In this document: positions 1-64,000 of the stretch, in pieces | How the letters are laid out: every line of letters begins with the position of its first letter | How positions within the stretch are numbered: the first letter of the stretch is position 1 | Sequence record: MN453779.2 | Length of the DNA stretch: 64,000 nucleotides | Direction: 5' to 3' (one strand) | The notes under the pieces: model-generated | The model's database searches: none | Told to the model about the DNA's origin: nothing | Seen by the model: only the letters and a program-made list of their open reading frames with translations | Position numbers and translations under genes: made by a program

Positions 1-268
1 CTTTTAAGTGGGAGAAATCTTGATTAGGATTCTCTATTCCATTTAAATAAGAAATAGTCCAGATCATATCTTCAGGAATAAGACTATTCATTCCCCCCAT
101 ACTCCTAAGTAGTTTATGAAAATTGTTGCGATAAGCGAACCGTAAACTATCATCTACAAAAGGAGAGAATGAAGCTCTAGCTAAAAGGATTTCTTTACAA
201 CTTCGAATAATAGTTTTGTATTCTTCAGTGTAGAAAAAAGAATTACCAGAGTTCATAGAAATTGGCAT
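1..268 (-). CDS. Hypothetical protein, 5' part (runs off the window start)
   Basis: Not in the ORF track; translated by hand from ATG at 268: MPISMNSGNSFFYTEEYKTIIRSCKEILLARASF...WTISYLNGIENPNQDFSHLK, open to position 2; divergent from the RNAP gene. Confidence 0.75.
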   Translation of the reverse strand, partial: MPISMNSGNSFFYTEEYKTIIRSCKEILLARASFSPFVDDSLRFAYRNNFHKLLRSMGGMNSLIPEDMIWTISYLNGIENPNQDFSHLK

Positions 269-303
269 GACAAAAGTTTCCTTTTATTAATTTTTTACAA
301 GCC

Positions 304-337
304 CTATAATATTTCAGACCGATATTATTAGAATGTA
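304..337 (+). promoter_or_regulatory. Putative early (virion-RNAP) promoter, 34-bp motif copy 1
   Basis: CTATAATATTTCAGACCGATATTATTAGAATGTA; aligns ungapped with five other intergenic copies; TATTA[C/T] core resembles the phiKZ early promoter; lies upstream of a nvRNAP subunit. Confidence 0.7.
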
Positions 338-358
338 ATTCTAGGGAGATATTTAAAA

Positions 359-2461
359 ATGAAAGACAAGAAACCTAAAAACCAACTTACCCATAGAACA
401 AATGGTCTAGCGGTCGGGCTGAACGCATGTAAAGTCTCTTCATCACCTGCTAGATTATACATGCTTTCGAAAAATCTCGGCAAAGCGGCGGTAGTCTGGC
501 ATCCGACAAATAGGAAGTTTAGCGCTGGCGATGAAGTCGAGTATGGGAAGACTGCTCGAAAAGTAGAAGCAGAGTCTGATGTGGAAGTTGAGGCTATTTT
601 CTTTCCACGTAATATCCTTAACACCACCGAGCCTAATCTTTGGGGTAAAGTAAACGTTATAGTTCGTAATCTAGAAACAGGAATCTATGACGTGATTGAA
701 CTGGAAAAGTTCAATACTCAAAACATGGATTTGGGATTCGAGTACAAATACGATGATGATCTACTTCGTAGTATCAAACCTGGTAGTCAATATCGTAAAG
801 GGACTGTGTTTGGACAATCAGCTCGTATTTCTGAGAGTAATGAATGGTGTCCAGGTATTGAAACTAAAGTAGCTGCTATGAGCCACGTCTATACAGAAGA
901 AGATGCTGTTCTGATCTTTGAAAGTTATGCACGTAAGGTTGGTGTTACTTTTAGTCGTAAACATGATTACCAGTGGAACGAAGAAGAGTTTATTCCGCTT
1001 AACTTGTACGGTAGCGCTGATAAACCACAACTCTGTCCACTGTCTGGCGAGCGCGTTCGGGAAGACGGTATTGTAATGGGGTTTCGTCGTAAGGATCCTA
1101 ATGCAGGTATCTCAGGGATGACTAAACGCTCCCTGATGATTCCAGATCCTATTTACGATGTATTGTTCTACTCCAGCCCAAACTGTATTGTAGCTGACAT
1201 CGAAGTTCAAACAGAACGTTACAAGAACCAATCTAATAATCGTAAAGCTGAGAAGCTCACTCAACCTCACACTTTGATCTTGGAAAAGATCGAAGAAGAA
1301 TATAACAACTATTATAACGATATTGTTAAATGGTTCGTTAATAAAGAACGTCAATATGCTGACAATGTTCCTTTGTCAGGGAAACTCTGGAATCTGATCT
1401 TTATGGCACGCGGTGCTATTACAAGGGATTTCAGCACTCCTCACTCTAATGGTAAATTCCATAAGGTAAAACGTAAAATCCACAACATCAATCTAAAGGA
1501 CTGGCGTATTATCGTTACTCTTAAGGAAGATGTAGAAGGTAAGGTACGTTTCAAGAATACTGGTATGGATGGTAACAAATCCGTTATCATGAAAATCTTA
1601 CCTGACTCTATGGCGCCTGTAGATGAGTATGGTAACAAAGCTGATATGATTGTGGGTAATACACCTGCATTTCGTCGTCAAACTTTGGGGTCGTTGATCG
1701 AGCTTGACGTGAACTTTGTTAACCAATATGTTTACAGAGAGATTAAACAAGCTTTTGAAAGTAAGGATTACGTGACAGCTTGGGATAAAGCACATCTGTT
1801 CTACAAAACAGTTAATCCCTCATTTGGGGAACTGGTAGAACAACTGAACGCTGAAGAACGAATGGCTCACCTAAGATGGATTATGAAAGATGAGAATGAA
1901 TTCGGTATTCTAGCACCTTCCGGTACTGATGACATAGGGATTAAGATCACTGAACGTTTGGCTGATACTTATGCTCATATCAAACCAACCCCTGTTACTT
2001 ACATGAACGAGAATGGAGTCAAGATCACTACCATTCACCCTATTGTAATTAGTTCACTTTATTACTTGATGCTGGATAAGTTTGGTGATGACATTAGTTG
2101 TCAATCTATGCCCAAACTTAATATCTTTGGACTTCCAACCTCACTTAGTAAGCACGAACGTTCTCGTGACTTCTATCGTGCCACGTTGAACCGTAACGTT
2201 GGTGAAACTGAAGGTCGGTTGTTCGTTAACCAGAAAGGCGGAGCTGCTGCTGTACGTAGTTTGGCACTAGCTAACAGTCCTGAGTTGTTAAGCTTGGCTG
2301 GTAAACGTATTATCCGTGCTGATAATCCATTCTTGATTAAACATCTGATTAAACCAGGTGAGGAACGACGTAACCATTCTCTACAAGTGATTGATAACAT
2401 CATGAGTGACTTTGGTCTTAAGCTTAGAACAGAGCGTTCTAGCGACCGTACCCACGATTAA
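359..2461 (+). CDS. Non-virion RNA polymerase beta subunit, C-terminal half (phiKZ gp71/73-like)
   Basis: RpoB-like motifs: GKVRFKNTGMDGNKSVI (cf. GDK..GRHGNKGV), DMIVGNTPAFRRQTLGSLIE, YYLMLDK, GETEGR; continuous ORF. Confidence 0.9.
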   Translation: MKDKKPKNQLTHRTNGLAVGLNACKVSSSPARLYMLSKNLGKAAVVWHPTNRKFSAGDEVEYGKTARKVEAESDVEVEAIFFPRNILNTTEPNLWGKVNVIVRNLETGIYDVIELEKFNTQNMDLGFEYKYDDDLLRSIKPGSQYRKGTVFGQSARISESNEWCPGIETKVAAMSHVYTEEDAVLIFESYARKVGVTFSRKHDYQWNEEEFIPLNLYGSADKPQLCPLSGERVREDGIVMGFRRKDPNAGISGMTKRSLMIPDPIYDVLFYSSPNCIVADIEVQTERYKNQSNNRKAEKLTQPHTLILEKIEEEYNNYYNDIVKWFVNKERQYADNVPLSGKLWNLIFMARGAITRDFSTPHSNGKFHKVKRKIHNINLKDWRIIVTLKEDVEGKVRFKNTGMDGNKSVIMKILPDSMAPVDEYGNKADMIVGNTPAFRRQTLGSLIELDVNFVNQYVYREIKQAFESKDYVTAWDKAHLFYKTVNPSFGELVEQLNAEERMAHLRWIMKDENEFGILAPSGTDDIGIKITERLADTYAHIKPTPVTYMNENGVKITTIHPIVISSLYYLMLDKFGDDISCQSMPKLNIFGLPTSLSKHERSRDFYRATLNRNVGETEGRLFVNQKGGAAAVRSLALANSPELLSLAGKRIIRADNPFLIKHLIKPGEERRNHSLQVIDNIMSDFGLKLRTERSSDRTHD

Positions 2462-2493
2462 GAAGTTCTTTTAGTTTAGTAAAAGAGGATCCG

Positions 2494-4518
2494 ATGAAAA
2501 CAATTAGATTAAGAGAATTTGCAGCACTTGATCAAGTTACAATGCTCAATATGACAGAGCGTCGTTATAAAGTGGAAGTGATCGATGATCAAGGGGAAAA
2601 AGTTATCACTGATAGTTGGCTATTGGCTATTAACTGGTACACTCTTATCCCTCATCGTTACTTCCACAATGAGCCTTATTATATTGACGAGGTAATCGTT
2701 CTGAAGTCCAAGGAAGGACGTCAGAGCTTTATTGACGATGATAAGTTGAAACATCCGGTGGACAACTTCCTAGGTCGTATTATGCCTAAGAACGACGATC
2801 CCGCTTTCTACGATATGATTAAACAATTGATTTTTGTTTATCATAACGCTTGTCATAACTATTTGTGCGTTAAATCCGAGCACGGTGTTGTATCGGCTCG
2901 TTCTATGGACGTGTTACATGTACTGAGAAATCCAAAGATCGCTGATCTGAAGAAACGTGTTCAATCAGGTCAAACTTGTATGGCTGATGGAGCTAAAGAG
3001 TTTGAACAGATCATGATGACCGAGCCTGATTTTGATAAATCAGTATTTGGGTTATTGTACCGCACACGTTCTGTATCAAGCGTCCAGTCATTCCAGTTGG
3101 TAATAGCTCGTGGTGATGTAACAGATCTTAACGGAACTATTCTCCCTAATACCATTATGGAATCGTACGCTGATGGTATTACCAATCTTGCTGATAGTCT
3201 AGCTGACTCTAAAGGTGCTGGTTTCTCGTTGATCTCTAACGGACAGGCACTACAGGACTCTGAGTGGTTCCACAAGAAGATCCACAACGTTGCTCAGGTA
3301 GTTAAAGGTATTGACTACCAAAAGGACTGTGGGAGCACTACAGGGACGATTGTAAAGATTGTCTCTAAAGAGTTTAAACAGTCTTTGGCTGGGAAGTGGC
3401 GAATCCTGGAAGATGGTTCTTTGGAACTATTGATCGGTAAAGCGTTGGATAAGATCGAAACTGGAGAAAGGGTAACTTATCGCTCTGTAGCTTGGTGTCG
3501 ACATGGTAGAACAGGAAGACCGTGTTCCGTGTGTTTTGGTAAAATGGAATCAGCACTGCCGTTTAACCCTTACACACGAAGAGGAGCAGTTCCTGGATTG
3601 TTCTACGGCTCTACTCTTGCTGAACCTATTGGTCAATCTATCCTTAAGACTAAACACCGGATTGGTTCTGCGTCAGCTAAAGGGTTTGTAGTTAATCGAG
3701 CTGATGCTGATTATATTACTGGTGATGAGTCTGGTGACTATATCTACTTTAAGAAAGAGATCCTTAATGAAGATTCTGATCCATATTTGATCTTGGATAA
3801 GGAAACACAGCAAGACTTCTCCGACTTTAAGTTTATGGAAAACTTGGAAGATATTGATCTGTCGCGTGTTCTTAGAACATACGAAACAATTAAACTGCGG
3901 GTAAGTATTTCTAACCCTATGTTTGAGAGTAAGAAAGCGGTTCATTATCCCATCATCACCACTACTGTTGCAAGTCGCGATGCAAGGATGACCAGAGCGC
4001 TTGTAGAGTACTTGTTGGAGCAACCTATAGAGGAGGAGGGTAAAACCTTTAAGATCTCTCTTAAGGGGTTTGACGCTAAGGAGCCGGCATTTGAGTTACC
4101 GCAAGTAAACGAGGACTTGGATGCCTATCGTAAGAGGGTAGAAAACAAGTTTAAGTTTGATGAAGTTAAGAATCGTTGGGATCACTGGATTACACCTGAA
4201 ATCTTTGGTGAGTACGTGGTATCTCTTTGGAAGGTAATTGATGAGAAGTACAAAGGTGCTAACATCATCATGACTGATATCTTCCTCTGGGCTTGTACAG
4301 CTATTGATCCTAATAACCTGGATTATGGTTTGCCTGGTGAAGCTGACAAACGTGTGTTTGTTTCACTGCACGAGTCTATTATCCATGGTGGTATGAGTAA
4401 TGCGCTAGTATACGGTTATCAGAAAGAAAGCTTAATTAACGAACCATATCGGTTCCTTGTTAAGAACCGTAAGGGCGGTGTACTGGAAGCATTCATGAAT
4501 CCAATCGCAATTAAGTGA
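2494..4518 (+). CDS. Non-virion RNA polymerase beta' subunit, C-terminal half (phiKZ gp74-like)
   Basis: Zn-site Cys cluster (DCGST...CRHGRTGRPCSVCFG), trigger-loop-like LAEPIGQSILKTKH, directly after the beta subunit. Confidence 0.88.
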   Translation: MKTIRLREFAALDQVTMLNMTERRYKVEVIDDQGEKVITDSWLLAINWYTLIPHRYFHNEPYYIDEVIVLKSKEGRQSFIDDDKLKHPVDNFLGRIMPKNDDPAFYDMIKQLIFVYHNACHNYLCVKSEHGVVSARSMDVLHVLRNPKIADLKKRVQSGQTCMADGAKEFEQIMMTEPDFDKSVFGLLYRTRSVSSVQSFQLVIARGDVTDLNGTILPNTIMESYADGITNLADSLADSKGAGFSLISNGQALQDSEWFHKKIHNVAQVVKGIDYQKDCGSTTGTIVKIVSKEFKQSLAGKWRILEDGSLELLIGKALDKIETGERVTYRSVAWCRHGRTGRPCSVCFGKMESALPFNPYTRRGAVPGLFYGSTLAEPIGQSILKTKHRIGSASAKGFVVNRADADYITGDESGDYIYFKKEILNEDSDPYLILDKETQQDFSDFKFMENLEDIDLSRVLRTYETIKLRVSISNPMFESKKAVHYPIITTTVASRDARMTRALVEYLLEQPIEEEGKTFKISLKGFDAKEPAFELPQVNEDLDAYRKRVENKFKFDEVKNRWDHWITPEIFGEYVVSLWKVIDEKYKGANIIMTDIFLWACTAIDPNNLDYGLPGEADKRVFVSLHESIIHGGMSNALVYGYQKESLINEPYRFLVKNRKGGVLEAFMNPIAIK

Positions 4519-4524
4519 AAATGT

Positions 4525-4558
4525 CCTACCTAGACACGTTGTTTAGGTAGGTTTTATT
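4525..4558 (+). terminator. Hairpin terminator
   Basis: CCTACCTAGAC-ACGTT-GTTTAGGTAGG followed by TTTTATT. Confidence 0.75.
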
Positions 4559-4570
4559 TGGAGTTTAGTT

Positions 4571-4918
4571 ATGAAGCGTCTTTTTCTGATTAAAGCTGGA
4601 ACTGATCTACTTCCTTATTTGATGCCGAAGTTAAATCAAGTTCACGTCCCTAAAAAGAAACGCGGTATAATGAAAGCAGGAACCGATCTTGTTCTTATTT
4701 ATAGCAAAGGGAAGTGTTTGGTACAACGGGCGGATATTCGTACTCCCTATCGACACATGATTTTCACGTTCAATATTACAGATTGGCATAAGTACATTTA
4801 CCCTATGGAACTTACCTGTCTTTCCACACAGGGGCTAATAACAGATCAAGTAGACGGGTTACCTTGGGTTCAACCCGATGGATTTAAACCAAGTAGTGTA
4901 AATGTTAAAACATATTAA
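4571..4918 (+). CDS. Hypothetical protein, 115 aa
   Basis: ATG with upstream GGAG; internal KAGTDL duplication. Confidence 0.75.
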   Translation: MKRLFLIKAGTDLLPYLMPKLNQVHVPKKKRGIMKAGTDLVLIYSKGKCLVQRADIRTPYRHMIFTFNITDWHKYIYPMELTCLSTQGLITDQVDGLPWVQPDGFKPSSVNVKTY

Positions 4919-4927
4919 GGATAAATC

Positions 4928-5323
4928 ATGAAAAAGTTTTATTGCTTTACTGCTGGTCAATTGGTACCTTCCTGGGTTGTCGATTTTGTTTCCCACGACC
5001 GTGAATCAGAATTTAATAATAAAAATGCCAAGATAGTTTTCTCCAGTTCTTGTATAGGTATTAAAGAAGACGACGGACATGTCAAACTTCTTAGACTCAA
5101 TGATAAAAATGATGACCAAAATCATTTTTATATAAAAATTGACGATATGGTTAACGCAGATGTTGGTGGTGTCGGTAAGGGTCGCGGTATTCATATCTCA
5201 AGTAGAAGTCACCAAAAAGATTTTGGTAAGGGTCTTCACTATTCACACTCTATTGTAAATGGCAAAGAAGTCCTAACTCAACTGAAAGGATCCGATGATG
5301 TCTCTATCCAAGGAAGTAAATAA
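4928..5323 (+). CDS. Hypothetical protein, 131 aa
   Basis: ATG with upstream AAGGA; tightly packed after the previous ORF. Confidence 0.75.
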   Translation: MKKFYCFTAGQLVPSWVVDFVSHDRESEFNNKNAKIVFSSSCIGIKEDDGHVKLLRLNDKNDDQNHFYIKIDDMVNADVGGVGKGRGIHISSRSHQKDFGKGLHYSHSIVNGKEVLTQLKGSDDVSIQGSK

Positions 5324-5414
5324 ACTCTTTGACGAAATAGAGCTCAAAATCTCTAAACTCCAAAAGAGACAGGTTGAGCGCAAAGAACCTGCTCAAACCC
5401 CTAAAAAGTCATAG
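5295..5414 (+). CDS. Small 39-aa ORF below the ORF-track cutoff
   Basis: AAAGGA at 5285-5290, then MMSLSKEVNKLFDEIELKISKLQKRQVERKEPAQTPKKS*; stop lies just before a hairpin. Confidence 0.55.
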   Translation: MMSLSKEVNKLFDEIELKISKLQKRQVERKEPAQTPKKS

Positions 5415-5416
5415 AA

Positions 5417-5451
5417 GTAAACTAAGGAGTGGTTTTCACCACTCCGTTTAC
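5417..5451 (+). terminator. Hairpin terminator
   Basis: GGAGTGGT-TTTC-ACCACTCC with outer GTAAAC/GTTTAC arms. Confidence 0.6.
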
Positions 5452-5564
5452 AAAAGTGCATTAATAAAAACAGTGGATATAATTCGTTAGAAACCAATCT
5501 TTTGTGACCCCTTTCCTAGAGGTTAAATGATATAACGTTTTATGTGTTCTGATGGAGATACCTA

Positions 5565-7706
5565 ATGAGAAAGACGTTAGAGGTTTATAAAGCTAGTACC
5601 TACGTTAGGCTCACTGGGTATAAACCGGAATTAGTTAAACAGATATTAATGCCTTTTTGTAAACGTAACTTTGCAAGAGTACAAAAGGTTCCAGGTGATT
5701 TATACGGAACACATAAGTGGGAAATCACCCATGTGTTCGCGAGATTCAATAATGATAAAACAGAATTAAGGTTCTGTTCATCAATGCTACCTGAACTAAT
5801 TAAACTCATGACTAGTTCCGGTTATAAAGAGTCACGCATTTCTATTCAAGACGAAAAGGTAATTAAACCTAAAAAGGTAGTATTACCTTTACTTAATCCA
5901 AAGATTAAACCAAGGGATGAAGAACAGGAAGAGTTCTGCGAGTTCATGATGAACGAAGATCCTCTTTCTATTAACAACCTTCCGCCGGGGAGGGGTAAAG
6001 CACAGCCATTATCATCACTAGTCAAAGTTCCAAATGGCTGGAAAAAGATGGGTGATATCCGACCGGGTGATAAAGTTACCGCTTGGGATGGTACAACTGT
6101 TAATGTTCTTTCTATACATCCACAGGGTGTGAAAGACATTTACGAGTTCACCTTTGCTGATGGAAGAACAGCTAAAAGTACCCTAGATCACCTTTGGAAG
6201 GTCTTTGATGCTGTATTGGATACTTGGGTGGTGTTAACAACCAAAGAGATCATACAGGGCGATGTAAAGCGTTTTTCAATACCATTGTTTAAACCTTCAA
6301 AAGAAGAATACGAAGATTTAAATAATCAGTTGGAAATGAACTGCTTGGTAATTGATGATAAAGTTGAAGAACGAACCTTTATGGCGAGTCGTGCCGAATA
6401 CATTACTGAGTCAGTAAGATCGTTAGGTGGAATTTGTGAGTGTAAATATAGTGATGGATTTTTCACAGTAACTGGAGACATAAGTCCTGTAGAAAATAAA
6501 CTCGGTATTGTGTCGGTGTTCAAGATCAGTCAAGAAGAAGCTCAATGTATTTCTATTGACCATCCAGATCACTTGTACATCACTGATAACTACGTAGTAA
6601 CACACAACACGTTCTGCGCCCTATACTCAGCACACCATGTTGGTGAAAGAGTTCTTATCACAGTTCTGCCACGGTTCGTTGATATCTGGGTTAAAGCGTT
6701 TGGTGAGTTTTACAATATCAAACCTGAAGATGTAGTAGTGGCTGACATCATTGGCGTTCCTGAACTACATCAAGCTATCGTTAATAACGTGATAGACCCT
6801 AAGATCATCATTCTTCCTTTAACTAAGATTGATATTTATCTGAAGAAAATGAGAGATGATGAAACTCTACCAAGTCTTGATCAAGTGTTCAATGATCTTG
6901 GTTGTGGGATCCGTGTTATTGACGAAGCGCATGAATCGATCTATTCGGTTTATAGTAGTTTGATGTTTGGTAACCACAAACGCACTTTTGTGTTATCAGG
7001 GACATTGAAAGGTGATGATGAATTTGTAAACAAAATTTACAATGCAATCTTTCCCTTTAGTTGTTACCTGAGATCTCCAGAACACACACCTTACATGCAC
7101 GTTGTTGCTTATTTCCATCGAATGGATTTATTTAAACATCGTATAAATACAAAAGGTTTTGGTGGTTATAGCCACGTAAAATTTGAGCAAGGGATATTAA
7201 AGAAACCTTGTTTATTTGAAAACTACTACCAAATGCTTTTAGGTGCGTATAAACAGTTTTATTTGGACGACTACTTAGAAGGTCAAAAGTCAATGTGGTT
7301 TTTTGCCACTACTGAGTTTTGTGATAAGTTCAATGAAAGGTTACTTGTTGACTATCCAGAGTTAGATTCTATTGTCTTTAACTCTAAGACTAGTAAAAAG
7401 GACCCAAATGGATACAGAGAACACACCAATGTCGTAACAACGCCAGGATCTTGCGGTACCGGAAAAGACATACCCAAGCTCTTTACAGTGTTCTCACCTA
7501 TAGCTGTGTCTTCTTCCCAGCGTAACAACCAAATGGTCTGTCGCACTAGACCAGTTGATAAATGGTGGCCAGAACTAATGCCGTACTTTGTTTATTTTGT
7601 TTGTCAAGATGAGAAAAAGCAAGTAGAGTACGGTAGAAAGAGAAGGGAACTTTTTAATGGTGTTTGTAAGAAGTTTTCTATTATCGATAGTGGTGTAAGA
7701 ATGTAA
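5565..7706 (+). CDS. Superfamily 2 (DEAH-box) helicase, phiKZ gp75-like, interrupted by an intein
   Basis: Walker A PPGRGK/T split by the intein, VIDEAH, SGT (motif III), TPGSCGTGKDIP (motif V), QMVCRTR (motif VI). Confidence 0.88.
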   Translation: MRKTLEVYKASTYVRLTGYKPELVKQILMPFCKRNFARVQKVPGDLYGTHKWEITHVFARFNNDKTELRFCSSMLPELIKLMTSSGYKESRISIQDEKVIKPKKVVLPLLNPKIKPRDEEQEEFCEFMMNEDPLSINNLPPGRGKAQPLSSLVKVPNGWKKMGDIRPGDKVTAWDGTTVNVLSIHPQGVKDIYEFTFADGRTAKSTLDHLWKVFDAVLDTWVVLTTKEIIQGDVKRFSIPLFKPSKEEYEDLNNQLEMNCLVIDDKVEERTFMASRAEYITESVRSLGGICECKYSDGFFTVTGDISPVENKLGIVSVFKISQEEAQCISIDHPDHLYITDNYVVTHNTFCALYSAHHVGERVLITVLPRFVDIWVKAFGEFYNIKPEDVVVADIIGVPELHQAIVNNVIDPKIIILPLTKIDIYLKKMRDDETLPSLDQVFNDLGCGIRVIDEAHESIYSVYSSLMFGNHKRTFVLSGTLKGDDEFVNKIYNAIFPFSCYLRSPEHTPYMHVVAYFHRMDLFKHRINTKGFGGYSHVKFEQGILKKPCLFENYYQMLLGAYKQFYLDDYLEGQKSMWFFATTEFCDKFNERLLVDYPELDSIVFNSKTSKKDPNGYREHTNVVTTPGSCGTGKDIPKLFTVFSPIAVSSSQRNNQMVCRTRPVDKWWPELMPYFVYFVCQDEKKQVEYGRKRRELFNGVCKKFSIIDSGVRM
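6000..6608 (+). mobile_element. Class 3 mini-intein, 203 aa, in the helicase P-loop
   Basis: Starts AQPLSSLVKVPNGWKKMGDIRPGD; block B STLDHLW; block F AQCISID; ends VVTHN followed by extein Thr. Ala1 plus the W-C-T triad; no intact LAGLIDADG domain. Confidence 0.92.
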
Positions 7707-7715
7707 ATAAAAACT

Positions 7716-7753
7716 GACTCTACCAAGCTTTGATGCTTGGTAGAGTCTTTATT
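7716..7753 (+). terminator. Hairpin terminator
   Basis: GACTCTACCAAGC-TTTGAT-GCTTGGTAGAGTC followed by TTTATT. Confidence 0.8.
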
Positions 7754-7767
7754 AAAGGTTGAGAGAA

Positions 7768-8262
7768 ATGCAAGCTAATTTTAATACGATTACATTCTCG
7801 CTTCCTAATGTGAGAAACGAAGAAGTTTTAAATGCCATTGTAACTGGACTAATGACCATTATCGCTAATCAGTTTAACAACGGCGATGAAATGAGCTGTG
7901 TTTTCAATAGAGACATTGCTTATTACAGCATGGGAGAAGTCATTACTGATAATGTAATGGATGAGCAACAGTTCCAATCTTTACATCAGCAGGCAGTATC
8001 TGGACTAGAACATATATTAACACATCAGTTAACTACTCTAGAAATGCTTGTATCAACTTCTGACGGTCTTTCCGACATAATCCCATATGTTTCCCCTGGT
8101 GTTATCTTACTTTACATTAGAGAAGGTTTGGTGAGTAATATCAATGGCACGTATGCAAGTATAGAAAGTAACAATCAGGCTTATTTCGAATACTGCCAAA
8201 TAGTAGGAGATAAGCCAAGTAATAGTTTTCTTACTAATGGTGATTTCAGTGAGATCATTTAA
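7768..8262 (+). CDS. Hypothetical acidic protein
   Basis: Track ORF 7759..8262; ATG at 7768 preferred because it follows AGGTTGAGAG. Confidence 0.7.
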   Translation: MQANFNTITFSLPNVRNEEVLNAIVTGLMTIIANQFNNGDEMSCVFNRDIAYYSMGEVITDNVMDEQQFQSLHQQAVSGLEHILTHQLTTLEMLVSTSDGLSDIIPYVSPGVILLYIREGLVSNINGTYASIESNNQAYFEYCQIVGDKPSNSFLTNGDFSEII

Positions 8263-8641
8263 TCCAGCACCAATTAAAGAAAATAACTTAGAAGTGATAA
8301 GTCATCACTTTCTATTACCACGATTATACAAACCAGTGTTTACACCACAAGCTGTTTTAAACGAATGGTTGGTATTTTCCCTTGGTTCTTCTATATTAGA
8401 TTGTCGAGGTTCTTCTTTTTGTTTCATGTCTAGTGCTTTTGATAGTATTCTAGAAACCATTGATCCAGGCGATATCGACATAATCAATGAGATTATAGAG
8501 GAACTACAAGAGCAACATGAGCTGTTATTTTCTGATCATGTTTTTCAATCAATCTGTTTTAGTAATTTAGAGTTTTATAAGTTTAGTTATGAGTTGTACT
8601 CAACTTCCGGTAGAATCTTATTTCACGTAGATGAAGACTGA
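8237..8641 (+). CDS. Hypothetical acidic protein, 134 aa
   Basis: ORF overlapping the previous stop, GGAG upstream. Confidence 0.7.
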   Translation: MVISVRSFNPAPIKENNLEVISHHFLLPRLYKPVFTPQAVLNEWLVFSLGSSILDCRGSSFCFMSSAFDSILETIDPGDIDIINEIIEELQEQHELLFSDHVFQSICFSNLEFYKFSYELYSTSGRILFHVDED

Positions 8642-8675
8642 TTCCTTAACTAACCTAATTAAAAGAGTATAGACA

Positions 8676-9188
8676 ATGAACGCAATTAACCAAACACTCC
8701 CCGTGGAACCTTTAACCATATTTACAAACCCAGCTCCTGTAATGTTTAAACTTAACAGTTGTGATCTTTCTGATTACTTCGAGGGGTACAACTCAGAACA
8801 AACTCTTATTGCCCTTGAGGGAGCTTTAAACATTATCTTTAATCCAGATATTCTTCTAGCCAGAGTTGATGACACATTAACTACTGTTGAAGATCTAGGT
8901 TGGGATAGTGTTGAGAATACCATAACTTCTGAAACGGTATTTAAATTAGTTAATCAACATGATAGTTATACCGCAATGACACATGAGGAGTTAACAGATG
9001 CCTTTGCTAACTCCTTTGACTCAATTGTAAATAAACTATCCGAGGATATCACAGGTGATCACTTTAACTCTGATGTCTCAACTATATACTCAGAAATGGG
9101 AACGTTTAATAGCATTACTGTAAACTCTTATCTGTACGAAGAGAGAAGTAATGTATTAAGAGTATACCTTACTTTCAATATGTACTGA
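8676..9188 (+). CDS. Hypothetical acidic protein, 170 aa
   Basis: ORF ending just before a strong hairpin. Confidence 0.75.
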   Translation: MNAINQTLPVEPLTIFTNPAPVMFKLNSCDLSDYFEGYNSEQTLIALEGALNIIFNPDILLARVDDTLTTVEDLGWDSVENTITSETVFKLVNQHDSYTAMTHEELTDAFANSFDSIVNKLSEDITGDHFNSDVSTIYSEMGTFNSITVNSYLYEERSNVLRVYLTFNMY

Positions 9189-9196
9189 ACATACAT

Positions 9197-9236
9197 AAGT
9201 TCCCTACCTAACCTTGATTGGTTAGGTAGGGAACTT
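9197..9236 (+). terminator. Hairpin terminator
   Basis: AAGTTCCCTACCTAACC-TTGATT-GGTTAGGTAGGGAACTT, 17-bp perfect stem. Confidence 0.8.
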
Positions 9237-9333
9237 TAATTTACTTTTTCTATTTACTGACCAAGGATTTCTTTGTCACAAATACCTTTTACTACCCCAG
9301 ACGTTTATAGTTAAAGGGATATAAATCCCTACT

Positions 9334-9367
9334 CTATAATTTCTCAGACAGATATAATCCCAATGCA
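9334..9367 (+). promoter_or_regulatory. Putative early promoter, 34-bp motif copy 2 (divergent)
   Basis: CTATAATTTCTCAGACAGATATAATCCCAATGCA upstream of the HNH gene; 5' half matches the consensus, 3' half is degenerate. Confidence 0.5.
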
Positions 9368-9399
9368 TCACTACCAGGTGTAAACAAAAGGACCATATA

Positions 9400-10725
9400 A
9401 TGAGTGAAAATAATTACGTTTCAGTAGATGCTGAATTAACCGATGTATACAAGCCTCTGACAGATATCTTAGGTTTGCAATACGATGGCGCTATGAGTTA
9501 CGAAGAACGAGTTCAAAAACGTTACAATTACGTTAAAGAGCAATTGGAACTAGATCCTAACTATGAAGGATGGGATTGGGTAGAATACTGCGGTTCTGCT
9601 AACTCCACGGCTAAGGATCATGAATTTAAGCTGACGCGTTCAGTTGTTTCTATGATAAGTACCAAGGGTAAGTTAGCAACTAAATGTTCGGGAAAAGGAA
9701 TGTCGGTTTCCTTAGGATCGATATCTGGTAGATACCTCAGAACAACGTTCCAAAACTTAAACGGGAAATATATTAAGGCTTATATCCATCGGATTATCGG
9801 ATGTACATTTAAACCAATACCGGACAAATATAAGGATAAAGAAATTAGAGATCTCATAGTTAATCACGATGATGGCAACCGAACTAGAAACCTATTATCA
9901 AACGTGTCGTGGATGACACAGCAGGAAAATCTATTACACGCAGTAGAAATAGGTAAGATCCCTTCCGGGTTTGGACACGCTGAATCACTAAAGGCGACGT
10001 TTACTGTTCCCGGTGAACATTACGGAGAAACCTTTTTGCTCAACGGCTATAACCAAGCAAATGAATTCGGGATTTGCTACCATACGGTAAGGTCAGCCGC
10101 ATTGAAAAATAAGAATACACTATTTTGCGACTGGGAGGTAGCAGTATGCGAGGATATAGTAGAAACACCTATTTCTCCGCCAGATTGGTATAGTATCTAT
10201 ATCAAGGAACATCAAGATGAACGCATGAAGAAATATTTGGATAAGGATAAGAATACAGACACTTTCAAAGGTACTGAAGTCTTCACTGGTGTAGAAACAT
10301 TAACAGATATTTTAAACATAGATTATGACGAGACAACCTTAGATGAACGTGCTAAAATAAGAAAGGCGTACATAGATCTTCACCCAAACGTAGTACATTG
10401 GGAGTTTATGGAATACATCCCAGGGAAGGCATATGCTAGAGAAAACACAACTACACCACCTTGGAGAACTGAAAGTGTGGTTATCAGCACGGATGGAGAA
10501 GTAGGTAAAGTAAATTTAAAAGGTGAAGTTTTTACTAGGGGTGGTCCCAGTGGCGGGTATTATAAGTTCGTCCAAAAGTTTGGTGACTATCCCCAGGAAC
10601 ACATAACGATACACAGGGCAATGGCTTCTACGTTTATACCAGTTCCTGACGGATGTAAACTTAAAGCAAAGTTAGCGGATAATGATAATAAAAATTTGAC
10701 TTTAGACAATATTTACTGGGAGTAA
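9400..10725 (+). CDS. Free-standing HNH homing-endonuclease-like protein with a second, degenerate module
   Basis: HRIIGCTF...IVNHDDGNRTRNLLSNVSWMTQQENLLHA is a typical phage HNH motif; the C-terminal repeat (LTDIL...HRAMASTFIP...NLTLDNIYWE) lacks the NHxDG His. Confidence 0.85.
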   Translation: MSENNYVSVDAELTDVYKPLTDILGLQYDGAMSYEERVQKRYNYVKEQLELDPNYEGWDWVEYCGSANSTAKDHEFKLTRSVVSMISTKGKLATKCSGKGMSVSLGSISGRYLRTTFQNLNGKYIKAYIHRIIGCTFKPIPDKYKDKEIRDLIVNHDDGNRTRNLLSNVSWMTQQENLLHAVEIGKIPSGFGHAESLKATFTVPGEHYGETFLLNGYNQANEFGICYHTVRSAALKNKNTLFCDWEVAVCEDIVETPISPPDWYSIYIKEHQDERMKKYLDKDKNTDTFKGTEVFTGVETLTDILNIDYDETTLDERAKIRKAYIDLHPNVVHWEFMEYIPGKAYARENTTTPPWRTESVVISTDGEVGKVNLKGEVFTRGGPSGGYYKFVQKFGDYPQEHITIHRAMASTFIPVPDGCKLKAKLADNDNKNLTLDNIYWE

Positions 10726-10729
10726 ATTT

Positions 10730-10760
10730 AACCACGTGTCTCTAGAAGAGACACGTGGTT
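10730..10760. terminator. Bidirectional hairpin terminator
   Basis: AACCACGTGTCTCT-AGA-AGAGACACGTGGTT between convergent genes. Confidence 0.8.
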
Positions 10761-10764
10761 TTTA

Positions 10765-12069
10765 TTACTTAACTATTTTTGTTATATCAATCTTAACCAT
10801 CTTCAGTTGTGACATGTGGATACTTTTCATGCGGCCTAACATGATGTGGGTGAAGATAAGAACTGTTTCGGCAGAAACACGGTTTTGAATAGCACCAAGT
10901 TTTTCTCCGCAGCAAACCTTACAAAGGTTAAAGTCACCTTGTTCGCAGAACTGTGGAACTCTAAATTGCAGTGGTTTACCTAACAGTGCTTTATCGGCTT
11001 TAGTCAATACCTTTAGACCATCAGCGGTTTTATAATAACCACCTACCCAAGATCCGAAACTAAAATCATTAAGCGTTACTGTTTCCGTTCTCGGGGTTTG
11101 ACAATCTGTATCAATAGCTTCTATACGGTCAGTAAGAAGAATCATTACCTTAACTTCTGCGCCACCTTCACCTGTTGCATTGCCACGGTCATAAGAACCA
11201 GAAATAGCCGTATTTATATAAGCGGGATAGTTATCTTTATCCCAACCTTCATTCAACGAGTTACGAAGTAGCTGATACTTCCCGGTGTTGAAATCAGGAA
11301 CCATATCAAAAACAACAAACATTTTCTTACGGGCGTTATCAATGAACTTCTTATCAATGAAGAAGTCTTTAGATGGACCGTTGTATTGAATAGAAGCATC
11401 AAGCGCTACAACTTCATCAATGACTTTAGCTACAGCTGCTGCATCATTGAGCTTATTCTCTTTCTCTAGTTCATTAAGTAACTTGTCTCGAAGCTTGATT
11501 ACATCAGGATGTACTGTAAGAACATCTAGGGAAGATGCTTTAACAAATACATCATTAAGACCTTCTAAGTAATCAAGGTTCTTGGTGATGTTAAGACATT
11601 GTGTTACAGAAGCTTTATCAGAGGGAATAGTTTCACCTTCTTTAGGATCATCTACCATGATAGAGTCAATTAGACCACGTACTGTACCAGAGGTAATTGG
11701 TCCATTGATATAGCTTGCTGCATGTCCAACTGATTCGAAGAAAACTACTAAGTTGACTAATAACAATCCTACTGTAGTTTCAATCTTCTCTTTAATGAAT
11801 TCATGAACTGACATATCGACAGTGATTTTGTCGTTCTTATTAAATAGCGCTTTATCGTACTCTGCGTGTTCTATAACAACTTTCTTACCTTCTTTAAGGA
11901 AATATACTTCCTTGGTGTCAGGATCGCGTAGAAGCGCATAAGGGACTGTTTTGAGCTTGTTATTGTTAGCTACAGAAGGAGTTACAATAGAGAATACTGA
12001 AAGTAGAAATGATTTACGATTGTAAGCTCTATTATTAATTGCTTCAAAGAGATAATCAAACTTGTTCAT
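10765..12069 (-). CDS. Virion RNA polymerase beta' subunit (phiKZ gp80-like)
   Basis: Bridge-helix-like SGSYDRGNATGEGGAEVK; Zn-site DCQTP...FCEQGDFNLCKVCCG; terminal MLGRMKSIH; 434 aa. Confidence 0.8.
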   Translation of the reverse strand: MNKFDYLFEAINNRAYNRKSFLLSVFSIVTPSVANNNKLKTVPYALLRDPDTKEVYFLKEGKKVVIEHAEYDKALFNKNDKITVDMSVHEFIKEKIETTVGLLLVNLVVFFESVGHAASYINGPITSGTVRGLIDSIMVDDPKEGETIPSDKASVTQCLNITKNLDYLEGLNDVFVKASSLDVLTVHPDVIKLRDKLLNELEKENKLNDAAAVAKVIDEVVALDASIQYNGPSKDFFIDKKFIDNARKKMFVVFDMVPDFNTGKYQLLRNSLNEGWDKDNYPAYINTAISGSYDRGNATGEGGAEVKVMILLTDRIEAIDTDCQTPRTETVTLNDFSFGSWVGGYYKTADGLKVLTKADKALLGKPLQFRVPQFCEQGDFNLCKVCCGEKLGAIQNRVSAETVLIFTHIMLGRMKSIHMSQLKMVKIDITKIVK

Positions 12070-12940
12070 CTAGTTTAACCTTTTCCAATAGAGTTTGTGC
12101 TTTGTAAATCTCATCTATGTTTTCTCCCACTTCCTCTAACAAAGCGTAATACTGGGATTTGATTTGACCGTCAGTAAGATCAGAGATAAGCATCAGAGAA
12201 AGAACTTGCTTAAAGTAATCTAGTTTGTTCTCGGTAAGTTTAATGCCAAGATCAGAAACAAACAAGGTCATTAATACTTCTAGGGAGAGTGTAGAAGCAC
12301 CACCTTTCGTAATATGTTCCCAAGCTAAGGTTTCTTTAAGAAACTCTTTATTGGCTTGTACACGACGTTTAATGGTAGGTTCCATATATTCAGTGTCATC
12401 ATTATCTAGGATATTCAAACCAATAAGAATACCTTTGGTAACGTTAGGAGAAACTTCCTTAATCATATAAGGGAAGTTTTCTAAATCGTAATTTGGTTCA
12501 ACACGTTCAATGACACGAATGAAGCGTTCCTTAGTATCGATCAATTCGTCATCAAGAATCTCTACCAATTGCATGAGATCGTCCATTCCATCTAATGTGT
12601 AAATGGTATCTAGAATGTGGACGAGATCTTTCAAGCTATCAGGTGAAATATAATCGTAATCGATGATAATTCCCATCATCTGTAAACAATCTACTATGCT
12701 GTCGATCAGAAGTTTTCTGATATGCATAATAGTGTCGGATGTTTCAAGGGATTCATCAATTAAGATATTGGTAATCTGAATGTCGTTTCCATTCTCAGGA
12801 AGTGAGATAGAAATTAAGTTATACGCATCCTTGAATAATATAGCTGCTTCAGGCATTAACCTTGCAGCAAAATCCTGCCACATATCACCTAAATTTTCTA
12901 CAGCAAGATTTCTGTCTCCAAGATCAATTATCTCAGACAT
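12056..12940 (-). CDS. Conserved-type hypothetical or virion protein, 294 aa
   Basis: Acidic ORF coupled to the vRNAP gene (overlapping stop/start). Confidence 0.7.
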   Translation of the reverse strand: MSEIIDLGDRNLAVENLGDMWQDFAARLMPEAAILFKDAYNLISISLPENGNDIQITNILIDESLETSDTIMHIRKLLIDSIVDCLQMMGIIIDYDYISPDSLKDLVHILDTIYTLDGMDDLMQLVEILDDELIDTKERFIRVIERVEPNYDLENFPYMIKEVSPNVTKGILIGLNILDNDDTEYMEPTIKRRVQANKEFLKETLAWEHITKGGASTLSLEVLMTLFVSDLGIKLTENKLDYFKQVLSLMLISDLTDGQIKSQYYALLEEVGENIDEIYKAQTLLEKVKLDEQV

Positions 12941-12973
12941 AAGTCATGTTCCCATTCTGTTATTAAAGGAGTT

Positions 12974-12981
12974 CATAACAT
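12974..12981 (-). promoter_or_regulatory. Putative late promoter core ATGTTATG
   Basis: CATAACAT on + (ATGTTATG on -), 34 nt upstream of the 12940 start; phiKZ late promoters carry a TATG core. Confidence 0.45.
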
Positions 12982-13672
12982 GAACAAAAAGGCCCAGCAA
13001 AACGCAGCAGCAAAACGTGCCCGTCGTAACACTGCAAGTAAGCAAAAACGAGCTGATCGTAATGCCAAAGGGATTAAGGTATTGCCAGGTCGTAGACCCA
13101 CACATGGCAACGAGGCACTGACTGCATTGGCACAGGCTCTATCTCGTTCTAATCTCGATGACCCCCTCCAGTACATCCTTGATGGCGGGAAAGGTGAAGG
13201 TGAATTCAATCCAGAATCATTGATCAAAACCTCACGTAAAGCTGTAGGTGAAGTTTACAAACTGTTTAGTTATGTGGCATTGGCCGAACGTTTGGTACAA
13301 CAGAAAGCTTTTACGCATGACTTTGCTTGCGATCTTGATCGTGTTACCAATGAACTGATTGAGATTGATCGTCAAGTTATTCGTTTGCCTAAACTCGCAG
13401 AGATAGATCTGGAATCTTTCACTATCGATATGCTAGATATTGGTGGCTATGTAGAGAACTTGGCGGATCAGCTTTACTCTGAAATTGAAGCGCTCGAGAA
13501 ACACAGTTTTGTTATTGAAGACCGCCTCAATAAATCAGCTCATGACTTCCAAGTCTCCCACCCAGAAGTTACCGAGCAAGATGCTCGCTTGGTAATCATG
13601 GAAACCATTTCTCAGGAACGTATTAATAAGTTCCGTCAACTGCAACAACAAGCCGAAACTGCTGAGGTTTAA
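12980..13672 (+). CDS. Hypothetical protein with a basic N-terminus, 230 aa
   Basis: AAAGGAG RBS; K/R-rich first 35 aa, acidic helical remainder. Confidence 0.8.
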   Translation: MNKKAQQNAAAKRARRNTASKQKRADRNAKGIKVLPGRRPTHGNEALTALAQALSRSNLDDPLQYILDGGKGEGEFNPESLIKTSRKAVGEVYKLFSYVALAERLVQQKAFTHDFACDLDRVTNELIEIDRQVIRLPKLAEIDLESFTIDMLDIGGYVENLADQLYSEIEALEKHSFVIEDRLNKSAHDFQVSHPEVTEQDARLVIMETISQERINKFRQLQQQAETAEV

Positions 13673-13674
13673 TA

Positions 13675-15309
13675 ATGTCTGAAGAAATTCAAACTCAAGA
13701 ATCCACTAAACCTATTAAACGGATTAAGCCTGTCGAATATCTGCGAGAAGCTATCATCCAGGGTAAAGAAGCTAACCAAGCTTATTCTCTTCCTTTGTTC
13801 CTCGGTAGCTTGACTTCTCAACACGAGGCTATCCTCACTACCGCTACCGTGTACGCGCAACTTAAACAGGTTGATGATGATATTAACAGTGGGAATAGTA
13901 ATATCTCTGAAAGTGTTCGTAACTCATTGCGGGTTAAATTTGAAGAACTGCAAGAGAAACATTTCCCAGAAGTGGATCAAGATGAGCTCGGGGTAATGTT
14001 GATCAACTACTTCCAGTTCTATCAACGTGGATTGGATCGTGTACTTGCTCGAGAAGATAATCAAGAGTTCATTGATCCGTCAGTTCTGATGAATACGTTC
14101 CCATTCCGTAATGAACGTATTGGGATCATCAATCCGATCAAACCACAAGTAAAAGCTAAAGACTCTGTACGTGACCGTATGCGTCGTAGTAAGCTTAAAC
14201 TTGCCAATGAACCTGATACCTTCTCATTGATGTTGGTTAACTCTCGTGTCTTCTTGAAGATGAAAGTTCCTACTCCCCTGGATATGGTTCTGCTCATTAA
14301 CAAGATTACTATGGAACTTAAGGGTTATGGTGAGCGTTATCGAGTCTCCTCCATGCATCTGGAGCGAGCACTGATTACTCGTATCCTTGTGACCTTCATG
14401 TTGGAACGCACCACCTATTGGTCTGTTGCGGATATTCTTGATGCAGAAGAACTGTTCAACATCATCAAGTTCGAAGACGTTGGTATTATTGCGACTACTC
14501 TTCTTGCTAACGCTGCTCCTAAGGGTGTGAGTTACACCATCTCCTGTTTGGCTGATAAATGTGACTATAACGAGACTAATCTGATTGATCCTGCTAACCT
14601 TGTGGTTTATGACGATATTCGTCTACCGCAAGTTTATAAAGATCAAATTAGTGCAATCTTGAATACTGGTAAGAAGTTTACCATTGAAGAACTCAAAGCT
14701 TCAGATGTTCCCTACACTGACTTTGAAGGCAATCCAATCGATACTGTTGTTAAACACGACAACGGCGCTGGCGAAGTCCATATTAAGTCACCTTATCTGG
14801 CTGATTACTTTACCTGCTTTGATAACATGGCCGAACAGATTAACCCAGAGCTTCGTGAACTTGCTGTACAGTTCCCTAATCAGAAAGTGTACGCAACTAA
14901 ACGTGCTGAAGTAATGGGTTCTATCCGAATGGCTGAATATCTTCAGTGGTTTGATAAAACAGTTACTTTGCCAGAACCTGGCGAAGATGGGGAACCTGAG
15001 GTAATTAGTCGCCAGGAAGATCCTAAAGGGTTTGACCAAGGTCTGCTTGATATGTTCAATAGCGACGATAACTTGTTGCGTGATGCACTGGATAAAGTCA
15101 TTAAGAGTGTACCCAAGTTGACTTATGTTTACATTGGGATTCCTGATGATCACTGTCCTAAGTGTAAAACTCGTGCTAATGATGTAATCAAGGAGATTAA
15201 TGGAGGTTTCACTCCTATTGATCCAATTCTGAATTTTTTCGACCATACCCGGATGTTGATAGCGATGCGACGAGATCTCGTGACTTTACAAGAGGAAATT
15301 CTTTCCTAA
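13675..15309 (+). CDS. Putative tail/baseplate assembly chaperone (G-like or T4 gp26-like), 544 aa
   Basis: The ORF is certain; function is inferred from Cys motifs (CLADKC, CPKC) and the slippery heptamer near its 3' end. Confidence 0.5.
   Translation: MSEEIQTQESTKPIKRIKPVEYLREAIIQGKEANQAYSLPLFLGSLTSQHEAILTTATVYAQLKQVDDDINSGNSNISESVRNSLRVKFEELQEKHFPEVDQDELGVMLINYFQFYQRGLDRVLAREDNQEFIDPSVLMNTFPFRNERIGIINPIKPQVKAKDSVRDRMRRSKLKLANEPDTFSLMLVNSRVFLKMKVPTPLDMVLLINKITMELKGYGERYRVSSMHLERALITRILVTFMLERTTYWSVADILDAEELFNIIKFEDVGIIATTLLANAAPKGVSYTISCLADKCDYNETNLIDPANLVVYDDIRLPQVYKDQISAILNTGKKFTIEELKASDVPYTDFEGNPIDTVVKHDNGAGEVHIKSPYLADYFTCFDNMAEQINPELRELAVQFPNQKVYATKRAEVMGSIRMAEYLQWFDKTVTLPEPGEDGEPEVISRQEDPKGFDQGLLDMFNSDDNLLRDALDKVIKSVPKLTYVYIGIPDDHCPKCKTRANDVIKEINGGFTPIDPILNFFDHTRMLIAMRRDLVTLQEEILS
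15234..15240 (+). other. Candidate -1 ribosomal frameshift site T TTT TTC
   Basis: X XXY YYZ heptamer in frame (AAT TTT TTC); the -1 frame is open from 15222 into the downstream ORF. Confidence 0.65.
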
Positions 15310-15386
15310 GTAGCGATCAGTCCGGTCAGCTCCAACCAAGGTTCAAAGAGCAGAGTGATAAACTGCTCTTTGAAACCTACACCAAC

Positions 15387-15746
15387 ATGCCACAAAGTAA
15401 ATTAGAGTTGTTGATCACAGAGCGTAGAGCTTACATGATGAAGTTTGGTTGGGTTGCTGATAGAGAACCCTTAAGTAACACAATCAAATATAATCGGGCA
15501 CGCAGAGACTCTAGTCATCAATTCAGTGCGACAGCAGTTGGAGAGATGTTCGGGTTTAGAGAATATGGCGAAATCTTACCGCTTAAAGATTTTTTGACTC
15601 TTCCGTGTAATGTATTAGAAGATATCATCGATTCTGTGGCCGTTGGTAAACGCAAAGCAAAAGAAGTCGCCGACCGTATGACCAAGAAAAACAAAGCCAT
15701 TCCAGAGGCGGAACAACTTCTAAAACAACTTGAGAATAAGGATTAA
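15387..15746 (+). CDS. T-like (gp51-like) chaperone domain, probably translated as a frameshift fusion
   Basis: No SD before ATG 15387; frame open for 55 codons upstream with no ATG/GTG/TTG; motif LPLKDFLTLPCNVLEDII. Confidence 0.55.
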   Translation: MPQSKLELLITERRAYMMKFGWVADREPLSNTIKYNRARRDSSHQFSATAVGEMFGFREYGEILPLKDFLTLPCNVLEDIIDSVAVGKRKAKEVADRMTKKNKAIPEAEQLLKQLENKD

Positions 15747-15748
15747 CG

Positions 15749-16297
15749 ATGTCTAAAGCACACGTCCCACCTGTAGTGGAACAAAACAAAACTGCCGTAG
15801 CGCAGCAACAAGCTGCCGTCGAGAAAATGGATACAAGTGTTATGGTCCCTACTGAGAAGGTACCTACTACACCCGCTACCATTTACCAAAATGGGATCGA
15901 TAACTTTGTAAAGTTTATCAAGGGTGAATTTAAATCCGCTAGTTTGCAAGAACGTAGCAACTATCAATGCGAGTTTATGGGTACGATCGTCCAGATGCTC
16001 TCTATTGACTCTGAGGAAGTAACCAAGGTACTTAACCACTTTATCGGCGTAATTCTTGCCAACCCTGTACAATTTAGTCAAAGTGAAATCTTTGCTCCAC
16101 TGTACGTAGTTGAGAAAGAGAAAATGAAATCTGCTGACGAAATCCTTCGTTATAAGCAGTTCATGACCTTCATGGTGAGCTTGGCTAAGAACGCTCAGAA
16201 CCGTCAACGTTTTGTAGCTAATGTCGATATGCGTAAACTGTTGAGTTACTTCCCTAAGAAAGCAGCTGACAATTTGCAAGAGTACTGTTTCCGTTAA
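15749..16297 (+). CDS. Hypothetical protein, 182 aa
   Basis: AAGGA RBS, tightly packed, ends before a terminator. Confidence 0.8.
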   Translation: MSKAHVPPVVEQNKTAVAQQQAAVEKMDTSVMVPTEKVPTTPATIYQNGIDNFVKFIKGEFKSASLQERSNYQCEFMGTIVQMLSIDSEEVTKVLNHFIGVILANPVQFSQSEIFAPLYVVEKEKMKSADEILRYKQFMTFMVSLAKNAQNRQRFVANVDMRKLLSYFPKKAADNLQEYCFR

Positions 16298-16298
16298 T

Positions 16299-16343
16299 AC
16301 ATAAATAACCTACCTAACCGTAATTGGTTAGGTAGGTTTATGT
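16299..16343. terminator. Bidirectional hairpin terminator with ACATAAA/TTTATGT flanks
   Basis: AACCTACCTAACC-GTAATT-GGTTAGGTAGGTT between convergent genes. Confidence 0.8.
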
Positions 16344-16346
16344 TTG

Positions 16347-17270
16347 TTATTTGGAGATCAACTCACGAACCCCTTCCATTACTTGGTTGATTTTAATAAT
16401 TTTGGCATCACAATAATTAATTAAACTTGTTAGGTTATTAGATACAGCAACCAATTTCTTACATAAAGATTTAACCTTATCAGAATGAAGATTAGACTCT
16501 ATATCGGAACTATTTTCTTGCCTTTTAGCTAGTTCATTATTGTGTTCAAGATCTTTAGTAACTTCGGCCAGGGTCTCGGTAACTATCGCTCTCATCTTAC
16601 TAAATAATTTTTGTAATTCAACGAGTGGGGGAGTTGCTTCAAAAATGCTAACTCGTTCGTTATTTTCGTTATAAAAGTATTTAGTTGCATGTTTTTCAGT
16701 TATTACGCCAATGCGACTATTTATCTCTTCCAATTGTGCCGCTTTAGATCTTAGATCTGATATGGAGATCCCTGGTATTTCCTTTAACCTAGATCCTACA
16801 ATCCCTGTAGTAAACATATCTTCACTGTATTTGCGTGTAAAGGTCTCGCATTTGTCAGTTTCTAACTTAATTTTTTCATTATCCATTAATCTTTCAATGC
16901 GACTCCTTTCCAATCGATAAGGATCAAAATCCTTATCATTCCGTTTACCCATAATTTCCTTGCTGACTTTCTCAGTATTTTTTACAGCGTCATCAATCAC
17001 TTTAGCTTGTTTAGAGCCTTTACTACCAAAGAAGAAATCACGTATTGCTTTAATAAAGTTTTTAATCATTTCATAAACTTTAGTAGCGCCAGCTTTAACA
17101 GAAGACATGAACCCTTCTGTTCCAGATCGGTGTTTAAAATCAACACCGTTGAGTTTAAGAACTGTTTTAGCATAAACTGAATCTGGTGATTCTAGATCAC
17201 CATTAGACAGGGATTCAAAACCATTCAAAGTACTTAATACATGTTCTAAATTATCAATATTAACATTCAT
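16347..17270 (-). CDS. Putative head (ejection-type) protein, paralog of 40690..41583
   Basis: Shares YA.TVLKL.G, a GxE cleavage motif (GTEGF) and IKAIRDFFFG with 40690..41583. Confidence 0.65.
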   Translation of the reverse strand: MNVNIDNLEHVLSTLNGFESLSNGDLESPDSVYAKTVLKLNGVDFKHRSGTEGFMSSVKAGATKVYEMIKNFIKAIRDFFFGSKGSKQAKVIDDAVKNTEKVSKEIMGKRNDKDFDPYRLERSRIERLMDNEKIKLETDKCETFTRKYSEDMFTTGIVGSRLKEIPGISISDLRSKAAQLEEINSRIGVITEKHATKYFYNENNERVSIFEATPPLVELQKLFSKMRAIVTETLAEVTKDLEHNNELAKRQENSSDIESNLHSDKVKSLCKKLVAVSNNLTSLINYCDAKIIKINQVMEGVRELISK

Positions 17271-17302
17271 TTACTTTATTTCCATTTAGTTAATTACAAA
17301 GC

Positions 17303-17354
17303 ATTTAAGATCCATAAAATTTCGGACCTATATTACTAGAGTGTATAAACATGA
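17303..17354 (+). promoter_or_regulatory. 52-bp repeat copy A, containing early promoter motif copy 3 (17312-17345)
   Basis: ATTTAAGATCCATA, 10 variable nt, then CCTATATTACTAGAGTGTATAAACATGA; identical blocks recur at 57926-57977. Confidence 0.85.
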
Positions 17355-17431
17355 ATGATTTATCATTCACTTGTTTAAGATAAGAGATTCTTTAATCTCT
17401 TCAACCTTTAAGTATAGAGAAGGAATGTATC

Positions 17432-17860
17432 ATGAATGAACAATATCTGACAGAGAAGCAACTGACTGATGTGTTGATCAACAACGTCGTGGAAACCCAA
17501 ACTCTGGCGCACCAAGGAATCAATCTCAACTTCAATAGTTGGGATGAGATTGTAGAGGTCTCTAAAGAAACAGCCTGCCTTGGTAAGTATACCAATCTGG
17601 CCGGCGCCCTGGCGGGTGTCGCTGCTTCTGTAGCTATCGAGCTCACTCGTGAAGGCGGTAGCGTCGCTACCGCTAGTGTAGCAGCTGGCGTTGGGGGTGG
17701 ATTGATTTTCGCTAACCGTGAAGGCATCATGGGGTTCCAAAATGGTGCCCTTTCCGTGGTTGGTGGGCTCGGTCTGCTGGGTTTGACCCAAGTAGCAGCC
17801 CGTATCGTGGGAGCCGTAGCTCCCAATAAAGTTGAAGAAGCGCAAGAGTACGTCGGTTAA
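17432..17860 (+). CDS. Small Gly/Ala-rich hydrophobic protein, probably membrane-associated, 142 aa
   Basis: AAGGAAT RBS; hydrophobic segments LAGALAGVAASVAI, VAAGVGGGLIFA, LSVVGGLGLLGLTQVAA; codon usage like that of the capsid gene. Confidence 0.75.
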   Translation: MNEQYLTEKQLTDVLINNVVETQTLAHQGINLNFNSWDEIVEVSKETACLGKYTNLAGALAGVAASVAIELTREGGSVATASVAAGVGGGLIFANREGIMGFQNGALSVVGGLGLLGLTQVAARIVGAVAPNKVEEAQEYVG

Positions 17861-17906
17861 TATGACTTGTTGGTGATGCTTGCATCGCCTTTCATGTGAT
17901 ATCTAA

Positions 17907-17938
17907 AGTTACCTACTCCCAACTGGGAGTAGGTAACT
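17907..17938 (+). terminator. Hairpin terminator
   Basis: AGTTACCTACTCCC-AACT-GGGAGTAGGTAACT. Confidence 0.8.
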
Positions 17939-17962
17939 AATACTATTTTATTTTTACTCTTT

Positions 17963-17996
17963 CTATAATTTCTTAAACTGATATTATTAGACTGTA
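17963..17996 (+). promoter_or_regulatory. Putative early promoter, 34-bp motif copy 4
   Basis: CTATAATTTCTTAAACTGATATTATTAGACTGTA upstream of the accessory gene cluster. Confidence 0.7.
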
Positions 17997-18031
17997 GTAA
18001 ACAATCTATGTATTTCGAAGGAGTATAGAAA

Positions 18032-18565
18032 ATGGAAAATAAAGTTTGTAAGTCCACATTAAAAGTTGGTAACGACTTCCCTATAGCTGAAGTCTTTTTC
18101 CTTGAGAGGGATTTACCGCATTTGGAGTCTCTTTTAGGTTCTCTTTATAATAAATTTAAACTTGATACTACCACATTAGGTTGGGTTGAGTCCTTTCCTA
18201 ATGAACTATCAAAGTTGTTCTGTGTCACAAAGGACTTTCAATTTGTTTATCACACTCTTAATTACAATGCAACATCACCTAGTGAAAGATTAATACGAAA
18301 GTTAGAAAGAGAAGAAGTATATCAAGAAATACATAATTCCCGTGATATTCACGATCTGCTAACTAATGGCACTATATTTTTTACAAATAGATTACTTTCA
18401 GAACCTGTGAATAGTTTTAAAGTAAAAGCGATTTCGGAAATGGAAAGAATAGAGAAACTTCTGAAAGAAGTAGATCTTCAACTATCCCCAGAACAAGAAG
18501 TAAAACTATTGCGCAAAATTGTCAAAGAACAGCAATCTATTATAAATAACCTAAAAGGAATCTAA
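18032..18565 (+). CDS. Hypothetical protein with the shared C-terminal module, 177 aa
   Basis: AAGGAG RBS; C-terminal DLQLSPEQEVKLLRKIV. Confidence 0.8.
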   Translation: MENKVCKSTLKVGNDFPIAEVFFLERDLPHLESLLGSLYNKFKLDTTTLGWVESFPNELSKLFCVTKDFQFVYHTLNYNATSPSERLIRKLEREEVYQEIHNSRDIHDLLTNGTIFFTNRLLSEPVNSFKVKAISEMERIEKLLKEVDLQLSPEQEVKLLRKIVKEQQSIINNLKGI

Positions 18566-18567
18566 TC

Positions 18568-19512
18568 ATGGACCACAATTACCCCGAGTTGAACCCAGTC
18601 GTTATTTTGCGTTTGTCTTACTTAGAACCAAGAGAAGAAGTACTAGGTGTTATTTATTTACGTAAAGAATCTGCGGAACGTTTCAAATTAAACGTTAAGG
18701 AATTGCTAGGTGATAAGTTCAATCTAGTTGAACTAAATCATAAGTCAAACTTTGACGAGTATCTTCAAAAATCTAAACCTATCATTAGTGTAGAAAGTAA
18801 CGTGTGTTTTATGTTTGTCCCATTTGTTTTCAATGAAACTCGTTGGGAATTCATGAGAAAGTTGCGATGCACTGAATATGACAATACCAAGAATGTCACT
18901 ACCGCAAAAGAACTTTTCTGTAATGTAGAATTTGATACAATGACTGCTTTACAATTAAAGGGGGAACATGCGGAACCTTCTATTGAATTCCTGGGTAACA
19001 AAATGAATACTGAAGATGTAACAATTAATCCAAAGGAGAAATTAATTTCAATGAGTTTGCTCTCACACACTAACGATAACCTTGGAACGTTATGGTGTTT
19101 TGAGCGCAGCAAAGAACTTTATGAATCCAAACTTAAAATGTACACTGGTGTTGAAGTGTTAGTCAGTGATCCCCTAGCCTTATGTTCATATACACGAAAT
19201 CGTGATCAAGAGGTCTTCACCCACCGCTGTATGAATAATCCAGCGATTTTTATAACCAGTGATTATTCTACCCCGCCATTTCCTCTGAAAAATATTGCTA
19301 TCAGCATTCCTGCCAGCGGTAGTGTAAGAAAACTCTTGGATGAACTTTCTGGTAATGTTAAACTAAATGCTACACCAGTAAAATCTGAACCAATTGTAGA
19401 TGTTGAAGAAGATCTCAAAACTGTTGAGAATATTCTCGCTAAATATGAACTTAGGCTGACAGCAGAACAAAAATGTAAGTTCCTTGAGGAACTGGTCAAA
19501 GTTCTGGGTTAA
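18568..19512 (+). CDS. Hypothetical protein with the shared C-terminal module, 314 aa
   Basis: AAAGGA RBS; C-terminal ELRLTAEQKCKFLEELV. Confidence 0.8.
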   Translation: MDHNYPELNPVVILRLSYLEPREEVLGVIYLRKESAERFKLNVKELLGDKFNLVELNHKSNFDEYLQKSKPIISVESNVCFMFVPFVFNETRWEFMRKLRCTEYDNTKNVTTAKELFCNVEFDTMTALQLKGEHAEPSIEFLGNKMNTEDVTINPKEKLISMSLLSHTNDNLGTLWCFERSKELYESKLKMYTGVEVLVSDPLALCSYTRNRDQEVFTHRCMNNPAIFITSDYSTPPFPLKNIAISIPASGSVRKLLDELSGNVKLNATPVKSEPIVDVEEDLKTVENILAKYELRLTAEQKCKFLEELVKVLG

Positions 19513-19517
19513 TTATT

Positions 19518-19554
19518 AACTTCCTTCTCTTTAATAGGGAAGGAAGTTTCTTTT
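19518..19554 (+). terminator. Hairpin terminator
   Basis: AACTTCCTTCTCT-TTAAT-AGGGAAGGAAGTT followed by TCTTTT. Confidence 0.75.
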
Positions 19555-19574
19555 ACTATAAAGGATTTTTATTT

Positions 19575-20144
19575 ATGAAACTAGAAATAAAAGAAATGTT
19601 AACTCGTTTTGCAAATGGTGCTTTCACCAAGGTTTTCTTTACAGCAGGCGGAATTCTACTTACATGGGATAAAAACATTAATCCATTAGAAGCATCTGGG
19701 ATACCTTCTCCTTATTCAACTGCGAGATTTAAATATCTTCAGGCTTTAGTAGATAATGAGTATATTGAATTTGGATTTGGCGAAACCTTGACATTCCGCT
19801 TTTTGGTGATATATGTTCCTAGCAAGAAGGAACTTGTTACCAAATACCTGTTTAAAGTTTCTGATATTTCTATCCCGGACTGTGTTGAATATAAAACCAA
19901 CTACGTCTCTAAAGATCTGTTCTCAGCACTTAATGTTATCAGAAATAGTTTCACACCCACAGGTGTAATCGACTTTGAAACAGTTAGAGTAAAGGATCCA
20001 ATTGTCGAATTGCCGAAATGGTCTTTGCACAAAGAAACTTACACCAATCAAGAAGTACAAGAACTATTAGAAGAGTTTAAGAAAGAGATGGTAGAATCAA
20101 CCAATCAACTCTTTAATCGTTTTATTAACCGCATTAGTAAGTAA
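19575..20144 (+). CDS. Hypothetical protein, 189 aa
   Basis: AAGGA RBS; C-terminal YTNQEVQELLEEF is a weaker match to the shared module. Confidence 0.8.
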   Translation: MKLEIKEMLTRFANGAFTKVFFTAGGILLTWDKNINPLEASGIPSPYSTARFKYLQALVDNEYIEFGFGETLTFRFLVIYVPSKKELVTKYLFKVSDISIPDCVEYKTNYVSKDLFSALNVIRNSFTPTGVIDFETVRVKDPIVELPKWSLHKETYTNQEVQELLEEFKKEMVESTNQLFNRFINRISK

Positions 20145-20152
20145 GGATTTAT

Positions 20153-20674
20153 ATGAGTAGCAATCGCAATACCTACAATAATGAAGATTTTGTTTACATG
20201 TGTAAACTGTTACAAAACCACGAAATAGTACTAGAAAAATTTGGAACTCATTCTATTGCACTAGTAAAAACAAAGAACAATTTCCAGGAAATTGAAGAGA
20301 TTTCCGAAATATTAAACTCTTACCTTGAAATAAAAGAAGAAGATAGCTCCAATCGTTGGGTTTCTTATAATCACATGGCTGTGTTTTCATCAACATGGAA
20401 ACACTTCAAAGAAGAATACGTATTCGGGAATCCAGTTAAAGCGATTATTCATTATTGTGAAAGTATCGGCAAAGAAGAAAGTACATTCTTCCGTCATACT
20501 GACCTACAGCCAGAGAGTGAGACCCTAAAACAGTTCCTAGAACTATCTGAGAAGATGACCAAGGTCGGATTGACTCTAACGCCTGAACAAGAGAATACTC
20601 TTCTTCACAACGTTATTGACGAGCTGTCAGCAGAGATTGCAAGTCTTAAGTTAAAGATAGAAGATCTCTCTTAA
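20153..20674 (+). CDS. Hypothetical protein with the shared C-terminal module, 173 aa
   Basis: AAGGA RBS; C-terminal GLTLTPEQENTLLHNVI. Confidence 0.8.
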   Translation: MSSNRNTYNNEDFVYMCKLLQNHEIVLEKFGTHSIALVKTKNNFQEIEEISEILNSYLEIKEEDSSNRWVSYNHMAVFSSTWKHFKEEYVFGNPVKAIIHYCESIGKEESTFFRHTDLQPESETLKQFLELSEKMTKVGLTLTPEQENTLLHNVIDELSAEIASLKLKIEDLS

Positions 20675-20683
20675 CAACAGACC

Positions 20684-20717
20684 TAACTCACTTCTCCTTA
20701 ATTGGAGAAGTGAGTTA
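20684..20717 (+). terminator. Hairpin terminator
   Basis: TAACTCACTTCTCC-TTAATT-GGAGAAGTGAGTTA. Confidence 0.75.
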
Positions 20718-20747
20718 ATATCTTTATACCTAAAAAGGAAACATACC

Positions 20748-21503
20748 ATGAAACCTACTACACTCACTGAAATACTTAATCTTGACGATGATCTTGATAA
20801 CTATCACAAACGCGTACAGCAACGTTCTGAGTACATCCAAGCTCAACTACTCCTAGACCCTAACTTCGTCGCATACGACGTTCTAGAGTACGTAGGATCG
20901 AAAGCTGACTCGATAACTCAATACAAGTACATAATTGGAACAGATGGATCTTTCCACTCCCCTGATAGATACGGAAATTGGAGAACTTTACTTCCTAAAC
21001 ATAAAGGAGGATCTGTTTTGATGACTGTTAAGCACGGAACCTCTAAAACATCTTTTTCTTTAACTAGGGCAATAGCTTCTACATTTATCCCAATGGGTCC
21101 AGAAATAAGGGAACTTAATTTCTCCCTTATTAAAGTAGCCTTTGATAAAGATAAAGTCACCATACCTACTTTGCAAACTACCTTCTGGTGTACTGCTAGT
21201 GATGTTAATAACGCTAAATTCAAAAAGGATCTTGAAACCAAAGGAATTCTTTCTACTTCCATTAAACCTTTGCTAGGTGAAGTTACTACCCCTGGTAAGT
21301 ACCTAGGAACTAAGTTTATACTAGCTGGTGTCGATATGTTCAAACAAGTAGGTTGGTCAAGAGGTAATCTCTCTAGACATCTATCAGGAATCCTACCTAA
21401 TGCTTATGGTTGTAAGTGGAGAACGCCTACAGAGGAAGAAATGAATGAGATAACACTAGGTGTAACTGATACACTGGTGCAATATTCTAAATCAATTAAA
21501 TAA
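20748..21503 (+). CDS. Degenerate HNH-family paralog lacking the catalytic motif, 251 aa
   Basis: Same N-terminal domain (TLTEILNL...RVQQRSEYIQAQLLLDP), RAIASTFIP and C-terminal G.F.L.G...G..W module, but no NHxDG...N. Confidence 0.7.
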   Translation: MKPTTLTEILNLDDDLDNYHKRVQQRSEYIQAQLLLDPNFVAYDVLEYVGSKADSITQYKYIIGTDGSFHSPDRYGNWRTLLPKHKGGSVLMTVKHGTSKTSFSLTRAIASTFIPMGPEIRELNFSLIKVAFDKDKVTIPTLQTTFWCTASDVNNAKFKKDLETKGILSTSIKPLLGEVTTPGKYLGTKFILAGVDMFKQVGWSRGNLSRHLSGILPNAYGCKWRTPTEEEMNEITLGVTDTLVQYSKSIK

Positions 21504-21514
21504 GGTGAATTATA

Positions 21515-22513
21515 ATGTCCATTAAAACATTAACTGAAATACTTAACCTTTCTCTTGAATTGAAAGATTATGAAGAACGTGTACAAAAGAGATATGATTA
21601 TATTCAGGAACAACTAGAGAAAGATCCTGAGTTTGTAGCTTATGACTATCTGGAATATTGGGATGGTAGAGCAGATATACATTATATCATTGATAAGTAT
21701 GTTATTGACACTAAAGGAAACTATTATCAACTGAAAGATAACGTCTGGACTCTTGCGCGTACTAAACACGACGAAGGATATAAAGAAAAGAACGTTAATA
21801 TGGGTAATAGTACGTACCGGATGTTTCAAACACATCGTGCTATTGTCACCACATTCATTCCTAGGTATGAACACCTTAAAGACGTCCCCTATTGGAAACT
21901 TGAAGCTAACCATAAGGATGGGGTTAAAGAGAATAATGATTTCACTAACTTGGAATGGATGACTAAAGCCGAGAACAACGCTCACGCAGTAGAAATAGGT
22001 TCCCAGTTATCCGGCGTGAATGACCCTAATACTATCCCTTATCTAGCTACAGTCGTTATGGAAGGAAAGTATAAAGGTCAACAGTTTGTACTTGCAGGAA
22101 CTGCGGCATTTGAAAAGGAGGGGATATCAAGAAGTTCTGTTAGGGATCAATCAGAGGGTAAATTCCGCGCTATTGCTGGATGTACTTGGAAGGTTATCAC
22201 TAAAGAGGAAGCCAAAGATTATCCGCAAGGAACCCCAGAGGGATTTATGACTTTCCTTAAATCCAATAGTACTTTATCAGATCCTAAGGTTAAACCAGTG
22301 TTAGGAGTGGTACAAAATGGAGCTTTTAAAGGACATCATTTTTGTTTATTTGGCGGGAAACACATAGTGGAAAACGGATTTGGTCAAGCTTATGTGTCCG
22401 GACATGCCAAACACAATAAAGTTTATAAAGGAGTATTATGGAAATATATAACTCAGGAAGAAGCTGCTAACTACCCAAGAGGTCTTGATAGGGAAATCTT
22501 TGCAACTTTGTAA
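21515..22513 (+). CDS. Free-standing HNH homing endonuclease, 332 aa
   Basis: HRAIVTTFIP...EANHKDGVKENNDFTNLEWMTKAENNAHA; two tandem C-terminal putative DNA-binding repeats ending WK.IT.EEA..YP.G. Confidence 0.88.
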   Translation: MSIKTLTEILNLSLELKDYEERVQKRYDYIQEQLEKDPEFVAYDYLEYWDGRADIHYIIDKYVIDTKGNYYQLKDNVWTLARTKHDEGYKEKNVNMGNSTYRMFQTHRAIVTTFIPRYEHLKDVPYWKLEANHKDGVKENNDFTNLEWMTKAENNAHAVEIGSQLSGVNDPNTIPYLATVVMEGKYKGQQFVLAGTAAFEKEGISRSSVRDQSEGKFRAIAGCTWKVITKEEAKDYPQGTPEGFMTFLKSNSTLSDPKVKPVLGVVQNGAFKGHHFCLFGGKHIVENGFGQAYVSGHAKHNKVYKGVLWKYITQEEAANYPRGLDREIFATL

Positions 22514-22560
22514 CATAAAGTAAACTCTACCTACCCGTTTGGGTAGGTAGAGTTATTATG
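22513..22560. terminator. Bidirectional hairpin terminator
   Basis: AACTCTACCTACCC-GTTT-GGGTAGGTAGAGTT between convergent genes, with an ACATAAA left flank. Confidence 0.8.
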
Positions 22561-24286
22561 CTGCTTCTTTTTCTTTTTCGATAAATGGTTTAACAGTATT
22601 AGTATAGAAAGTAGAAATATCGGAAATAGTAGGCATTCCGTAAATTACGTTGCATAACTCTACGGCGTTCGCTTGAGGGCTAGATGCGTAGTTGATACCC
22701 ACTTTACGATAATCCATTCTATCAAGACCTTCTATCTGACAAACCTCCAACCTAGTTGTCTTATTAGAAACATTCAACGCAATCGTTGTCGATGGATATG
22801 CAGCGGCCACATCGATGTCGTCAACACTATGCCTTCCCTTACTCTTCCATGACGGTAATCCAGCATAGATCGTTTTACCATTCTCTTCATTAAGTTCTGC
22901 GTGAAGCAGGGCGATCCAATCTCGAAGGTCTGGTTTAATGGATTTGAACTCATCTTCTTTCTGACGACCTACTGTACCCCATACATAACCGTTTTCCAAC
23001 GCTATGAAAGAGAGTTTATCAGAAATCATACTTGGTTGAGACTGATACGACTTCAACTCCGAAGAAGTTACCAAAGAAGGTAAAGACAGAGAGTAATCAT
23101 TAGTTACTCGGTTGATGTCTTCAATAACCCAGTTATCTCGAATGTTGTACATTGCATACAAGTAAGGTTCGTTCTTGAGCATGTATTTGTGCCACTCAGC
23201 AGAACCAGCTTGTAGATGCCCGCCAATATCCGTATAGAGCTTACCTTCCACTTTCTCATGCTCAGCGGTAGCTTGCAGAGAGTAAGACTCACGTTTACCT
23301 TGAGGGGCTCGTTTAATAGCGTAGAATGACATTCCGTCAAACCACTGCCACTTAGCAGGCGCTTGGACTACTGGGAACTTCTCATGGTTATCAAGGGGAG
23401 TTTTAGATCCATCTACTTTGGTTTTAAACTGTCTTCCTGGGAAGAAAAAGTAATCTTGATAAACACCTGGAACTGAAGGATCAGAGTAAACTTCTTTTAA
23501 GTTAAAGTTCTCATTAAGCAGTGCATTCTGGTTGGCTTCCATATCAAAGCCAGCATTCCAGGATACAATGAAATCTGGTCCTTGTCTGTGCCAGAACTGA
23601 ATATTGTTATACACTACTTTACCTGGGGTGTCTTCTAGTACATAATGGATTTTAACATCATGTTTTTCGATATATTCCTTTAGGTATTTCTCTTCATATT
23701 CCTTAAGGGTTTTAAGGATGTGTTCATCAGAGTGTCCATGGAATATAGAACGGAGTCCAGACCAATAAACAACTTTTTCAAAGGTGGTAGAAGCCATGCA
23801 AACTGGGCCAGTGGTGTTATCTGGCATGATGAATGTTTCCACGTCATAGGCGGCTACGGAGTAAGCTTCTTGGGGTTGGTGATCAGGGAACTTATCGTAA
23901 TACTTCTGCTTATAGACTACTGGGACAGTTTCTTGACATCCGAACACGAAAGGGTTTGATTTTAGATCATAGAGTTGAGCAGAACGATCTGGTCGTCCAA
24001 AAAGTACTTTAGAGATATTAGTAGCGAGTCTAGCTTCATTAGAAGAGTACTTGTCACATTTGGAAATCTCTATGTAATCTTTCTTATCTTTGAAATTACG
24101 ATGTTTAGGTTTTACAATATAGAAATCTCGTTTATAGTTTTCTATTTTAGCTAACCTACTTTTACGAGTTCCGTCGGCATAGATATCAGTAATTTTAGCT
24201 GTGAGAAGGTCGGAGTTAGAATCGTATTGATTAAAAGAAAGAAAGGCGTGTTTGCAAACACGAGCGACAATTTTGTTCTCTTCCAT
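22556..24286 (-). CDS. Family B DNA polymerase, N-terminal subunit (3'-5' exonuclease plus motif A) of a split polymerase (phiKZ gp82-like)
   Basis: ExoI YDVETF, ExoII SWNAGFD, ExoIII YNIRD, motif A DIDVAAAYPS; no motif B or C in this ORF. Confidence 0.88.
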   Translation of the reverse strand: MEENKIVARVCKHAFLSFNQYDSNSDLLTAKITDIYADGTRKSRLAKIENYKRDFYIVKPKHRNFKDKKDYIEISKCDKYSSNEARLATNISKVLFGRPDRSAQLYDLKSNPFVFGCQETVPVVYKQKYYDKFPDHQPQEAYSVAAYDVETFIMPDNTTGPVCMASTTFEKVVYWSGLRSIFHGHSDEHILKTLKEYEEKYLKEYIEKHDVKIHYVLEDTPGKVVYNNIQFWHRQGPDFIVSWNAGFDMEANQNALLNENFNLKEVYSDPSVPGVYQDYFFFPGRQFKTKVDGSKTPLDNHEKFPVVQAPAKWQWFDGMSFYAIKRAPQGKRESYSLQATAEHEKVEGKLYTDIGGHLQAGSAEWHKYMLKNEPYLYAMYNIRDNWVIEDINRVTNDYSLSLPSLVTSSELKSYQSQPSMISDKLSFIALENGYVWGTVGRQKEDEFKSIKPDLRDWIALLHAELNEENGKTIYAGLPSWKSKGRHSVDDIDVAAAYPSTTIALNVSNKTTRLEVCQIEGLDRMDYRKVGINYASSPQANAVELCNVIYGMPTISDISTFYTNTVKPFIEKEKEAA

Positions 24287-24301
24287 TGCTGGGTGTCCCG
24301 A

Positions 24302-24309
24302 ATGTTATG
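24302..24309 (+). promoter_or_regulatory. Putative late promoter core ATGTTATG
   Basis: Intergenic, upstream of the structural cluster. Confidence 0.45.
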
Positions 24310-24373
24310 ACGTCAAATTAGGGTTCTCTAAAATATAGAACCTGTGCTAATTAATTATTCCCTGGGAGTAGAT

Positions 24374-25723
24374 ATGTTAGGTATCGAATTTATCAGAAAG
24401 GAGCATGACTTCGGTTACTCCTTAGCTGGTATGGAATTTATGGATTTCCAGAAACAGGATCGCTACCTGAAGCTGGTTGAGTTCTTTAAGCCGTTGATTA
24501 AGTATGTGGACGGTCAATTGACATTAGACTGGATCAAAAGTGAAAAAGATGATCTAGCTAGCTTAATTAAAGAGATTAGCGGTATTAAAGTTAAGATAGT
24601 AGAGTACCAAGGTTTGGATGGCAACTTAGGTATTGATGCTGGATACCTTTCACCTAATGCAGTGTTAAACAACAAAGGAATAGAAGACTTTCTTGACGCC
24701 AAGCACAGCAAAGTCTCCCAAGCATTCAAAAGCTTGAATGTAGACGTGTTAAAAGGTTGGGTTGATCAAAAGACTGGCATGATTGGTGGGGATTTCAGTA
24801 AGATTGAATTTGATCTATTTATTCAATCTTACGTGGAACTGTTTTTAGACAGTGCTAAACTAAAGAAACTTAAAGTCCCGGCAGAGAACGCCATTAGTGC
24901 TTTCATTTTTCATGAACTTGGTCACGTCTGGACTGCATTTTATACTGTATGGCGAAATGTCAGCGACATTCTGATGCAAAATAATGCCATCAAAATGTTG
25001 AGTCGCACAGAAAGTACTAGAGAACAAATTGAAATTTATAAAGAAACTTTGAAAGTACTGGAAGCTGACGCAAAAGTAGATGACAAGGTAGTTAACTCCT
25101 TATCTACCGATGATTCCCGCAAAGCCTTCTTTGATAAAGCTATTAACAACCGCAATTTACGTCGCACTTTGTCCACTGGTACTGCCGACCGAGCAACTGA
25201 AGTAATGGCTGATATGTATGCTATTAAAATGGGGTGTCCTAAAGATTTAGTGGCTGGCTTGGTTTCATTATACAGCTCTGAGGGTGCGGGGTACTTCGGT
25301 TTAGTGTTTAGTACTTTCATGTTGATCACATCGGTTGCTATATCTTACCCACTTGGGATTGGTGTTTGGGGATTTGTTACGTCGATTAATTTCCACACCA
25401 TTTTATCAACCAGATTACTACCTGATTATATTAATGATACAAGTTATCGTCGGATCAAAACTATTCTTCGTGAATGTGTAAGCGAGTTCTCCCAAAACAA
25501 AAACATGAAACCGGCTGATAAACAGCAGTTTTTGATTAAGTGTAAGGAGATCGAGAAATTGGTTGAAGAAAATAAACCTATTCTCGAAGGTACTGCTTTG
25601 CAACGTTATATTGGTTGGCTCTGTTCAGGAACTGATTTTAAAGCCCAGGAATTTGAACATTACACCGCAGAACTTGTTTCACATAACCTCGCCCTTTATA
25701 CCGACTACTTTAAAGAGAGTTAA
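24374..25723 (+). CDS. Virion head protein with a zincin-like HExxH motif and a hydrophobic C-terminal segment
   Basis: ATG 24374 after GGGAG; N-terminal AGMEF; FHELGH...EVMADMYA; hydrophobic GLVFSTFMLITSVAISYPLGIGVWGFV. Confidence 0.65.
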   Translation: MLGIEFIRKEHDFGYSLAGMEFMDFQKQDRYLKLVEFFKPLIKYVDGQLTLDWIKSEKDDLASLIKEISGIKVKIVEYQGLDGNLGIDAGYLSPNAVLNNKGIEDFLDAKHSKVSQAFKSLNVDVLKGWVDQKTGMIGGDFSKIEFDLFIQSYVELFLDSAKLKKLKVPAENAISAFIFHELGHVWTAFYTVWRNVSDILMQNNAIKMLSRTESTREQIEIYKETLKVLEADAKVDDKVVNSLSTDDSRKAFFDKAINNRNLRRTLSTGTADRATEVMADMYAIKMGCPKDLVAGLVSLYSSEGAGYFGLVFSTFMLITSVAISYPLGIGVWGFVTSINFHTILSTRLLPDYINDTSYRRIKTILRECVSEFSQNKNMKPADKQQFLIKCKEIEKLVEENKPILEGTALQRYIGWLCSGTDFKAQEFEHYTAELVSHNLALYTDYFKES

Positions 25724-25725
25724 TC

Positions 25726-26154
25726 ATGTCACATCTTGCTCGCATCGTTACCTTTAAGAAAACCCTAATTGCTGATGGGATTACTGATCCGAAGCTTCAG
25801 ATTGATCTTACTCGTTCTGCTTATGTTCGGGCTCTGATTAGTTTTAAACATCAATCAGCTATTGACGGTAAAGATTTTAAACCGTTCTGTAATCACGTTC
25901 TTTCTTACTGGAATGAAACTTCTCCTGTAGCGGGTTCTTTGGTAGTATCAGAAGTTATTCACTTCTTTGCTGTACTTGATAAAGCATTGAGTAACGTTGG
26001 TGAAATGGAAGTTATCCAAGTTCCAGTTACAACTGCTCCTGAGCTGCCAGAAGGTAAGAAGCTTACTGAGATGGCTTCTTATACTGATCTGGTTAACTCT
26101 TTGTTGGTTGAAGCTGTTGACAAATATAAAACCTGGGCTGAAGAGTTCTGTTAA
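25726..26154 (+). CDS. Hypothetical or virion protein, 142 aa
   Basis: Tightly packed in the structural operon. Confidence 0.7.
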   Translation: MSHLARIVTFKKTLIADGITDPKLQIDLTRSAYVRALISFKHQSAIDGKDFKPFCNHVLSYWNETSPVAGSLVVSEVIHFFAVLDKALSNVGEMEVIQVPVTTAPELPEGKKLTEMASYTDLVNSLLVEAVDKYKTWAEEFC

Positions 26155-26164
26155 GGAGAAAGTA

Positions 26165-27700
26165 ATGGAAGATGAAATCGAATTGGGATCTGTTATCCAA
26201 CTTTCTCCCCACGCGCAAACCGTTCAAATAACCTCTGGTAAAGTCAGCACGGACGACGAACCACTGATTTCTTTAGATGATGTATATGAAGTCACCGGCC
26301 AAGAATCAATCAACATTATCGTCAAAAGTGCTCAAGAGTATTTTAAACATAATCGTCTTCATCGTGATTCCTTGACTTGCTTGAAAATATCTGGGATGGA
26401 AGGTCTCCTTCCTATTTACGACCGGATGAATGCTCGTAAAGGTGGTGAATCTTTCATTGAAGGTTTCAAGAAAGGTTTCATGGCTATTATGAAGGCTATC
26501 GCCGACTTTATCAAACAGGTGGTAAATTGGTGTGTTGTTAAAGTTAAAACCATGTTTGGTTTTGCTAAGACAGAAAAAGAAACTGCGGCGGCAGTACAGA
26601 ACTTTGAAAGGGAGGTCAAACCGAGACTTTATAACTTACTGCAAGATAGCTTTGGACCGAATCCAGGTATCGGAACTATCTCTTTTGATGAATTTGTTAA
26701 GTCACTTCCTGAAGGTGTCACTAGCAAAGAAGCTATGTTGATTATTAAACAACGCGGTGAAAAAGCTGAGGACGCGATCGCTAGAATGACCAAAGCTGTT
26801 GATGAAGTTCCAAAAGCCATTGAAGAAATCAACAAGTCAATGCAAAAATCTCGGGTTGTTAAAAATCGTTACCAGCAACTCATTCGTGACTTGAAACAAA
26901 AAGCAAAAGCAAACAACATTACCGAAGGCGATATTGTAAACTTTGTAGCTGGACTAAACCACGAAGTAACTGATACACTGAACCCTGAACGTTGTATCAA
27001 TATTGCCCAAACTCTGGCTGAGAAAGTGTTTGGTGTTCAGATTGAAGGGTTTGGTTTGGAAGGTGGGTTTAAACAAGCTCAAGATCAGCTTAAGAATGCG
27101 TTGGAACGCACTAAGACTAATGTTAATGTAGAAACACTTAACGTTTATCAAAAGCTTGCTGATAACTATGTGCCATTGATGGCGGAAGCGGATAATATCG
27201 CTCTTGATCCAAATTCTTTAGATTCGTTTAAAGTTATTCTGGATAACGACAGTAACTATATAGTAAACAAGATAGCAACCGATTATCCTCAATACTTCTC
27301 CATCCTTAGCGATTATGCACAGTTTGGCCAACAAGTTTCCAAGTACAATGAAGCCCTTTCTCTGTGCGTAACAGTTGTTAACGATTGTAAAGCAGTTGGA
27401 CAAAGTGTCGTTAAATGGCTGACTGCCATGAAGACGATCGCGGCTGCCTATGTTACCCAGGATATTGAGAAGATTGTCAAAGCTCATGAAACATTCACCC
27501 CAGGTAATGAAGACAAGTATGTCGCTGATAAAGGTGCCTATTTCTTAGCCGATGATCTTAAGATTCTTAACTCTATTTATCCGGGTCGTAACTGGGTCGA
27601 GGAAGGTTTAACTTATACTCGTGCTATTTCTCAAATGCCAGATGTGAAAAAGCGTATCAATAATCTACTGGGTCAACTTTCTGTTCCCTTGAAGGTGTAA
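26165..27700 (+). CDS. Virion head protein with GxE cleavage motif
   Basis: ATG 26165 after AAGGAG preferred over the track start 25997; SGMEG and an amphipathic EGFKKGFMAIMKAIADFIK segment. Confidence 0.7.
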   Translation: MEDEIELGSVIQLSPHAQTVQITSGKVSTDDEPLISLDDVYEVTGQESINIIVKSAQEYFKHNRLHRDSLTCLKISGMEGLLPIYDRMNARKGGESFIEGFKKGFMAIMKAIADFIKQVVNWCVVKVKTMFGFAKTEKETAAAVQNFEREVKPRLYNLLQDSFGPNPGIGTISFDEFVKSLPEGVTSKEAMLIIKQRGEKAEDAIARMTKAVDEVPKAIEEINKSMQKSRVVKNRYQQLIRDLKQKAKANNITEGDIVNFVAGLNHEVTDTLNPERCINIAQTLAEKVFGVQIEGFGLEGGFKQAQDQLKNALERTKTNVNVETLNVYQKLADNYVPLMAEADNIALDPNSLDSFKVILDNDSNYIVNKIATDYPQYFSILSDYAQFGQQVSKYNEALSLCVTVVNDCKAVGQSVVKWLTAMKTIAAAYVTQDIEKIVKAHETFTPGNEDKYVADKGAYFLADDLKILNSIYPGRNWVEEGLTYTRAISQMPDVKKRINNLLGQLSVPLKV

Positions 27701-27701
27701 C

Positions 27702-28385
27702 ATGGTTAAAGAAGAAGTTGTAAAGGTGATTAATGAACTGCGTATTCTCACAGCTAACTATAAGAAGTTTCGTGAGTACGTGGAGACATTCACTTGTGAA
27801 CCTCGTTGTAAAAAGGGTGTATTGGAGTTTGTTGATTCCTTGTTCTCTTACAATGATGGTGCTGGACAGGAATACCCAGCGGTGTACGGTAAGGTTCGTA
27901 AAGAACTAGGCTTGAAGTTAACCGTAGCCAAGACCGACATGAACGTTAGATTGTTCAAAGATGCTCTACGTGATCTTTATCTTGATTCTTCAGCTGTTAG
28001 TAAACTGGTGGATACCAGGATTGAGCTTGTTGCCAAACTTTGCGAATACGTTAAGTATATTCAATCTGAACTGGATAAGTCGGAACTAACTGATGCCCGT
28101 GAACGTCAAGTTTACCTGCGTCGTGCATTAGCTAGACTGAAAGGTGTTTTCGGCACTTTCCTTGCAGCACCTATTAGTAAAGACTCTTGGTCAGAAGTAC
28201 GACCTGCTGAGCACGTTCCATATCTCACAGACTCTATGGATGAAATTATCACTAAGTACTTTACTTATCCTGATACAATCTCCCCTTGGTCAGTTGATTG
28301 GGATCACAATGAACTAAGTGATGAATTCACTATTGATAGTGTTGAAACATTCCTAGACTATCTCGATACTTTTATTAAGTATTAA
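27702..28385 (+). CDS. Putative virion protein, 227 aa
   Basis: Coupled to the previous gene, ends at a terminator. Confidence 0.7.
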   Translation: MVKEEVVKVINELRILTANYKKFREYVETFTCEPRCKKGVLEFVDSLFSYNDGAGQEYPAVYGKVRKELGLKLTVAKTDMNVRLFKDALRDLYLDSSAVSKLVDTRIELVAKLCEYVKYIQSELDKSELTDARERQVYLRRALARLKGVFGTFLAAPISKDSWSEVRPAEHVPYLTDSMDEIITKYFTYPDTISPWSVDWDHNELSDEFTIDSVETFLDYLDTFIKY

Positions 28386-28388
28386 ATA

Positions 28389-28437
28389 ACATAAACTCTC
28401 TACTCCCAATTAAGGGAGTAGAGAGTTACTTTTATGT
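28389..28437. terminator. Bidirectional hairpin terminator with ACATAAA/TTTATGT flanks
   Basis: AACTCTCTACTCCC-AATTAA-GGGAGTAGAGAGTT. Confidence 0.8.
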
Positions 28438-28438
28438 T

Positions 28439-31360
28439 TTAGTTATTCAAATGTCGTTTAAACACAATTTCAATATCTTCACGAATAGTCAACAGTCTAT
28501 CGGAAGTTTGATCAAGTGCTTTTCTAATACTAAAACCATTCGTGTCGTCAACGTTGCTGATTACGTCCACAAAGTCATTCCCTGCCATCGCTACCACTTT
28601 CACATCTATAATGTCAGGGGTGCGTAGAGCAGTGATTAAGGAGCTTAGAGAGAACGTTTGTTTACGTACTTCATCGTTAGCTACTTTATGAGTATTGGTG
28701 ATCAACACATTCTGAAGATCATTATCAGTAATCCCTTCATCATTGAGATAATAGGTGACACTAAGTTTAATATCAGAGCGAATAGTTTTCTCAATCCCTT
28801 CGTTAATAACGATCTGGGTGAAGCCCATGGTACTACGTGGTTTAAACAAGATACGTGTTTCATCAATAGCTTGTTTATTGAATTCAACCAATTGATCATT
28901 TACTTCATTAGCAAAGAAATCTTCTACTAAACCAACATAAGTTGCGTCGTATTCATCTTGACTGAGTAAGTAGTTAAAGTCAAACCCAATGAAATCCCAA
29001 TGATATTTGATCAGTCTAGGATGAAGCATGACGGGTTTCCCATTTTCATCGTAAACCGTTTGATCCTTGAGGTACTTCCAGATAGGCTTAGGAGGTGTCT
29101 CATTAGTCATTCTAGGTTCACCTTTACGGTGTTCCAGAACTGCTTTACCATCCACAATAACTAACTTACCATTCTCTTTCTTGTAAACGTCTTCAGGATA
29201 AACATCAGGTACGTTCTCAGTGTATTTAGCGTATTGAGCAGACCCTACTACCGGTCTAATACGAGTATAAAGAGAACGAAGATTCTTACCAAAAGAGATC
29301 TTATATTCAGTTTCAATGATCGCCACGTTTAGACTAGTAAACAAAGACTGATCGATTTTAAAATCTGCCGTAGACTTAAGCACTTGACCTTCACCAGAAT
29401 AAGTGAAGATGAAGTTAACAGTTTCATCTAAGTTTACCCTGATTTCATCTTGGGGTTTACCGAATTGTTTAAACCCTTTTAGATCAATGAGGTTATTGTC
29501 GTCAATATCAAAATTAGAACCTAAGTCAAAACTAAAGATACGTTCTTTATCTTCAGTCCTGCCTAGCAATGTTCCTTTCATTGTAGCGGAAACATTAGAA
29601 CCGGCTGTTTTGAACATCAATTGAATGTTCACTGCGTCATCAGATAGTTCCTTATAAGCATCACTTGATTTGGTTTTGATATTTACGGTGTAACCAGTTT
29701 TACTAGAAAGAATATTAATGCTACCGATCCCAACTTGAATACCTAGATTAGCATTCTCATATCTAAATGTCTGGTATTTGATCTCAGGTTTAGCAACACG
29801 ATAACAACGCACGGCAGCACGATCGTTCATGGTATCAATGACGTACATGAAAGGTGTGTATACCATTGATCTTGTTGCCATTGTATCGATCTTAGTTTGG
29901 TTATTACTATTAACAAGACTTTCTACCTCGTTAACAGGGAGTAATCTATTAGTCTGATTGGTGATATCAAACACTGAACCACGGATAACAGTTACACGTC
30001 TTCCATTATCAATTGCGTTACCGGAAGCGATCAACTCTTCTAGTGAAGTAAGCACAGTTCCAGTATGAGTCCCAATTGAGCTATTAAACCGCACCATTGA
30101 TTCGTCATCAAAGAGTTTGTTCTCCTGAATAGGAAGATCCTTGGTAGTGCGATATAGTCGACCGGACACTGTATCGATAGACTTAATACTATCATACCCA
30201 AGGCGTTCCAAGGTTTGGGTAAAATCAGAGTTACTAATAGGAACTTGACGACGACGATGACCGTAGATGACCATGTTTTTCAATTCGCTAAAAGTAGTAC
30301 CATTCAAACCACCGCTGATTGGAGTAATGGTGTCTACAGTCACTTCATTAATATCGCGAAGCGGTAAAGAGTACTTGCTCAATTTACCTTGCTTGTTCCG
30401 ATAATCAAAATACCCTACTGTATGTTCCTGACTCTTCAGTGTGCTTAGATCCTGACTGTATTCACCCTTAGTAGTGTAGATAAGAAGTGTAATACGACCC
30501 AAAGCGGTTTCATTCTGCAAATATACGGAAGGAATGGAAGCTTCGAAACTACTTTCATCAATTAAATCAATTGTCAAAGTAGGCTGATTAGGATCAAAGT
30601 TATCGTTATTGAAAACCACTGACATTTCATAACGATTATCGGAGCCATCGGGGGTAATAAAAGCCCTTACCGCGAACAGTTTATCTTTAAACTCAATAGT
30701 ATTACGATAACCAGTGGTAACGTTAACAGGATCTGGACCACGTTCAGTAATCTCTAACTGTCTCATTGGTAAATGAACAGAGAGATATTTACGATTATCA
30801 ATATTGAGGATTTCGCGATCAGGTGAGTTCCCCACTAGCGGTTTAAGGGGGGAGGTATATGAGCTGTCATAAACAACCTGATAACCACCATGATCCATTA
30901 CTCGTATCTCAACCGGATTCTCCAGTAGAAATGGAATACCTGCTACTGTGAACTGGGTATCTGGAGGAAGAACTACCTTCTTATAAGTGTTAACTTGTGT
31001 CCCATCTGTATCGCTATATTCCAAAGCAATAGAGTTGATAACTTCTTCCGAAACGATCCATCTCCACGTGAGGTTGGAGGGTTCACTAAAGACACCGTAC
31101 CAGTCTTCATCACACATCACTTTAGAAAGGTCAGAAAGATTACGCGCGTGAACAGGATACTTCCTAGCTGTATTATCTCCCAGCCTTGATATGAACCCAT
31201 AGTTAGTACCTACAATCAAGTCTACTGCATAGCTAAAAGGGTGGCCTTTGCTATTGAGTGTTCCTGAACCAGCATTAAACGTAGCTTCTATTTCTTTGAA
31301 TACGGTACCGATAATTCTACTTGGGTTATTAGCGTACTGTTCTAGTGTATTGAAGTCCAT
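28439..31360 (-). CDS. Large virion structural protein, probably baseplate (phiKZ gp87-like), 973 aa
   Basis: Size, beta-rich composition and synteny in the phiKZ-like structural cluster. Confidence 0.6.
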   Translation of the reverse strand: MDFNTLEQYANNPSRIIGTVFKEIEATFNAGSGTLNSKGHPFSYAVDLIVGTNYGFISRLGDNTARKYPVHARNLSDLSKVMCDEDWYGVFSEPSNLTWRWIVSEEVINSIALEYSDTDGTQVNTYKKVVLPPDTQFTVAGIPFLLENPVEIRVMDHGGYQVVYDSSYTSPLKPLVGNSPDREILNIDNRKYLSVHLPMRQLEITERGPDPVNVTTGYRNTIEFKDKLFAVRAFITPDGSDNRYEMSVVFNNDNFDPNQPTLTIDLIDESSFEASIPSVYLQNETALGRITLLIYTTKGEYSQDLSTLKSQEHTVGYFDYRNKQGKLSKYSLPLRDINEVTVDTITPISGGLNGTTFSELKNMVIYGHRRRQVPISNSDFTQTLERLGYDSIKSIDTVSGRLYRTTKDLPIQENKLFDDESMVRFNSSIGTHTGTVLTSLEELIASGNAIDNGRRVTVIRGSVFDITNQTNRLLPVNEVESLVNSNNQTKIDTMATRSMVYTPFMYVIDTMNDRAAVRCYRVAKPEIKYQTFRYENANLGIQVGIGSINILSSKTGYTVNIKTKSSDAYKELSDDAVNIQLMFKTAGSNVSATMKGTLLGRTEDKERIFSFDLGSNFDIDDNNLIDLKGFKQFGKPQDEIRVNLDETVNFIFTYSGEGQVLKSTADFKIDQSLFTSLNVAIIETEYKISFGKNLRSLYTRIRPVVGSAQYAKYTENVPDVYPEDVYKKENGKLVIVDGKAVLEHRKGEPRMTNETPPKPIWKYLKDQTVYDENGKPVMLHPRLIKYHWDFIGFDFNYLLSQDEYDATYVGLVEDFFANEVNDQLVEFNKQAIDETRILFKPRSTMGFTQIVINEGIEKTIRSDIKLSVTYYLNDEGITDNDLQNVLITNTHKVANDEVRKQTFSLSSLITALRTPDIIDVKVVAMAGNDFVDVISNVDDTNGFSIRKALDQTSDRLLTIREDIEIVFKRHLNN

Positions 31361-31383
31361 AACTTATTTCCTTAAGAATAAGA

Positions 31384-32457
31384 TCATTTCTGTACAAACC
31401 AACATAGTTTAATACCGTATCTACCAGGACCGGAATCATTACGTTTATCACCTTGAACGGGTAACAACAAAGGGATCGCCCCGTAGTTATAAGCTTGGTA
31501 CTCTTTGGTACTCAACATCCGATAATACTTGTTGCGGTTCTCTGGTCTTAATGCTGGGTTATAAAGATAAGTGTGTTCATTAAAAGACTGTATCAAACCC
31601 AGTTCATTAAACCTCATCCCCACAGAACTAAATTGTACAGAGAAGTCATCTTGACCTTCCGCTCTCAGTGAGTTCTGGGTATTATCAATGTTGGCCATTG
31701 AACCAGCTGGATAGGTTGTCGGGATGGATTGCACAGTAGCAAAAATGTGTTCTAAGAACTCTGCATCTTTGTTCATAATCAAATGGTAGATTCTGCAATC
31801 ATAATCAATGCGATTACCAAATAGATAAAAATCCCTAGGAGATAAGTTACGATCACCAGAAGTAACTTCTGAAATGTAATCTTCCCATACTTGGAACAGA
31901 GCAGGTATTACACTTGGTTTTGGGTTATAGTAAGTCTGAGCCATGGTAAAGGTACCGTTCTCTTCTAACTTACTACTTACTCTTTGATACACTTGATCAC
32001 GAATACCTGGTTCTGAGCTCTGAGTTTGAATTTGTAAATCACCAAACCCGGTGGACGTTTTCAGATATTCAGTTAAACATGTGATAAAAGGAATTTGGTT
32101 ATTAAGCATTATAGGCTGATTTGCAGCAGCCCAGCGCTCATCTAACATCCCTCTTATATATGCCCCCATGCTGTACTGTGAGACCCCTATTAAACTACAA
32201 AGTTTCTCAGAACGACTGACGTTATCATCAGTTAAATTCAATTGTGGCCGAGTGACGAAGGCTAATCCTATGGTGTTATCGGACAGCGGCATCATAGCCG
32301 GTCCTCTGCCTAGTAGCCTAAATCCTCGAAGAGAATTTATTAGCGGTGCAGTATAACCCGGAGTACCACTATCGAGCATAGCTGCATCAAAAAGCTCTTT
32401 TCGTTTATCTAGGGTTTCTCCGGTATAATTTGTAAAATCATTCTCATTTTGTTCCAT
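31384..32457 (-). CDS. Virion structural protein (phiKZ gp88-like), 357 aa
   Basis: Synteny; FVTRPQLNL and DYDCRIYHL segments. Confidence 0.55.
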   Translation of the reverse strand: MEQNENDFTNYTGETLDKRKELFDAAMLDSGTPGYTAPLINSLRGFRLLGRGPAMMPLSDNTIGLAFVTRPQLNLTDDNVSRSEKLCSLIGVSQYSMGAYIRGMLDERWAAANQPIMLNNQIPFITCLTEYLKTSTGFGDLQIQTQSSEPGIRDQVYQRVSSKLEENGTFTMAQTYYNPKPSVIPALFQVWEDYISEVTSGDRNLSPRDFYLFGNRIDYDCRIYHLIMNKDAEFLEHIFATVQSIPTTYPAGSMANIDNTQNSLRAEGQDDFSVQFSSVGMRFNELGLIQSFNEHTYLYNPALRPENRNKYYRMLSTKEYQAYNYGAIPLLLPVQGDKRNDSGPGRYGIKLCWFVQK

Positions 32458-32477
32458 CTGTTACTCCGGGAGTATAT

Positions 32478-33560
32478 ATGGCCATTGCAGCAGTTTTGGC
32501 GTTCGGCTCGATGCTGACCTCCCTCGCTACCATTGTAGGTAAAGGCGGGGAAAACATCGACAAAGCAAAAGAAGTTATTGACCGTGTAGGTTCAGCATAC
32601 AATGTTTTAAATACAACTAGTATTTCTCAGTCTGCTGGTCGTGTTTTGATCTCTCCGATGGTTGCGATTGAACGCAGTTTGATCCATCAGGAATATGCTC
32701 AAGATCTGATGACCATCGTAAACTTGCGTGACATTAAAGACGCTCTGACTCACCTTGCTATGCAGGGACAAGTAGACGGGATTAAAATTGCATCTTTGGT
32801 AGATTCCATTAATCCGCGCCGTGCAGGATTCTTGGCTTATCAAGGTGTGGAAGCGTTTGGTGGTCAAGCTCCAAGTAAACCTCAAGCTGCTATTGAAGGT
32901 CGTGTAACCATTGCTGGTAAAGATTATCCAGACTTTGGTACTTATGCGCCTTTGGCTCTTGGTCGAACTGTACAAGCTTCTGTACAGATTGGTTCCACCA
33001 TGGTCTGTTTCCCCCTTAACTTCCGCCAGGTCCCTGTTCCCGTCTCTTCAAACGATCTTGAAGCTATCTTTGAAGCAGCTCGACCAGAAGAAGGTTTGTT
33101 CGGTCGTTACATGATGCTCCAATCGGGTGAACTCACTTCTCCTGAATTCCTTACCGGCACCGATCAGATCAAACGTGAATTCAATATCCGTATGAATGAC
33201 ATGTCAGGTTACTATAAAGAAGCTACTGATCGTTCCAGTAAGAACAAAATGGCTGCTTTGAGAACTGGCATTATGTCCATGAACACCATGGCCAATACCA
33301 TTATCATGAGCCAAGAAACTGCAACTCAGATTGAAATGGAACTTGGTGTCAAGTTTAATAAATCTGGTATTGCTGCTATTCGTAAGAAAGTCCTCGCTAA
33401 CACCATTGTTATTGTTGACGATGGCATGGGCATCTTTACCTTCTGGAACTCAGGTTCCAATATGAAGGAAGAATATACTCGTAAAGAGATCTCAGTTATT
33501 ACCAAGAAAGAAAACTCTATGGATCTTTCTTCTCTCATGAAACTCTTTGTTGGGCGATAA
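32478..33560 (+). CDS. Virion head/inner-body protein (phiKZ gp89-like), 360 aa
   Basis: Synteny, GVEAF motif, GGAG RBS. Confidence 0.6.
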   Translation: MAIAAVLAFGSMLTSLATIVGKGGENIDKAKEVIDRVGSAYNVLNTTSISQSAGRVLISPMVAIERSLIHQEYAQDLMTIVNLRDIKDALTHLAMQGQVDGIKIASLVDSINPRRAGFLAYQGVEAFGGQAPSKPQAAIEGRVTIAGKDYPDFGTYAPLALGRTVQASVQIGSTMVCFPLNFRQVPVPVSSNDLEAIFEAARPEEGLFGRYMMLQSGELTSPEFLTGTDQIKREFNIRMNDMSGYYKEATDRSSKNKMAALRTGIMSMNTMANTIIMSQETATQIEMELGVKFNKSGIAAIRKKVLANTIVIVDDGMGIFTFWNSGSNMKEEYTRKEISVITKKENSMDLSSLMKLFVGR

Positions 33561-33562
33561 AC

Positions 33563-34438
33563 ATGATTCTGATTAAAAACTATTCAAAGGCTGATCTGCT
33601 TTTGACCATTGATCGTGAACTCAACCATGTGGTTGGTTTCAAAGACTCTATGAAACTCTTTAAAGAAGTACTGGGTGGTTATAACGCTCTGAGTACTTAC
33701 GTTGATCACAATGCGGTTCTTAAAGGCATTCAGTCAAAAGTTAAATCCAAGATCGGGAATAACTTTGATCTGCTGGGTGCAATTGAGATGGGTGTCAATA
33801 ACGTAGCCTCTGTATTGCCAGAACTGCGTAAACAAGTATCCCAGTCTAGTACTAAGACTTATGACGGCGAAACCATTACCTTTAAAGAACGCGGTATCCT
33901 TGATACTGTTTCGGCAATTAACTTCTTTAATCGTTACACCAACATGGTTTTGGACATTCTCCTAACCCAAGGTTATGACGAGAAAACTGATGTTAAATCT
34001 CTACTCAATAAAGTAGACTTCGCCTTCTTTAACGATACTGCTGCCTACTACGGTAATCTCCTTACTCGTTTCAGTGAAGGTTATAAGGTAGTGCTGGAAG
34101 CCATTGAAGCTCTTTCTGATGAGCAAGTGGATGATCTCTCCGAAGGCATCATTGCTGAAGCTGAGGGTAAAGAAGCTGTTTCTGTTCGCCAAGGTCTCGC
34201 ACCTCACGAATTGAATCCACTCTTCTGGATTCGGCTGTGGAAAATGCGTCGTGATGTTTCTACTATCCAAGTGTCTCAGGAACAGATCGAACTGATGGCA
34301 ATGAAAATTGCTCGTTTGAATAACAAGCGTTCTGGTACTGAAGATCCCGCACTTGATCGTCAAATCGAGACTTATGAAAATGAGATCTTGAAGAAGCGTG
34401 CTAAGATCGAAGCAATCATGGGGAAATACAATGGCTAA
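33563..34438 (+). CDS. Virion head/inner-body protein (phiKZ gp90-like), 291 aa
   Basis: Synteny; C-terminal coiled coil. Confidence 0.6.
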   Translation: MILIKNYSKADLLLTIDRELNHVVGFKDSMKLFKEVLGGYNALSTYVDHNAVLKGIQSKVKSKIGNNFDLLGAIEMGVNNVASVLPELRKQVSQSSTKTYDGETITFKERGILDTVSAINFFNRYTNMVLDILLTQGYDEKTDVKSLLNKVDFAFFNDTAAYYGNLLTRFSEGYKVVLEAIEALSDEQVDDLSEGIIAEAEGKEAVSVRQGLAPHELNPLFWIRLWKMRRDVSTIQVSQEQIELMAMKIARLNNKRSGTEDPALDRQIETYENEILKKRAKIEAIMGKYNG

Positions 34439-34955
34439 GGACTTCCGACACGCAAGATTCGGGTTGGTTCCTGCTAGTTTCACAGATCAGCGGATGGAAG
34501 GAAATGAGCAAATTCTCAAATCCTTCCTCAAAGGCGTTAATGGGTTTAACCTCATTAATAATGCTGAAAGTCATATTGAAGTTTTCACCATTGCTAAAGA
34601 GTACATTGGTGATGACTTCCGTAGTTGGCTTTATGTGAACTATCGTTCAGGTTCTGGTGCTCGTAAAGATCTTGTTCGAGCAATTGTTGGTTACATTAGT
34701 GGGAATCTTTCCATTCGTAACGTAACCACTCAGATGAAAATCGATCTGGGTAAAATTGCTTATATCAAACCTGGTAAACAGATTCAAACTCCAATTATCT
34801 ATGACGAGTACGATGCTCGTAAAGATAACTTTAAAGTAGAGGATATCGACTTCTCTATTATTCAGAATCGGAACATTATGGATCTATTTGCGGCTATTGG
34901 ACCAGAACTCACTGCTAAGTTCTGTTTGAGCATTGATGGAGTCTATTATGGCTGA
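34431..34955 (+). CDS. Putative virion protein
   Basis: ATG 34431 overlapping the upstream stop preferred over the track start 34398. Confidence 0.65.
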   Translation: MAKDFRHARFGLVPASFTDQRMEGNEQILKSFLKGVNGFNLINNAESHIEVFTIAKEYIGDDFRSWLYVNYRSGSGARKDLVRAIVGYISGNLSIRNVTTQMKIDLGKIAYIKPGKQIQTPIIYDEYDARKDNFKVEDIDFSIIQNRNIMDLFAAIGPELTAKFCLSIDGVYYG

Positions 34956-36213
34956 TACTGTAATGGAAGAACTCCAAATGGCCGAGATCAGTTTAGCTAA
35001 AGTTCCTGATGTTTCAGAACTACAAAAAGAGGCAGCTAAACTAGTAGAAGATATTCGGACCGATATCTCTATTAAAGATCGCGTAGAGAAAGCTCTTATT
35101 GTTATTAACGAGAAAGCTGATTACGAAATCACACCGCAGCTGGTTCAAAAAACCGATGACATGATTAATGAGTTCGGTGGTCTAAAAGTTAAAGCAGGTG
35201 GGCGTATCACTGTTGATGGGATGGAAAGCTTTGGTTTGACTGTTACTCCTAAAGAGTGGCGAGCAAGTCGTGTAGCTGGTCTGGAGTCATTCCTAGCGGA
35301 CACATATCGCAACATCAAGCGTTTGGCTAACCAACTCTCAGATACGTTTGAACGTCGTTATACAGAGCTTACCACTTCCTTGGAAGTACTCGATACTCGT
35401 ATTGAGAATGTTACTTCTATGTTGGATTCCGTCACCCAGCAACGTGACGGTAAAAAACAAGTAGAACTTAATGGGTTACTTGTTAGAGCTCTGACCAAAG
35501 GAAACGAAGCTTTCCCTTCAGATCTTGCTAAACACATTGTAAAAGAAGTTAATTACTTCTCTTCTGTGATGAAGCTCTGTGAGATGGAACTGAGTCGTTA
35601 TCGTGGTAACATCATTCGTTATTTTGGGAACAGTAAACTAAAGGAACTTAACAACGTAACCTTTAGTGCACCAAAGATTCTTAACTTCAATGGTAAAGTT
35701 GATCCTAAAGAAGAGAATGTTTTTCTCCGTAGTGAATCCGCTCCTATGCTGGAAGGTCGAGTAGTAAGTTGCAAATTCGTGGCACCTCGTTGGTTGAAAG
35801 ACCACTATACTGGTGAATCCGAAAACGACGTCTACTCAGAACTTCTTGCTGAAACAGGGTTTGAACTTCGAGCTATAAATCGTAGAGACTCTGGTAGTGT
35901 TAATGTGAACACCATGACTCTTAGTCAGATGTTCACTATTCTCAAAGTTGTTCAAGAACTAGTTGAATATATTCGTAATCTCAATAATGAATATAACAGT
36001 CTTGATCTGAACCCGGAAGAGATCAAAGATAATCTGGTTACTTTGAAACGTGGAGATGATGAAGGTAAAGTACGTCAGTACGCGCTACTCACTACTGATT
36101 ATGATTACAAAGTTAATCTATTCAGAGCAGATGTATCTAACTACTTGACAGTGCTCTCCAGTCACCTTCTGACGCTTCTTACTGTTCACCTGGAGTGTTA
36201 CGATGTCCAATGA
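34948..36213 (+). CDS. Internal head (ejection) protein, phiKZ gp93/95/97-type family
   Basis: ATG 34948 after GGAG; acidic propeptide, GMESF and GLESF. Confidence 0.65.
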   Translation: MADTVMEELQMAEISLAKVPDVSELQKEAAKLVEDIRTDISIKDRVEKALIVINEKADYEITPQLVQKTDDMINEFGGLKVKAGGRITVDGMESFGLTVTPKEWRASRVAGLESFLADTYRNIKRLANQLSDTFERRYTELTTSLEVLDTRIENVTSMLDSVTQQRDGKKQVELNGLLVRALTKGNEAFPSDLAKHIVKEVNYFSSVMKLCEMELSRYRGNIIRYFGNSKLKELNNVTFSAPKILNFNGKVDPKEENVFLRSESAPMLEGRVVSCKFVAPRWLKDHYTGESENDVYSELLAETGFELRAINRRDSGSVNVNTMTLSQMFTILKVVQELVEYIRNLNNEYNSLDLNPEEIKDNLVTLKRGDDEGKVRQYALLTTDYDYKVNLFRADVSNYLTVLSSHLLTLLTVHLECYDVQ

Positions 36214-37186
36214 TCAGCAATCGCTGAGAAAGGGCTTAGAGGCGCTTATTTTGAGTGATATTCAGATCGCAGGGAACGAATCCCTGCTTTCTGATGTATT
36301 TGCAAAAGTTAGCTCTAATGTAAAAACTGGTGTAGAGTGGGCTGGAGGTAAAATGGCTGATGGTGCTGTACAAGCACTTAAACAAGCTAATACCTCAATT
36401 TTGCAACAACTCGGAGCACGTAAGCTTCTACTCTCTAACTTGGCTAGTAGAACACGTAATGACGGAATTAAAGAGAGTTCAACTCTAACTTCCGGTCAGG
36501 TTCGTAAACTCACTACGTTAGAAGGTAATGATAAAGTTACCCCAGATATCATTGAAGATGATTTAGTTACTCTTCACAATGTTATCTCTGATGTACTGAA
36601 ATTCCAATTGGAATTAGAAACTTATTATCAGAAAGAGCTAGGTTTACTGAAATCTTTCTCATCTGTTAAGAACACTGAAGAAGCAGTTAAGTCGATTCAG
36701 GCTCTTGATCAACTGAGCTTTCCTACTCCCAAGTTCGCTATTAAACAGGATTCTATGTTCCTAACAAGTGTACTTGCTGGTGGGAAACAGTTTGTGTTTA
36801 ATCCAGACACTTGTAAGTTTACAGTAGAACAAGCTGATCTTAAATCCATCAGTGGTGATGCTACTGTATCTTTTGCAAAGGAAGACGTACTCTCTTTGCT
36901 AACTAAAGTTAACGCTTTGGTTATCGATTACAATGCTGTCACTAAAGCTAATGAACACTACATGAGCTACATCAAGGAGTTCAATACTGTGGTGGGTAAG
37001 AGCTTTGTCCATTTGGAAGAGATCAAAGGTCAGATCAGCATTTCTTTGATCAGGGATATGCAATCTAGGTTAGAAGGTAATCCAAAGGTATTTTCTTTCT
37101 ATTCTGGTTTCTTACCTAAGATCACTCTTTACATTGACGATTATGTGGAAGCATTGACGTCCTTCCTTAGTAAACAATTTAATTAA
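36203..37186 (+). CDS. Internal head protein, 327 aa
   Basis: GLEAL and AGNESL near the N-terminus; lies in the paralog cluster. Confidence 0.6.
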   Translation: MSNDQQSLRKGLEALILSDIQIAGNESLLSDVFAKVSSNVKTGVEWAGGKMADGAVQALKQANTSILQQLGARKLLLSNLASRTRNDGIKESSTLTSGQVRKLTTLEGNDKVTPDIIEDDLVTLHNVISDVLKFQLELETYYQKELGLLKSFSSVKNTEEAVKSIQALDQLSFPTPKFAIKQDSMFLTSVLAGGKQFVFNPDTCKFTVEQADLKSISGDATVSFAKEDVLSLLTKVNALVIDYNAVTKANEHYMSYIKEFNTVVGKSFVHLEEIKGQISISLIRDMQSRLEGNPKVFSFYSGFLPKITLYIDDYVEALTSFLSKQFN

Positions 37187-37228
37187 ATCGTTTCGCGTAA
37201 ATTCAAATCTATTCAAGGAATTTTTATT

Positions 37229-38413
37229 ATGTCTCTTCATGATATTTTTGCTTCCGTAACTGGTAACGAAAACCTGGAAAACGCTATTGAAGAACAGATC
37301 GAAGCTACTGTTGAAGCAGTAGTTGAAGCTCAAGTTGCTGCCGAAATCGCCGAAGCTGGTGAAGCTGTTGCCGAAGCAGAAGCTGACATCAAAGAAGCCG
37401 AAGTTGCTATTGAAGCTCTGGAAGAGAAAGTTGAAGAACTGGAAGAAGTCGTAGAAGGTATGGAATCCATGCTGTCTGGCGCTACTCCGTTTAACGCCGC
37501 TCTGTTCCATGATCAGTATAAGCGTGCTGCTAAGGTTTCTGCTAAGTTCGGTCAACCAACTGAAATTCACGGTGTTGAATCCTTCGCTGATGCTTCTACC
37601 GCTTCCCTGAACGCTCTGGCTGGTGTAGAATCTTTCAAAGAAACTGCCGCCAAAGGTGTTGCAGCCGTTAAGAAGTTCTTCGTTGATCTGTACAATGGCT
37701 TCATCAACTTCTTTGCTGGTATCTTTAACAAGTTTAAAGGTATCGAGAACCGTGGCAAATCTCTGAAAGCTAAGCTGGCTGCTAAAGATAAACTGGCTGA
37801 GAAGGCTAAACTGCCGAAGTCCTCTGGCTGGCTGAAAGCTGACGGTTCCGCTCCTTCTGTAGGTTCCGTGATGGAATCTGTTGTTAAACAGTGTCAAGGT
37901 GCTATGAACGTAGATGCTTCCGGTACTCCGTTCACCAACCTGAAAGCTGCTGCTGAAACCCTGAAGGGTCTGGGTACTGCTTCCCAAGCTGCCGACAGCG
38001 ATGCTTCTGCTACCTACAAAGTAGCCGTAGAGAAAGGTTCCTTCACCGTTACTATTCCTAAGAAGTCGGAAGGTCTGGCCAACGTCTCCGTCACCGTAGG
38101 TGCTCCGGAAGGTGAAGGTGTGGAGATCCAAGCTCCGGGTAAAGATAAGCTGCAAGATCTGGCTACCAAAGTTATGACTGAAGCTAAGAAACTGCAACTG
38201 TCCAAACTGGATCGTAAAGCTCTGGAAGCTACTCGTGACGCCACCATCGCCAAACTCGAGAAGCTGGGTGCAGAGCAAGGTGCCGATAAGAAAGCTCAGA
38301 TCGCTGAGTACCGCAATGGTACCAAGGGTGCTCTGAAACTCCAACAAGGCGGTCTGAAGGTTGCTGGCGCAATCCTGTCCGCTCAGCTGGACTACGTTGC
38401 TGCCTTTGCTTAA
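37229..38413 (+). CDS. Abundant internal head protein, 394 aa
   Basis: Glu/Ala-rich propeptide, GMESM and two GVESF; strong optimal-codon bias. Confidence 0.7.
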   Translation: MSLHDIFASVTGNENLENAIEEQIEATVEAVVEAQVAAEIAEAGEAVAEAEADIKEAEVAIEALEEKVEELEEVVEGMESMLSGATPFNAALFHDQYKRAAKVSAKFGQPTEIHGVESFADASTASLNALAGVESFKETAAKGVAAVKKFFVDLYNGFINFFAGIFNKFKGIENRGKSLKAKLAAKDKLAEKAKLPKSSGWLKADGSAPSVGSVMESVVKQCQGAMNVDASGTPFTNLKAAAETLKGLGTASQAADSDASATYKVAVEKGSFTVTIPKKSEGLANVSVTVGAPEGEGVEIQAPGKDKLQDLATKVMTEAKKLQLSKLDRKALEATRDATIAKLEKLGAEQGADKKAQIAEYRNGTKGALKLQQGGLKVAGAILSAQLDYVAAFA

Positions 38414-38442
38414 TCAACTCTGTTGATACATAAGTAAACTAC

Positions 38443-38480
38443 TAGAGAAGAGAGGGCTTCGGCTCTCTCTTCTCTATGTT
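38443..38480 (+). terminator. Hairpin terminator with C(UUCG)G tetraloop
   Basis: TAGAGAAGAGAGGGC-TTCG-GCTCTCTCTTCTCTA. Confidence 0.8.
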
Positions 38481-38518
38481 TGTTCGCTGATTTTATGATC
38501 TCTATTAGGAGTACTAAG

Positions 38519-39610
38519 ATGGCTAACGAATTTGTACCTACTGTAAAGAGTCCAAGTAAGGATAATCTTTACGAAGAAGTAATGAAACCTTATGAAGAAG
38601 GAATGAACTTCTTCTTGAATAAAACTGTTACTGTAGATAACACTGAAGTAACCGAAGAGAATAAAGAAACTGTCGCTGGTTTAGAGTCTTTGATTAAAAC
38701 CTTTACCAAGGAAAATAATACAGCTTTAGTTCTTGATCTTGATAATGAAAGTTTTATTAGCTATCAAGGTAGCGAAGGGTTTGGTACTAAGGTACGTAAA
38801 GGTATCGATGTCCTTATTCAGTTTGTTAAGGATGCGGTAAGTTGGTTAATGTCTTTAATCAACAACAAACTCTTTAGGATTGACAATCGTACTTATCGGG
38901 TAACGTCACGTCGTAAACGCTTTGGGTTGACCCAGGAAGATGTTAAGTATCCTGCCGGTATGAGACGTCTACTTGTCCCTAACAAGGTCACAGATGACGC
39001 TCAGTGGGTTTATGCTTCATTGGAAGATGTTAATGACTTCTATCTTAAAACTGTTCAAGTTTACAAAGATCTAATTGGTCAGATTGCCAAGAATCCAACT
39101 ACCTTTGATCTACACCAAGCTATGAATGATGTCACCACTGTGATGATTCGTGGTTTAGGTATGAAACAAAATGGCAAAAATGTTGAAGGTACTACAAGTT
39201 GGGTAACTGATATTCTTCCTGGTAATCGTTATTTCCGTTTTGATGCAAGCACTGATAATAACACTGATCGTGTAAACATCTATTTTGAAGATACAACTAT
39301 GGATGTTAAACTTCGTTCACAGACTTTCTCTCCCACTAGTTTCATGATTGATAAAACTCTTGCTAAGATTAAAGAGCTGGTGGATAACATCAGATCTAAT
39401 CAGAAAACAGTTGGTGAGTTGTATCGTAAGTTTGAGAAAGAAGTTCTCCATTACGAAATGAAGCAAGATTATCAAATGACGAAGGATCAAAAGGATTATC
39501 TTCGTTGGTTAGTGCGTATGAATAAGAAGCTCTGTAGCTTGTCAATTCAATATGTCACAGCAGCGGTGGATGTTTCTTTAGATTTTTGCGAAGCGGGGAT
39601 TAAGGAATGA
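38519..39610 (+). CDS. Internal head protein paralog
   Basis: ATG 38519 after AGGAG; AGLESL and GSEGF. Confidence 0.65.
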   Translation: MANEFVPTVKSPSKDNLYEEVMKPYEEGMNFFLNKTVTVDNTEVTEENKETVAGLESLIKTFTKENNTALVLDLDNESFISYQGSEGFGTKVRKGIDVLIQFVKDAVSWLMSLINNKLFRIDNRTYRVTSRRKRFGLTQEDVKYPAGMRRLLVPNKVTDDAQWVYASLEDVNDFYLKTVQVYKDLIGQIAKNPTTFDLHQAMNDVTTVMIRGLGMKQNGKNVEGTTSWVTDILPGNRYFRFDASTDNNTDRVNIYFEDTTMDVKLRSQTFSPTSFMIDKTLAKIKELVDNIRSNQKTVGELYRKFEKEVLHYEMKQDYQMTKDQKDYLRWLVRMNKKLCSLSIQYVTAAVDVSLDFCEAGIKE

Positions 39611-40140
39611 TCGCTGATATTAATCTGATAAATGAACGAATCTTGAAACAGTTGTTTATTTATCAGTTAAACAAGGTTAATCGCAGTAATCTTCAAATTG
39701 ATGTAGATTCAGTTCACTTTGCTAAAACTTCTGGTAATAAAGTTCTACTTAGGGATAACAGTTCCCCGGCTGGTGTTGTTGTTAACAAGATCTCCATTAA
39801 TGATCTATTCGGAGAAGAACTAGACTTAAGTCAATTTAAAAACCTGAAAATTATTCAACAAATTAAAGGTAACTTTTACCAGGACGAGCTCAGTGCTGTT
39901 ATAAACGATTTCAACGCTAAGATGACTAAAGTTACAGTAACTGAAGAGACCGACGTTATAGAAGGTTTTAGGGGCATTCCTGAAGACATTCTAAATGACT
40001 TTGTTTTGTTCTGTAAAGTTACAGGGTTCTTTGGGTTAAAAGCCAAAGATATTTCATTAACAAAACAAGATAATGTTCTCACTATTGAGATCCCTGGTGC
40101 TCATCTTCTTTTCTCTGGTCAACTAAAGGTTTTGGTATGA
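39607..40140 (+). CDS. Putative virion protein, 177 aa
   Basis: ATGA overlap with the upstream gene. Confidence 0.65.
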   Translation: MIADINLINERILKQLFIYQLNKVNRSNLQIDVDSVHFAKTSGNKVLLRDNSSPAGVVVNKISINDLFGEELDLSQFKNLKIIQQIKGNFYQDELSAVINDFNAKMTKVTVTEETDVIEGFRGIPEDILNDFVLFCKVTGFFGLKAKDISLTKQDNVLTIEIPGAHLLFSGQLKVLV

Positions 40141-40682
40141 TAAACATTGACCGATATAAACAACTAAAACAGTGTTTGGTGATCTTTGAAGCTTTGTATT
40201 TAAAGTCTGTTGTAAAAGTAGATAACTGTCAAATTGATTTAGAAAAGCTCAAAGCTAATATTGTTTCCATTATCGATGGAATTGAGAAAGACATGGTTAT
40301 CCCTGTTAATCTCCTACACACTAAAAGAGCTTCTCTGGATGTATGGGATTTGGAACGAGTTTTTGTTAAAGCTCTCCAAGCTGTAACTGATAATGAAAAC
40401 TTAGGATCTTACACAATCGAAGAAAAGTTACATGACTATCCAAATTTCAAATTGTTGGTTGAAACCTTCTACTCAGAAAGAGAAAGAAACATTGTCCACG
40501 AAGATCTGAAACTTCCAACTGTTAGGTTGTTAGCGGCAGTAGAGGAAGCTTTTGGATTTATTAACATGTACGTTAATAAACGCGATCTTCGTCCCAATTT
40601 AAAACTCATTGACATGTTGAATCTTGTCAACCTTATTCACACAGTTGAGTTTGTGTTTGAACTCACCAATGAACACGCTTGA
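40137..40682 (+). CDS. Hypothetical protein, 181 aa
   Basis: ATGA overlap with the upstream gene. Confidence 0.7.
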   Translation: MINIDRYKQLKQCLVIFEALYLKSVVKVDNCQIDLEKLKANIVSIIDGIEKDMVIPVNLLHTKRASLDVWDLERVFVKALQAVTDNENLGSYTIEEKLHDYPNFKLLVETFYSERERNIVHEDLKLPTVRLLAAVEEAFGFINMYVNKRDLRPNLKLIDMLNLVNLIHTVEFVFELTNEHA

Positions 40683-40689
40683 GGTTAAA

Positions 40690-41583
40690 ATGATTAACGT
40701 AACAACACTTAACCCAGAATACGGTGACCAGATTTGTGGGTCGGTCCCCGAGGCGCCTGAATTTCCCGTCACTCTGGTTAATGATCTTGATCACGTAGAA
40801 GAAGTACTAGATGGTTATTCACAACTTCTTTCTCACGATGAGATGGAACTGGCTAATCTACAGGGCTCTGAATGCTACGCCATGACCGTTCTTAAGCTTC
40901 GTGGGTACGAAGGGTGTGAGTCATGGATGGAAACGCTTAAAAAGAGCGCTGAGGCTGCTTATAAAGCAATCATTGAAACACTACGCAGCATTAAAGAGTT
41001 CTTCTTTGGCGAAGGCGAGAAGCAGGTTCAAGCTGCTGATGAGAAAGCGCAACAATCTGTAGAAGCCTTAGCGGAACTAGATAAATCTGCTCCTGTACCG
41101 GATGGTAAAGTTAAAGAACCCACTTCTTACTTTAAAGGACTAGGTGAATCAGTGGAACATCAGAAACTACTTGATAAACACCCTAGCATCAAACAAGTTA
41201 TTGATAAAATTAACCAATCAGTTTCTAGAGTTGCTAATTCACAAACCGTAGGACAACTTGGAGCTGTTTATCAAGACATCCGTAAGTCAGCTGCTGGTGC
41301 TGCTGAAGAACTTACCAAAAAGCTTAAAGAGAGTATTAGTAAAGCTGAGAAAGCAGCTAATGAAATGAAGTCACCAAAGACCGTAGCTGATGATGCTCCG
41401 CAGGAAGTTAAAGACGCCGCTAAAGCAGAGCACAAAGAAACTGTTGACGAAGCTAAAGATGAAACTAAACAATCTCGTTTGATCGCAAGTCTTCGTAATA
41501 AAATTGTCACTGTTTTAAATGCTGTCTCTTCTAATGCTAATTCTGTTAAGGTAGAAAAGCCTGAGTCAGAATTCAAAGGTTAA
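40690..41583 (+). CDS. Putative head protein, paralog of 16347..17270
   Basis: ATG 40690 after GAGGT; YAMTVLKLRGYEGCESW...SIKEFFFG. Confidence 0.65.
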   Translation: MINVTTLNPEYGDQICGSVPEAPEFPVTLVNDLDHVEEVLDGYSQLLSHDEMELANLQGSECYAMTVLKLRGYEGCESWMETLKKSAEAAYKAIIETLRSIKEFFFGEGEKQVQAADEKAQQSVEALAELDKSAPVPDGKVKEPTSYFKGLGESVEHQKLLDKHPSIKQVIDKINQSVSRVANSQTVGQLGAVYQDIRKSAAGAAEELTKKLKESISKAEKAANEMKSPKTVADDAPQEVKDAAKAEHKETVDEAKDETKQSRLIASLRNKIVTVLNAVSSNANSVKVEKPESEFKG

Positions 41584-41592
41584 GGGATCGGT

Positions 41593-42594
41593 ATGAGCTT
41601 TAAAGAGCAGGTACACTCACTCCTTCCTCCTGGAAGCACCTTCCTTCGAATGTTCTCTGAATCTCCTACACGTAGTAAAGTAGAGTATCAACTAGGGGAA
41701 CAGTGGAATGGTGTTGTAATTGATAAAGTAGATTTAGGTAAACTCTCAGAAGTTATTCCATTTATCTCTTTAACCTCCCCTTGTACTATGAATGATCTTT
41801 ATAAACAGATTTCTGATCAGTTTGATTTAGGTCTGGTACAAGGAACCGATTACAATGATTCCACTACACTCTCACTAGACTCTACCGATCGTTATCTAAC
41901 GTTACCCGTACTTCCAGATAGCCTTGGTTACTATGGGGAGTTCAAATGCCGTGTAAGAGCATCTGGTGATAGTTTAAACAGTTACCTTAGTGATCGCGAT
42001 CTTACTACTATTTCTTTTGATAAACTATTTCCTTTAACTACTCTACGTTTTTATCTTGTTTCTAGAATTTTCTCATTACCCACCGGTAAACTCTTTTCTG
42101 ATGTTGGATTAAGTTCTGGCTTCATTAATGAATTAGTTACTACTTTGAATAAACAGTTTCCTATCTACTCTACAGAGTGTCTTGAAGAACTGTTACAACG
42201 TGGTCAAGTAACTGGTTTAGTTAATGATGGTATCTCTGATCTCTTTGTATTTAAACTTCCTGATGGTAATGAGTTCTTTGTTCGTTTCTCTAGTCATTGG
42301 AATGATCTCCCTAACGTTAATTTTATTTTTAACAGTGGAATTAATACATTGGATGACAACTCGGAAGGGTTGCTATCTGGAAGTGAATCAGTTGACTTGG
42401 AGAATCCGGTTGAGAATGAGGGGGAAACTTTATATAAACAAGCATTAACGTTAGTTAATGATCCTAATCCTTCCTTAACTCCAGAGGAGAATACTCTTCA
42501 ATTAGAAGAAGAGATCAAAGAAGAAATTATTATTAACGATAATGGAAAAGAGATAGAAATCATAGAAGAAGAAACAGTTGTTACATTCGAATAA
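41593..42594 (+). CDS. Putative virion protein with an acidic C-terminal tail, 333 aa
   Basis: ORF in the structural cluster, ends at a terminator. Confidence 0.65.
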   Translation: MSFKEQVHSLLPPGSTFLRMFSESPTRSKVEYQLGEQWNGVVIDKVDLGKLSEVIPFISLTSPCTMNDLYKQISDQFDLGLVQGTDYNDSTTLSLDSTDRYLTLPVLPDSLGYYGEFKCRVRASGDSLNSYLSDRDLTTISFDKLFPLTTLRFYLVSRIFSLPTGKLFSDVGLSSGFINELVTTLNKQFPIYSTECLEELLQRGQVTGLVNDGISDLFVFKLPDGNEFFVRFSSHWNDLPNVNFIFNSGINTLDDNSEGLLSGSESVDLENPVENEGETLYKQALTLVNDPNPSLTPEENTLQLEEEIKEEIIINDNGKEIEIIEEETVVTFE

Positions 42595-42640
42595 ACATAA
42601 CGTTACTCTACCTAACCAATAACGGTTAGGTAGAGTTGTT
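42595..42640 (+). terminator. Hairpin terminator
   Basis: ACATAA, then ACTCTACCTAACC-AATAAC-GGTTAGGTAGAGT. Confidence 0.78.
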
Positions 42641-42647
42641 TACTCAG

Positions 42648-42655
42648 ATGTTATG
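42648..42655 (+). promoter_or_regulatory. Putative late promoter core ATGTTATG
   Basis: Between the terminator and the 42676 operon. Confidence 0.45.
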
Positions 42656-42675
42656 AAAACACCATATAGGAGTGG

Positions 42676-44193
42676 ATGGAGATGTTTACAGTTAAACTAC
42701 CATCATCGGAAACATATCGAATTTCAGTAAGACCTTCAGTGTTTAAATCATTAGCTCAAGAACTCTGTTACTTTAATCTCCATCAGAAAAACCAAATCTT
42801 CTTTAATGGTGAAGCTGAAGTTTCTAAATTGATTGGTGGTGAGTATAACGGAAGAAGAGGAAGTGATTTATCCATTGATGTCGGGTACAACGATAAGATC
42901 TTTGTAGAGTTTGAATCAGAACCTTCTGGATTTAATGACGAATTAGATTCCATGAGAGGAGTTACTACACCATTGTTGTGGCAAGATCCATTAACTGGTA
43001 GTAGTATCAGACCTATATTCGAAGGTAAGCGTTATACAATCACCATTAACAAGTTCTTTAAGGATAGGGTTACTGCTGAGTCATTCAGACGAAGAATTCG
43101 TTCAGCGATCTTAGGAGAGCATTTAAATACACTATTTGATTTAGATACGCACTTTCCTATCCCAATGGAAATATTAGCTTGTTATCAAGAGATCTATAAT
43201 CGACTAGTTAATGCTAAAGCTGTTGATACTACTGATAGTAACTTTATCAAATGGTTTAGACAAAACAGTTTGGTTCCTACCGATTATATTAGTAACTTAA
43301 TTGGTAATAATGACTGTTTAGTATTTAAACAACAAATGGCTGATAACGGAATTGATCATGGCGACGTTCAAATAGCCAAAGTGAACAAAGGACGCTACAT
43401 TGGTCAATATGAAGTTAGTTGGAGTTATAGTTACCACTGGAACGAACATACTGAATGGGAATTAACATACCCTATTCAAGTATATCAGCAACCAATGAAC
43501 GTAGAATGGATGCCGGATGACTTTGATAACAATAAACGTAGTTATCCCACTAGACGCTTCCTTGAGTCTAAACTAGCGAGCATGGTATTTGATTATCTTC
43601 AAGATAACGTAAACAAGTATGTTTGCTTACCTAGCCAGGATAATTGGCGTCCTCCAACTACCAACTGGATCTCTCCCCAATTACAAGTATTAATTAATCT
43701 GGAAGATGTTCAAACAGAACAGGTGTTATTAAATATAACACAGATACAAGGTTTTGAATGGAATCCGACATTCCTCCACTTGATTTTGAAATACCATAAG
43801 AAAGTAACTAAAAGACATAGTTCACCACTTAATTTTAAATTATATTCTAATAACGTAGAAGTGTTGGAAAGTAATATAGAATTAAGAGAAAATGGTGACT
43901 TAGTGCTTCTAAGACCAGGAACATTAAAGAATATCTATCGACTCACCTTTAACCTCGATACCGCCATTAGGTTATTTGACGATGATTGTATTAATGATCT
44001 ACTAAATGATCTTGAGTACGGCAAAACCATTATCGATACCTTGTTCCCACAATACCCGTTCCCGGCGGATTGGGGGAGTGGTGGCAAAAATGACTGGTGG
44101 AGTATCTACGACAATGTTGATGTAGGTGACGGTGAATTAATCGAAGAGTTTTCATCATACATGATGGGTCTTGGTATCATCGCTTATCGATAA
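42676..44193 (+). CDS. Virion structural protein (phiKZ gp98-like), 505 aa
   Basis: AGGAG RBS; assignment by synteny only. Confidence 0.55.
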   Translation: MEMFTVKLPSSETYRISVRPSVFKSLAQELCYFNLHQKNQIFFNGEAEVSKLIGGEYNGRRGSDLSIDVGYNDKIFVEFESEPSGFNDELDSMRGVTTPLLWQDPLTGSSIRPIFEGKRYTITINKFFKDRVTAESFRRRIRSAILGEHLNTLFDLDTHFPIPMEILACYQEIYNRLVNAKAVDTTDSNFIKWFRQNSLVPTDYISNLIGNNDCLVFKQQMADNGIDHGDVQIAKVNKGRYIGQYEVSWSYSYHWNEHTEWELTYPIQVYQQPMNVEWMPDDFDNNKRSYPTRRFLESKLASMVFDYLQDNVNKYVCLPSQDNWRPPTTNWISPQLQVLINLEDVQTEQVLLNITQIQGFEWNPTFLHLILKYHKKVTKRHSSPLNFKLYSNNVEVLESNIELRENGDLVLLRPGTLKNIYRLTFNLDTAIRLFDDDCINDLLNDLEYGKTIIDTLFPQYPFPADWGSGGKNDWWSIYDNVDVGDGELIEEFSSYMMGLGIIAYR

Positions 44194-44204
44194 AAGGGTT
44201 ACAA

Positions 44205-45500
44205 ATGGCTCAAACAGTTATCGGACAGGTCGCTGAACCTGTCCAAGAAGAAAGAGCGATGGATAAAGTCTATAGACACTCCATTGTAGAATCTCATTAT
44301 ACGCCTCATACCAGTTTACTCTCTTTTGTATCAGGTTCTCCCACGTTGGTAGAATGGTACAGAGGTAGTTATGGTACAGACGAAGAACAACACGCTTTCA
44401 CTCCTGACTCTATTGAGACTTATAGTTCTTATAAAAGAATCAAAAATCTCATAGTTAAATTAGATGACGGTAATGGTAGTTTCAACTTCGATCAAAATAA
44501 TGCTCAATCTGAACTCACCCATACCGGATATGTGATTTTTGATCTTACTCCCAATAAAGGCGATTTGTTTATCCGCGATATTGGTGACGGTCGAGCTGGT
44601 TTGTTCAAACTTACTGAACAACCAGAGATACGTTCTATCGCTGCTGACAAGTGTTATTACTTCGAAGCCAAACTTCTTGGTGTTGTAACCGAGGAGATTG
44701 AGAATAACTTAAACAGTAAAGTCATCGAAGAGTTATATTACTCCAAAGACATAGCTGTAGCTGGCGGTAACGCCGTCCTTACTAAAGACGATACTCAGCT
44801 TAATAAGAAGCTCTATGATTTCCAGCTGGCAATTATGGATGAGATCCTTGGTAATCATTTCTTCTCTGATGAAAACACTATAGTTATACCCAACGAAAAG
44901 AATGACTATCTTTACGATCCATATTTAGCTAAGTTCCTCTCTTACACTTTCCCAGTTAAATTACTTGGTAGTCGTAATAAGATTGAATTACTCAATGTTA
45001 ACTATTGGGTGGATTCTGGTAAGATGCAAGAACCTCTTACTATTTGGGATATGTTCTACCGTAATGCTTTTGAACATCCTAAACGGTTTAAACAAGATTA
45101 CTTTGTTCATAACAGAAATGAGATGATGAACACCAGAGGGTATGGTAATGTCTACTTTAGCAAAATGGATAGGGTTATTGTAGTTCATAAACCGTCTGCT
45201 ATGGGACAAGCTTACGACTTTAAAGGTGGTTTGTTACCGCAAGGTGTTTATACTCCCCATCCGTCATCAGAGGGTGTAGATTATCCGTACTACTTCTCCA
45301 AAGAGTTTTACGATGGCGCAGGTACTGAGGCGGAGCAATTTATCTGGAAGATGTTCAGAGATAAAACCATTGGTAAAAAAGAGTTGGTTGATGTTCTAGA
45401 GAAATTCTGGGATTTGGAACCAGTTGATAAACTATACATGAGCGGGATTTATGTAGGAGCTTGTAAAACAGCTCTGGTAACGTCGAGCGCTTATGTCTAA
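44205..45500 (+). CDS. Virion structural protein (phiKZ gp99-like), 431 aa
   Basis: Synteny; PNKGDLFIRDIGDGRAGLF segment. Confidence 0.6.
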   Translation: MAQTVIGQVAEPVQEERAMDKVYRHSIVESHYTPHTSLLSFVSGSPTLVEWYRGSYGTDEEQHAFTPDSIETYSSYKRIKNLIVKLDDGNGSFNFDQNNAQSELTHTGYVIFDLTPNKGDLFIRDIGDGRAGLFKLTEQPEIRSIAADKCYYFEAKLLGVVTEEIENNLNSKVIEELYYSKDIAVAGGNAVLTKDDTQLNKKLYDFQLAIMDEILGNHFFSDENTIVIPNEKNDYLYDPYLAKFLSYTFPVKLLGSRNKIELLNVNYWVDSGKMQEPLTIWDMFYRNAFEHPKRFKQDYFVHNRNEMMNTRGYGNVYFSKMDRVIVVHKPSAMGQAYDFKGGLLPQGVYTPHPSSEGVDYPYYFSKEFYDGAGTEAEQFIWKMFRDKTIGKKELVDVLEKFWDLEPVDKLYMSGIYVGACKTALVTSSAYV

Positions 45501-45515
45501 CACGAGGTATATGAA

Positions 45516-46178
45516 GTGGATCTAACACGCTACAATCACGTTAGAGAGAACTTGGTGAGTCTTTACAAAACGATTACCGAAGAAACCTTTAATGTTTACA
45601 TTCCAAAAAGTTCTTTCCTTTCATTGAAACAGATTAAACAAATAGAAAAGAACCCACCTATTAACGGAATGGAGTCTTACGGTAACGTGATCGAACGTCC
45701 ACTTTCTATACTGCGTATGGCTCAGGCCTTTTCAATGGTTGGGGAAGATGACGTTAACTTGGCATTTAGATATCCAAGGAAGGATATTCCAAGAATCTAT
45801 AACACTATTCAAGATTACATCATGTATTGGTTAGAGATTAAACGTAACTATGCAAGATTTGATTCTCCTGGATTAGATGAGTTAGAAATTCTTGAGAAAG
45901 TCGCTAAGTATGTTTTCTCTGCTTATAAAGAGTATCATATTCAAGAAGTCAATGATAAGTTCGGTGTCACTAAACAGTCCGATATGACACTGATGGATTA
46001 TATCAAAGGTACTTGGATGTATGGTGAACAGTTCCAAGAGAACATCTCGTTTATAAGTCACCTTGCTGTCTATAGAGAAGAGAATAACCTTTCCCAGTCT
46101 CATCACATTACCCAGAGTTCAAGTGACCTCCTACGCGATCTGATGGCTCTTAGGAACAAATCAGGGATGGGGGATTAA
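45516..46178 (+). CDS. Hypothetical protein, 220 aa
   Basis: GTG start 8 nt after GAGG. Confidence 0.7.
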   Translation: MDLTRYNHVRENLVSLYKTITEETFNVYIPKSSFLSLKQIKQIEKNPPINGMESYGNVIERPLSILRMAQAFSMVGEDDVNLAFRYPRKDIPRIYNTIQDYIMYWLEIKRNYARFDSPGLDELEILEKVAKYVFSAYKEYHIQEVNDKFGVTKQSDMTLMDYIKGTWMYGEQFQENISFISHLAVYREENNLSQSHHITQSSSDLLRDLMALRNKSGMGD

Positions 46179-46180
46179 TT

Positions 46181-47527
46181 ATGGGTTTAAACAGCCAAAT
46201 AGAAGGTTTCTTAAAACAAGCTGGTATTGTTGAAAAGAGATCTGATAAGTTAATTGATAGTACCAGAATTAAAGCAGTAGTGATTACACCTAAAGCACAG
46301 TTTAAGGCATTAGGTGTAACACATTTTACAGAAGTAGCTGATTTCATTTATAACCGTGCAGAAGTAGTAGGTATTAAACTAAGACTTCAGCCAAGTATTT
46401 ATTTCGATCACGTTGTTCCTTATCGTGACGATCTAATTATTCAAGTTATTATGGATTCAGAATCAGATATGGTGATACGAGAGTTCGTAGCTTCCCCTAT
46501 GGGAGATAAAGACTTTCGAGCCCAAAGTAATAACTCTCAACAAGCCAACTTGGACGCTTATGATGAAACCAACATGGTTGAGTATGAGTTTCAGTTAATT
46601 GATAAGGGTTATAACGTCCTTAAGAACATCCCTGTATCTGAAAACTTCATGATGTGTAAACCAGGTGACGTTCTTCCTCTAGTAATGGAAACTTATAGTA
46701 AACAGGCTAAAATGCCAAGCGGAGTAAAATACAAAGGTCTGTATTTACATCAACCCATTGATAATCAGAATAACTATAGACAAATACTCATACCACAAGG
46801 TACAAGGTTAATCGATGTGCCAAGTTATCTACAAGCTCACGATGAATACGGAATTTACTCTAAGGGTCTAGGTAGCTTCTATAAACAGGGTTATTGGTGG
46901 ATCTATCCTCTCTTTAACACAGAGCTTGCTGACAAACATTATCGTCCTATTGACATTATCCGTGTCCCTCAGGATAAAATCCCTACTCTTGATATGACGT
47001 TTGTTAAAACCGCTGATGCATTAACTATTATATCCACTGGTTATTCTGAACACAGTGACAACGCCGATGTGCGGAAACAAAACAGTGGTGTAGGTAAACG
47101 GATAGTGATGGCTGATGCCATTGCTGGTGATACTGGTTATCATTATACCAAAGGTAGAGCTGTTACTACTAGAGCAGATTCTCTCCAAGAGTATAAACTA
47201 TCAGATAGACGTAACGGTCAAGAGTACATCCCGCTTGATTTGAACCCAACTAGTAACGTTTCTCTCCCTATGAGTGAGAACGCTATGAACGAAGGTGAGT
47301 TCATTGAAGTGGAATGGCACAATGGCGATGTGGGATATTTGGAACCAGGTCATCCTGTTAAATACCAGTACATGGGTGAAGGCAACGACATGGTAGTAAG
47401 AAAAGGATCTTTGTTAGGTTATCGACAAGATCATCTTCCTATTACCACTGGACTAGAACCAAACATGAAACGTGTCTGTAAATTACTTCTATTTCTCAAA
47501 CGTCAAGAAAAATATAAAGCAACTTAA
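46181..47527 (+). CDS. Virion structural protein, probably baseplate hub (phiKZ gp101-like), 448 aa
   Basis: Synteny; YLQ...GIYSKGLGSFY motif. Confidence 0.55.
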   Translation: MGLNSQIEGFLKQAGIVEKRSDKLIDSTRIKAVVITPKAQFKALGVTHFTEVADFIYNRAEVVGIKLRLQPSIYFDHVVPYRDDLIIQVIMDSESDMVIREFVASPMGDKDFRAQSNNSQQANLDAYDETNMVEYEFQLIDKGYNVLKNIPVSENFMMCKPGDVLPLVMETYSKQAKMPSGVKYKGLYLHQPIDNQNNYRQILIPQGTRLIDVPSYLQAHDEYGIYSKGLGSFYKQGYWWIYPLFNTELADKHYRPIDIIRVPQDKIPTLDMTFVKTADALTIISTGYSEHSDNADVRKQNSGVGKRIVMADAIAGDTGYHYTKGRAVTTRADSLQEYKLSDRRNGQEYIPLDLNPTSNVSLPMSENAMNEGEFIEVEWHNGDVGYLEPGHPVKYQYMGEGNDMVVRKGSLLGYRQDHLPITTGLEPNMKRVCKLLLFLKRQEKYKAT

Positions 47528-47540
47528 GAACAAACATATT

Positions 47541-47572
47541 GCTAACTCTAGACCTCACGGTCTAGAGTTAGC
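47541..47572. terminator. Bidirectional hairpin terminator
   Basis: GCTAACTCTAGACC-TCAC-GGTCTAGAGTTAGC between convergent genes. Confidence 0.8.
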
Positions 47573-47582
47573 TTATTATGAA

Positions 47583-47897
47583 TTATTGACAGCCAATACC
47601 AAAACTTCTATGACATACAACTTGATGTGTATAAGCGTAACCAGAAACGACACTTACTAACCTAACGCCACATTTTTCATGGTAATTGTATTGTAGTTTA
47701 TTTTGGTCAGTATCTCTTAGTACGAGATTTGAGTCTACAAAAGCCGTGTTGTGAATAGCTACTATAGAATTTATATTAGAAATATAACCACCAGAGTCTA
47801 CTCTACAACCATTAATAACACCAGTAAAAGATTTATCCAACAAAGTGTTCAAATCTTCAGAATTAATGTGTTCATTATATATTGCAATATCAATCAT
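47583..47897 (-). CDS. Hypothetical protein, 104 aa
   Basis: AAGGA RBS; fills the gap downstream of the helicase. Confidence 0.65.
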   Translation of the reverse strand: MIDIAIYNEHINSEDLNTLLDKSFTGVINGCRVDSGGYISNINSIVAIHNTAFVDSNLVLRDTDQNKLQYNYHEKCGVRLVSVVSGYAYTHQVVCHRSFGIGCQ

Positions 47898-47930
47898 GTT
47901 TATTTCCTTTTACTCGGTCAGTAGAATTAA

Positions 47931-49469
47931 TTAACCCATGTCATCAAAATCAGAACCACCACCCATAGCTTCACTACGATGAGAGAGTGACTTTCTGAAA
48001 GTCTTTTTATCAAAGTTTATATCGTGCACTAACCCGTTTAAAGGGTCTAACGGATAGATCCCAAATCTAGCAGATTCAGCAGCACCTTCACCCCGCATCT
48101 TACCTACATAGTAAGTAAAGTAACATTCGTCATTACTCATCTTAGCTACATGGAACGTAATCTCTACATCTACCTCGTTGGTCAGCTTGGTAGAACCCTC
48201 AGTCATTGATTTACCGCCGATGTCTCTTGCAAAGTAAATTTCAGAATCATCATCGGATTCACGAATAAACTTTTTAGCATCAGGGTTTAATTGGTGAGGG
48301 GTAAAGAATGCAGCTCCGCGTGAACTAAAGAAGTTACGAGCACGACGATACAAGTCCTGAAGTTTATCGGAGCGAGATTCACCTTGACACCCAGTAAGAT
48401 CTGCCATAGCCAAGTAGTCGTAAGCTCCCACAATAATTTCGTGCCCACGAATTTCCAAGTTACGAACACGCTGCATAATCTCGGTAATGTTATCGTGACT
48501 TGGGTTTACACGAAAGAATTGAAAGTCCCATCCATTATCTTTAAAACCGGAGATAATAGTTTCTACTACTGTATCGGTAGTTGCTTCAAAGAAGTTTGGT
48601 TTAACCCCTGTTTTAGCGGTAACAAAAAGTTCGTACATACGCTTAAAGATCAAACCAAGAGAGTCCTCAGCTGACATCAAACAAACGGTTGGAATACGAC
48701 TCTTATCACGCAATACAGGTTTATTATAAAGTGGGACAGATGCCAAGATATGAGCTAGACCAAATGACTTACCGCGGTTAGTCAAAGCGTTGATCATGTA
48801 GAACAACCCACGACGAATACCTAAGTCCGGATAAAGTGCTTCGTTCAAACCAGCTAAGCCAGTTTTCATGATACCTTCGGCAGATGTCTCAATCTTCAAT
48901 AGATCAATTACAGCCGCGATAGACTTTGGATCATTACTACTGGATTTCTCCACAACTGCTTTATCAAAGTTATTATCAGTATCTGAAATCTTAGCTGAGA
49001 TAAGTTCGTTAATTTTAATCCAATCTTCTCTTGTCAGATCTTCTTCACCATCAAACAAGAATGGACGAACCATGGATTTGAATTCATATCCAAATTTGTT
49101 CTTGACATCATTATCACGAAGTTCTTTGATAATCTCAAAAATTAGCTTACGACTATCTTCCTCGTTATACTTATCGTTAAATGTGTTATTAAGAAGTTTC
49201 TCTAAAGTAGGATCAAGAATAACAATTTCACCAACTTTACTGACTGACAAAGATGTTATGATGTTGGAATCAACAGGTTGTTCCCTTATCCAAACTAAAA
49301 GTTTACGTAAGAGTGCCTCTACTCGTTTATCTTGTTGAACAAGACTTTCCTTACTTTTAGGAACAGATTCGGCCAACAAACTCAATTCATCCATCATGTC
49401 TGTATCGTGCAACCGCCAAGCTTGAAACATTGCTGTTGCTATTTTGACAAGACGAATTAGGTTATTCAT
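47931..49469 (-). CDS. dnaB: DnaB-like replicative helicase (phiKZ gp118-like)
   Basis: Walker A ALTNRGKS, Walker B IIVGAYDY, PHQLN motif, C-terminal GKMRG; lies upstream of the major capsid gene. Confidence 0.85.
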   Translation of the reverse strand: MNNLIRLVKIATAMFQAWRLHDTDMMDELSLLAESVPKSKESLVQQDKRVEALLRKLLVWIREQPVDSNIITSLSVSKVGEIVILDPTLEKLLNNTFNDKYNEEDSRKLIFEIIKELRDNDVKNKFGYEFKSMVRPFLFDGEEDLTREDWIKINELISAKISDTDNNFDKAVVEKSSSNDPKSIAAVIDLLKIETSAEGIMKTGLAGLNEALYPDLGIRRGLFYMINALTNRGKSFGLAHILASVPLYNKPVLRDKSRIPTVCLMSAEDSLGLIFKRMYELFVTAKTGVKPNFFEATTDTVVETIISGFKDNGWDFQFFRVNPSHDNITEIMQRVRNLEIRGHEIIVGAYDYLAMADLTGCQGESRSDKLQDLYRRARNFFSSRGAAFFTPHQLNPDAKKFIRESDDDSEIYFARDIGGKSMTEGSTKLTNEVDVEITFHVAKMSNDECYFTYYVGKMRGEGAAESARFGIYPLDPLNGLVHDINFDKKTFRKSLSHRSEAMGGGSDFDDMG

Positions 49470-49507
49470 ACGTAACTCCTTGGTGAAAATTCTGTTAGGT
49501 AACTAAT

Positions 49508-50059
49508 ATGCAAGTTAAATTGGGATTGAAAGAGACCAACGTCTATTTCCTAAGGGAACAAGACCTTGATCTTTTGAATGCAAACAAGCTTCGTCTTGTT
49601 GATCTGCCTTATCTACCTAAATTTGATAATGTGGTTGACAGTGACTGCCTGGACTGGTTGGAATACCAACGAGCTGTGGAAAAGCAATACTGTGGTTTTA
49701 AGAATACAACTTATACACCTCTTGGTGATATTAAAAATGTTGAGTTTAACCGGACAGGTACGGTTTATAAAACAAAGTATCAAGATGTTCTAAATTCCGA
49801 CAAGAAGGTTAAAACAGGAAAGCATTTTTACTTCCACACAGCTGGTGGTCAGGTATTCATCCTCAATAGTAATAATATTGTGAAGAACGCCTTGTTCACT
49901 GAAGTACCGGGAGATCTATCTACCGCTGTTTATCGTTCCCTGCTAAATGCGGTGGGTTCTGTAGAGTTTTATTTCCGTGACTCTAAGGAATTATTCAAAA
50001 CTTGCGAAGAACGTGGTTTCATTGATCCTGGTTTTATTCTGTCCAAAGTAGTTGCGTAA
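49508..50059 (+). CDS. Virion-associated protein (phiKZ gp119-like), 183 aa
   Basis: Synteny between the helicase and the capsid gene. Confidence 0.55.
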   Translation: MQVKLGLKETNVYFLREQDLDLLNANKLRLVDLPYLPKFDNVVDSDCLDWLEYQRAVEKQYCGFKNTTYTPLGDIKNVEFNRTGTVYKTKYQDVLNSDKKVKTGKHFYFHTAGGQVFILNSNNIVKNALFTEVPGDLSTAVYRSLLNAVGSVEFYFRDSKELFKTCEERGFIDPGFILSKVVA

Positions 50060-50097
50060 TGCTTTGTGATTAATAAGGATGGTTATACGTTTAATGA

Positions 50098-50105
50098 ATG
50101 TTATG
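50098..50105 (+). promoter_or_regulatory. Putative late promoter core ATGTTATG
   Basis: About 80 nt upstream of the capsid ATG. Confidence 0.5.
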
Positions 50106-50185
50106 CGTAAAACTCACTCCTGTTGCGCAAACAAATATATTTGTTTTCGATATCGACATGTCTTTTTAAATGGGAATTTCTCTTT

Positions 50186-52360
50186 ATGACTATCCAATTT
50201 TCCGTGAAGGGTGCTGGTAACAAAGGCGCTCACCTGAAGAACGTAATGGCTAACCTCCAGGCCGTGCAATTCAAAGAAGGTAATGTCTGGGCTGGTATTA
50301 CTGGTAACGAATCTCTGAACGCTGTTGAATCCACCATCAATGCCGGTATCGGTTTTAACCAGAAGAATGCCATTGCTTCCGCAATCGAATCTTTCAATGA
50401 TCAGAAATTTGCCGATCGTGCCTCCAAGCTGGCAGAAATGGTTAAAGTCGGCGGTATGGAATCCTTCTCTGCTTCTATGGAAGCTGGTAAGATCAACCGT
50501 CACAAAGCTGCTACTCTGGAACTGAACGCTCGTGGTAACCGTCAGTGGGATGCTGCTGAAGAACTGTTCAAAACTGTAACCATTGGTTACGGTGACGAAG
50601 TTCTGTCCCTGCCGATCGATGTAGCAGGTGTTGGTACTTATAACGTTTCTGGTAATGTTAACGAGTCTTTCGAAGACCTGCGCCCGATCGCCTCCGTTCT
50701 GGCTGACGAGAAGTTCTCTTCTGGCGATGACCTGAAACTGGTTCCGGTATATCCTGCTGACGCTGGTAACCCGAACCGCGCAGCTTTCGTTGCCGAAGCT
50801 GACTGGACTCCGTGGGATGAAGCTTATGAAGCCAACGATCTGCTGGGTCGTGAAGCTCACAAGACCAACTATCTGGCAATCCGTAAAGCTAACAACCTGA
50901 TGAGCCTGTGCCAAGCTCCTGGTGCTCCGCGTTTTGAACAGAACGATGAAATCGAAGCAGGCTCTATCCGTCTGAACAGCTTCCTGCTGAAGATCAAGAC
51001 CAAAGATGGTGAGGGTTTTGCTACCCTGGACACTTCTACCATGTCCTCCACCGCCATGCGTCCTGGTACCGGTCTGACTTCTGATGAGAAGCGTCAAATC
51101 GCTTTCGTTATCAACGGTATCGACGTTGCTAACCTGAAGACCAGTGCTGGTGCTCCTACTCAGCTGTTCAAGACTCTGACCGATGCAGGTCTGCAAGTAT
51201 TTGTACAGTTTGAATACTCCGCTACTTACCAGCGTTCTACCCGTGCTCTGTCCCCGACCGTATCTCCTGTCACCATTGCTTATGTAATGAAGAACGGTGA
51301 GAAGCTGGTTCCGGGTACCGCCGGTATGCCTGCCGATATTCAGGCTCTGATTACTGCTCAAGTTACCGAAGCTTCTGTTCACGGTGTTGTTCTGAAAATG
51401 AACCACAACAACGTAAACCAAAGCCGTTACGGTACCACCGTTGTATTTGCAAACACCATCAAGAACTACGGTGTACGTCGCCGTAATCCGATCTCTGTTA
51501 AGTACCCGATGCAAGGTGATGACACCAACGCTGACGTACTGGCTCAGCTGATCAAGCAAATGGACGTACTGGTAACTCGTGAAATGTCTCATGACGCATT
51601 CCGTGCGGCCCATGGTCACTTCGCATACCTGTATGACAACAACGGTCAGCAGATGGTTAACATCAACGATGATAGCTCCTCTGTTCTGCCGGGTCAACAC
51701 TTCCTGAACACCACCGCTGTTCACAGCAAGTTCAAACTGCTGGAAGAAGTCTCCACTCTTGATTCCAAAGACGCTCTGGATAACATCCGTGCCGTTATGG
51801 TCAACAAGATCTATGACATCATCACCGCTCTGCGTGTCAACTCCAACGTTGCCGCACTGAAAGAGCTGGATGGTCGCGCTGAAGAGTATCGTGTAATTGC
51901 ACACTCTGCTGTAGCTCCGTTCCTGATGAACTCTGGTGACTATCGTACCTTTGGTAACAACGTCAAGTTTGAAGTTGTTGAAACCAACATCAACTCTGAG
52001 AAGGGTCTGCTGTGGGTTGTACCGAAGTCCAACACCAAAGATGACGAAATCGACATCTACGGCGGTATGGGGATCTGTGTAACCAAAGAACTGCTGGTTA
52101 TCGAAGGTGCAGTAACTCAGGCTGATCGTCAGTACCGTATGCTGATCACCCAACCTGCTTACCAACACCACGCTCTGAGTTGTGTTTGTGGTCTGGGCGA
52201 AATCGAAGATATCGACCTGCTGCTGAGCGACGAAGGTCTGATCGGTGCTGTTAACAAGCACATGGTACAAGTCAGTGGTTCCACCAATCCTGCCGGTGTG
52301 CAAACTGTTTCCGTGAATAACTGGCCAACCAGCTATCCCGAAACTGTACAAGTACCGTAA
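50186..52360 (+). CDS. Major capsid protein (phiKZ gp120-like)
   Basis: About 724 aa from ATG 50186 (the track extends to a TTG at 50123); GNESL and GMESF propeptide sites; WDAAEELFKTVTI; strongest codon bias in the window; synteny. Confidence 0.88.
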   Translation: MTIQFSVKGAGNKGAHLKNVMANLQAVQFKEGNVWAGITGNESLNAVESTINAGIGFNQKNAIASAIESFNDQKFADRASKLAEMVKVGGMESFSASMEAGKINRHKAATLELNARGNRQWDAAEELFKTVTIGYGDEVLSLPIDVAGVGTYNVSGNVNESFEDLRPIASVLADEKFSSGDDLKLVPVYPADAGNPNRAAFVAEADWTPWDEAYEANDLLGREAHKTNYLAIRKANNLMSLCQAPGAPRFEQNDEIEAGSIRLNSFLLKIKTKDGEGFATLDTSTMSSTAMRPGTGLTSDEKRQIAFVINGIDVANLKTSAGAPTQLFKTLTDAGLQVFVQFEYSATYQRSTRALSPTVSPVTIAYVMKNGEKLVPGTAGMPADIQALITAQVTEASVHGVVLKMNHNNVNQSRYGTTVVFANTIKNYGVRRRNPISVKYPMQGDDTNADVLAQLIKQMDVLVTREMSHDAFRAAHGHFAYLYDNNGQQMVNINDDSSSVLPGQHFLNTTAVHSKFKLLEEVSTLDSKDALDNIRAVMVNKIYDIITALRVNSNVAALKELDGRAEEYRVIAHSAVAPFLMNSGDYRTFGNNVKFEVVETNINSEKGLLWVVPKSNTKDDEIDIYGGMGICVTKELLVIEGAVTQADRQYRMLITQPAYQHHALSCVCGLGEIEDIDLLLSDEGLIGAVNKHMVQVSGSTNPAGVQTVSVNNWPTSYPETVQVP

Positions 52361-52400
52361 TAACTACGCAAAGTAGTTAAGTTGTTAATACGCTAACTAA

Positions 52401-52440
52401 AACTCCTACTCTCCTTTTGGGAGAGTAGGAGTTATTTTTT
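52401..52440 (+). terminator. Hairpin terminator
   Basis: AACTCCTACTCTCC-TTTTG-GGAGAGTAGGAGTT followed by ATTTTTT. Confidence 0.85.
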
Positions 52441-52460
52441 GTCTTATGTTTTTCTCTGTT

Positions 52461-52494
52461 CTATATTTTTTCAGATAGATATTATTAAGTTGTA
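52461..52494 (+). promoter_or_regulatory. Putative early promoter, 34-bp motif copy 5
   Basis: CTATATTTTTTCAGATAGATATTATTAAGTTGTA upstream of the operon containing the nvRNAP beta N-half. Confidence 0.6.
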
Positions 52495-52541
52495 ATGTCA
52501 GGGAGGTTTATTTCTGATGTATTAATAGTAGAGAAAATAAG

Positions 52542-53570
52542 ATGAACAATTCACGAGTACATAAAAACTCTGAATTTGGATTTCGTTCTCTTATTGAGAA
52601 CAATACTTTCGAAGATCTTTATTTGATCCACAGATCTGGCGTGAAAACAATTCTTCCAGCCAAGACCAGTGAAACATTGAATAGAGATCCATTCATGGTT
52701 AATCAATTGATTATCTATGGGGAAGTTGGGGTACCTGATTGTGTATTAACAGAAATTATTGACACCAAAACAGGTGAAAGTCCATTTCTGTTGGAACAAC
52801 TGGGTAATCATCTATCCGAATTCAAACAAGAACATCCTTATTGCCAACATTGGGCGACACCTTGGGATCGCTCTTTCCATACTTGTCACGATATTAACAA
52901 AAACTATTTTGTTAGTGAATCACTGGGAGTATTAGTTTGTAAAGTTCCAGAGCTAGATAACGTTTTAGCTAAATCGGGTTTCCTTCCCATGTACGCACTT
53001 CATAAAGAGATGCCAGAACCTAAGTTAGGTGATGACATGTCTATTGAGGACCGTAACTTTAGCAATAGTGATATTCTTCACGCAACAGCCGTAGTAATTG
53101 ACAAGCGTAATAAAATAGGTACTCTCTGGACTACTGTGTTCGGACAGACTTATGAGTTACCAGTCATCACCAACTCCCAATTGGAAGATGGTGTATATTT
53201 GAAATCAGGTAGCACTGGCAACGGTCCTTTTGAGTTTATTGCTTATAACTCTACTGATTTTGATAAGTTGATTCGTGAACGCAATATCCATCGTAAACGT
53301 GATGACGCAATCTTTGATCCGAGTAATAAAGAACTGGCAGCTAAGTTAACTGAACTCAGTAAACTAAAAGCTGAACATAAGAAAGTAAAACTCGAATTAC
53401 AAGAGCTGATAATTGAGCACAAGAGAGTCAAGGAGAAACATAAAGACGAGTTTGATACTTTAAAAGGTAACAGGCTCAATAATACTATACTGGATTGGTT
53501 TAGAGCAATCATGGGTCCGTTTGGAGGGGATATCAAACGACTTATAGGTGGTTTATTCACGTTTGCTTAG
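52542..53570 (+). CDS. Conserved-type hypothetical protein with C-terminal coiled coil, 342 aa
   Basis: ORF between the capsid and RNAP genes. Confidence 0.75.
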   Translation: MNNSRVHKNSEFGFRSLIENNTFEDLYLIHRSGVKTILPAKTSETLNRDPFMVNQLIIYGEVGVPDCVLTEIIDTKTGESPFLLEQLGNHLSEFKQEHPYCQHWATPWDRSFHTCHDINKNYFVSESLGVLVCKVPELDNVLAKSGFLPMYALHKEMPEPKLGDDMSIEDRNFSNSDILHATAVVIDKRNKIGTLWTTVFGQTYELPVITNSQLEDGVYLKSGSTGNGPFEFIAYNSTDFDKLIRERNIHRKRDDAIFDPSNKELAAKLTELSKLKAEHKKVKLELQELIIEHKRVKEKHKDEFDTLKGNRLNNTILDWFRAIMGPFGGDIKRLIGGLFTFA

Positions 53571-53628
53571 TTGATAAACTAACTAGTATCGGATATAACG
53601 AGTACGACTAACATACAAAGGAGAAGCA

Positions 53629-55329
53629 ATGGATCCGCAGTTGCTAAGAAAGATCTCCAAGACCAGAGAACCGTTTACACCGGAACTGGTTGAAGGATGG
53701 CACGAAAAAGATTTGAACAAGAGTGTCACGTATCTTGAAAACTGTTTTAGAAATATGTTTAGATCGTTAGAAGAAAAAGGATATGTTTTCGACGGGATAG
53801 AAAAAGTTCCTCCTCTAGAGTTTTATAATGCAATCACCAAACCAGGTAACGGAACTAGTTCCGGAACAAAGGAGTTTGAAATTGCTAAGAACTCTTTTTA
53901 TGGTGTGCGTGTAAAACACCACTTCAAAGACCCTGTAACAGGTGTATGCCAAGAACTCAAAGAACCTTTGATGTTTCTACCGTACACTAATCGACATGGA
54001 GATATTTATACTCGTAACTCACTGTATGGATTACAGTATGTGTTATCAGAACGAGGACCTTCTGTAGACGGTGGTAAAGATAAAACCATCTTTATTCGCG
54101 TAACGGGATACAAGTTCAAAGTAACCAAGGAATTGCATACCTTTAACAGGGTGTATAAAGTAGGTGAGAACACTATCACCAATGCAATGAACATGACGCT
54201 CCCCGCAAACCGCTTTTATCAAGCGCGCAAGGATCGTCGTATTACCAACACTAAGATTCCCATTCCTTTGTTGAGTTGGTATCTGTTTGGTAAGTATGGT
54301 TTCTCTCAATGCATGGAAGAGTACGGTGAATGCGAGTATCGTCTAGATACCGTTGACACTTTGCTTGAACATTATAAAGAGAAAGATGGTTGGGAGATTT
54401 ATAGCAATACAGGTGCGATTCACCCAAAGGCTTTTGACAGACCAGTTGGTATGCCTTTGATGGATGATCCTGCAATTGCTATTCGTAGTAAAAATAAAGA
54501 CGGGCAGGTTAGTAACCTAGCACTACAATATACTGCTGGCTTGCTATACATGTTCGGAGTATTCAACCATGATCTTGATATTACCAAATTGGATGATATC
54601 AACTATTGGCGTTTAATCATCGGTCGTTGTTCTATTAAATTAGCGCAGCGGACCGAAGATGAAGTTTATCTGAAACAGATGAATGAACATTTCCTGTCTG
54701 TTGAAGAGTACGCTGATGATCTTACCATTGACAAGTACAACAAGTTCGATATTGAAGTAAAGAACACGTATGACTTGCTCAATTATCTCATGTTGAATTA
54801 CTCTAACCTGATTAAGTTGTACGATCCAGCTGACATGCTCCACAAGGAACTCTCCTCTATGGAATTCCTAATGGATTACATGATCAACCAAGCCAACAAC
54901 TTTAAGTTCCAAATCAGGAATAAAGCAGTTATCATTCCAAAGATCATTAATCGCGAAATTGATACGTTCTTCCGTCTGTTTAACATAGACAAGAGTGTTC
55001 GTGACAATAATGTCTGCTTGGAACAAACCGGAACGGATAATCCGTTTATTGATTATGGGTTGGGTATGATTCTTCAAACCAAGGCTAATGTTGGAAAAGG
55101 TCCTGGTAGAAAGAAAGAAGACTTCGATCCTAATCATCCGGGATCCAAGATTCATGCATCACAACCATTTGTCTGTAGTTATCAATTTACAACCAAACCG
55201 AATCCAGATGGACGAGGACTACTACAACCACGAGTAAGATTGGTTGCTGGTAGATTCGTAGCACTCCATCCGGAAGATCGTCAGTTGTATGAAGCAACGA
55301 ATCATCGCCTCAAGTTTAGAGAGCGCTAA
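53629..55329 (+). CDS. Non-virion RNA polymerase beta subunit, N-terminal half (phiKZ gp123-like)
   Basis: LMFLPY...G...LQYVLSERG resembles RpoB region B; C-terminal PFVCSY...PDGRGLLQP; synteny after the capsid gene. Confidence 0.8.
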   Translation: MDPQLLRKISKTREPFTPELVEGWHEKDLNKSVTYLENCFRNMFRSLEEKGYVFDGIEKVPPLEFYNAITKPGNGTSSGTKEFEIAKNSFYGVRVKHHFKDPVTGVCQELKEPLMFLPYTNRHGDIYTRNSLYGLQYVLSERGPSVDGGKDKTIFIRVTGYKFKVTKELHTFNRVYKVGENTITNAMNMTLPANRFYQARKDRRITNTKIPIPLLSWYLFGKYGFSQCMEEYGECEYRLDTVDTLLEHYKEKDGWEIYSNTGAIHPKAFDRPVGMPLMDDPAIAIRSKNKDGQVSNLALQYTAGLLYMFGVFNHDLDITKLDDINYWRLIIGRCSIKLAQRTEDEVYLKQMNEHFLSVEEYADDLTIDKYNKFDIEVKNTYDLLNYLMLNYSNLIKLYDPADMLHKELSSMEFLMDYMINQANNFKFQIRNKAVIIPKIINREIDTFFRLFNIDKSVRDNNVCLEQTGTDNPFIDYGLGMILQTKANVGKGPGRKKEDFDPNHPGSKIHASQPFVCSYQFTTKPNPDGRGLLQPRVRLVAGRFVALHPEDRQLYEATNHRLKFRER

Positions 55330-55348
55330 CGCATAAGGTGGTATTACA

Positions 55349-57763
55349 ATGAACGGCGGAACACTTCTAGGTCGTAATAACCAGATGTTTAATAACAATA
55401 ATGTTAACCAACTGCAAGCGAACCAACAGCAGCAACCCCAAGGTAATATGAACCAAGGTAATCAGTTGCTCGGTCAATTGATCCAGTTGTCAAAGGGTGG
55501 TGCTAATCTTAATCAACAAGGTGGCGGTTCTAGCAGTCTGTACAACTTTAATAATGGTAGTGATCCGTCTTTTAACCAGTTCCTTGATCTTAGCGATGCT
55601 CAAAGTAACGAGATCCTTAAGGGACAATCATTAGCCGAGGCAAGTCAACTTGCTGGGGTGGTTTTGCAACATGGATTTAGACGTATTCAAGGTCCGTATT
55701 ACAATGCCATTCGTCAAGGTATGGAATTGTTCCGTCGATTGGATCGTAATGCTCCACATTTGGTTGATGATACTAGTGAGCTGTTTTATAACCAGATCAT
55801 GAGTAACAACAACTTGTACAATCATATTGTTGCTAATAGCTGTTTGCAGCTTTCTGCTCTTGCTGCTATGCGACTAATGAATGGTGAGAACATTCGTGGG
55901 AACGCCAATGTGATTACCGAGATGATTGTGGATGCTGTTGGCGCAACCTGTGGTCTACAGTTACTGGATTGGATTTGTAAGAACCCTAATGGTTCTACTA
56001 TCTTCCATAACTCCAGTCAGAACTTTAAAGCCCTCCTTCGTCGTATAGAGAGCTGCTGGGATAGTATCAAAGCTCGATACGATTTCATCCCTGGTTCTGT
56101 AATCCCCTGGGAGCGTGGACAGTTGACAGCTACGATGCGTAAAAGTGATCTCCCTAATTACATGTTGGATGCAAGGATGGGGGTAAACTTTGAAGGTTTG
56201 ATCGGTAACAGTTATCAAGCTGTACAAGATCTCACGCCTTCTCATCATACTGTTCAAGATCATAATCAGGGTATTGATCCAGCTGGTTATCAATTGATGA
56301 TGGATTACTTCAATCGTACCAAGTGTTCAGTTGAAGACGGGACGTACCCAACAGCTCCTAGTAAGGAAGAACGAGTTCAGCGACGTCAAGATTATCATAA
56401 CGTTAATGATTTTGACCGCGAAGTTAAATCCACTAAGTACTTTACTATGGATACTCGTTTTGATTACCACTTTGACGACTATTTCGTTCAGATTGGTGAT
56501 ACTGGCTGGTACGCTGCTGAGAACCAGGTCATGATTGATATCATGTCTAAGTTCACCAACGTTAACACTGGTAAGAAATTTGTTAAATCTGAAGTGTTCT
56601 ATCTTAACCTTGAATGGGTTTCACTGTGCCGTTTTGATGTAGCTAACGGAACTGCCGAAATCAAATTCTTACGTATCCCAGGAGAAGATGCATTGAGATT
56701 CGCTCTTACAGACCCGAATCGTGTTCTTCCATTTATGTGGGAACACAATGGAGAAGTTGTTTCCTCGTTTGTTGCTAATCCGGCAGAAACCAATGACTTT
56801 GTTCGTGATAATAAAGTTATTAGTCTGGGTGAAATGCAACCTCTGGAGAAAGAACCGAACATCCTGTCTTCCAGCAATGTAGTTAAAGTAAACTCTGAAA
56901 GTGAAGCGTTTGCTAAAGTAGATGCTTCTCTGAAGACGTTTGATAAACAAAATCATCTTGATGCGTTCATTATGGCAACTGAACTAAACGCACCTTTCAC
57001 ATTTGAAGAAGGAGTTGAATCAAAGAAATTCTACGAAATATTTAACACTTTGGTTATTGGAGAGGAATTGGATTACTCTAATAGCTATGACATGTTCAAG
57101 TCTCTGGAACGTAAAGTTAAACAGTTTGGTTCTGCTATGTTTGAACATTTCCTACGTACTCAACTTACCAACTTGGTTAACCGTTGGTTGAGTGAATGTC
57201 GTGGGTTCCCAGCAGAGAACGATGGCGTTAACTTCTTTGTTAAACTTGATGATCTGTTTGATGATCTAGATGCCTTCTGTGAACTGTTGAAGAATAAGGA
57301 TCATGAGTCACTCCGTGCTTTCCTTAATCTAGCCGATAATGAATTCCTGAAGAGTAATTTGCAATTTATCAAACCAGCAAAGGAAACTGAAGAAGAACTG
57401 TTTAAGAATGTAGATAAAGATGATCCGGTAGCAGTAGCCGTAGCTACTAATGAGTTTGCTCAGTCGGTCGTACTCAAACGTCAAGTTATGATTACTCAAC
57501 TGAGAAAAGAAATTGGTCCCGTAAGTAACGATAAAGTAACTTTGATGGAATCACTTTCACCAGCAGTATTTGTCATTGTGAAAGAAGCACGTAAACGTTC
57601 AGAGTTGTTGTTTGGACGTCAAGTTCCTGTGTTACTGGAATTTGAAACTCCAAGTGGTAATCATACACGTTCTGCTACGTACTGTGATTTTGATCAATCT
57701 GTTATGAACATCTCAGCACTGAAAGGTCTGGGTGAACTTATCTTACTTCGTACTGTAGATTAA
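55349..57763 (+). CDS. Large hypothetical protein with a Q/N/G-rich N-terminus, 804 aa
   Basis: AAGGTGG RBS; function unknown. Confidence 0.8.
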   Translation: MNGGTLLGRNNQMFNNNNVNQLQANQQQQPQGNMNQGNQLLGQLIQLSKGGANLNQQGGGSSSLYNFNNGSDPSFNQFLDLSDAQSNEILKGQSLAEASQLAGVVLQHGFRRIQGPYYNAIRQGMELFRRLDRNAPHLVDDTSELFYNQIMSNNNLYNHIVANSCLQLSALAAMRLMNGENIRGNANVITEMIVDAVGATCGLQLLDWICKNPNGSTIFHNSSQNFKALLRRIESCWDSIKARYDFIPGSVIPWERGQLTATMRKSDLPNYMLDARMGVNFEGLIGNSYQAVQDLTPSHHTVQDHNQGIDPAGYQLMMDYFNRTKCSVEDGTYPTAPSKEERVQRRQDYHNVNDFDREVKSTKYFTMDTRFDYHFDDYFVQIGDTGWYAAENQVMIDIMSKFTNVNTGKKFVKSEVFYLNLEWVSLCRFDVANGTAEIKFLRIPGEDALRFALTDPNRVLPFMWEHNGEVVSSFVANPAETNDFVRDNKVISLGEMQPLEKEPNILSSSNVVKVNSESEAFAKVDASLKTFDKQNHLDAFIMATELNAPFTFEEGVESKKFYEIFNTLVIGEELDYSNSYDMFKSLERKVKQFGSAMFEHFLRTQLTNLVNRWLSECRGFPAENDGVNFFVKLDDLFDDLDAFCELLKNKDHESLRAFLNLADNEFLKSNLQFIKPAKETEEELFKNVDKDDPVAVAVATNEFAQSVVLKRQVMITQLRKEIGPVSNDKVTLMESLSPAVFVIVKEARKRSELLFGRQVPVLLEFETPSGNHTRSATYCDFDQSVMNISALKGLGELILLRTVD

Positions 57764-57789
57764 AGAGTTATTCGCGAATAAATCTAAAG

Positions 57790-57817
57790 CCTATACCTGG
57801 ATCACTCCAGGTATAGG
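57790..57817 (+). terminator. Hairpin terminator
   Basis: CCTATACCTGGA-TCAC-TCCAGGTATAGG. Confidence 0.7.
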
Positions 57818-57925
57818 TCTATTTCGTCGTGTAATTCTTTTTAAGCAATTGTTTATGTTGATCTAACAGAATGTATGGGTTACTTGTTACTGTTGTTTAG
57901 AAAGCGTTATATAAGCTTTGGTAAT

Positions 57926-57977
57926 ATTTAAGATCCATAGATTTTCAAACCTATATTACTAGAGTGTATAAACATGA
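57926..57977 (+). promoter_or_regulatory. 52-bp repeat copy B, containing early promoter motif copy 6 (57935-57968)
   Basis: 14-bp and 28-bp blocks identical to 17303-17354 at the same spacing. Confidence 0.85.
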
Positions 57978-58031
57978 CAAGTGTTTATAATATTCACATA
58001 TTTTCCACAAGTCTAGATAAGGAATACAATC

Positions 58032-58475
58032 ATGAACAACTCCGCTCTGAACCTGAACTCTGACATGAACCAACCAGCACCTAGTGTTTCCACTGACACC
58101 TCCAATCTCAGTCCGAACAAATGGATCGTTGCCGGCGTAGCTATCTCTGCTGCTCTGGCTGTTAACCTGACCGACCAAGTTAAAGAAGATCGTTTCGATC
58201 TGATCAGCAATGTCGCGACCATGACCGCTGCAACCTTGGCCGGTGGTGTGTCCTACAAAGTAGCTAGTGACGTTGAAGGGGTACCTACTTCACTGTGCAG
58301 CGTCCTGGGTGGGTCTATCGGCGTCCTGTCTGCGGCAGTTGTCAACCCTACCGTAATGGCCCTGGGAAACAAGGTCAAGAACGGGTTTGGTAGCAAAGCA
58401 GAGGAACAGTTCGATATCGTGATCGTTGATAACGAGACTCTGGAAGAACACCTGGAACAGAAAGAAACCGCATAA
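58032..58475 (+). CDS. Small Gly/Ala-rich hydrophobic protein, probably membrane-associated, 147 aa
   Basis: AAGGAAT RBS; WIVAGVAISAALAV, VATMTAATLAGGVSY, SVLGGSIGVLSAAVV; GC-rich codons. Confidence 0.75.
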   Translation: MNNSALNLNSDMNQPAPSVSTDTSNLSPNKWIVAGVAISAALAVNLTDQVKEDRFDLISNVATMTAATLAGGVSYKVASDVEGVPTSLCSVLGGSIGVLSAAVVNPTVMALGNKVKNGFGSKAEEQFDIVIVDNETLEEHLEQKETA

Positions 58476-58481
58476 TAAGTA

Positions 58482-58513
58482 TTCCTACCTACCCTTTATT
58501 GGGTAGGTAGGAA
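58482..58513. terminator. Bidirectional hairpin terminator
   Basis: TTCCTACCTACCC-TTTATT-GGGTAGGTAGGAA between convergent genes. Confidence 0.8.
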
Positions 58514-58533
58514 CTTAACTATATATTATTTTT

Positions 58534-61461
58534 TTATTCTTCGTCAGGAAGTTTATCCTCGGGAGCTACTTCTTCCTCATCATTTTCATTAGATGGAATT
58601 TCGTCTACCACAATGTCAGGATCAGCAGCTGGTAATTCATCTTCAGCAAATGGATCAGTATCATTACCGTCGCCACTTAAGAATGAACCTCCTCCACCCA
58701 TTGGATCTACTTGAGTTTCATCGACACCAAGTTCACTACCTTCCGGTTCATCAAACTTAGCATCTTGTTTCTCTTTCTTCTCAATGAGTTTCTTCATTTC
58801 TCTACGAGGTTTCTCTTGACCTTTGACATACTCACCAAGGAACTTAATAACGTTACATTCCAAGTTAGTGATATCATTGACCATACTCAACATACCACCG
58901 CCATCTCCATTATTAAGAATCATCTCAAATGGAGAAGGAATGTTAAAACGTTCAAACGCGTGTTGTAGTAAAGCGGCTTTAATCTGAGCAAGAAGTTCAT
59001 CAGGTTCAATATTAAGTTCCTGAGCTTTCTTCTCGATAAACTTAACACCACCACCCATTTCAATCCAAGCAGAAACAAGTTTATTAATAGATTCGATCTT
59101 ATCTTCGATCTTGTTAATAGTCTCGTTAATTGCGGGAGAAGGAAGTTCCACAAAGAAGTTATTGATAAAGTCAAGCAAGACCATTTCAACATCATCAATT
59201 TCCTGAGATTGTTCTTCAGGAGTAATAACTTCTACCCCATCTCCTTCAACGTTCTCAGGATGCTGTTCTTCTTTTTTTTTCTTCTTACCTTTCTTAGTGC
59301 CTTCCATTTCCAACTCTTGTGCTTCTTCCTTCACTTCTTCAGAATCACGTTGAGCATGAAGGGAACCAGTTTGATCGGGTTTACTATAAAGAGCCTTGTT
59401 CTCTTTAATAATGGTAATAAGATCAGTAAGAAGTGGTTCGTTACACCTAATGTGTTTCTTCATAAAGTCTGAGAAGAAACCACTAAACAAGCGAGACCAT
59501 TCAGCAGTTTGGTTACGAAGTAATTCCTGATCAGCAAGAGCTTCAATGGCAAAGTCGTTACCTTCACCAGTGTCTTCCAACCAACTACGCTTTAAGCAGA
59601 AGTAACCAGCGATAGTGTTAAGTAAACCTTCTTTACTAGACGGATCGATAGTCTTTAAAGGTTCACGGGACATCTGACTAGTTTCGATAGTAGGTGCAAT
59701 AACATGTTTGTTATCCCCAGCATCTACTTTAATAGTCAGACTCTGTTCCTTAAATCGATCCAATACAGCATCAATACTAACGTTGTTATAACCCATGATA
59801 TCGTGAAGAGTCGGGTTATTAGCGAAGTACTCATCTCGTACCAGTGCAATAGTGTTACGAGCATTGACATCTTCTTTCTCTAAACCAATACGAAGTTCAG
59901 AGTGAGAGATGGCGTTCTCGACGTTAGCTAGGATGTCGGCAGTTTCCAGAATAGCAAGACGAGTAATGTGGAGTTTAGCTTCTTCAACCAAAGAACGACC
60001 AATACCAGCATTAGAGAAGTCTACAGCTATATAAGTGACGTATTCGGCAGGAACGAATACACAACGGACACCTTGCTGTTTAAATGCACGAGATAAGAAT
60101 AGTTTCTTATTGTTTTCGCTTAGTGAAACAGTTACGGATTTCTCCAGATCACCATTAATGAAACCTTCAATGAACTCTTTCTCCAAGATAGCAGAGCTCA
60201 TTTCTACCATCCACTCCATATCAAGATTACACTCTTCACCTTGAGCAATCTGACGGATGTGATTAGCCATTTCATTAACTGAACCAAATGCTGGTCGTTG
60301 TGTTCCACCTGTGTTATAAAACTTACTATCGCTAGTAGATTTCAGGTATTCGCCGGTTTTAGGATCAACCATCAGGATATAACCAAATGGTTTACCAATC
60401 TCACCATTAACGTGAACAGGGATACAAGCTTCGCTAGGAACGTGATAAGTGACCCCTAACCCACGACCAGTACCAGTGTAGAACTTACTTTGACGAACAG
60501 AGAGATGTTCATTATAAGCAAAGTTACGATTAGGGTATAACTTACTTAATTGTTGATCTAACGATTTCTTCTCAGCAATAGCTACATTATTAGCATTAGC
60601 TTTATGGCGTGTATGTTTCTTTTTCTCAAAGACATTACCCAAAACAGTTTGCAGAGTTTCTTGACCGGCTAAACTAGCTAAACGATCTGCTCTGAGTTTC
60701 TGCTTAACTTCACCAACTTTCAATACGTTTACGTTATCAGTAAATGTCCAACCTAGTGCTTCATTGACTAAGCTATACTCAGCGCCAGCTTCAGGTAATT
60801 TACCGTACAAAGATTCAAAACCAGTTAGTTCATTAGCTGGTTTAGTTTTACGAATAAAACCGATGTTACGAACTTTGGTGTAAGTTTCATCAGCATATAC
60901 TTGACTCAGTTGAGCAGTAGCAACCGCTTTAAAACTTTCTGTACCAGCGAGCTCGTAACCATTGATGAGATGGTCCAAGGCCGAATGAGGAAGGTTTAGC
61001 AAGACATAAGAGCCAGTCCGGCACAGAACGTCTTTAATAATTTGAGCTGGCATTTCTTCAAAGGGATATTCTACTGTAAAGTAGTTTTCTACTCTTTGTA
61101 GAAGTGCATCGTGCAACTTACCATTTTTTACAGCAGAACTAGTGGTGTCATACTGTAGAATATCTTGATTACCATTTGGTTTAAGAAGTAGTGTAGTCCA
61201 GATCTGTTCAGCACGCTTGATGTAGTGTGTGACAGTGCGAAGATCATTCGCAGCTTGGATATTGCTACTGATAATTTCCGATAAACGTTTAACTTTACGA
61301 ATAGGAGCTTTAGCGCTCTCTTCTACCCGTTTTTCGCTACGGTGTTCCCTGTCTCTTACTAACAGTGATTGCAATCCTTTCTCCAAAGGAGAGGGGTTCT
61401 TTGTCCTGTTACTAAGAGCAGCGCGATCAATCGGTTTAAAACCTTTCGGTAGTCCACTCAC
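58534..61461 (-). CDS. Portal protein (phiKZ gp129-like), 975 aa
   Basis: YHVPSEACIPVHVNG and GIGRSLVEEAK segments, size, acidic C-terminus and synteny. Confidence 0.7.
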   Translation of the reverse strand: MSGLPKGFKPIDRAALSNRTKNPSPLEKGLQSLLVRDREHRSEKRVEESAKAPIRKVKRLSEIISSNIQAANDLRTVTHYIKRAEQIWTTLLLKPNGNQDILQYDTTSSAVKNGKLHDALLQRVENYFTVEYPFEEMPAQIIKDVLCRTGSYVLLNLPHSALDHLINGYELAGTESFKAVATAQLSQVYADETYTKVRNIGFIRKTKPANELTGFESLYGKLPEAGAEYSLVNEALGWTFTDNVNVLKVGEVKQKLRADRLASLAGQETLQTVLGNVFEKKKHTRHKANANNVAIAEKKSLDQQLSKLYPNRNFAYNEHLSVRQSKFYTGTGRGLGVTYHVPSEACIPVHVNGEIGKPFGYILMVDPKTGEYLKSTSDSKFYNTGGTQRPAFGSVNEMANHIRQIAQGEECNLDMEWMVEMSSAILEKEFIEGFINGDLEKSVTVSLSENNKKLFLSRAFKQQGVRCVFVPAEYVTYIAVDFSNAGIGRSLVEEAKLHITRLAILETADILANVENAISHSELRIGLEKEDVNARNTIALVRDEYFANNPTLHDIMGYNNVSIDAVLDRFKEQSLTIKVDAGDNKHVIAPTIETSQMSREPLKTIDPSSKEGLLNTIAGYFCLKRSWLEDTGEGNDFAIEALADQELLRNQTAEWSRLFSGFFSDFMKKHIRCNEPLLTDLITIIKENKALYSKPDQTGSLHAQRDSEEVKEEAQELEMEGTKKGKKKKKEEQHPENVEGDGVEVITPEEQSQEIDDVEMVLLDFINNFFVELPSPAINETINKIEDKIESINKLVSAWIEMGGGVKFIEKKAQELNIEPDELLAQIKAALLQHAFERFNIPSPFEMILNNGDGGGMLSMVNDITNLECNVIKFLGEYVKGQEKPRREMKKLIEKKEKQDAKFDEPEGSELGVDETQVDPMGGGGSFLSGDGNDTDPFAEDELPAADPDIVVDEIPSNENDEEEVAPEDKLPDEE

Positions 61462-61487
61462 GTTTATATTCTCCCTTAGGAAACATT

Positions 61488-63596
61488 ATGCTAGACAATG
61501 TAGAGTTTAACGCTTATATCCAAAAGACGATCGCATTTGCTCGTACTATTGTGATTAAGTGCGAAGATCTCGCATTGCTTGATAACCGGTTGATGGAACA
61601 GTACTACGGGATTAACTCCGGGACAGATAAGTCCAAATGGCGTTATTATCTCCACCTCAATGGCGAGTATCATAGCACTGATGAGATCATGAAAGTTCAG
61701 TCACTAGATAATGGTGACGTTATTGATTTTACAAAGGCTAATCTGGATATTCATCCAGCCACTAAACGCGCATATAGACTAGGTAGTTACTACTACACTA
61801 GACTTACGGAAAAATATCCAGCTCAGTCTAATTTGATTAACGGTATTATAAACCCGATTCCGCCTTCGGAATCCATACCAGCAAATAATTACCAAATCCT
61901 AAGATATAACAAAGATTATGTTCTTTGGAATGAGTATCAGTTGATTCCTGCTTTGCAAGAACATATTAATACCATGGTGTTGACATCTTTTAAAACTGAA
62001 TACCTGTATACAGATAACTTGATGTTAACTATTTTACTGGGTAATTTATATGCTTCACTAGTCTCAGCTATTTTGATGATAAGGGAAGAGGCAGAAGGTA
62101 CACGTTATGTGCACGAATTCCACATATGGTCAAAGTTAACAAGTCATGGCATTAGTCCGATCTATAAATCGGTACTTGATAACAAACAAACAATGTGGCT
62201 ATATCGCAATATAGATTGGGTACTTCGCAAACAAGGTAGAATCCAAACCTTTGACTCTTTAGTGGATATTATTCTTACTCACAGAAATATACCGCTAGCA
62301 AGACATGAAGCTCTACAGACCACCACTGACCAACTAGATAATTTAGTTCCTACTCCAGCGTTTATTTCTAGACCAGTCAACTTACAAAATAGACTTGGGT
62401 TATCAAGCCGGATGTTAACTGTTAGTGAGTTGATAGTTAAGGAAAACAAAGTTGCTATTGATAATGCGCAGGAAGAGTCCTACAGCATTGCAACAGCGGA
62501 GTACAACATCTCCACCGGTGTACACTCGGACATCCCTACAAAGGTGTTAGAGTCCACTATGGTGGATGCCACAGATCGTAATCCCAATACGATCATGCGT
62601 GTCCTCCATAATCACTGGATTTATTTAGCGGCTAATGATATTTATCAAATCAACCACGATTTTGTTGACTTTAGATCCGGAACGCGCTTTAAATTATCCA
62701 CTAAAGACGCCTACATTCTCTGGGCTTACTTACTAGATAGAAATAGGAAAACGACCCAAGAACATATCCCTGCTTATACTTACTTTAACGTAAGGAAGAT
62801 CCTACCTCCTAACTATCTTGTCTTAATGGGATTAGGAGATAAAGATATTCTTACTGAGGATGTTGCAAAAGACATTCTTAAAGTAACTGTTGAGTATTCA
62901 AGGATTATTTCTCCTGACGTGTTTTTCCTTAAAGCAAAAGAGATCTTTGATAAACAGTGGGATCATCGTAAACTTTATTCCAGAGTACTGAACCTTTTTA
63001 CTCACACCAGAGTTAAAAATGCGGTAGAGAGTTTATACGAAACTGGTGCTGTTAAGCTAACCAATAAAACACGGTATAAAGATTGGTTGACTAGACTAGA
63101 ACTTAACTTTGATGATTACAGTGAAGATGATTGTTTAGAATTAGCTTGGAACATCTGGAAGAAAGTGACCGGATGGGAAAATGCAGCTTTCATGACAATA
63201 GCCGATCAACAGAAACAGTTGATTAACTTGATGAAAGATCTCACCAGCTACACCGTTCAGTACATCGGTTCTACTACTGAAGGTGAGGTAGAAGGACAAA
63301 TCCAGTTAATGGATTTAGTTGATTCTGATATTTGGTCTCCTAATTCAGAAACCGGTTTAGAGTCTGATAATAAAGATCAACTTGTACTAGATGCATTAAA
63401 GGGTACCAAAGAAGCTAGTTTAACAGCTAAAGAGCATAGAGGTTCCCCAGAAGGTAATATGGTGGATCACTTAGAAATCGAATCGATTGGTTCTGGTGAT
63501 ATTCCTATTAATAGTTATTTGAAATATGTGGAAACTGAACCCGATTTCTCTCCATTCCATTTAAACGTCGGGCTAAGGCTTCGAGAAGCTGTTTAA
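61488..63596 (+). CDS. Virion structural protein (phiKZ gp128-like), 702 aa
   Basis: WRYYLHLNGEYH..D motif; divergent from the portal gene. Confidence 0.6.
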   Translation: MLDNVEFNAYIQKTIAFARTIVIKCEDLALLDNRLMEQYYGINSGTDKSKWRYYLHLNGEYHSTDEIMKVQSLDNGDVIDFTKANLDIHPATKRAYRLGSYYYTRLTEKYPAQSNLINGIINPIPPSESIPANNYQILRYNKDYVLWNEYQLIPALQEHINTMVLTSFKTEYLYTDNLMLTILLGNLYASLVSAILMIREEAEGTRYVHEFHIWSKLTSHGISPIYKSVLDNKQTMWLYRNIDWVLRKQGRIQTFDSLVDIILTHRNIPLARHEALQTTTDQLDNLVPTPAFISRPVNLQNRLGLSSRMLTVSELIVKENKVAIDNAQEESYSIATAEYNISTGVHSDIPTKVLESTMVDATDRNPNTIMRVLHNHWIYLAANDIYQINHDFVDFRSGTRFKLSTKDAYILWAYLLDRNRKTTQEHIPAYTYFNVRKILPPNYLVLMGLGDKDILTEDVAKDILKVTVEYSRIISPDVFFLKAKEIFDKQWDHRKLYSRVLNLFTHTRVKNAVESLYETGAVKLTNKTRYKDWLTRLELNFDDYSEDDCLELAWNIWKKVTGWENAAFMTIADQQKQLINLMKDLTSYTVQYIGSTTEGEVEGQIQLMDLVDSDIWSPNSETGLESDNKDQLVLDALKGTKEASLTAKEHRGSPEGNMVDHLEIESIGSGDIPINSYLKYVETEPDFSPFHLNVGLRLREAV

Positions 63597-63604
63597 GGAT
63601 AAAT

Positions 63605-63925
63605 ATGCAACGACTAAAAGACCGTTATCCTGATAGTCGTTCTTTCCATGTATTGGCTAATCAAGAACAGGAAGTTTTACTCCTACTTGATAACAGACAT
63701 GTGAAACACGAAAAGGATAACTTAGCATATCTCACTGGAATACTAGATAAAACGAATAAACCTGATTTAAATGAGCGTGATGTTGTAAGTCACGTATTTG
63801 AAAAGTATCCGTTTTTGTATTCCGAAGATATCGAAAAGATACAAGAGTTTGATAACTACTTTACGGTAAGTGTTTATCCTAATACACTTATTCACTTTGG
63901 ACAGTTTAATATCTATAAGGGTTAA
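63605..63925 (+). CDS. Putative virion protein, 106 aa
   Basis: AAGGA RBS, packed in the operon. Confidence 0.65.
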   Translation: MQRLKDRYPDSRSFHVLANQEQEVLLLLDNRHVKHEKDNLAYLTGILDKTNKPDLNERDVVSHVFEKYPFLYSEDIEKIQEFDNYFTVSVYPNTLIHFGQFNIYKG

Positions 63926-63927
63926 TC

Positions 63928-64000
63928 ATGGTAGATGTAATTGATAATGGTCGTACTAAAAGTAAACTCCCGAGTCAACTGATCTCCCCTACTGGATTTG
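63928..64000 (+). CDS. Partial CDS running off the window end
   Basis: ATG GTA GAT... gives MVDVIDNGRTKSKLPSQLISPTGF, starting 2 nt after the previous stop. Confidence 0.6.
   Translation, partial: MVDVIDNGRTKSKLPSQLISPTGF

Follow-up and report, generated by a model that had tools for sequence, protein, structure and literature searches.

A putative programmed -1 frameshift in core gene cg18, conserved among phiKZ-like jumbo phages

Comparison of 30 genomes strongly supports conserved programmed -1 frameshifting in phiKZ-like jumbo phages, with T TTT TTC as the slippery heptamer. The frameshift would join a long open reading frame, ORF A, to a shorter downstream frame, ORF B, as had been proposed in a preliminary description of the DNA. 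Across the 30 genomes, the support comes from the heptamer itself, the open -1 frame, the conservation of protein sequence in both frames and the absence of any conserved start codon for ORF B. On these sequence features, A and B very probably form one recoding unit, in which a ribosomal -1 slip at the heptamer would give a predicted long isoform. No description of a frameshift in phiKZ-like phages was found in the literature searched or in the records examined.

Results

The A/B locus of Aeromonas phage PS2

The stretch of DNA analysed, referred to here as the window, comprises 64,000 nt of record MN453779.2 and belongs to Aeromonas phage PS2. All features of the locus lie on the plus strand. 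ORF A (PS2_0080; 13675..15309) is taken from the ORF list and specifies a 0-frame product of 544 aa. The heptamer is of the X XXY YYZ form. It is in register with the 0 frame, occupies 15234..15240 and covers codons 521-522, which encode Phe-Phe. A stop-to-stop ORF of 174 codons in the -1 frame (15222..15746) runs across the heptamer and ends at the TAA at 15744-15746. Downstream of the heptamer the tail of A and the -1 frame form a dual-coding overlap (15241..15309), in which both translations are conserved. The annotated 'intergenic gap' (15310..15386) behaves as -1 frame coding sequence, judged by substitutions and stop counts. It is followed by the annotated ORF B (PS2_0081; 15387..15746), which is listed in GenBank with 119 aa and corresponds to phrog_19747.

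Two genes flank the recoding unit. Upstream lies the operon gene PS2_0079 (12980..13672, ORF list and GenBank annotation), which is phiKZ gp78-like by position; the syntenic gene of phage 201phi2-1 carries the record note 'similar to phiKZ gp78'. It is a neighbour and lies outside the recoding unit. The next operon gene, PS2_0082 (15749..16297, ORF list; phrog_14374), shows synteny in most relatives and is likewise only a neighbour. The surroundings contain a virion-protein gene, a virion-RNAP-like gene and hypothetical genes, and in relatives also a helicase or DNA polymerase gene. A and B are given as two separate CDS in every GenBank record examined and as a joined CDS in none. The preliminary description had expected gene callers to miss the proposed fusion.

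ORF A belongs to the core gene family cg18

ORF A is a homologue of phiKZ gp77, EL gp47, 201phi2-1 gp136 and RAY gp267, the products of core gene cg18. It matches the HMM of phrog_4585 with an E-value of 6e-86, and a tblastn search with ORF A reaches EL, OBP, RisingSun and others. The 201phi2-1 record describes its A homologue as 'similar to phiKZ gp77 and EL gp47'. Prichard et al. 2023 (Table S3) list the family (Goslar gp081 / phiKZ gp077 / RAY gp267) as cg18. PS2 ORF A shares with it the phrog_4585 match and a syntenic place next to the beta' gene of the virion RNA polymerase. However, cg18 is listed as 'hypothetical protein' only, and a frameshift and a downstream partner are absent from its description in the literature searched. 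Papers on Goslar, PCH45 and PhiPA3 use the name 'gp77' for other genes, as each phage is numbered in its own way; these were discarded.

The invariant residues of ORF A are four cysteines (C291, C296, C494 and C497) and the Phe-Phe at the slip site. An AF2 model of ORF A (pLDDT 78) has a C-terminal helix at 517-543. When this model was compared with the PDB by Foldseek, nothing was found with an E-value below 0.48, and no PDB chain matched A or B of a phiKZ-like phage. Searches of A, B and the neighbours against Pfam, PHROG and PDB sequences matched only two PHROGs of unknown function.

A slippery heptamer and a long open -1 frame

The features reported for the locus in the preliminary description were reproduced. 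The 544-aa ORF contains AAT TTT TTC, and the heptamer lies in the 0 frame 22 codons ahead of the last sense codon, its own last codon being codon 522. The -1 frame opens after a TGA at 15219-15221, four codons before the heptamer, and stays open from 15222 to 15746. No ATG, GTG or TTG occurs in this frame ahead of the ATG at 15387, so that the first -1 frame start codon lies 51 codons past the heptamer. A gap of 77 nt separates the stop of A from this ATG, which lacks a Shine-Dalgarno (SD) sequence. The ATG at 15435 likewise has no purine-rich SD. All six neighbouring genes have an SD of the AAGGA/GGAG type 6-10 nt upstream.

The 56 long ORFs of the window contain 60 in-frame X XXY YYZ heptamers. 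The open -1 run at T TTT TTC (170 codons) is the longest among them. Measured from any in-gene codon of the window, open -1 runs have a median of 4 codons and a 99th percentile of 37 codons. The coincidence of the site with the long open -1 run is more than chance.

The arrangement is conserved in 30 genomes

The comparison set consisted of 30 genomes, in which identity of A to the PS2 protein goes down to 13%. It includes EL, OBP, RisingSun, PCH45, a phiKZ-like phage, 201phi2-1, RAY, CR5 and four uncultivated contigs. An IMG/VR scan with a narrower alignment returned 6 loci, 4 of them new. The heptamer together with an open -1 frame was found in 30/30 genomes. In all of them an in-register T TTT TT[C/T/A] is located at the same invariant Phe-Phe. 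The T run is 6-8 nt long, with six T in most genomes. The codon preceding the heptamer always ends in T, yet its amino acid varies among N, T, S, A, G, V and L. In each of the 30 genomes the -1 frame stays open over 153-182 codons, beginning ahead of the heptamer and reaching the end of B. Among the homologues examined, none of A was found without this arrangement.

The -1 ORF opens merely 2-4 codons ahead of the heptamer in many genomes, which leaves no room for a start codon. Past the heptamer, the first ATG, GTG or TTG in the -1 frame appears after 10-87 codons at a position that is not conserved (87 in the phiKZ-like phage). Between the stop of A and the first ATG of B, the -1 frame has 0 stops in 676 codons, compared with 42 and 76 stops in the other two frames (21 genomes). 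When the stop-to-stop -1 translation was used in tblastn, alignments to the majority of distant phages began at query residue 1-4, with 26-48% identity.

Further support for dual coding is provided by the overlap. Its 0 frame specifies a conserved 22-aa C-terminal helix of A, and its -1 frame specifies a conserved Pro-rich linker with an RGxSFL-type motif at its end. At 0-frame third positions identity is 0.42 upstream and climbs to 0.58 in the overlap, and at first and second positions it falls from 0.72 to 0.63. In relatives that are 91-93% identical, substitutions occur at 0-frame third positions before the site and at -1-frame third positions after the stop of A. Within the gap at 15310-15386, close relatives differ by three single substitutions, all at -1-frame third positions and all synonymous. 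A natural single-ORF fusion of A and B was found neither in 1.8 billion representatives nor by a word-index search. A single 691-aa match was set aside as not an A-B fusion; it matches via repeated short stretches.

ORF B and its start

ORF B encodes a helical domain, in which the motif H-P-W-S ... G-E-x-F-G ... P-L-K-D-Y-L is conserved, and has a Lys/Ala-rich tail. Disorder is predicted for the first ~35 residues of the -1 ORF. The start of B is annotated variably: three sister records start B at the next ATG, though the sequence there is identical, and called homologues mostly start inside the helical domain. The B model has a pLDDT of 68, and Foldseek against BFVD gave a single unnamed match (E 6e-3). 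B may also be made alone from an internal ATG. In the LC-MS/MS table of Goslar, gp081 (24 peptides) and gp082 (1 peptide) are separate entries only.

Proposed mechanism of recoding

Most ribosomes would stay in the 0 frame, finish A at the stop codon at 15307-15309 and yield the 544-aa protein with the conserved helix at its end. At the heptamer, some ribosomes, with tRNA-Phe in both the P and the A site, would move back one base. Slipped ribosomes would continue in the -1 frame, passing the overlap and the 'intergenic gap' and entering B, up to the TAA at 15744-15746. By arithmetic the predicted product has ~690 aa, in which the last 22 residues of A would be replaced by the disordered Pro-rich linker and the helical B domain.

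The frameshift efficiency may be low, since no stimulatory RNA element was found. Downstream of the site, alifold gave -3.3 kcal/mol with no covariation, and a 90-nt fold in PS2 had z = -0.31. A conserved upstream SD-like element was not seen; PS2 has a GGAGG 28 nt upstream, which the other genomes lack. A stimulatory element is not obligatory for frameshifts of the X XXY YYZ class.

Alternative explanations

The same extended protein would arise if the phage RNA polymerase added a U on the T6-T8 run in some transcripts. An extra mRNA base yields the same -1 reading, and sequence alone cannot separate both types of slip. The conserved element is indeed a homopolymer run of 6-8 T, and no ribosomal stimulatory structure was found. 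However, six T, the commonest length, is short for efficient polymerase slippage, judging by bacterial cases. In addition, the element invariably forms a complete X XXY YYZ heptamer in register, and selection keeps a T at the end of the preceding codon, a condition for tandem tRNA slippage. We consider transcriptional slippage improbable and infer that the slip is ribosomal.

A and B could also be two ordinary genes, with B starting at ATG 15387 or 15435 and the upstream -1 frame being an untranslated leader that is free of stops by chance. Every GenBank record examined is annotated in this way, phrog_19747 begins near the ATG, most called homologues begin within the helical domain, and separate initiation of B could accompany frameshifting. 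Chance is nevertheless hard to reconcile with the stop counts of the three frames ahead of the first ATG, and both leader and overlap are conserved as protein. The gap substitutions are synonymous in the -1 frame, and the ATG of B lacks an SD and shifts its position to as far as 87 codons past the heptamer. Two independent genes are therefore very improbable. A homopolymer run is also a place where sequencing errors arise, and such an error, or a recent frameshift mutation, might have split one long gene. The same frame arrangement is present in 30 independently sequenced genomes of many genera, conservation extends to the 0-frame tail and the position of its stop, and no intact fused homologue occurs among the matches. 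Artefact or decay thus has hardly any probability left. The ribosomal -1 frameshift within one A/B unit is the reading that we retain.

Relation of A and B to assembly chaperones

The preliminary description went on to regard the pair as a G/GT-type, gp26/gp51-like chaperone. The predicted two-isoform architecture agrees with this proposal, and Foldseek showed a modest structural likeness; profile support and a tail-gene context were not found. The locus is not next to the tail-tube and tape-measure genes, as had already been noted.

In BFVD, the A model matches several proteins whose names are 'T4-like baseplate hub assembly protein', chaperone or subunit. Their E-values range from 4e-4 to 6e-2, and their TM values on the target from 0.43 to 0.55. 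BFVD entries named 'tail assembly chaperone' were reached only at E >= 0.7. A has no tail-chaperone match in Pfam or PHROG. The profile PF12322 gave no match to 31 A-family proteins, even at E <= 10; with T4 gp26 and gp51 it gave E-values of 9e-64 and 4e-52. An hhalign comparison of the A family with the T4 gp51 family reached 13% probability over 26 columns around the CPxC knuckle, and B compared with gp51 or gp26 reached at most 1.1%. The profile comparison thus did not support a homology between A or B and T4 gp26/gp51.

Data from related phages concern the presence of A in virions. The Churi homologue of phiKZ gp77 is listed as non-structural and is present already 15 min after infection (PMC11849849), which fits absence from the virion; 15 min is early for a tail chaperone. 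The 201phi2-1 gp136 record has no mass-spectrometry note, whereas the records of its neighbours have one. Against a chaperone role stands the detection of Goslar gp081 in a virion preparation, although PhuZ and chimallin were present in it as well.

A role of A/B as a tail-assembly or gp26/gp51-like chaperone is weakly supported. Our best guess on function, though in itself somewhat unlikely, is that A and B would be a non-structural pair of assembly factors that act in the way of tail or baseplate-hub assembly chaperones. Such a pair would have two isoforms with one common body, and only the long isoform would carry the extra binding domain.

Discussion

The closest parallels to the A/B arrangement are lambda gpG/gpGT and P2 gpE/gpE+E', in which a -1 frameshift gives rise to a pair of tail assembly chaperones (Xu, Hendrix & Duda 2004, cited in PMC9024508). 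These pairs have an X XXY YYZ heptamer a few codons ahead of the upstream ORF stop and a downstream ORF in the -1 frame without a conserved start or SD, as found here. A short and a long isoform with a common N-terminal body are predicted in PS2 as well, the arrangement is kept where sequence is not, and there is no strong stimulatory structure. P2 gpE/gpE+E' uses the slip site T TTT TTG. In contrast to these pairs, A has 544 aa compared with roughly 100-150 aa for G-type proteins, the A/B locus does not lie between tube and tape-measure genes, and A has no sequence or fold match to tail assembly chaperone families (Foldseek E >= 0.7).

T7 gene 10A/10B and E. coli dnaX tau/gamma are further -1 frameshifts that yield two isoforms. 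In them, as proposed for A/B, a slippery heptamer near the ORF end sets a fixed isoform ratio. However, the dnaX frameshift gives a shorter protein and relies on an SD-like element and a hairpin, and the product of T7 10B belongs to the capsid. Neither T7 10B nor dnaX showed homology to A/B.

T4 gp26 and gp51 are hub assembly chaperones of the Pfam family PF12322 (PMC3004832 Table 2). Proteins so named are matched by the A model, a CPxC knuckle is present in both A and gp51, and the T4 proteins are, like A, non-structural or doubtful virion components. However, the order of Cys pairs in A is not alike, and T4 has two separate divergent genes and an internal start, with no frameshift.

If the slip is real, every phiKZ-like record examined is mis-annotated at the A/B locus. 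Each record would lack a protein of ~690 aa, in place of which stands a 'gene' of ~100-140 aa with an arbitrary start. The core set of nucleus-forming jumbo phages comprises roughly 70 genes, of which cg18 is one. We tentatively raise the possibility that the cg18 frameshift is ancient and obligatory in phiKZ-related jumbo phages, nucleus-forming or not, and that it sets the isoform ratio of a four-Cys protein with a new fold. This protein would not be a lambda-type tail chaperone but an unrecognised assembly or early-infection factor. If this is true, the frameshift would be the first case of recoding to be described among the core genes of nucleus-forming phages. A fixed ratio of two isoforms, which would differ in an exchangeable C-terminal module, would offer a handle on existing proteomic, ribosome-profiling and cryo-EM data. 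The A/B pair also bears on which proteins serve as tape-measure or hub chaperones in phiKZ-like phages.

Slippery heptamer and reading frames in PS2

By megablast, the region is a 100% identity match to Aeromonas phage PS2 (MN453779.2, genus Ferozepurvirus; record position minus 62000 gives window position), and four sister phages match it at 91-93% identity. Two plus-strand genes, both annotated 'hypothetical protein', are concerned: ORF A (PS2_0080, 13675-15309, 544 aa) and ORF B (PS2_0081, 15387-15746, 119 aa), which lies in the -1 frame relative to A. The preliminary description had proposed that a programmed -1 frameshift near the end of A joins the two, and the sequence features on which it drew were all recovered. 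AAT TTT TTC places a T TTT TTC heptamer in the 0 frame at 15234-15240, a -1-frame TGA stands at 15219-15221, and from 15222 to 15746 the -1 frame is open without a stop. It has no ATG, GTG or TTG ahead of ATG 15387, which follows a 77-nt gap after the stop of A. Neither this ATG nor the next one at 15435 has a Shine-Dalgarno sequence, unlike six neighbouring genes with clear AAGGA/GGAG sites.

X XXY YYZ heptamers occur 60 times in frame in 56 long ORFs scanned in the window. Open -1 runs there have a median length of 4 codons and a 99th percentile of 37; the run of 170 codons at the heptamer of A was the longest of all. ORF 61488-63596 (702 aa) contains a second slippery heptamer of classical type in frame, T TTA AAC (63560-63566), 12 codons (10 sense codons) ahead of its stop, and the -1 frame is open from there for 121 codons. 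The gene after this ORF (ATG 63605, 15 codons on) is probably an ordinary adjacent gene, since it has its own start with a good AAGGA Shine-Dalgarno sequence.

Conservation of the heptamer and the -1 frame

The heptamer and its surroundings are invariant in all five Ferozepurvirus genomes. Substitutions up to 15225 sit on 0-frame third positions. The gap has three single substitutions, at 15323, 15329 and 15356, and the start of B has six; every one of them occupies a third position of the -1 frame and is synonymous in it. The overlap of the two frames (15241-15309) carries only one change, non-synonymous in both.

In tblastn searches, 44 phage records gave alignments with the stop-to-stop -1 translation (15222-15746) that begin at its first residues; identity outside the PS2 group was mostly 26-48%, and in nearly all annotated records the match extended over two CDS. 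A matched 71 records, and chaining through RisingSun and PCH45 reached 207, including phiKZ-like phages, 201phi2-1, RAY, Ralstonia phages and Cronobacter phage CR5. Each locus was examined in 30 genomes (25 annotated loci, 4 uncultivated viral contigs and PS2; sisters counted). The heptamer and open -1 frame for which the preliminary description would look in phiKZ-like orthologues were present in 30/30. Every genome has an in-register T TTT TT[C/T/A] on the same invariant Phe-Phe, preceded by a T-ending codon (N, T, S, A, G, V or L), and a -1 frame that is already open ahead of the heptamer and stays so for another 153-182 codons. In that frame an ATG, GTG or TTG first appears anywhere from 10 to 87 codons past the heptamer. 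Between the stop of A and the first ATG (21 genomes), no stop occurs in 676 codons of the -1 frame; 42 and 76 stops were counted in the two remaining frames. A natural single-ORF A-B fusion was not found among the homologues.

Both frames of the overlap are conserved at the protein level: the 0 frame encodes a 22-residue tail whose stop position is also kept, and the -1 frame a stretch rich in proline with an RGxSFL-type motif at its end. A comparison of 16 lineages shows the signature of double coding: at 0-frame third positions identity is higher in the overlap (0.58) than upstream of it (0.42), and at first and second positions it is lower (0.63 against 0.72). In the 20 genomes most similar to PS2 the 0-frame tail after the heptamer is 69 nt long; it is only 27-36 nt in a phiKZ-like phage and 201phi2-1, and 135 nt, about twice as long and of unrelated sequence, in Serratia phage PCH45. 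Conservation of the C-terminal end of the short isoform is thus limited to subgroups.

The start assignment of B is arbitrary across records. Among relatives, the annotated B overlaps A by 136 nt in RAY and elsewhere begins 26-237 nt past the stop of A. ATG 15387 is unchanged in all five sister genomes including PS2, and the ACP1, AVP1 and pAEv1810 records start B at the second ATG (15435 in PS2). The metagenomic B homologue P0035 (172 aa), called from the slip-site region, covers almost the whole -1 ORF; uncultivated relatives have thus kept the extension, and gene callers choose unrelated starts. In Pseudomonas phage vB_PQ1 (PQ516283.1) the A homologue looks interrupted or broken at least twice, because the match is split into three separate pieces over five annotated CDS.

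Identity and expression of the two genes

A and B belong to the function-unknown families phrog_4585 and phrog_19747. The 201phi2-1 record describes gp136, the A orthologue, as 'similar to phiKZ gp77 and EL gp47'. Goslar gp081, phiKZ gp077 and RAY gp267 constitute core gene cg18, a 'hypothetical protein' that is not confined to chimallin-encoding phages (Prichard et al. 2023, Table S3); the CR5 match of A agrees with this. Synteny is conserved: two genes on the opposite strand, one for a virion RNA polymerase beta' and one for a virion protein, are followed by a gp78-like gene, A and B, and relatives have a gene for a helicase or DNA polymerase after the block. Mobile endonucleases are common around this block. 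Putative HNH endonuclease genes flank the wider region in PS2 (PS2_0076, 9400-10725; PS2_0090, about 21515 onward), and in AerS_266 an HNH homing endonuclease follows closely on the A-B-C block.

In a 21-sequence alignment of A, with identity to PS2 down to 13%, only nine columns are invariant, including C291, C296, C494, C497 and the Phe-Phe. The four cysteines, which never vary in the family, probably form a metal site from two distant pairs. Neither the A model searched against the PDB nor phiKZ-like A and B sequences searched against PDB chains gave a match.

The phiKZ gp077 homologue of Churi, gp256, is listed among the non-structural proteins detected 15 min after infection (PMC11849849). 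In a Goslar virion preparation, gp081 was represented by 24 peptides (estimated 15-35 copies) and the next entry, gp082 (12.9 kDa), by one; PhuZ and chimallin were also present (bioRxiv 10.64898/2026.04.21.720040, Table S4), so the presence of gp081 there does not prove virion membership. From its position we infer that gp082 is the B orthologue. Its LFQ area per mass is about one seventh that of gp081 (1 vs 24 peptides; same table), a ratio that would then be compatible with a minority trans-frame product, on data too thin to use.

Proposed mechanism and relation to chaperone systems

The comparative evidence from 30 genomes strongly supports the proposed recoding: a conserved programmed -1 frameshift at T TTT TTC is predicted to join A to the frame of B. 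Given the conserved heptamer, the open -1 frame, the wandering starts, the dual coding and the lack of fusions among the homologues, the only plausible route to translating the conserved -1 sequence starts in the 0 frame and crosses over at the heptamer. In the standard -1 model, such a heptamer permits tandem re-pairing of two tRNA-Phe. Polymerase slippage, which a T run of 6-8 bases would permit, is a minor alternative to this ribosomal slip.

No conserved stimulatory RNA structure was detected (consensus fold -3.3 kcal/mol without covariation; z = -0.31 for the PS2 fold at the site), nor an upstream SD-like element conserved across the genomes compared, which suggests a modest efficiency of ribosomal slipping. 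Some chaperone frameshifts likewise are not known to have either element. The two frames were analysed separately. In A, the AF2 model (pLDDT 78, pTM 0.78) puts the predicted slip site where the C-terminal helix 517-543 begins; the model of the -1 ORF (pLDDT 68) is helical except for about 35 disordered residues at its N-terminus. From these positions, the slip would swap the terminal helix of A for a flexible linker and an extra domain.

The pair had also been likened to G/GT and to gp26/gp51, the hub assembly chaperones of T4 (PMC3004832). As an analogy for how the pair may work, with two isoforms of which one carries an extra binding module, this is reasonable; as a class assignment, most tests of membership speak against it or give it no clear support. 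Both T4 proteins (AF158101) are PF12322, which matched no A-family member. Profile-profile alignment of A with gp51 reached only 13% probability, on the CPxC knuckle; gp51 also has a CPKC knuckle like the Cys pair of A, but the order of the pairs differs. B matched neither gp26 nor gp51. In BFVD the A model retrieved jumbo-phage homologues (E about 1e-17) and, more weakly, at E 4e-4 to 6e-2, several entries that bear the name T4-like baseplate hub assembly protein, chaperone or hub subunit; those called 'tail assembly chaperone' appeared at E >= 0.7 only.

We found no record or paper describing this recoding. The predicted frameshift is thus recoding of a known kind, previously undescribed in the literature found, in a function-unknown gene family from the core set of the phiKZ-like jumbo phages.

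Follow-up and report, generated by a model that had tools for sequence, protein, structure and literature searches.

Aeromonas phage PS2 carries two small genes, A and B, and we consider it rather likely that their products are early-transcribed, abundant, membrane-inserting three-helix proteins made from ordinary PS2 expression units. Our results add solidly, if modestly, to the annotation of an early gene family that is uncharacterised; the regulatory parts are of known kinds, and the system is not of a new kind. As far as we could find in the literature, both protein families and the grading of the promoters in front of them are undescribed.

Genome setting and organisation of the two cassettes

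The DNA analysed here (the window) is a stretch of 64,000 nucleotides that corresponds to record positions 62001–126000 of MN453779.2; positions are those of the window unless the record is named. Over 17250–17960 the sequence matches Aeromonas phage PS2 (MN453779.2, 240,447 bp, genus Ferozepurvirus) with 100% identity. The gene of chimallin, the nuclear shell protein, lies at record 44901–46802 of PS2 (PHROG match, E = 7e-95), and a phiKZ-type major head protein is encoded at 50186–52357 of the window. In ZPAH34, a relative of PS2, chimallin and multisubunit RNA polymerases have been reported (PMC10321303). Taken together, these observations indicate that PS2 is a jumbo phage of the nucleus-forming type. 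Infection by nucleus-forming jumbo phages begins inside a lipid vesicle.

Cassettes A and B consist of the following features.

17303–17343, plus strand: early promoter of cassette A (upstream block 17303–17316; core 17320–17343, ending in GTG)
17344–17431, plus strand: leader of cassette A (hairpin 1 at 17352–17369; hairpin 2 at 17382–17401; AAGGAAT at 17420–17426)
17432–17860, plus strand: ORF A, 142 aa (variable N-terminal 35–50 aa; Gly/Ala-rich three-helix core at about 55–131; acidic tail)
17864–17899, plus strand: the stop and last 11 codons of a 73-aa two-TM ORF, left in the 3' untranslated region of cassette A (pAEv1810 and AVP1 have the full ORF)
17907–17938, plus strand: terminator hairpin of cassette A with a 14-bp stem, member of the genome-wide terminator family
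57926–57966, plus strand: early promoter of cassette B, strong subclass, exact match to the degenerate consensus
57967–58031, plus strand: leader of cassette B (5'-proximal hairpin, AAGGAAT ribosome site; fold z = −0.6)
58032–58475, plus strand: ORF B, 147 aa (polar N-terminus; three Gly/Ala/Ser-rich apolar segments; acidic tail)
58481–58514, unstranded: terminator hairpin of B, between ORF B and a convergent 975-aa virion structural gene

A sequence-only reading of this DNA had described the two cassettes as a pair of twin units, and much of its description of the parts holds. The ORF lengths are as given (A, 142 aa, 17432–17860; B, 147 aa, 58032–58475), both ORFs share the start context AAGGAAT-N5-ATG, and each is followed by a hairpin with a 14-bp stem (17907–17938 and 58481–58514) of a genome-wide family. 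Two antisense frames are open over ORF A; an open antisense frame there had also been noticed. The claim of structured leaders stands in part: the hairpins are present, but the leaders fold no better than shuffled sequence (z = −1.3 for A, which is not significant, and −0.6 for B). Hairpin 1 of A lies inside a 29-nt stretch (17351–17379) that is missing from the A cassettes of pAEv1810 and AVP1 and that within PS2 occurs in cassettes A and C only; hairpin 2 is also found in pAEv1810 and AVP1. Transcription of cassette A probably starts at about 17342–17345, a position obtained from the published spacing in phiKZ-like phages, in which early transcripts, the products of the virion-packaged polymerase, start about 10 bp downstream of an AT-rich motif (PMC7598289; PMC11512511).

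Cassette A had been called monocistronic. This is true of PS2 only, through the loss of 214 bp; in relatives a 73-aa two-TM ORF precedes the same terminator. Compared with pAEv1810 and AVP1, PS2 has a clean 214-bp deletion (window 17861–17906) that removed the ribosome site and 62 codons of this gene. In pAEv1810 and AVP1 the 73-aa two-TM protein (helix score 2.76) is cotranscribed downstream of A.

The terminators are standard parts of the genome. PS2 has 71 perfect hairpins with stems of at least 10 bp, many of which share a CTAC...GTAG stem motif, and conserved terminator motifs are also known in 201phi2-1 and phiKZ (PMC11512511). Many of the PS2 hairpins have 12–15-bp stems and AATT-type loops, and several are exactly duplicated at distant sites. 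The promoter and leader of A are not confined to A either. In a third cassette (C; record 163350–164010; promoter copy at 163383), the promoter and the 90-nt leader of A precede an unrelated 155-aa ORF. A-type proteins in other phages begin with the same ten residues as this 155-aa protein, a hint of recombination within the common leader and start region. Upstream of cassette A, an RNA-library contig from wastewater fuses 16334 to 17304 and omits a 307-aa minus-strand ORF (16347–17270). The right boundary of this contig is the first base of the promoter block, indicating that the 307-aa gene is absent from some relatives.

The shared block is a phiKZ-type early promoter

We confirmed that 17303–17354 and 57926–57977 contain the same 14-bp and 28-bp blocks at equal spacing; the window has exactly two occurrences of the 28-mer, where chance would give 0. 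The view of these repeats as a pair does not survive, because record 163383 has a further copy, differing at one position, and the motif occurs about 29 times genome-wide. The block is one form of a general promoter motif. A degenerate-pattern search of PS2 gave 32 matches at up to 4 mismatches, all on the plus strand, and 29 after curation. These approximately 29 copies lie 8–137 nt 5' of an ORF, and one of them is upstream of chimallin. In the window the pattern has five matches, at 312, 17320, 17971, 52469 and 57943, against 0.03 expected. Besides the promoters of A and B, the pattern search gave the following features.

312–335, plus strand: other early promoter, ATTAT subclass
17971–17994, plus strand: next early promoter after cassette A, ATTAT subclass, driving a 177-aa ORF at 18032
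52469–52492, plus strand: other early promoter, ATTAT subclass, right after the major head gene

The early-promoter consensus of N1M2, OBP, 201phi2-1, EL and phiKZ has been tabulated (PMC7058600, Table 2), and the 52-bp block agrees with it position by position. Compared by eye, copy B agrees with the N1M2 consensus at 31 of 35 positions. Common to the early promoters of PS2 and the phiKZ-like phages are an AT-rich core (TATATTAC / ATATTAT), TTTCARR before it and a conserved GTG after it. Furthermore, PS2 resembles the phiKZ-like phages in having tens of promoter copies per genome, placed ahead of operons. Judged by this agreement in sequence, the 52-bp block is a phiKZ-type early promoter, of the kind that the virion RNA polymerase recognises. 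The supposed twins are thus two members of a set of about 29 standard early promoters.

The claim that the cassettes are early can be upheld, since the published consensus is matched and the chimallin gene bears the same motif; the earliness of A and B in PS2 is drawn from homology and, as such, is well supported. In principle the motif might not be an early promoter in PS2, and the proteins might be late or structural. The codon bias of B, which resembles that of the major head protein, would fit this. However, the gene of chimallin, which is known to be early, has the motif upstream, no copy lies on the strand with the identified minus-strand virion structural genes, and the motif matches proven early promoters of transcript-profiled jumbo phages, phiKZ among them (PMC7598289). 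We regard a late or structural role as extremely improbable.

Early promoters of PS2 fall into two grades

The promoter copies of PS2 are not uniform. About 10 copies have an ATTAC core, most of them also with a TTTAAGATCCA block upstream, and the remaining early promoters have an ATTAT core with TCTATAATT upstream. In the grade used by A and B, the TTTAAGATCCA block is conserved about 15 bp upstream. Codon adaptation was calculated with the codon set of chimallin and the head protein as reference. Its median is 0.49 for genes downstream of ATTAC promoters versus 0.31 for those downstream of ATTAT promoters (Mann–Whitney p = 0.003), and grading by the upstream block instead gives a difference at p = 0.002 (Mann–Whitney). 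The leaders differ as well: those of the ATTAC grade are 59–94 nt long in nine of ten copies and frequently carry a hairpin near the 5' end, and several copies share the AAGGAAT ribosome site, whereas those of the ATTAT grade are mostly 28–54 nt long with AGGAG-type ribosome sites. On these sequence features the ATTAC/TTTAAGATCCA subclass is the stronger-looking grade, and cassettes A and B both use it, with leaders of 65–90 nt. Two grades distinguish PS2 from the phiKZ-like early promoters as described so far; we found no description of such grading in the literature. It was right to speak of an expression cassette, but the cassette is a general module of the PS2 genome.

Three further genes (record 51752–51895, 236941–237498 and 237623–238255) are driven by first-grade or UP-block early promoters; their products are a single-TM peptide of 47 aa and two proteins whose N-termini look like signal peptides. 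The strongest early genes thus seem to include more than their share of envelope-directed products.

A and B belong to separate families

The proposal of a twin system is not supported: A and B are not demonstrably homologous, and their promoter, ribosome site and terminator are genome-wide standard parts. A direct comparison of A and B gave E = 0.002 in blastp (a single comparison), a probability of 5–7% in hhalign and E = 1–3 in hmmsearch, and we rejected A–B homology as unproven on the latter two values. ORF B is thus treated as a separate sequence family, similar in architecture to A and, by these comparisons, not demonstrably related to it. A and B might still form a dedicated two-part system acting jointly, as the identical promoter blocks and the similar protein architecture could suggest. 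Against this, the promoter and leader of A also drive an unrelated ORF, the promoter drives about 10 other genes, the similarity of A and B is not significant, and other genera have A-type genes without B-type genes. We consider such a joint system highly improbable.

ORF B shares 69–97% identity with its full-length relatives from the same genus-level group; for shorter or longer variants the figure is 62–78%. Its profile matches the C-terminal half of a 319-aa PS2 protein (record 8819–9778; hmmsearch E = 1.5e-20), with 57% identity over 60 residues in blastp. The gene of this protein has a first-grade promoter upstream and ranks 10 among 233 ORFs in codon adaptation. The 319-aa protein is laid out as an N-terminal domain of unrecognised fold, an acidic linker and a C-terminal ORF B module; the B-type module is thus fused in this PS2 paralog to an N-terminal domain of 175 aa.

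ORF A also has a paralog in PS2, D, outside the window at record 191987–192412 (39% identity over 107 residues, E = 4e-20), which likewise has a first-grade promoter upstream. In total, PS2 has at least four Gly/Ala-rich three-helix modules from two families, and these four all stand behind first-grade early promoters.

The A family is conserved next to thymidine kinase

Single-copy relatives of A lie just 3' of thymidine kinase in Aeromonas D3, AerS_266, Kc263, Yubaba, pEt-SU, N1M2 and OBP. A profile search of 1.84 billion proteins gave six matches at E ≤ 0.001, all but one of them within the A/D clade: two are A-family members, three are near or distant relatives of D, and one is a long protein whose match is probably compositional. 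Two distant matches, in AerS_266 and in a metagenomic contig, lie in syntenic loci 3' of thymidine kinase with the same promoter. In each of five further genomes the A/D profile found exactly one copy (E = 1e-19 to 5e-9), and the same method found no relative in EL, KTN4 (phiKZ species), Goslar, 201phi2-1 or Vibrio USC-1. Every A homolog that we inspected has the early-promoter motif upstream. For the N1M2 homolog, the promoter is listed in the table of the N1M2 authors themselves (PMC7058600).

The C-terminal 108 codons of ORF A have a dN/dS of 0.02–0.07, with synonymous sites near saturation. By these ratios the A family is under strong purifying selection. The N-terminal 30–50 residues of A are variable and are swapped between lineages. 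The three-helix module can stand alone, preceded by some 25 to 135 N-terminal residues, and it is also fused to the 175-residue domain. This suggests that it behaves like a C-terminal anchoring or targeting module.

Neither A, B and D nor their homologs had a significant match in Pfam, PHROGs or NCBIfam. Word-based protein searches found close relatives only, IMG/VR gave none, and the sequences of solved structures gave nothing. Three known groups were considered and rejected. The family resembles Gly-zipper_YMGG and Gly-zipper_Omp of Pfam in its Gly/Ala-rich small-xxx-small helices, and the Pfam glycine-zipper profiles gave no match to 17 family members even at E ≤ 10, let alone above the gathering score. 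It resembles the proteolipid c/K subunits of F- and V-type ATPases in having a Gly/Ala-rich helical hairpin with a conserved carboxylate, but it has three helices instead of two or four, and its Glu lies at the end of helix 1, not mid-membrane; the proteolipid match was seen for one homolog at E = 0.02–0.03 and 15 bits, below the cut-offs of 101 and 128. As for holins, the PHROG matches have E = 0.2–0.8, the genes stand behind an early promoter, and no lysis gene is among the annotated or identified neighbours.

The three helices are apolar on all faces

The sequence-only reading had taken A and B for membrane proteins. We examined this in an alignment of 22 sequences with 21–36% identity between subfamilies. 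The core of A has three helices (residues 56–69, 79–94 and 106–123) with nearly no charged or polar residue in any column. The mean charged fraction of helices 1–3 is 0.003, 0.035 and 0.036, against 0.21–0.39 in the loops, the N-terminal part and the tail. The invariant or near-invariant polar residues (Asn55, Glu70, Gln103 and Arg124) are located at helix ends or inside helix 3. A polar exposed face is expected in a small soluble bundle. Helices that are apolar on all faces, together with an invariant Glu and Arg, indicate burial in a membrane. In addition, the weak database matches of family members are nearly all to membrane families (transmembrane, proteolipid and glycine-zipper). Gene context points the same way, since the 73-aa protein encoded after A in pAEv1810 and AVP1 has two strongly hydrophobic helices.

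Other measures are less clear. The maximum Kyte–Doolittle values are 1.90 for D, 1.77 for B and 1.58 for A, so that A is borderline at the threshold of 1.6 over about 19 residues, and soluble PS2 proteins, chimallin among them, reach about 1.6–1.7. Helices 1 and 2 have short unbroken apolar stretches (14–16 residues), and the translocon insertion energies, added up as a simple sum, are unfavourable (+4 to +5 kcal/mol). A and B, with net charges of −7 and −9, have neither a positive-inside pattern nor a signal peptide, and their loops have one Arg each. The membrane claim stays plausible and is now better supported through the all-face apolarity, although hydrophobicity is borderline for A and a positive-inside pattern is absent. 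We conclude that the proteins are probably membrane-buried.

Structure prediction gave only a general picture. AlphaFold reached a pLDDT of 39 with a shallow alignment and 55 (64–73 in the core) with a more diverse one; the model, of low confidence overall and moderate confidence in its core, runs up-down-up as a bundle of three helices. Foldseek gave no match at E ≤ 0.001. The best VIA-align Z was 8.8, below the noise level of helical bundles, and thus only a generic three-helix bundle can be claimed. In the ESM Atlas, scores of 0.80–0.87 were obtained to unnamed clusters, which we take as leads only, and glycine-zipper families were among the nearest predicted structures, with TM-scores of 0.30–0.36 by query. 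The predicted fold resembles designed soluble bundles and transporter helices.

Alternatively, the Gly/Ala helices may lie outside lipid, either in a soluble homo-oligomer or packed on a phage assembly such as the chimallin shell; the proteins would in that case act, early and in abundance, as scaffolds or as factors associated with the shell. The borderline hydrophobicity with short apolar segments, the acidic character without a positive-inside pattern and a model that looks as much like designed soluble bundles as like transporter helices would agree with this, as would the conserved small residues, which lie on a stripe with a period of about 3.5 residues that is typical of tight helix–helix packing. 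On the other hand, the core of about 85 aa contains no amphipathic helices that could shield helices apolar on all faces, the shortest members are nearly without an N-terminal part, and the weak database matches are almost all membrane families. A soluble protein is unlikely on this balance, though it deserves to be kept in mind, and membrane burial is the reading that we prefer.

Codon bias and expression

The ORFs had been described as GC-rich, which is correct: GC is 0.52 for A and 0.51 for B versus a genome mean of 0.38, and GC3 is 0.49 and 0.55 versus a genome mean of 0.345 (sd 0.056). The high GC of A is in good part due to its Gly and Ala content. In codon adaptation B ranks 4, D ranks 11 and A ranks 49 among 233 ORFs. 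The capsid-like codon bias that had been claimed thus applies to B and partly to D but not to A. Likewise, very high expression, which would follow from codon bias, is strongly suggested for B, moderately for D and weakly for A. Outside the cassettes, a 394-aa ORF at 37229–38413 (record 99229–100413) has a codon adaptation of 0.76, as extreme as that of chimallin or the major head protein, and probably encodes another very abundant protein.

In one true RNA library, contigs cover 17815–17941 only, at a depth of about 3, and end 3 nt past the terminator stem; this is compatible with a stable 3' end and counts as no evidence. The wastewater contigs are fragments of many related phages spread over the whole 5.7 kb examined, and for this reason they are uninformative on transcription.

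Proposed role of the A and B proteins

If A and B are early membrane proteins, the virion-packaged RNA polymerase would transcribe their units within minutes of infection, and the proteins would accumulate in quantity. The three-helix module would then insert into the host inner membrane or the early infection vesicle and might serve there as an anchor or a remodelling element, and the variable N-terminal head and the acidic tail would remain cytoplasmic. Conservation of the A family in phages of at least six host genera suggests a conserved partner (lipid, or proteins of the phage) and speaks against a host-specific receptor.

This conservation also bears on a gatekeeping or toxic role in the membrane, that is, superinfection exclusion, as by Imm and Sp of T4, or an ion channel lined by Glu and Arg that depolarises the cell. 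Like A and B, T4 Imm and Sp are small, early proteins with hydrophobic helices, and they act in superinfection exclusion. Early timing, small size and membrane-like helices would suit such a role, and so would the invariant charged residues inside or at the ends of the apolar helices and the sub-threshold likeness to proteolipid c/K subunits and holins. Exclusion genes, however, are usually fast-evolving and host-specific, whereas the A core is kept in synteny in phages of Aeromonas, Klebsiella, Serratia, Edwardsiella, Kosakonia and Pseudomonas with the low dN/dS given above, and no match to a known family reaches significance. Furthermore, A and B have no sequence similarity to Imm or Sp and differ from them in having three Gly/Ala-rich helices, an acidic character, several paralogs and conservation across genera. 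We find a gatekeeping role doubtful and return to early membrane proteins with an anchoring or remodelling function.

A more specific idea is that the A family adjacent to thymidine kinase provides phage-made components of the lipid vesicle, with channel or stabiliser subunits arranged around the Glu and the Arg. For the early-vesicle stage, we know of no phage-made membrane protein. The import and export channels of the early vesicle are called unidentified in a recent review (PMC12908238). That no homolog was found in phiKZ-type phages, in which early vesicles were described, counts against the membrane reading in general; we regard the idea of vesicle components as a long shot.

Implications

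The graded early promoter, together with its leader and ribosome site, offers a ready module for strong or weak expression in jumbo phage engineering. What the proteins themselves mean for the biology of these phages depends on their role. If A and B prove to be ordinary exclusion factors or scaffolds, the gain would be a modest one in annotation. If the vesicle idea were true, they would be the first phage-encoded membrane proteins of the vesicle that encloses the genome. In summary, a conserved and strongly selected family, probably abundant and membrane-buried and placed throughout one clade behind its strongest early promoters, is a concrete candidate for the vesicle stage of infection.

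What the first reader, a model, noticed from the sequence alone, without database searches (positions are those of the whole stretch)
18032..20674. Consecutive early genes with unrelated bodies but a shared C-terminal module
Seen: three proteins end in nearly the same motif: VDLQLSPEQEVKLLRKIV (near 18476), YELRLTAEQKCKFLEELV (near 19450) and VGLTLTPEQENTLLHNVI (near 20570), each preceded by an amphipathic helix. The 19575 protein has a weaker match (YTNQEVQELLEEF). Their N-terminal regions show no similarity by eye, and the cluster follows an early-promoter motif. Inference: a portable helical-hairpin tag (LxL[ST]xEQxxx[LF]L) on variable cargo domains, possibly for oligomerisation, docking on a common partner, or localisation to the phage nucleus or a host target, as in polymorphic effector arrays.
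Basis: partly seen in the sequence, partly recalled or inferred. Interest (0 to 1): 0.65.

Follow-up and report, generated by a model that had tools for sequence, protein, structure and literature searches.

The report
Shared helical-hairpin tail on variable phage proteins
Three neighbouring early genes of the Aeromonas jumbo phage PS2 have unrelated front parts. All three end in the same small, strongly conserved two-helix hairpin, which nature has repeatedly re-attached to new front parts. It is an undescribed, lineage-restricted protein module, most likely for self-association or docking, and its function is untested.

Summary
The window is Aeromonas phage PS2 (Ferozepurvirus, phiKZ-like clade).

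- **Shared tail.** PS2_0085, 0086 and 0088 share a C-terminal module of about 40-55 aa. Pairwise BLASTP gives 8e-5 and 2e-4; profile comparison of the tails gives 3e-6 to 3e-3. The motif occurs 3 times in the window against 0.003 expected.
- **Bodies.** They are not detectably related (hhalign E at least 0.016; Foldseek aligns only the tail).
- **Structure.** AlphaFold2 puts the tail as an antiparallel helical hairpin behind a disordered linker. L-x-L-[ST]-x-E-Q is the turn and helix N-cap.
- **Selection.** The tail is the most constrained part of each gene: dN/dS 0.03-0.12 at dS 0.4-0.9, against 0.16-0.43 for bodies.
- **Range.** A tail profile searched against 1.84 billion proteins finds only this phage clade. 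There, three tail classes sit on seven BLASTP-distinct bodies, with natural tail-swap chimeras and one tail-less body.
- **Rejected side claim.** The 19575 protein is not a member.
- **Promoter.** The cluster follows a repeated motif that matches the published phiKZ/OBP-type early promoter consensus.

Best reading: a portable oligomerisation or docking hairpin on fast-evolving early accessory proteins, in a recombination hotspot beside HNH genes. Surfaces are class-specific, which argues against one common docking site. The scan noted analogous C-terminal tails in other jumbo phages (untested here).

The parts
17907..17938 (+). Terminator-like hairpin that ends the upstream small-protein cassette (PS2_0084)
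   Evidence: 14-pair stem with 7 GC pairs, followed by a T-rich tail
17944..17996 (+). Early-promoter-like motif (TCTATAATTTCTTAAACTGATATTATTAGACTGTA core) 36 nt upstream of the g85 start codon
   Evidence: Repeat family D1/D5 with 5-6 copies in the window, all on the + strand upstream of genes. Fits the OBP/N1M2/phiKZ predicted early promoter consensus in PMC7058600 Table 2. Transcription was not measured.
18032..18373 (+). g85 (PS2_0085) N-terminal alpha/beta body, residues 1-114; fast-evolving
   Evidence: AF2 gives bb-a-bbb-a-b-a with pLDDT about 70-90. Family identity 0.54 and dN/dS 0.16-0.43, with saturated dS between allele groups. No Pfam, PHROG, NCBIfam or PDB match.
18374..18415 (+). 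g85 flexible linker, residues 115-128
   Evidence: AF2 pLDDT <50 over 115-136
18416..18565 (+). g85 tail, class T85: helix 129-146, turn VDLQLSPEQ, helix 153-176, stop codon
   Evidence: 36 of 51 positions are >=95% invariant across 26 distinct tails. dN/dS 0.04-0.12 at dS 0.2-0.7.
18568..19395 (+). g86 (PS2_0086) body, residues 1-276. Probably two domains: an N-domain of about 1-140 and a second region that is dispensable in natural variants.
   Evidence: P0092 joins the N-domain directly to the T86 tail. PS1_0088, P0089 and P0094 join the N-domain to the g87 C-helix. L008 and P0095 have a replaced N-domain. This body was not folded.
19396..19512 (+). g86 tail, class T86 (…DLKTVENILAKYELRLTAEQKCKFLEELVKVLG): the shortest version, with helix 2 only about 14 residues
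   Evidence: dN/dS 0.03-0.10 at dS 0.4-0.9.
19518..19548 (+). Hairpin between g86 and g87 (terminator-like, 13 pairs)
19575..20144 (+). g87 (PS2_0087). NOT a member of the tail family. It is a clade-core gene with its own invariant C-terminal helix (…KETYTNQEVQELL…).
   Evidence: The tail HMM gives no hit. Homologues occur in Ferozepurvirus, Chaoshanvirus and Ludhianavirus. Its C-terminal helix has dN/dS 0.00-0.06.
20153..20473 (+). g88 (PS2_0088) N-terminal alpha/beta body, residues 1-107
   Evidence: AF2 gives a-bb-a-bb-a with pLDDT about 80-91. No PDB or BFVD fold match apart from its own entry.
20474..20512 (+). g88 flexible linker, residues 108-120
   Evidence: AF2 pLDDT <50 over 108-120
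20513..20674 (+). g88 tail, class T88: helix 123-138, turn VGLTLTPEQ, helix 144-172 with a leucine-zipper-like 3-4 spacing (L151 I155 L158 I162 L165 I169 L172), stop codon
   Evidence: The same tail sits on unrelated bodies in phages CF8 and AerS_266 and in P0023, P0103 and P0104.
20684..20717 (+). Bidirectional terminator-like hairpin after g88
   Evidence: 14-15 pairs on both strands

Best explanation
PS2_0085, 0086 and 0088 are two-part proteins: a compact, rapidly evolving N-terminal alpha/beta 'head', a disordered linker, and a conserved C-terminal alpha-helical hairpin of about 40-55 residues.

**What the motif is.** L-x-L-[ST]-x-E-Q is the inter-helix turn plus a classical helix N-cap (an S/T-x-x-E capping box with flanking hydrophobic residues). 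This reading is an inference from the models and textbook helix-capping rules.

**What the hairpin is.** It is an independent, homologous module in three sub-classes (T85, T86, T88). It is restricted to Aeromonas phiKZ-like phages. Recombination has repeatedly moved it onto different heads, in a hypervariable, early-promoter-driven island between the core gene PS2_0082 and the DNA polymerase gene, beside HNH endonuclease genes.

**Most likely mechanism (inferred, not shown).** An isolated two-helix hairpin with two amphipathic faces cannot bury its hydrophobic surface alone. It therefore probably pairs with itself, as a dimer forming a four-helix bundle, or with a class-specific partner. That would make the variable heads multivalent or anchored. 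The heads would be the parts that engage changing host or competitor targets.

**Shown here:** the module, its homology, the predicted fold, purifying selection, and modular exchange.

**Inferred:** oligomerisation or docking, early expression, and the effector role of the heads.
For: **Tail homology and significance:**

**Only three copies in the PS2 genome:**

**Fold:**
- AF2 models show head, linker with pLDDT <50, and hairpin.
- The hairpin resembles generic antiparallel hairpins, many of them dimerisation elements such as histidine-kinase DHp, PKA RI D/D, NblA and Rif1-CTD. Z is only 4-5.6, so this shows a common arrangement and nothing more.
- Both helices have 3-4 hydrophobic spacing. 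g88 helix 2 has L/I at every a/d-type position over 3.5 heptads.

**Selection:** tails have dN/dS 0.03-0.12 at dS 0.4-0.9, against 0.16-0.43 for bodies. Identity over the last 40 residues is 0.89-0.93, against 0.54-0.79 for the rest.

**Portability:**
- Seven BLASTP-distinct body classes carry the tails.
- CF8_0089 and AerS_266 WNV45851 carry T88 on other bodies in the same genomic slot.
- P0022 joins a g85 body to the C-terminal half of g88.
- P0097 has a crossover inside the motif itself.
- P0092 joins the g86 N-domain directly to T86.
- P0103 has two heads and one tail.
- ZPAH34 has a CF8-type head with no tail.

**Specificity:** the profile search of 1.84e9 representative proteins returns 15 clade members and one LTPEQ-repeat protein, and no generic coiled coils.

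**Against obligate heteromers:**
- PS1 lacks T86.
- pAEv1810 and L008 lack g88.
- Chaoshanviruses have only T88.

**Early promoter motif:**
Against:
- Tail pLDDT is only 56-78.
- The g86 tail was not folded, and its second helix is short.
- Within each class even exposed polar residues are invariant: 24 polar invariant positions in T85. That is more constraint than a simple zipper needs, and it may point to a specific partner rather than self-pairing.
- Early timing rests only on a promoter-consensus match. The metatranscriptome contigs do not prove transcription.
- Some chimeras come from short metagenome contigs and could be assembly errors. However, PS1_0088, pAEv1810_108, CF8_0089 and the AerS_266 gene come from complete isolate genomes.
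Confidence: 0.55

Rival explanations
1. One fast-evolving paralogous family. All heads are very diverged copies of a single ancestral alpha/beta domain, duplicated in tandem. The hairpin is simply the slowest-evolving part of that ancestral protein, not a tag moved onto unrelated cargo.
For: - The genes are tandem and in one slot.
- Both folded heads start with a beta-hairpin followed by a helix.
- By eye, all head types show a beta-hairpin ending G-x-[VI]-[YF], then a helix, and later an F-x-F-[IV]-Y-like strand.
- The top hhalign alignments fall at equivalent N-terminal positions: g85 against CF8-type at E 0.025 over 59 columns, and g86 N-half against its C-half at 19-51 / 20-52.
- g86 and P0103 look like two heads in tandem.
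Against: - None of these comparisons is significant (E 0.016-0.4).
- Foldseek of the g88 model against BFVD aligns only the tail of the CF8 protein and finds no g85 or g86 entries.
- Demonstrated chimeras show tails really are exchanged between heads.
- This rival concerns origin. It does not conflict with the proposed function.
Confidence: 0.22
2. A common docking tag. All three tails bind the same site on one conserved phage or host partner, bringing different heads to one place. Candidates include the neighbouring core protein g87 through its invariant C-terminal helix, or a shell or vesicle component.
For: - The turn motif is shared across classes.
- Polar surface residues are invariant within each class, which suggests a specific interface.
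- g87 is adjacent to the T88 gene in two genera. Its C-terminal helix is kept even in the PS1 deletion chimera.
- The scan's notes report analogous shared tails on early proteins of other jumbo phages (untested).
Against: - Across classes only 5 of about 47 positions are identical, and these are the structural turn and cap residues. Exposed residues differ between T85, T86 and T88, so a single shared binding site is unlikely.
- No partner was identified, and no complex prediction could be run.
- Ludhianaviruses have g87 but no tail-bearing genes nearby.
Confidence: 0.15
3. An address tag. The hairpin targets the heads to the phage nucleus, the early-infection vesicle or the capsid (packaged or injected proteins).
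For: - The phage belongs to a chimallin- and PhuZ-encoding clade (PMC10673249).
- The genes follow an early-type promoter.
- A phiKZ internal-head-protein-like gene (PS2_0083) lies next to the slot (weak, E 0.097; PHROG hits).
Against: - Current literature says chimallivirus nuclear cargo is recognised through surface residues of the folded protein, not a terminal signal (PMC12908238).
- Known capsid-targeting sequences are N-terminal and are cleaved.
- Only three genes per genome carry the module, too few for a general address.
- No localisation data exist.
Confidence: 0.05
4. Chance or convergence. L-x-L-T-P-E-Q is a common helix N-cap, and the three tails are independent helical ends.
For: The same LTPEQ cap recurs in the unrelated repeat protein P0105. 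The PDB profile search gives only noise.
Against: - Similarity extends over 30-47 positions with significant E-values.
- There are 3 hits against 0.003 expected.
- The genes are adjacent and share the same head-linker-hairpin architecture.
- The profile is specific to this clade among 1.84e9 proteins.
Confidence: 0.03

Closest known systems
Helical-hairpin dimerisation modules (histidine-kinase DHp domain, PKA regulatory-subunit D/D domain, ROP-like four-helix bundles)
   Same: Two antiparallel amphipathic helices joined by a tight turn. Weak structural matches to such elements at Z 4-5.6. 3-4 hydrophobic spacing.
   Different: No sequence relationship. The oligomeric state is untested. The Z values are in the range of generic helical arrangements. 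This hairpin is a C-terminal appendage on a flexible linker.
Ribbon-helix-helix antitoxin/repressor N-termini (for example, TacA/DUF1778-type 'L-R-L-T-P-E-Q', recalled from memory)
   Same: An alternating hydrophobic stretch followed by a T-P-E-Q-capped helix.
   Different: AF2 predicts no beta-strand at the motif, and a helix precedes it. There is no second RHH helix in g86. No Pfam RHH hit. It is C-terminal rather than an N-terminal DNA-binding domain.
Modular phage proteins with a conserved anchor and a swappable variable domain (tail-fibre or receptor-binding proteins; polymorphic toxin/effector arrays)
   Same: A conserved module plus hypervariable partner domains, exchanged by recombination in a hotspot. 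Stronger purifying selection on the conserved module.
   Different: The conserved part is C-terminal. The genes are small early-promoter genes, not structural ones. No toxin, immunity or receptor-binding domains are detectable.
Shared C-terminal tails on early proteins of other jumbo phages, noted by this scan (s1-157992 Staphylococcus jumbo phage; s1-157995 phage Noxifer)
   Same: Many dissimilar early proteins end in one conserved C-terminal element, read there as a docking or assembly module.
   Different: Different motifs and lengths (16-residue and 6-residue tails against a 40-55-residue hairpin). Many more members per genome. These are AI notes and were not checked here.

Membership tests
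Ribbon-helix-helix (RHH) domain | N-terminal beta-strand followed by two helices, detectable by Pfam RHH/CopG/DUF1778 models | tested here: not met
   No Pfam hit at E<=0.1. AF2 shows helix-turn-helix with no strand at the motif. g86 ends after one short helix.
TALE-like / LTPEQ repeat proteins | Tandem repeats of about 33-35 aa, each starting L-T-P-[ED]-Q | tested here: not met
   There is a single copy per protein. The only such hit (P0105, five repeats) scores 38.6 bits and aligns only positions 12-30.
Coiled-coil / helical-bundle oligomerisation module | Amphipathic helices with 3-4 (heptad-like) hydrophobic spacing | tested here: met
   g88 has L151 I155 L158 I162 L165 I169 L172. g85 has L160 I163/V164 I170/I171 L174 I177. 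Helix 1 is also amphipathic.
Coiled-coil / helical-bundle oligomerisation module | Demonstrated or predicted self-association | not testable with these tools
phiKZ-type early (virion RNA polymerase) transcription unit | AT-rich conserved motif of the TATATTAC / KATATTATY type upstream of the operon | tested here: met
   17944-17996 matches the repeat family and the consensus tabulated in PMC7058600. The general rule is stated in PMC7598289.
phiKZ-type early (virion RNA polymerase) transcription unit | Transcript 5' end and early timing shown experimentally | not testable with these tools
   Only contigs of wastewater metatranscriptomes are available, and they do not show transcription.
Chimallivirus nuclear-import cargo signal | A transferable element that confers import through PicA/Imp1 | not testable with these tools
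   The literature reports surface-patch recognition, not terminal signals (PMC12908238). No localisation data exist for these proteins.
Polymorphic toxin/effector array | Conserved N-terminal trafficking domain, variable C-terminal toxin, and adjacent immunity gene | tested here: not met
   The conserved module is C-terminal. No toxin or immunity family hits in Pfam, PHROGs or NCBIfam.

The most novel reading that the evidence does not exclude
The hairpin is a genuinely transferable address or assembly tag. It would recruit interchangeable early 'heads' to one phage-built structure, such as the nuclear shell, the early-infection vesicle, or a g87-centred complex. That would make it the first linear, portable targeting module in nucleus-forming phages. 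Together with the other tails noted by the scan, it would point to a general design principle of jumbo-phage early proteins.
Probability: 0.07. Interest if true: 0.85.

Novelty: new variant of a known kind. Interest (0 to 1): 0.45.

Why it matters
Early accessory genes of nucleus-forming jumbo phages are mostly uncharacterised and evolve too fast for homology-based annotation.

This case gives a clean, small example of domain architecture in such genes: a strongly constrained C-terminal hairpin, and interchangeable heads that are still being swapped in natural populations. It therefore offers:

- **A handle for experiments.** The tail can serve as bait, and tail-less natural variants can serve as controls.
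- **A new domain family to add to phage databases.** It currently has no Pfam, PHROG or NCBIfam model.
- **A concrete test of a design hypothesis.** The question is whether jumbo-phage early proteins use shared terminal modules for assembly or targeting.

If the hairpin only dimerises, the finding is a modest annotation gain. If it docks heads onto a phage structure, it would challenge the current view that chimalliviruses lack linear targeting signals.

Tried and rejected
- **g87 as a fourth member:** rejected. The tail HMM gives no hit in the whole genome at E<=10, nor in the window with filters off.
- **Known families:** Pfam, PHROGs and NCBIfam give nothing above noise for the four proteins. 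A tail-profile search of PDB sequences gives noise only.
- **Fold searches:** Foldseek against PDB and VIA-align wide on both models give no significant match. The weak REV7/HORMA hit (E 0.024, TM 0.19) and the CutA1 hit (Z 4.1) for the g85 head were discarded as insignificant.
- **ESM Atlas:** no usable hit for g86. The g88 tail gives only a 0.77 lead.
- **IMG/VR scan with the tail alignment:** no relatives.
- **Head-to-head homology:** profile comparisons, including g86 N-half against its C-half, are not significant.
- **Recent gene conversion as the cause of tail similarity:** rejected. The tail DNA has diverged and dS within classes is 0.4-0.9.
- **Obligate g85/g86/g88 heteromer:** disfavoured by genomes that lack one or two of the three.
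- **Complex prediction (g85 tail with g88 tail):** There is no verdict either way.
- **Whole-genome file:** not held for this window. The record was searched through its handle instead.
Full report
**Identity and context**

The stretch is 100% identical to Aeromonas phage PS2 (MN453779.2, 240 kb, genus Ferozepurvirus). Window coordinate plus 62,000 gives the record coordinate. Relatives in the same clade of giant Aeromonas phages carry chimallin, PhuZ and two multisubunit RNA polymerases, so they are phiKZ-like (PMC10673249).

The four ORFs are annotated PS2_0085 to PS2_0088, all 'hypothetical protein'; I call them g85 to g88. They lie between a conserved gene (PS2_0082, phrog_14374) and the DNA polymerase gene (phrog_3011), next to one intact and one degenerate HNH endonuclease gene.

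**The observation**

- BLASTP aligns only the C-termini: g85 against g88 at E 8e-5, and g85 against g86 at E 2e-4. g86 against g88 is not found pairwise.
- With family profiles built from metagenomic and isolate orthologues, hhalign gives tail-to-tail E-values of 2.8e-6, 4e-4 and 3e-3. Body-to-body E-values are 0.14-0.33.
- The DNA of the three tails has diverged, so the similarity is old and maintained at the protein level.
- A tail HMM finds only these three genes in the whole PS2 genome. It does not find the 19575 protein even with filters off, so the 'weaker match' is rejected.

**Structure**

AlphaFold2 with family alignments gives the same architecture for both proteins folded.

| Protein | Mean pLDDT | Head | Linker (pLDDT <50) | Tail |
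|---|---|---|---|---|
| g88 | 76 | compact alpha/beta, residues 10-105, pLDDT about 88 | 108-120 | helix 123-138, turn, helix 144-172 |
| g85 | 69 | alpha/beta | 115-136 | helix 129-146, turn, helix 153-176 |

The conserved L-x-L-[ST]-x-E-Q is therefore the inter-helix turn plus the N-cap of helix 2. I read it as a capping box with flanking hydrophobic residues; this is an inference.

Both helices show 3-4 hydrophobic spacing, and g88 helix 2 is leucine-zipper-like.

Fold searches find nothing significant for the heads. For the tail they find only generic antiparallel hairpins at Z 4-5.6, many of them dimerisation elements. Foldseek against BFVD finds the protein itself and the phage CF8 protein, which aligns over the tail only.

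**Selection**

In each family the last 40 residues are the most conserved: identity 0.89-0.93 against 0.54-0.79 for the rest.

Codon analysis gives tails dN/dS of 0.03-0.12 with appreciable synonymous divergence (dS 0.4-0.9). Bodies give 0.16-0.43.

For g85 the body dS is saturated between two allele groups while the tail dS is about 0.5. The gene is therefore mosaic, with old, divergent heads joined to one tail lineage.

**Portability**

The slot is a recombination hotspot. Complete isolate genomes show the following.

- PS1_0088 is the g86 N-domain fused in frame to the g87 C-terminal helix. The same chimera recurs in metagenome clusters, one of them with 23 members.
- pAEv1810_108 is g87 fused to the C-terminal half of an HNH protein.
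- In Chaoshanvirus phages CF8 and AerS_266, the gene after the g87 homologue has an unrelated head but a T88-class tail.
- ZPAH34 has that head type with no tail.

Metagenomic proteins add more cases.

- P0022 has a g85 head on the C-terminal half of g88.
- P0097 has a crossover inside the motif itself.
- P0023 and P0104 have new heads on T88.
- P0100 and P0095 have new or replaced heads on T86.
- P0092 has the g86 N-domain joined directly to T86.
- P0103 has two heads and one tail.
- P0101 has a distant head on T85.

All-against-all BLASTP groups the heads into seven classes carrying three tail classes. Contigs from wastewater runs also show joints in this stretch.

**Specificity**

A profile of the three tails was searched against 1.84 billion representative proteins and returned 16 hits at E<=1e-3. 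Fifteen are from this phage clade. The sixteenth is a repeat protein with five LTPEQ caps, at 9e-5. No generic coiled coils appear. tblastn against 50,697 phage genomes finds the tail only in Ferozepurvirus and Chaoshanvirus. Ludhianaviruses keep g87 but have no tail-bearing neighbours.

**Promoter**

The stretch 17944-17996, just after a terminator hairpin, is one of 5-6 copies of a + strand repeat that precedes genes in the window. It fits the predicted early promoter consensus listed for OBP, N1M2, 201phi2-1 and phiKZ (PMC7058600). That agrees with the rule that a conserved AT-rich motif marks early operons of RNA-polymerase-encoding jumbo phages (PMC7598289). Early timing remains inferred, because metatranscriptome contigs cover the region but do not prove transcription.

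**Mechanism**

A two-helix hairpin on a flexible linker with two amphipathic helices is unlikely to be stable alone. Self-pairing or docking is the natural expectation, but this is inference.

Three observations shape the choice between readings.

1. The three genes are not always together, so an obligate heteromer is unlikely.
2. Across classes only five positions are identical, all at the turn and cap. Within each class many exposed polar residues are invariant. The classes therefore share a scaffold but present different surfaces, which argues against one common docking site and for class-specific self-association or partners.
3. The literature reports that nuclear cargo of chimalliviruses is selected through folded surface residues, not terminal signals (PMC12908238). 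This lowers the address-tag reading.

**Origin of the heads**

Sequence and fold searches do not relate them. Both models begin with a beta-hairpin plus helix, and by eye every head type shares this start and a later F-x-F-[IV]-Y-like strand. The best hhalign alignments fall at equivalent positions but are not significant. A single, extremely diverged head fold therefore remains possible (about 0.2). It would change the origin story but not the functional reading.

**Verdict**

The 'portable helical hairpin on variable bodies' reading is supported structurally and evolutionarily, but its function is open. It is an undescribed, lineage-restricted module, which I class as a new variant of a known design (conserved oligomerisation or docking module plus swappable domains). 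The scan's notes mention analogous C-terminal tails on early proteins of other jumbo phages; I did not test those.

Noticed in passing
L004:3669-4217 (PS1_0088); compare window 18568-18996 and 20028-20144: In phage PS1 an in-frame deletion fuses the N-domain of g86 (about 143 aa) to the last about 40 aa of g87. Both the T86 tail and the g87 body are lost. The same chimera forms metagenome clusters P0089, P0093 and P0094, the last with 23 members.
   Followed up: partly
window 19575-20144 (g87); L006:3990-4568, L007:4088-4663, L012:3501-4079, L013:3483-4019: g87 is conserved in all three genera of Aeromonas phiKZ-like phages, with a near-invariant C-terminal helix (W-S-L-H-K-E-T-Y-T-N-Q/E-E-V…; dN/dS 0.00-0.06). 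It is always next to the variable genes. In AerS_266 it is annotated 'HNH homing endonuclease', which no domain search here supports. It is a possible partner of the hairpins, untested.
   Followed up: partly
L005:4677-5792 (pAEv1810_108): g87 (residues 1 to about 180) is fused to the C-terminal half of the HNH protein. The deletion removes g88 and the HNH N-terminal half. A short bridging peptide (…CSTELKTSPISS…) also recurs inside the metagenomic protein P0023.
   Followed up: no
window 285-337, 9333-9358, 17293-17345, 17944-17996, 52442-52494, 57916-57968: A repeated + strand motif of about 35-50 nt (…TATAATTTCTCAGAC-GATATTATTAGA-TGTA) precedes genes and matches the OBP/N1M2/phiKZ-type predicted early promoter consensus.
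   Followed up: partly
window 20748-21503 and 21515-22513: PS2_0089 shares its N-terminal about 60 aa with the HNH endonuclease PS2_0090 but has no Pfam HNH hit, only a weak PHROG HNH match at 1.4e-3. It looks like a degenerate paralogue. Already noted by the scan (s1-415334).
   Followed up: no
window 16347-17270 (-); L006:2864-3868 and 5282-6289; L012:4578-5585: PS2_0083 gives a weak Pfam phiKZ_IP hit and several PHROG hits. It has paralogues that flank the variable slot on the + strand in CF8 and ZPAH34, all starting M-N-V-N-I-[DE]. P0025 is a metagenomic ORF that joins T88 helix 2 to a C-terminal part that by eye resembles this family; this was not tested.
   Followed up: no
window 20712 joined back to 17963, in contigs of runs X19 and X4: Metagenome contigs link the sequence just after the g88 terminator to promoter-like sequence matching 17963 onward. 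In some relatives, another copy of the early promoter may therefore directly follow this terminator.
   Followed up: no
L012:4090-4473 (ZPAH34 UOX39618.1): A CF8/AerS-type head (127 aa) ends in the linker region and lacks the T88 hairpin. It is a natural tail-less variant, useful as a control.
   Followed up: partly
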